Shown piece by piece: positions 1 through 12,738 of a stretch of DNA of 12,738 bases. How positions within the stretch are numbered: position 1 is the first letter of the stretch; each line of letters starts with the position of its first letter. This stretch comes from Campylobacterota bacterium (lineage in GTDB: Bacteria > Campylobacterota > Campylobacteria > Campylobacterales > Sulfurimonadaceae): NCBI GenBank assembly GCA_034717975.1, contig JAYEMF010000088.1, positions 1 to 12,738 of the forward strand, given 5' to 3'. Position numbers and translations under genes: made by a program. The notes below the pieces were generated by a model that did not search any database, was not told the DNA's origin, and worked only from the letters and a program-made list of their open reading frames with translations.

Positions 1-75
1 CAGTTTCTCTGCAGAAATGGTATTTGGCACAATAATGCCAACAGCGGTGAGCAGAAATAGCAGTTTACTTAACAT
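1..75 (-). CDS. 5' part of a probable secreted/periplasmic protein (runs off the window start)
   Basis: Manual translation from the ATG at 75 gives MLSKLLFLLTAVGIIVPNTISAEKL, which has a Sec signal-peptide pattern. SD-like AGGAG lies on the minus strand at about 82-86. Not in the ORF track because it is truncated. Confidence 0.8.
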   Translation of the reverse strand, partial: MLSKLLFLLTAVGIIVPNTISAEKL

Positions 76-177
76 GAAAAACTCCTCATTACTAATAATA
101 ATACTCCAATGTGATTGAAGAATTTATTAAAAATTAACAATTTTAAGCAAAAAACGTACCTTTTGTAATGTGATGAC

Positions 178-328
178 CATGGTAATTCAAAACTCACCTC
201 AGTTTAAGGTGTACGCTCAGTCATTCCTGCGAAGGCAGGAATCCAAGCCTCAAATACTCAAGATTCCTGCCTTCGCAGGAATGACAGCATGCGCTATTTT
301 ATATAAATCTTAGTTTTGATTCACCATG
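178..328 (+). mobile_element. MITE-like non-autonomous element, copy 1 (151 bp)
   Basis: Terminal inverted repeats CATGGTAATTCAAAACT (178-194) and AGTTTTGATTCACCATG (312-328) match at 15/17. Flanked by an exact 9-bp direct repeat TGTGATGAC (169-177 and 329-337). A second copy lies at 2773-2924. Confidence 0.9.
220..285. repeat. Inverted REP-like doublet inside MITE copy 1
   Basis: GTCATTCCTGCGAAGGCAGGAATC (220-243), an 18-bp spacer, then its exact reverse complement (262-285). Each unit is itself a hairpin, ATTCCTGC-GAAG-GCAGGAAT. Confidence 0.92.
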
Positions 329-366
329 TGTGATGACAGATTGACTATGCATACGTCTGTAATGCA

Positions 367-375
367 TGGTAAAAT
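367..375 (+). promoter_or_regulatory. Putative extended -10 promoter of pepP
   Basis: TGGTAAAAT fits TGnTAnAAT and ends 6 nt before the ATG at 382. No SD in between. Confidence 0.6.
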
Positions 376-381
376 ACTCCC

Positions 382-1698
382 ATGAATGAAGCAATTTATA
401 AAAACAGACGCGATACGCTCTTAGGTCAGATCGATGAAGGCATGGGGGTAGTGCTCTCCGCCCGTAACCAGATGCGCTCGAACGATACGGAACACCCATT
501 TCGGCAGGATAGTAATTTTTACTATCTGAGCGGATTTGAAGAGGACAGGAGTGCGTTGCTGTTTGTCAATGGCGGCGGAGTTAGAAAAGTACTGCTCTTT
601 GTCCAGCCAAAAGATGAGACGATGGAACTCTGGATGGGCAGGCGTACCGGCGTCGATGCCGCAAAAGAGTATTTTGATGTCGATGAGGTTCACAGTATCG
701 ATGAGTTTGAAAACGTTGTAAAAGAGGAGCTGAAAAACAGACGTCGGCTCTACTTCGATCTCTTTGGTGAAGATGAGCAGTACGGTGTCGTTAAAAAGCA
801 GTGTGAACATCTCGTCCATGACCGCAGCAGCAAGGTGTCGCCGAGAATTTTTATCGATATTTCAGAGATGATCCAGACGATGCGGCTGATCAAAGACGAA
901 CATGAGATCACACTGATCAGAGAGGCTGTCAGCATTACAAAAGAGGCACACCATACCGCGATGCGTTCTGCCTCTCCGGGTATCCACGAGTTTACTCTGC
1001 AGGCGGATATTGAACATGTGTTCAGGCAGCACGGGGCACACAGTAACGCCTATATGACGATTGTTGCCGGCGGGAACAACGCCAATACGCTGCACTATAT
1101 CAATAACAGGGAGAGGTTTGGCGAGGATGACCTTGTCCTGATCGATGCCGGATGCGAATTCGAAATGTATGCCAGTGATATTACCCGCACTTTTCCGGTA
1201 AGCGGAAAATTCACACCTCCGCAGCGCGATATTTATGAGATAGTCCTGGATGTTCAGCTGCGCATTATCGCCATAATCAGACCGGGTGTTACCAAACAGG
1301 TGCTGCAGGAGAAGAGTGAGCTCTGGCTGACAGAGGGACTTGTGCATCTTGGGGTGCTGGAGGGTATTGTTTCGGAATTGATCGAAGCCAAAAAGCATAA
1401 AACCTATTTTCCGCACGGTATCGGCCACTGGATGGGAATGGATGTGCACGATCCCTGTCCCTATGTGGATGAAAATGGCGACGAGCTGCCGTTTGAAGCG
1501 GGGATGGTGCTGACGATCGAACCGGGGATCTACATCCGTGAAGATGACGGTGAGGTACCGGAGATATACCGTGGCATCGGTATCCGTACGGAGGACAATA
1601 TTTTAGTGACTGAGGATGGCTGTGAAAACCTCTCTGGAGGCATTGCCAAAACAGTTGATGAGATCGAGGCGATGTGCAATCTTCTATTGGACACGTAA
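382..1698 (+). CDS. pepP: Xaa-Pro aminopeptidase (aminopeptidase P, M24B family)
   Basis: 438 aa. N-terminal PFRQDSNFYYLSGF motif. Metal-ligand motifs LIDAG, YASDITRTFP, HGIGHWMGMDVHD, TIEPGIY and GIRTEDNILVT. Confidence 0.96.
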   Translation: MNEAIYKNRRDTLLGQIDEGMGVVLSARNQMRSNDTEHPFRQDSNFYYLSGFEEDRSALLFVNGGGVRKVLLFVQPKDETMELWMGRRTGVDAAKEYFDVDEVHSIDEFENVVKEELKNRRRLYFDLFGEDEQYGVVKKQCEHLVHDRSSKVSPRIFIDISEMIQTMRLIKDEHEITLIREAVSITKEAHHTAMRSASPGIHEFTLQADIEHVFRQHGAHSNAYMTIVAGGNNANTLHYINNRERFGEDDLVLIDAGCEFEMYASDITRTFPVSGKFTPPQRDIYEIVLDVQLRIIAIIRPGVTKQVLQEKSELWLTEGLVHLGVLEGIVSELIEAKKHKTYFPHGIGHWMGMDVHDPCPYVDENGDELPFEAGMVLTIEPGIYIREDDGEVPEIYRGIGIRTEDNILVTEDGCENLSGGIAKTVDEIEAMCNLLLDT

Positions 1699-1787
1699 AA
1701 TGAGCAAAGCCCATTTCACTACGCTTGCCGCTGTGGCACTAAAGCTTGCCCCATTCGGGGCAGAGAATATCTTGTCAATTTATAATT

Positions 1788-2756
1788 ATGAGTGATTACA
1801 TTGTAAGATGCTTCAGATCGGAGCCGATGGTAGAGATCATACGATGGTTACGGGAAAATCTTGAAGGTGTAGCGGCCGGTGAGACGATTGGTTTTGAAGT
1901 CCTCGATCCCGATTGCGCCAAGGGTGTTTATGCCGGCGAAATAGTCAGCGTAGAAGGAGAGAAGTTCTGTTACCGCGGCTACAAGGCGTGGACCGATCTG
2001 GCCGAACTCCTCTTTTGCAGAATGCTCACCCCTGAAAAAAGAGGTGATGCGACAGTTCGATTGCGATTTGAAAAGCTGGACCTGACGGACTCTTTTCATC
2101 GATCCGGGGATGTGGAGAAAGCGGAAAAATATGGTGTCGATTCACCCTTTTTCGCTATCAATAAGAGTGAAGAACCTGCTTTTCTGGCTGCACATATTCA
2201 GGCTTTGGAAAGTGTCAAGATAGGAAGCAGGAAGCGGGTACTAAACCTTGGTGTCAATACCGGTGATGAGTTTGAACTGATCAAGACAGTTGCAGGTGAG
2301 CAGTTCGAAGAGATCAGCCTGGTCGGCATCGATCACTCCTCTTCAGCGATAGCCTATGCCAAAGAGCGGTTTCCCCAAACCAATGTAGAGTTCTATGCGC
2401 ATGATATCAATAAACTTGATGACCTTGCCCTTGGCCGGTTCGATCTGATCGTCAGCATCGGAACCCTGCAAAGCCCCGGCATCGAATTCAAACCGCTGTT
2501 TATGTCCCTGGTTCAAAACTATCTCGAACCGAACGGATCTGTGATCTTGGGGTTTCCAAACTGCCGCTGGATGGGCGGTGAGATGATCTATGGGGCGAAA
2601 GCACCCAACTACGCCCACTCGGAGCAGTCACTGCTCTATAAAGATGTCCATTTTTGCAAGAAGTATCTGCAGCAGAAAAAGTTTCGGGTGACGTTGACAG
2701 GCAAACCCTACCTCTTTTTGACGGCAACACCTATTGGCGTTAAAAAAACCAACTAA
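1788..2756 (+). CDS. Class I SAM-dependent methyltransferase with an N-terminal extension, substrate unknown
   Basis: Motif-I-like VLNLGVNTGDE, acidic end of beta-2 (GIDHS), HDIN, and FDLIVSIGTLQ. Start is uncertain: the track's TTG at 1746 sits in a hairpin, so ATG 1788 or ATG 1827 is more plausible. Confidence 0.82.
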   Translation: MSDYIVRCFRSEPMVEIIRWLRENLEGVAAGETIGFEVLDPDCAKGVYAGEIVSVEGEKFCYRGYKAWTDLAELLFCRMLTPEKRGDATVRLRFEKLDLTDSFHRSGDVEKAEKYGVDSPFFAINKSEEPAFLAAHIQALESVKIGSRKRVLNLGVNTGDEFELIKTVAGEQFEEISLVGIDHSSSAIAYAKERFPQTNVEFYAHDINKLDDLALGRFDLIVSIGTLQSPGIEFKPLFMSLVQNYLEPNGSVILGFPNCRWMGGEMIYGAKAPNYAHSEQSLLYKDVHFCKKYLQQKKFRVTLTGKPYLFLTATPIGVKKTN

Positions 2757-2772
2757 GGACAGCATCTGCCTG

Positions 2773-2924
2773 CACGGTAAATCAAAACATAAGATTTATA
2801 TAAAATAGCGCATGCCGTCATTCCTGCGAAGGCAGGAATCTTGAGTATTTGAGGCTTAGATTCCTGCCTTCGCAGGAATGACAGAGCGTACACCTTAAAC
2901 AGAGGTGAGTTTTGAATTACCATG
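2773..2924 (-). mobile_element. MITE-like non-autonomous element, copy 2 (152 bp, inverted relative to copy 1)
   Basis: Its reverse complement aligns to 178-328 with 6 substitutions and a 1-bp indel (manual count). Ends CACGGTAAATCAAAAC and GTTTTGAATTACCATG match at 14/16. Exact 9-bp flanking duplication ATCTGCCTG at 2764-2772 and 2925-2933. Confidence 0.9.
2817..2882. repeat. Inverted REP-like doublet inside MITE copy 2
   Basis: The same 24-mer at 2817-2840 and its reverse complement at 2859-2882, with an 18-bp spacer. The preceding C makes a CGTC start at 2816. Confidence 0.92.
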
Positions 2925-3000
2925 ATCTGCCTGCCATTATCAGGAAAAATGAAAGTAAATAAGAGTAAGATTAGTTATTATCCGGGGTTAAAGGCTTTCT

Positions 3001-5235
3001 GTGCCGACAAAAAGACGGTTTCGTTACATATATTTTTCAGTGCTCCTTTTCTGGACAAGTATTGTTGGCGTGATGTATATCACAATGATCAATATGGAGC
3101 AGGAGAAAGCGGAAGAGATAGGGATCAACACTGCTCGTGCCGCTTTGACACAAGATAAGATTTTCCGTTTCTGGGCTACTTCGCACGGTGGCCTCTATGT
3201 TCCCGTTACCAAAAAAACCCCGCCTAACCCCGCTCTTGCACATCTTCCCCACCGTGATCTGAATGTGGCCGACAAAAATCTGACGCTGATGGATCCCGCT
3301 TATGCACTGCGACAGATGATGAATGAGTATGAGGGGCTTTACGGGTTGAAAGGACACATTACCAGTCTGAAACTGCTCAATCCGAACAATGCCCCCGATA
3401 CATGGGAAAAAAGTGTACTTGAGGGTTTTGAAAATGGTATAAAGATAGAGGAAAAACATATTTATACGGAAAAAGGGACGGTCCCTGTTCTAAGGGTATT
3501 TGAGCCGCTGATAACGAAAAAAGGGTGTCTGAAGTGCCATGACTTTCAAGGGTATAAGGTTGGTGACGTCCGCGGCGGGGTATCGGTGACGCTGCCGATG
3601 ACCGAAATTTACGACAAAAAAGAGCAGAACATTATGAAGCTGATGAGTTTGCACGCTTTGGTCTGGCTCTATGGAGTCCTTTTCATCAGCTATTTTTACC
3701 GTAAGACGTTACAAAGTAACACTGAACAGCAGCAGCTCAATGAAGAACTCGTAAAAAAAGAACATTTTCTACGGACACTGATCGATACGGACAGCAATCT
3801 TATTATCACCAATTTTCAGCGAAACATTCATCTGGCCAACCAGGCTGCACTCGATTTCACCGGCTATGCCACGCTTGAAGCGTTCAAGAAAGAACATAAC
3901 TGCATCTGTGACCTTTTTGAAGAGAAAGAGAACTGCCTTCAAGAGCAGATGGGAGAGCTGTACTGGATCGAGTATGTATTGGCAACTCCGGAGCAGAGGC
4001 ATCATGTCTGTATGAAAAAAGGGAAGCGTGAACATATCTTCAATATAGTGGTCAAGCAGATGGATATGGAGGGAGAGGAGCAGTATATTGTCGTCTTTAA
4101 CGATATTTCCGAACTGCTGCACTCTCAGGAAAACCTGGCACTGGCACAGCATATTGCAAATGTCGGTCACTGGGAACTGGATCTGCAAAATAATGAACTC
4201 CATTGGTCGGATGAGGTTTACCGGATTTTCGGGGTTGACAAAGCGGAGTTCGATCTCAGCTATAAGGCGTTTATCGAGATGATCCATCCTGATGACCGGA
4301 CGATGGTTGACGAAGCCTATCAGGACTCCCTCGAAAGCCAAGAGGAGTATCGTGTGATCCATCGCATCATACATCCGGATACGCATGAAGAGAAGATCGT
4401 CGAAGAGCGGTGTGAACACTACCATGACAGTGAAGGCAAGGTGATCCGTTCACTTGGTACTATACAGGATATTACCGAACGCAAAAGACTTGAAGAGCAG
4501 TTGCATGAGAAAGAGGAGATGATGCTCGCACAGTCGCGACACGCCGCGATGGGAGAGATGATCAGCATGATCGCCCATCAGTGGCGCCAGCCTATTACGG
4601 TGATCGCCATGGGGGCCAACAATCTGCTGGCCGATGTCGAACTCGAAGATGTACAGCCTGAAAGTGTCAGGCAGAGTGCGGCGTTGATGCTGGAGCAGAC
4701 CCACCACCTCTCCAAGACGATCGACGATTTCAAAAACTTCTTCCGACCGAACAAAAAAACGGAGATGACTCTGGTCAATGATGTCCTGGAAGAGAACTTT
4801 TCCATTGTCGGCAAGAGTCTGGAAAATCATAATATCGCGGTAGAAAAAGAGTATAACAGTGTGACACCGATCCCCATCTTCTCCAGGGAGCTGCTGCAGG
4901 TCTTCATCAATATCCTCAAAAACGCCAAGGAGGCGCTGATAGAGAAGGAGATCAAAGAGCCGCTGATCTCGGTCGCTACCCGTGAAGATGAAGAGCATGT
5001 CTATATATCGATCTGCGACAACGGAAAAGGGATTGATCCGGCGATACTCGCAAAAATCTATGATCCCTACTTTTCGACAAAAGATGAGAAGATCGGTACC
5101 GGACTGGGACTTTATATGAGTAAAACTATCGTAGAAAAGCATTTGAAGGGTATAATAAAAGCAGAAAACCGCGAAGAGGGCGGTATCTGTTTTGAGATAT
5201 CTCTACCTAAAAAAGGAGTGTCAGACAATGAGTAA
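3001..5235 (+). CDS. Membrane sensor histidine kinase: periplasmic heme-c (DUF3365/Tll0287-like) domain, PAS, PAS, HisKA, HATPase
   Basis: Two hydrophobic helices flank a periplasmic region with HGGLYVP, ITSLKLLNPNNAPDTWE and CLKCH...GDVRGGVSV. PAS motifs VGHWELDL...WSDEVYRIFG...IHPDD...QDITERK. H-box IAHQWRQP, N-box NILKNA, DNGKG, PYFSTK and GTGLGLY. Confidence 0.93.
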   Translation: MPTKRRFRYIYFSVLLFWTSIVGVMYITMINMEQEKAEEIGINTARAALTQDKIFRFWATSHGGLYVPVTKKTPPNPALAHLPHRDLNVADKNLTLMDPAYALRQMMNEYEGLYGLKGHITSLKLLNPNNAPDTWEKSVLEGFENGIKIEEKHIYTEKGTVPVLRVFEPLITKKGCLKCHDFQGYKVGDVRGGVSVTLPMTEIYDKKEQNIMKLMSLHALVWLYGVLFISYFYRKTLQSNTEQQQLNEELVKKEHFLRTLIDTDSNLIITNFQRNIHLANQAALDFTGYATLEAFKKEHNCICDLFEEKENCLQEQMGELYWIEYVLATPEQRHHVCMKKGKREHIFNIVVKQMDMEGEEQYIVVFNDISELLHSQENLALAQHIANVGHWELDLQNNELHWSDEVYRIFGVDKAEFDLSYKAFIEMIHPDDRTMVDEAYQDSLESQEEYRVIHRIIHPDTHEEKIVEERCEHYHDSEGKVIRSLGTIQDITERKRLEEQLHEKEEMMLAQSRHAAMGEMISMIAHQWRQPITVIAMGANNLLADVELEDVQPESVRQSAALMLEQTHHLSKTIDDFKNFFRPNKKTEMTLVNDVLEENFSIVGKSLENHNIAVEKEYNSVTPIPIFSRELLQVFINILKNAKEALIEKEIKEPLISVATREDEEHVYISICDNGKGIDPAILAKIYDPYFSTKDEKIGTGLGLYMSKTIVEKHLKGIIKAENREEGGICFEISLPKKGVSDNE

Positions 5236-5626
5236 GCTGCAGCAACTTCAAGAGAGCATGGGTGCTCTTAAAGTGTTATATGTTGAAGATGAAGAGGGTG
5301 TACGTGAGCAGACGCTTATATTTTTAAAGAAGATATTTAAAAATATTGACAGTGCATCGAACGGGGAAGAGGGGTTGGAACGCTTTAAAGAGAAAGCGTA
5401 TGACCTTGTCATCAGCGATCTGAAAATGCCGAAAATGAACGGTCGTGAGATGCTGAGGCAGATTCATGAACTTGACAAAGATGCCGTTTTGATTGTTATG
5501 ACGGCATCGGACAGCAATATGGACGCTTCGGAGACGGTGTCGGATGCCTATTTAAAAAAACCGGTCATGTTTATGGATTTTGTCGAAGTACTAGAATCCA
5601 TGAAAGAGCGGCTGCAAAAAAGGTGA
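5228..5626 (+). CDS. Single-domain response regulator (REC only)
   Basis: VLYVEDE, phosphoacceptor SDLKMP, MTA and KKP motifs, no output domain. Start set at ATG 5228 (AAGGAG upstream), which overlaps the end of the kinase gene. Confidence 0.9.
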   Translation: MSKLQQLQESMGALKVLYVEDEEGVREQTLIFLKKIFKNIDSASNGEEGLERFKEKAYDLVISDLKMPKMNGREMLRQIHELDKDAVLIVMTASDSNMDASETVSDAYLKKPVMFMDFVEVLESMKERLQKR

Positions 5627-5638
5627 GGTGTCATGCAA

Positions 5639-5644
5639 TATAAT
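5639..5644 (+). promoter_or_regulatory. Possible internal -10 box for the HD-GYP gene
   Basis: Perfect TATAAT in the 59-bp intergenic gap. SD-like AGGAAG at 5675-5680. Confidence 0.4.
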
Positions 5645-5685
5645 AGTTTGCGCAAATTAGCCGATAACGGGAACAGGAAGTCTTC

Positions 5686-7212
5686 ATGGTAGATCTCATA
5701 ACACTGCAGTCACTGACTGGACAATTGAGTGTGCTCTATGTGGAAGATGACGTCGGTATCCGCAAAGAAGTAGAACGGTATCTCGCAAAACTTTTTGCTT
5801 CCTTTGATAGTGCCGAAAATGGCCAGCTGGGATGGGAGAAGTATCAAAGCGGCCATTATGATATAGTCCTTTCCGACATATCGATGCCCGTGATGAATGG
5901 ACTGGAGATGAGCAGAAAAATCCGTGAAGCCGATCAAAACCAGGAGATCATCATCGTTTCTGCCTATTCGAGCAGCAGCTATTTTGTCGAATCTATTCAG
6001 ATCGGTGTCAGCGGCTACATTATCAAGCCAATAGACTACAATCAGATGAAAGAGTCCCTCTACCGAAGTGCCGTCAAAATCAATGCGTTGAAAGAGGCGG
6101 AAGATTTTAAACTTCATCTTATTGACAAGGTAGAAGAACGTACTGCCGAACTCAATCAGGCGATCGAGGCTGAACGTCAGCTGCAGTATGAACGCATAGA
6201 TAATTATGAAAAAACCATCTTCTCGTTTATCGAGATGGTGGAACGCCGTGACACCTATACGGCCGGGCACTCCGAACGCGTTGCACGCTATTCAAAAATG
6301 ATTGCCATAGCAATGGGGCATACGGCTGAAGAGTGCGAAAAACTTTATCAGGCAGCCATGCTGCATGATGTCGGAAAGGTGGCGACACCCGATTCGGTGC
6401 TGCTGAAGCCGGGAAAACTGAATGATCTGGAGTTTAAACTGATCCAGGAACATGTAAGTACCAGTTACGATCTTCTGAAACAGATACCTATGTATGAAGA
6501 GTTGGCCGAAATTGTCCATTTTCACCATGAACGACATGACGGGAGAGGGTATCCAACGGGGCTCAAAGGAGATGAGATTCCGCCGTTATCCAGGATCATG
6601 ATCGTAGCCGATGCCTTTGATGCGATGACTACCAGCCGTATCTATAAAGGCCGGATGAGTCTGCAAAATGCGTTAAAAGAGATCGATGAGTTAAAGGGTA
6701 TTCAATTCCATCCGGATGTGGCGGAGAGCGCCATAGCGGTCTTCAAAGAGATTGAACTGGATGAGGGGGTCAATCAGCTTCCGGCAACGGAACTTGAGGA
6801 GGAGCGGTTCGCTTACTTTTTCAAAGATCCGCTTACCGATGTCTACAGCAAGAGTTATCTTGAATTTGTCCTGCTCAGAAACCAGGAGCAGAAGCGTTAT
6901 ACCTATATGTTCGGTCTCTTTATCGGCCACTTTACACATTTTAACGCCACATACGGCTGGGAACGCGGAGACAAGCTACTGGCTGATGTTGCCGAATGGT
7001 TAAAAAAGAGCTATCCCGATACCCTGGTATTTCGCATTCATGGCGATGATTTTCTGCTTTTGAGCGATGTAGCGTTAGATATAGATACGACAGCACTACT
7101 GGCTATGGACGTTGCCCAGGGCAGCGACATTACCATGCAGACACAACAGTATAGGCTCGATGAGCTTGCCATCAATCATGTGGATGATCTGGAAAGTGTC
7201 CTGTTACGCTGA
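5686..7212 (+). CDS. REC / HD-GYP c-di-GMP phosphodiesterase with a C-terminal degenerate GGDEF domain
   Basis: REC: YVEDD, SDISMP, IKP. HD-GYP: TAGHSERV, LHDVGK, HHERHDGRGYP, VADAFDAM. C-terminal DPLT...FNATYGWERGDKLL...RIHGDDF. Confidence 0.92.
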   Translation: MVDLITLQSLTGQLSVLYVEDDVGIRKEVERYLAKLFASFDSAENGQLGWEKYQSGHYDIVLSDISMPVMNGLEMSRKIREADQNQEIIIVSAYSSSSYFVESIQIGVSGYIIKPIDYNQMKESLYRSAVKINALKEAEDFKLHLIDKVEERTAELNQAIEAERQLQYERIDNYEKTIFSFIEMVERRDTYTAGHSERVARYSKMIAIAMGHTAEECEKLYQAAMLHDVGKVATPDSVLLKPGKLNDLEFKLIQEHVSTSYDLLKQIPMYEELAEIVHFHHERHDGRGYPTGLKGDEIPPLSRIMIVADAFDAMTTSRIYKGRMSLQNALKEIDELKGIQFHPDVAESAIAVFKEIELDEGVNQLPATELEEERFAYFFKDPLTDVYSKSYLEFVLLRNQEQKRYTYMFGLFIGHFTHFNATYGWERGDKLLADVAEWLKKSYPDTLVFRIHGDDFLLLSDVALDIDTTALLAMDVAQGSDITMQTQQYRLDELAINHVDDLESVLLR

Positions 7213-7236
7213 AAGAGAGAAACTGGAGTGAGAGAG

Positions 7237-7836
7237 ATGCTCAAAACACAAAGAGCGATAGTAGCAGCAGTGTTGCTCTTTTATATTTTTCAGGCTTTTG
7301 GGTATGCTCATGAAGGTGGGGGAGAAGCAGGCTTTTCAAGCGGAATATTGCATCCGGTCATGGGATTTGACCATGTTGTCGTCATGCTTGGTGTCGGGTT
7401 CTGGGGATACCAGATCGGCAGACCCTCTCTCTGGATATTGCCGCTTGTCTTTTTAGCGGCGATGCTTTCGGGAGCGGTATTGGGCATTTTCGGTATGCCG
7501 CTGTACAGTGTAGAGATTGTCATTGCATTTTCCGGGATTGCCATGGGACTCTTTATAGCTATGGATGAGCGCTACCCATTATGGCTCTCGATACCGGTGG
7601 TCGCTATCTTCGCACTGTTCCATGGTTATGCCCATGGCGTTGAATTGCCGTCTGCTGCCCACCCTCTCATGTACATTACAGGTTTTTCCATCATGACATC
7701 TTTACTGATGGCTTTGGGCATCGGACTGGCCAATGTGTTAAAAAAACCTTCTTACAAAGGTGTGGGGACACGCATCGTCGGCATATTGATTACCATTATA
7801 GGCGGTCTCTTCCTGAGCAATATCCTGATGAGTTAG
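7237..7836 (+). CDS. HupE/UreJ family Ni/Co transporter
   Basis: Signal peptide ending AYA-H, then GILHPVMGFDH and FHGYAHGVELP motifs with multiple TM helices. ATG 7237 is preferred over GTG 7228 because GGAG lies 8 nt upstream. Confidence 0.9.
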   Translation: MLKTQRAIVAAVLLFYIFQAFGYAHEGGGEAGFSSGILHPVMGFDHVVVMLGVGFWGYQIGRPSLWILPLVFLAAMLSGAVLGIFGMPLYSVEIVIAFSGIAMGLFIAMDERYPLWLSIPVVAIFALFHGYAHGVELPSAAHPLMYITGFSIMTSLLMALGIGLANVLKKPSYKGVGTRIVGILITIIGGLFLSNILMS

Positions 7837-7857
7837 CGCTCTCTTTAGAGGTGCCCT

Positions 7858-8289
7858 TTAATTGTAGGAGTAGCTCCAGCCTGTAAGACTATCGCGTTTA
7901 GTCTGTTCAAAATCGCTCGAATCGCCAAGAAAATCGATAACGTGAAGCGGAACATGCGGGATGGTGCGTTGATCTTCCGGTTTTACGAGGTGCATCGGCA
8001 TCGGTGTCTCCTGTCTGGTTTCAGCGAAGGCTACGGCTTGAAGTGCACTCATCACATGGGCGGTGTTGATGATGTTGTACTGTTCGCAAAACTTCTCAAA
8101 TACGGCACCTTTTATCTCTTCAGGCAGTGCTTCGTGCGTATTTAAAAAGATGGTGAAATGGATCGGTGTCTCTTTGAAATGGTCGGGTGATGGTGCCGCC
8201 ATAATGATGTACTCGACACCTGCTAGTTTGGCTTGAATCTCATCGGGGGTGAAATAGTGTTTGGTTTCCAGTGCTTCATGTTTTTGCAT
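7858..8289 (-). CDS. Hypothetical cytoplasmic protein (143 aa)
   Basis: Fills the gap between the convergent HupE/UreJ gene and the GGDEF-EAL gene without overlap. Protein-like composition and a promoter-like motif upstream. No family recognised. Confidence 0.75.
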   Translation of the reverse strand: MQKHEALETKHYFTPDEIQAKLAGVEYIIMAAPSPDHFKETPIHFTIFLNTHEALPEEIKGAVFEKFCEQYNIINTAHVMSALQAVAFAETRQETPMPMHLVKPEDQRTIPHVPLHVIDFLGDSSDFEQTKRDSLTGWSYSYN

Positions 8290-8317
8290 AAAATGGCCTG
8301 TTAATAATTTTTTTGCA

Positions 8318-8326
8318 ATAGTAGCA
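8318..8326 (-). promoter_or_regulatory. Putative extended -10 promoter for the 143-aa gene
   Basis: Minus strand reads TGCTACTAT (TGnTAnnnT), 28 nt upstream of the ATG. Confidence 0.45.
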
Positions 8327-8329
8327 AAA

Positions 8330-10252
8330 TCAGTCGGCTTTATTCAAGAGGTCAAATAGATCAAAACTTGGTTTTCCCAGATAGTATCCCTGGACATAAT
8401 CGATTTCCAGCTCTTTGACGGTCTCTAACTCCTGTTCCGTCTCAATCTGCTCCGCCACCGTGATGATATCCATCCGTTTGGCAAAGTCGTTGATGGTCTG
8501 AACAATATGGTAGGCGTTATCGTTCGTATCGATGTCACGGATCAGAGAACCGTCAATTTTAAGGATGTCGATACCAAGGTGCACCAGGTATTTGAAATTG
8601 GCGTAACCGCTTCCGAAATCATCCAGTGCAATTTTGACGCCGAGTGATTTCAGCAGATCGATACGCTGTCGAATAAGATCGAAGTTGGTGATCTCTGCCG
8701 TCTCCAAAATCTCAAAGGTGAGTCGGTTTGTCAGGTCGGAGTTTGACATCAGCAGCGATGTGATCATGGCCATGATGTCATTGTTGAAGACATCCTGCAG
8801 TGCCAGGTTGATACTCAGTTCTACCGGCTTCTCCTTAAGTGTCTGCAACGCAATGCTGAGGACACGCTCGGTTACTTTGATATAAGCCTGGGTGTTGGCA
8901 ATGGCCGGCAGAAAGTCATCCGGTGTAACGACTGTACCGTCTTGTTCCAGAAGTCTGACAAGTACTTCAAACTTTTTCAAAGAGAGATCATCTGTTTTAA
9001 ACATAGGCTGATAGACGCAGTGTATCCGCTCTTCGAGTATGGCGGTTTTGACATCCTGAATACGTTTGGTCGTATTGCTCTGCAAGGAGAGCTTTTCATC
9101 GTTAGAGATCTCTACTCTGTCGCGTCCGCTGGATTTTGCTCTGTAAAGCTGCTCATCGGCAATTTTGATGGCCTCATCGATATTTTTGGCGTATCCCGGG
9201 TAGGGGTTGATACCGATAGAGAGTGTCAGTGTGATGTTATGCTCATTGGCTTTGATAGGACGCTCTTTAATGCCTTCCTGGATACGGTCGGCGATGCTTT
9301 TACAGGTGACGACACTCTTCTCCTTGAGCAGGAGCAGAAACTCTTCGCCGCCGTAACGGATGAGAACATCCTGGTCACGGATCTGTGACTTGATCCTGCC
9401 GCTGGCTGCCTGGAGCACGATGTCGCCCACATCATGACCGTAGATATCATTGATCCGCTTGAAGTGGTCCAGGTCGATCAGAAGCATCTGGTACTGGTCG
9501 ATGTTGTCATTATTGAGCAGCTCGGCAAGGTATTGGCGGTTGTAGGTTCTGGTCAATGGGTCGTGCAGGCTCCGTTTGCGGCTGAGATAGTACATGATGA
9601 ACTGTACATAGGCGGTGACAAGCATGATTATCATAAAGATCGATATATAGAAATAGAGGTTTTTCAGCGGAATGACGGCTTCATCGATATATCTGCTTTC
9701 ATCATTGGAAAAGTCCGCTCCCAGCAGAGCGACAATTTTCCCGTTTACGATGATGGGCAGTGCATAGGTTATCCAGAGCGTATCGACTTCCTGCTGCTCT
9801 ACCTGCGGTTGCCTGGTTATGCGTGCAACTTCCCAGATATCAGTCTGCGGGTCAAACTTTTGACCGTATTCGGCCCGCTCCTCTTCATCCTGGGAACTGT
9901 CGAGAAGATAGCGCAGTTTTTTATCTTCGTAGTCATAATAGAGCATATAGAGATATTTGAGTTCCCTGGTAATGAGCAGAGACATTTCATTTTCGTAGTG
10001 GTGACGCAGGTCAGGATTTTTTTGCAGCATTAAAACCATCTCGTCACCAAGCTCTTTATGTATGTGCTCTGAGAAGTTTTGAAACAGTTTCGCTTTTTTT
10101 TCAAGGAGATCATTATAGATTATCTGATGGATCTCATCGGTTGTCTGCTGATACTCCTGGTAAAGATAGATCGATATCCCTGTCAAGATCGGCAGGATCA
10201 GCAGCAGCATAAGAAAAGGTTTCCCAAACTTTGACGTCAACTGCATGGTCAC
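8330..10252 (-). CDS. Inner-membrane diguanylate cyclase/phosphodiesterase (TM, periplasmic domain, TM, GGDEF, EAL)
   Basis: Two TM helices. GGDEF domain: DPLT, IDLDHFKRINDIYGHDVGD, I-site RDQD, RYGGEEF (GGEEF at 9338-9352). EAL domain: EVLVR, SIN, FEILE, LDDFGSGY, KIDGS, VAEQIE, QGYYLGKP. Start is GTG 10252 (overlapping the upstream TGA) or ATG 10246. Confidence 0.94.
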   Translation of the reverse strand: MTMQLTSKFGKPFLMLLLILPILTGISIYLYQEYQQTTDEIHQIIYNDLLEKKAKLFQNFSEHIHKELGDEMVLMLQKNPDLRHHYENEMSLLITRELKYLYMLYYDYEDKKLRYLLDSSQDEEERAEYGQKFDPQTDIWEVARITRQPQVEQQEVDTLWITYALPIIVNGKIVALLGADFSNDESRYIDEAVIPLKNLYFYISIFMIIMLVTAYVQFIMYYLSRKRSLHDPLTRTYNRQYLAELLNNDNIDQYQMLLIDLDHFKRINDIYGHDVGDIVLQAASGRIKSQIRDQDVLIRYGGEEFLLLLKEKSVVTCKSIADRIQEGIKERPIKANEHNITLTLSIGINPYPGYAKNIDEAIKIADEQLYRAKSSGRDRVEISNDEKLSLQSNTTKRIQDVKTAILEERIHCVYQPMFKTDDLSLKKFEVLVRLLEQDGTVVTPDDFLPAIANTQAYIKVTERVLSIALQTLKEKPVELSINLALQDVFNNDIMAMITSLLMSNSDLTNRLTFEILETAEITNFDLIRQRIDLLKSLGVKIALDDFGSGYANFKYLVHLGIDILKIDGSLIRDIDTNDNAYHIVQTINDFAKRMDIITVAEQIETEQELETVKELEIDYVQGYYLGKPSFDLFDLLNKAD

Positions 10253-10656
10253 TCTATATATTTATTGAACGATGGATGCAGCGTGAGGTTATGCTCTTTC
10301 AGGCTCAGTGCATCGAAAATAATATTGGGACGCCCTTTTTGCCAGAAAAAAGCACCAAAGACTTCGGGATGTTTTTTAAACACTTTGTATCGTGTGGCAA
10401 AGAGCAGCTTTCCGCGACAGGAGTCGGGCAGGTTTTGTATGGTGCTTGCAATAACGAAGTCCGCTTCTTCACACTTCAGGGTTGTTGTTATAGTGCTATT
10501 GTGGCGCAGCTCCTTAATATCTCCGTGCAGGTAGATTTTCGGATTTTGTTTTTTGGTACACTCTTTGGCAATAGAGAGGTGGATTTTCGCTGCCAGCTCC
10601 GCATCTGAGGCAAAGAGATTAAAGCCGATCAGCAGGGTAAGGAGCAGCTTTTTCAA
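10249..10656 (-). CDS. Small exported protein (135 aa), possible periplasmic adaptor
   Basis: Start reassigned to TTG 10656, which overlaps the receptor stop (TTGA) and has GGAG 8 nt upstream. This gives the signal peptide MKKLLLTLLIGFNLFA-S. Three Cys and a C-terminal GAFFWQKGRPNIIF motif. Confidence 0.82.
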   Translation of the reverse strand: MKKLLLTLLIGFNLFASDAELAAKIHLSIAKECTKKQNPKIYLHGDIKELRHNSTITTTLKCEEADFVIASTIQNLPDSCRGKLLFATRYKVFKKHPEVFGAFFWQKGRPNIIFDALSLKEHNLTLHPSFNKYIE

Positions 10657-12578
10657 AACAGGTACTCCATCCCCGCCCAGAATCGGCGCTCGATGACAGG
10701 GACATTTATACTGTTTCCGGGGGCAATGTAGTAGTCCCACATCAGACCGTCATCAAAGATGTTTTCCCCTTTGACATTGAACTGAAGATCATCGCTGGCA
10801 TGATAGATGATACCGGCACTGTAGTCATGCCCATTTGACTGATCGTGATACCCCTCCTGTATCAGCAGTTCATTGAAAAGATCAAACCTGCCAAAGGTGT
10901 TGAGCATCCTGATCACCCCGGTATGGTGGCGGAGATCATGGTTACCTTCATAAGGGGACTCAAGAAAATAGCTCCAGGCCTGCAGCTCGAGTTTGTCTTT
11001 CTCACGGAAGAAAAAGGTTTGCTCGATAGCTGCGGAGTGGCCGTAAATACTTTTATCGCTATTTTGCATAGTGAATGTTGCCGGATCGAGGATCGGTATA
11101 TCCCGGTTTTTACCGTATCCCAAAACAAGTTTGGTCAGTGATATATCTGTTTGATAACTGACCTCCTGGAAGATAGATTGATAACTCTCTTTGTTCAGAT
11201 CTTCGTTACCGTAGTGCGGGGAGATGGTCATATAGGGTTCTGACGCAAATTCCTGATGGGAGAGAAAGGTTTTAGCTACCCAGTTGTCATTAGCATAGAT
11301 ATAGCCCAGACGACGTTGAAAGGTGTCCTGATCGTCAACACTGCTGTGCTTTCGATGGTAATGCTGATACATTAGTGAGAGGGTCAGCATCTGATTTTCG
11401 TCGATGCTGTAGTTGTCTTGTAAAAAAGCGGAATAGACATCTTCAGAGTAGTAGGCCTGTGAAATAGGTGGCAAGGCACCTATGGCAGGTGAGGTGAGTG
11501 TAAGGTCGGTCAGGTCAAAATGTTTGTGACGAAATTTAATACCGCCGGTCAGGGTGTGCTTATCTAAAGACCACTTTTTTTTCAATCCGGCTGTATAACT
11601 GTCTTCTCTGAGTTCTTGTTTGTGCTGGGTGATGGGAATCAAAGGCAAGGAAGGGCTTGTTGCGGGATCGGAGTTGACAATAAGTGCCGGATCGGTTGCC
11701 TGCCAGCCAATGTCAAAGTCACTGATATTTTGCAGGAAGATGAGGTTGAACGTGAGGCTTTTATCCTGAAAGGTTGAGTGCAAAGAGGCACTGAAATAGC
11801 GATTTTTCAGTTCAGACTCTTCTGCAGTTGCTCCCACTATGCCACCAATGAATCCATCACCTTTTTGATGGGATCCATGCAGTTCGATCTGATGGTTATC
11901 GGTAGCAAGTGATGCATAAACACGTTCTGTCCGTTTATTTCTTTTGGCATCTCTGCCGTCATGCGTGAACTCTTCACGTTGATTGTCTCGCCTGCTGGCA
12001 TAGGTGAAATAGTTGAAGTCCTCAAGCTGATCGGCATAATACCCACTGAGAGTGTTGGACCCATAAGAACCATACAGGGCTTTGATCTTTCCGCCGGTAT
12101 CATGTTCTGCTGTTTTACTGTAGAGACGAATGACAACCGTAGCCGGTTCCGTACCAAAATCAAACGAGGGAAAGCCCTCATAGATCTCGATATGGTCGAT
12201 AAAGTCAAGTTCCATATCGCCAAAAACGAAAAATCCGCTTCCGGCCAAAGGATTGAAGAGTTCATGATCGTTGAGGTAGGTGCGTATTGACTTGCTGTAG
12301 TTGCTGAGGGGGTCCTGATTGAGTATGTCCGGCTGTCCAAAGCGGTTTTCGGCATACTGAAAAAAGCGAAGTGATTTTACGATATCTTTGAGGGTCTGAA
12401 CTTGCATCCGCTCCAGGTCGTCACGTGTGTAGACAATGAGATTCCCGGCTGCTTCATCTTTGGTTTTGTGGGAGAGTTCCGAGGCTTTTTCATAGGCTCC
12501 AAGCAGCTGGTCGATCTCTTGCGCTTGAAGGGGAGTAAAGAGTATAAATAGCAGTAAAAGTAAAACAGTTTTGAGCAT
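10653..12578 (-). CDS. TonB-dependent receptor-like outer-membrane protein (plug plus beta-barrel)
   Basis: Signal peptide ending LQA-Q. Plug-like motifs IVYTRDDLERM..TLKD and FIDHIEIYEG..SFDFG....VVIRLYSK. Amphipathic beta strands, KGENIFD near the end, and a C-terminal EYLF beta-signal. SD TAAGGT upstream. Confidence 0.88.
   Translation of the reverse strand: MLKTVLLLLLFILFTPLQAQEIDQLLGAYEKASELSHKTKDEAAGNLIVYTRDDLERMQVQTLKDIVKSLRFFQYAENRFGQPDILNQDPLSNYSKSIRTYLNDHELFNPLAGSGFFVFGDMELDFIDHIEIYEGFPSFDFGTEPATVVIRLYSKTAEHDTGGKIKALYGSYGSNTLSGYYADQLEDFNYFTYASRRDNQREEFTHDGRDAKRNKRTERVYASLATDNHQIELHGSHQKGDGFIGGIVGATAEESELKNRYFSASLHSTFQDKSLTFNLIFLQNISDFDIGWQATDPALIVNSDPATSPSLPLIPITQHKQELREDSYTAGLKKKWSLDKHTLTGGIKFRHKHFDLTDLTLTSPAIGALPPISQAYYSEDVYSAFLQDNYSIDENQMLTLSLMYQHYHRKHSSVDDQDTFQRRLGYIYANDNWVAKTFLSHQEFASEPYMTISPHYGNEDLNKESYQSIFQEVSYQTDISLTKLVLGYGKNRDIPILDPATFTMQNSDKSIYGHSAAIEQTFFFREKDKLELQAWSYFLESPYEGNHDLRHHTGVIRMLNTFGRFDLFNELLIQEGYHDQSNGHDYSAGIIYHASDDLQFNVKGENIFDDGLMWDYYIAPGNSINVPVIERRFWAGMEYLF
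10655..10703. repeat. 49-bp direct repeat shared with 12640-12688 (3' ends of the two receptor paralogues)
   Basis: 47/49 identical by manual alignment, including 29 consecutive identical bases GCCCAGAATCGGCGCTCGATGACAGGGAC. Confidence 0.9.
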
Positions 12579-12637
12579 ATCTATTTACCTTATCGATAAT
12601 CTATAGTAACTTTATATAACTTTCATAAATATAAAAA

Positions 12638-12738
12638 TTAAAACAGGTACTCCACCCCAGCCCAGAATCGGCGCTCGATGACAGGGACTATGACACGGTT
12701 GCCAGGGGTGACCATATAATCCCACTCCAGTCCGTCGT
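12638..12738 (-). CDS. 3' end of a second, paralogous TonB-dependent receptor-like gene (runs off the window end)
   Basis: Manual translation DGLEWDYMVTPGNRVIVPVIERRFWAGVEYLF* is 24/32 identical to the C-terminus of 10653-12578. Confidence 0.88.
   Translation of the reverse strand, partial: DGLEWDYMVTPGNRVIVPVIERRFWAGVEYLF

What the first reader, a model, noticed from the sequence alone, without database searches (positions are those of the whole stretch)
8330..12738. Candidate trans-envelope c-di-GMP system: TonB-type receptor(s), periplasmic adaptor, membrane GGDEF-EAL enzyme
Seen: the receptor, the 135-aa exported protein and the GGDEF-EAL gene are chained by 4-bp stop/start overlaps (TTGA at 10653-10656, GTGA at 10249-10252), with one product per envelope compartment. 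No ABC uptake, TonB/ExbBD or ECF sigma/anti-sigma gene is visible in the window, and the receptor has no long FecA-type N-terminal signalling extension. Known: classical cell-surface signalling (FecIRA) outputs through ECF sigma factors. YfiBNR links an outer-membrane lipoprotein to a membrane cyclase through the periplasmic protein YfiR. Inference: this is a YfiBNR-like logic in which a plugged beta-barrel senses an extracellular ligand and controls c-di-GMP through the small protein. I am not aware of a characterised example, but I cannot check the literature.
Basis: partly seen in the sequence, partly recalled or inferred. Interest (0 to 1): 0.85.

Follow-up and report, generated by a model that had tools for sequence, protein, structure and literature searches.

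The report
Outer-membrane barrel to c-di-GMP relay
Three tightly packed genes (an outer-membrane plugged barrel, a small periplasmic protein shaped like the known regulator YfiR, and an inner-membrane enzyme that can make and break the biofilm messenger c-di-GMP) form a conserved but unstudied signalling unit of free-living sulfur bacteria, and some of its hosts seem to lack the TonB motor that such barrels normally need.

Summary
The operon is real and conserved: a receptor lies directly upstream of 124 of 128 homologous small genes, and the same membrane sensor domain directly downstream of 110, fused to GGDEF-EAL, GGDEF or a histidine kinase. All 58 receptor-positive genomes of 401 also carry the small gene. 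The 135-aa protein escapes Pfam and NCBIfam but has a YfiR-like fold; the sensor is a WalK-like PDC domain without HAMP, not CHASE8. The receptor lacks a TonB-box-like strand and carries a conserved 21-residue helix-patterned tail; four genomes keep the intact trio while no TonB was found in them by five searches. It is not categorically new: Cycloclasticus PahS-PahP-PahK (2023) is a tested barrel-periplasmic protein-kinase relay, NCBIfam catalogues a receptor/YfiR-like pair, and this scan met such trios before on other DNA, though no look-alike of this family. New variant; likely TonB independence is the fresh point.

The parts
12638..12738 (-). 3' end and stop codon of a tandem paralogous receptor (647 aa; the rest lies on contig C35, 1970-27)
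   Evidence: 127-nt 100% overlap with C35; ORF and 66% identity; DNA alignment
10653..12578 (-). 641-aa TonB-dependent-receptor-like plugged beta-barrel; signal peptide ~1-19, conserved helix-patterned tail 22-44 in place of a TonB box, plug ~45-155, C-terminal Phe
   Evidence: Pfam Plug E 2.8e-5, barrel E 6.2e-6; BtuB E 1e-6 by profile; Atlas TM 0.85-0.89 to TBDR clusters; tail conservation
10249..10656 (-). 135-aa exported protein (TTG start), single-lobe YfiR-like alpha/beta fold, signature GAFFWQKGRP (101-110), Cys62/Cys80 pair common but not universal
8330..10252 (-). 640-aa (or 638 from ATG 10246) inner-membrane enzyme: TM - periplasmic PDC/Cache-like domain - TM - GGDEF (GGEEF, RxxD I-site) - EAL (EVL, DDFGSGYA); no HAMP

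Best explanation
A sigma-factor-free trans-envelope signalling module. The YfiR-fold periplasmic protein is an adaptor that partitions between the periplasmic face of the outer-membrane barrel (most likely its conserved N-terminal helix, residues 22-44) and the PDC domain of the inner-membrane enzyme. A cue at the cell surface (ligand on the barrel loops and plug) shifts the plug/tail, changes how much adaptor is held at the outer membrane, and so switches the GGDEF-EAL enzyme between making and breaking c-di-GMP (or switches a kinase in other hosts). TonB energy is probably not required. Shown here: gene order, co-occurrence, folds, motifs, TonB-negative hosts. Inferred: both contacts, the docking site, the existence of a ligand, and the sign (repression, by analogy with YfiR).
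Confidence: 0.6

Rival explanations
1. PahS-type carrier relay: the barrel lets a small molecule through (TonB-driven or passive), and the small protein or the PDC domain binds that molecule; the adaptor is a ligand shuttle, not a sequestered repressor.
For: PahS-PahP-PahK works this way in Cycloclasticus (PMC10570129). The small protein resembles one lobe of ABC binding proteins. The sensor is a PDC/Cache fold, often ligand-binding, with a conserved RYLLDGS-like stretch. Most hosts have TonB.
Against: A single 119-residue lobe has no two-lobed cleft, unlike the 318-aa PahP. No TonB found in four f14 genomes with intact trios. No TonB-box-like strand.
Confidence: 0.2
2. Envelope-state sensor: the barrel is only an outer-membrane anchor; the system reads outer-membrane assembly, membrane spacing or periplasmic redox (through the adaptor's cysteine pair), as proposed for YfiB/YfiR, with no external ligand.
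For: YfiBNR responds to envelope and redox state (PMC3375315 passages). Conservation is highest in tail and plug, lower in the barrel. 78 of 128 adaptors have exactly two Cys.
Against: 24 of 128 adaptors have no Cys. Tandem, diverged receptor copies (66% identical here; also in other loci) suggest several inputs feeding one adaptor.
Confidence: 0.12
3. Co-regulated operon without a physical relay: an ordinary transporter, a barrel chaperone or plug-binding accessory, and a sensor enzyme that are merely co-transcribed.
For: Receptor plus small gene persist without the sensor next door in 16 of 124 loci.
Against: The same sensor domain is kept while outputs swap; no inner-membrane uptake gene in the window; hosts in which TonB was not found keep the barrel; YfiR-like fold.
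Confidence: 0.08

Closest known systems
PahS-PahP-PahK(-PahR) of Cycloclasticus sp. P1 (Wang et al. 2023, PMC10570129; read: outline and parts 1-4 of 9, i.e. summary, results, discussion; supplements not seen)
   Same: Three-gene cluster TBDR-fold receptor, periplasmic protein, inner-membrane signalling enzyme; no ECF sigma; reported direct receptor-periplasmic and periplasmic-kinase binding.
   Different: PahP is a 318-aa two-lobed ligand-binding protein; PahK is a kinase said to lack a periplasmic sensor domain; here a 135-aa single-lobe YfiR fold, a PDC sensor and mostly GGDEF(-EAL) output. Sequence kinship to Pah proteins was not tested.
YfiBNR of Pseudomonas aeruginosa (PMC3375315, PMC4655355; passages read)
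   Same: YfiR-like periplasmic fold between an outer-membrane component and a two-TM cyclase with a periplasmic PAS-type domain; modular outputs (kinase, GGDEF-EAL) already noted for YfiNR pairs lacking YfiB.
   Different: No OmpA/Pal lipoprotein; a plugged barrel instead. No CHASE8 hit, no HAMP. About 10% identity to YfiR. The word TonB does not occur in PMC3375315's main text.
NCBIfam TOL_0244-family receptor (NF053590) and TOL_0243-family YfiR-like protein (NF053591); generic TBDR-DUF4154-sensor trios
   Same: Same gene order and compartments; NF053590 is the receptor's best NCBIfam hit; three such receptor/DUF4154-like pairs lie elsewhere in this genome.
   Different: 24.5 bits against a cut-off of 645; NF053591 finds nothing in this genome; the small protein forms a closed family of 301 clusters at 50% identity.
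FecIRA-type cell-surface signalling (recalled)
   Same: TBDR-fold receptor used as a sensor.
   Different: No N-terminal signalling (STN) domain, no anti-sigma or ECF sigma gene, no TonB-box-like strand.
OmpS of Alcanivorax dieselolei (Wang and Shao 2014; paper not held, known only from passages in PMC6304351, PMC5174103, PMC9788540)
   Same: TBDR-like protein reported as a surface sensor that triggers chemotaxis; 40% similar to TOL_0244.
   Different: Its gene neighbourhood and relation to this receptor were not tested.

Membership tests
YfiBNR / HmsCDE | Periplasmic protein of the YfiR (DUF4154) sequence family | tested here: not met
   0 of 57 members hit PF13689, NF053586 or NF053591
YfiBNR / HmsCDE | YfiR-like fold | tested here: met
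YfiBNR / HmsCDE | OmpA/Pal-like lipoprotein YfiB in the operon | tested here: not met
   The upstream gene is a plugged barrel in 124 of 128 loci; no OmpA hit in the window
YfiBNR / HmsCDE | YfiN architecture CHASE8-HAMP-GGDEF | tested here: not met
   0 of 96 sensors hit CHASE8, 10 hit dCache_1; PF17152 does not hit this locus; GGDEF starts 7 residues after TM2
YfiBNR / HmsCDE | Adaptor represses the cyclase and is sequestered at the outer membrane | not testable with these tools
   Needs experiments
TonB-dependent receptors | N-terminal plug plus beta-barrel ending in an aromatic residue | tested here: met
   terminal Phe in 148 of 149
TonB-dependent receptors | TonB box and TonB energisation | tested here: inconclusive
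   Conserved helix-patterned tail instead of an alternating strand motif (TonB-box pattern recalled); TonB not found in 7 of 66 hosts; function untested
NF053590 TOL_0244-family receptor | Score above curated cut-off 645 | tested here: not met
   24.5 and 27.4 bits for the two paralogues
FecIRA cell-surface signalling | N-terminal signalling domain plus linked anti-sigma and ECF sigma genes | tested here: not met
   No extension; none in the window; downstream genes are PDC sensors
PahS-PahP-PahK | Order receptor - periplasmic protein - inner-membrane signalling enzyme | tested here: met
   108 of 128 loci have all three in order
PahS-PahP-PahK | Two-lobed ~320-aa ligand-binding periplasmic protein | tested here: not met
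   135 aa, one lobe; longer fused forms were not searched by length, though the best 150 profile hits are all at most 165 aa
PahS-PahP-PahK | Sequence homology to the Pah proteins; ligand hand-over | not tested

The most novel reading that the evidence does not exclude
A TonB-independent class of plugged barrels that have become pure conformational sensors: the TonB box is replaced by an amphipathic helix that captures a YfiR-fold adaptor, so that a surface cue controls c-di-GMP or a kinase with no transport, no energy coupling and no sigma factor. This would also supply the missing outer-membrane input for YfiR-like proteins that lack YfiB.
Probability: 0.35. Interest if true: 0.75.

Novelty: new variant of a known kind. 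Interest (0 to 1): 0.52.

Why it matters
How Gram-negative cells pass surface cues to c-di-GMP enzymes is mostly unknown. This family is small, compact, invisible to Pfam/NCBIfam in its middle part, present in cultured free-living Campylobacterota (named records include Sulfurimonas autotrophica, S. paralvinellae, S. indica), and found in genomes where no TonB could be detected. It gives a clean test of whether a TonB-type barrel can signal without TonB and whether YfiR-fold proteins take input from barrels. It also suggests that part of what is annotated as 'TonB-dependent receptor' is sensing, not uptake.

Tried and rejected
Paired-alignment mutual information (96 triples, about 73 effective) gave no coherent contact cluster; distance-matrix correlations of 0.81-0.88 are expected from shared descent and are not counted as evidence. 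Sequence searches of the small protein against PDB, Pfam and NCBIfam found nothing credible. Tail PSSM against other receptors: 3 of 10 YfiR-linked and 0 of 7 others at p<0.05, weak. No RNA holder was listed. Promoter and terminator scans were at chance level (9 vs 7.5; 4 vs 3.7). The 163-aa start for the small gene was rejected. Weak small-gene matches in G101 (stops inside) and the second G119 match were treated as noise. Ten paper searches: YfiR+TonB-dependent receptor+diguanylate cyclase, YfiR+TonB-dependent, TOL_0244 (33), OmpS, DUF4154 (77), TonB-dependent+c-di-GMP+Campylobacterota, YfiBNR+TonB, RmSBP, TBDR+kinase+periplasmic protein, PahS/PahP: none listed a study of this family or of a barrel-YfiR pair; the library lacks most subscription journals and no supplements were read (Table S4 of PMC3375315 and of PMC10570129 could bear on distribution). 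Rhodothermus single-domain SBP paper (PMC10805632, passages) mentions neither TonB nor YfiR.

Full report
Observation. The window is the whole contig G000:C88. On the minus strand lie a 641-aa ORF (12578-10653), a 135-aa ORF from TTG 10656 to 10249, and a 640-aa ORF (10252-8330). The TTGA and GTGA overlaps are in the sequence; an in-frame ATG at 10246 makes the second one uncertain. The last 127 nt of the window equal the start of contig C35, which holds a 647-aa paralogue of the receptor, 66% identical, ending 59 nt before the receptor start. Pfam on the ten main ORFs shows no uptake, TonB or sigma gene in the window.

Conservation. A single-protein search found 72 homologues of the small protein, mostly 134-149 aa; a profile found 301 clusters at 50% identity with a sharp edge, 272 at E<=1e-10. 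The profile matched 62 of 401 genomes of the phylum, 0 of 158 in family f12 and one noisy hit of 118 in f26 (these two large families are probably the host-associated ones, my inference, names not given). Named records are nearly all Campylobacterota. The receptor profile matched 58 of the same 401 at E<=1e-40, all among the 62; of the other four, two are cut by contig ends, one is noise and one is an orphan. I examined 134 loci: 70 of the 74 matches, 10 further matches, and all 54. They gave 134 small genes, 128 after removing 6 duplicates. A receptor lies directly upstream of 124; the same sensor domain lies directly downstream of 110: 77 GGDEF-EAL, 19 GGDEF, 10 histidine kinase, 3 cut by contig ends, 1 broken; 108 have all three. 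The 18 others: 2 at contig ends, 2 followed by another receptor, 2 by a kinase with a different sensor, 9 by HAD-like hydrolases (label recalled from motifs), 3 unclear. In the first, narrower set, 25 of 27 loci showed the receptor; the two that did not (L018, L024) are outside the 128. Loci were chosen by the small gene, so the sensor-first direction was not tested, and the genomes are kin.

The receptor. Plug and barrel are supported by Pfam, by BtuB matches and by Atlas structure matches of TM 0.85-0.89. There is no signalling extension. Directly after the signal peptide comes a tail that is as conserved as the plug: L25 91, L26 93, S36 90, T39 95, E42 89, G45 96 of 96, fixed in length in 148 of 149, with a helical pattern. 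In the same genome, the seven receptors without a YfiR-like neighbour shown begin with alternating, TonB-box-like stretches (read by eye), whereas the three other receptors followed by DUF4154-like genes (C28, C62, C53) begin with leucine-rich tails like this one (the neighbour of the cut C120 gene was not listed). The C28 receptor aligns over the full length including the tail (probability 99), but a tail-only score separated the groups only weakly (3 of 10 against 0 of 7).

TonB. TonB_C was found in 59 of 66 module-bearing genomes, including this one, and not in 7. For the four of family f14 (G049, G082, G094 single-contig; G096 eight contigs; 99-100% complete) TIGR01352, PF13103 and a TonB protein query also failed while the control genome G000 rang. 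Each has one ExbB/ExbD-like pair besides MotA; in the two I read, it is followed by TolA-, TolB-, Pal- and CpoB-like genes (labels from sequence features, recalled). Their only Plug match is this receptor (three of four) and no barrel-family match was found. Their trios are intact. So the barrel is kept where no TonB transport system was detected.

Mechanism. Most likely (0.6) the adaptor is shared between the barrel's tail and the PDC domain, and a surface cue shifts the balance, as YfiB and YfiN compete for one face of YfiR (PMC4655355, PMC3375315, passages). Rivals: ligand hand-over as in PahS-PahP-PahK (0.2), envelope-state sensing without a ligand (0.12), mere co-transcription (0.08). No contact was modelled; co-variation gave nothing usable.

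Novelty. The layout has a tested precedent: in Cycloclasticus a TBDR (PahS), a 318-aa periplasmic binding protein (PahP) and a kinase (PahK) form a gene cluster and a binding chain (PMC10570129). NCBIfam holds models for a TBDR/YfiR-like pair from Thalassolituus (the cited proteomics paper PMC6304351, passages, does not mention YfiR). Earlier notes of this scan describe many TBDR-DUF4154-sensor and TBDR-binding-protein-sensor trios on other DNA, but no look-alike of this family. In ten paper searches I found no study of this family or of a barrel-YfiR pair. Verdict: real, conserved, new variant of a known kind; interest 0.52, rising to about 0.75 if TonB-independent signalling through the tail is shown.

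Noticed in passing
window 12612-12738 and G000:C35:1-127: The two contigs overlap exactly, so the locus continues with a full tandem receptor copy; tandem receptors also occur in other loci (L030/L118, L104, L113, L114), and L116 has receptor-small-receptor-small-sensor.
   Followed up: partly
G000:C28:39-4936, C62:5708-8217, C53:1305-3941: Three further receptor plus DUF4154-like pairs in the same genome; C28 is followed by a membrane PAS-GGDEF-EAL protein, C62 has no sensor gene behind it.
   Followed up: partly
window 3001-7212 (+): Converging signalling cluster: Tll0287-like/PAS histidine kinase, single receiver, and receiver-HD-GYP with a degenerate GGDEF tail; a second c-di-GMP unit facing the operon.
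   Followed up: no
window 7858-8289 (-): 143-aa ORF 40 nt downstream of the enzyme gene, same strand, no Pfam or credible NCBIfam match; linkage not tested.
   Followed up: no
window 7228-7836 (+): HupE/UreJ-family metal transporter gene between the two signalling clusters.
   Followed up: no
L096, L097 (and L094, L095): Orphan second copies of the small gene in which the GAFFWQKGRP motif has decayed; L094 keeps the receptor at the same site, L096 and L097 have lost it.
   Followed up: partly
L039, L148, L150, L152, L153, L158: Receptor and small gene are followed, in frame-tight spacing, by a 153-160-aa HAD-like protein instead of the sensor.
   Followed up: no
L035, L104: The receptor/small pair precedes a histidine kinase with a different, shorter periplasmic domain, so the sensor domain itself can be swapped.
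   Followed up: no
G000:C39:27338-31116 (-): A receptor with a TonB-box-like start overlaps a 624-aa membrane protein with a sensor-like N-terminus, followed by a PAS-GGDEF gene, with no small gene between.
   Followed up: no
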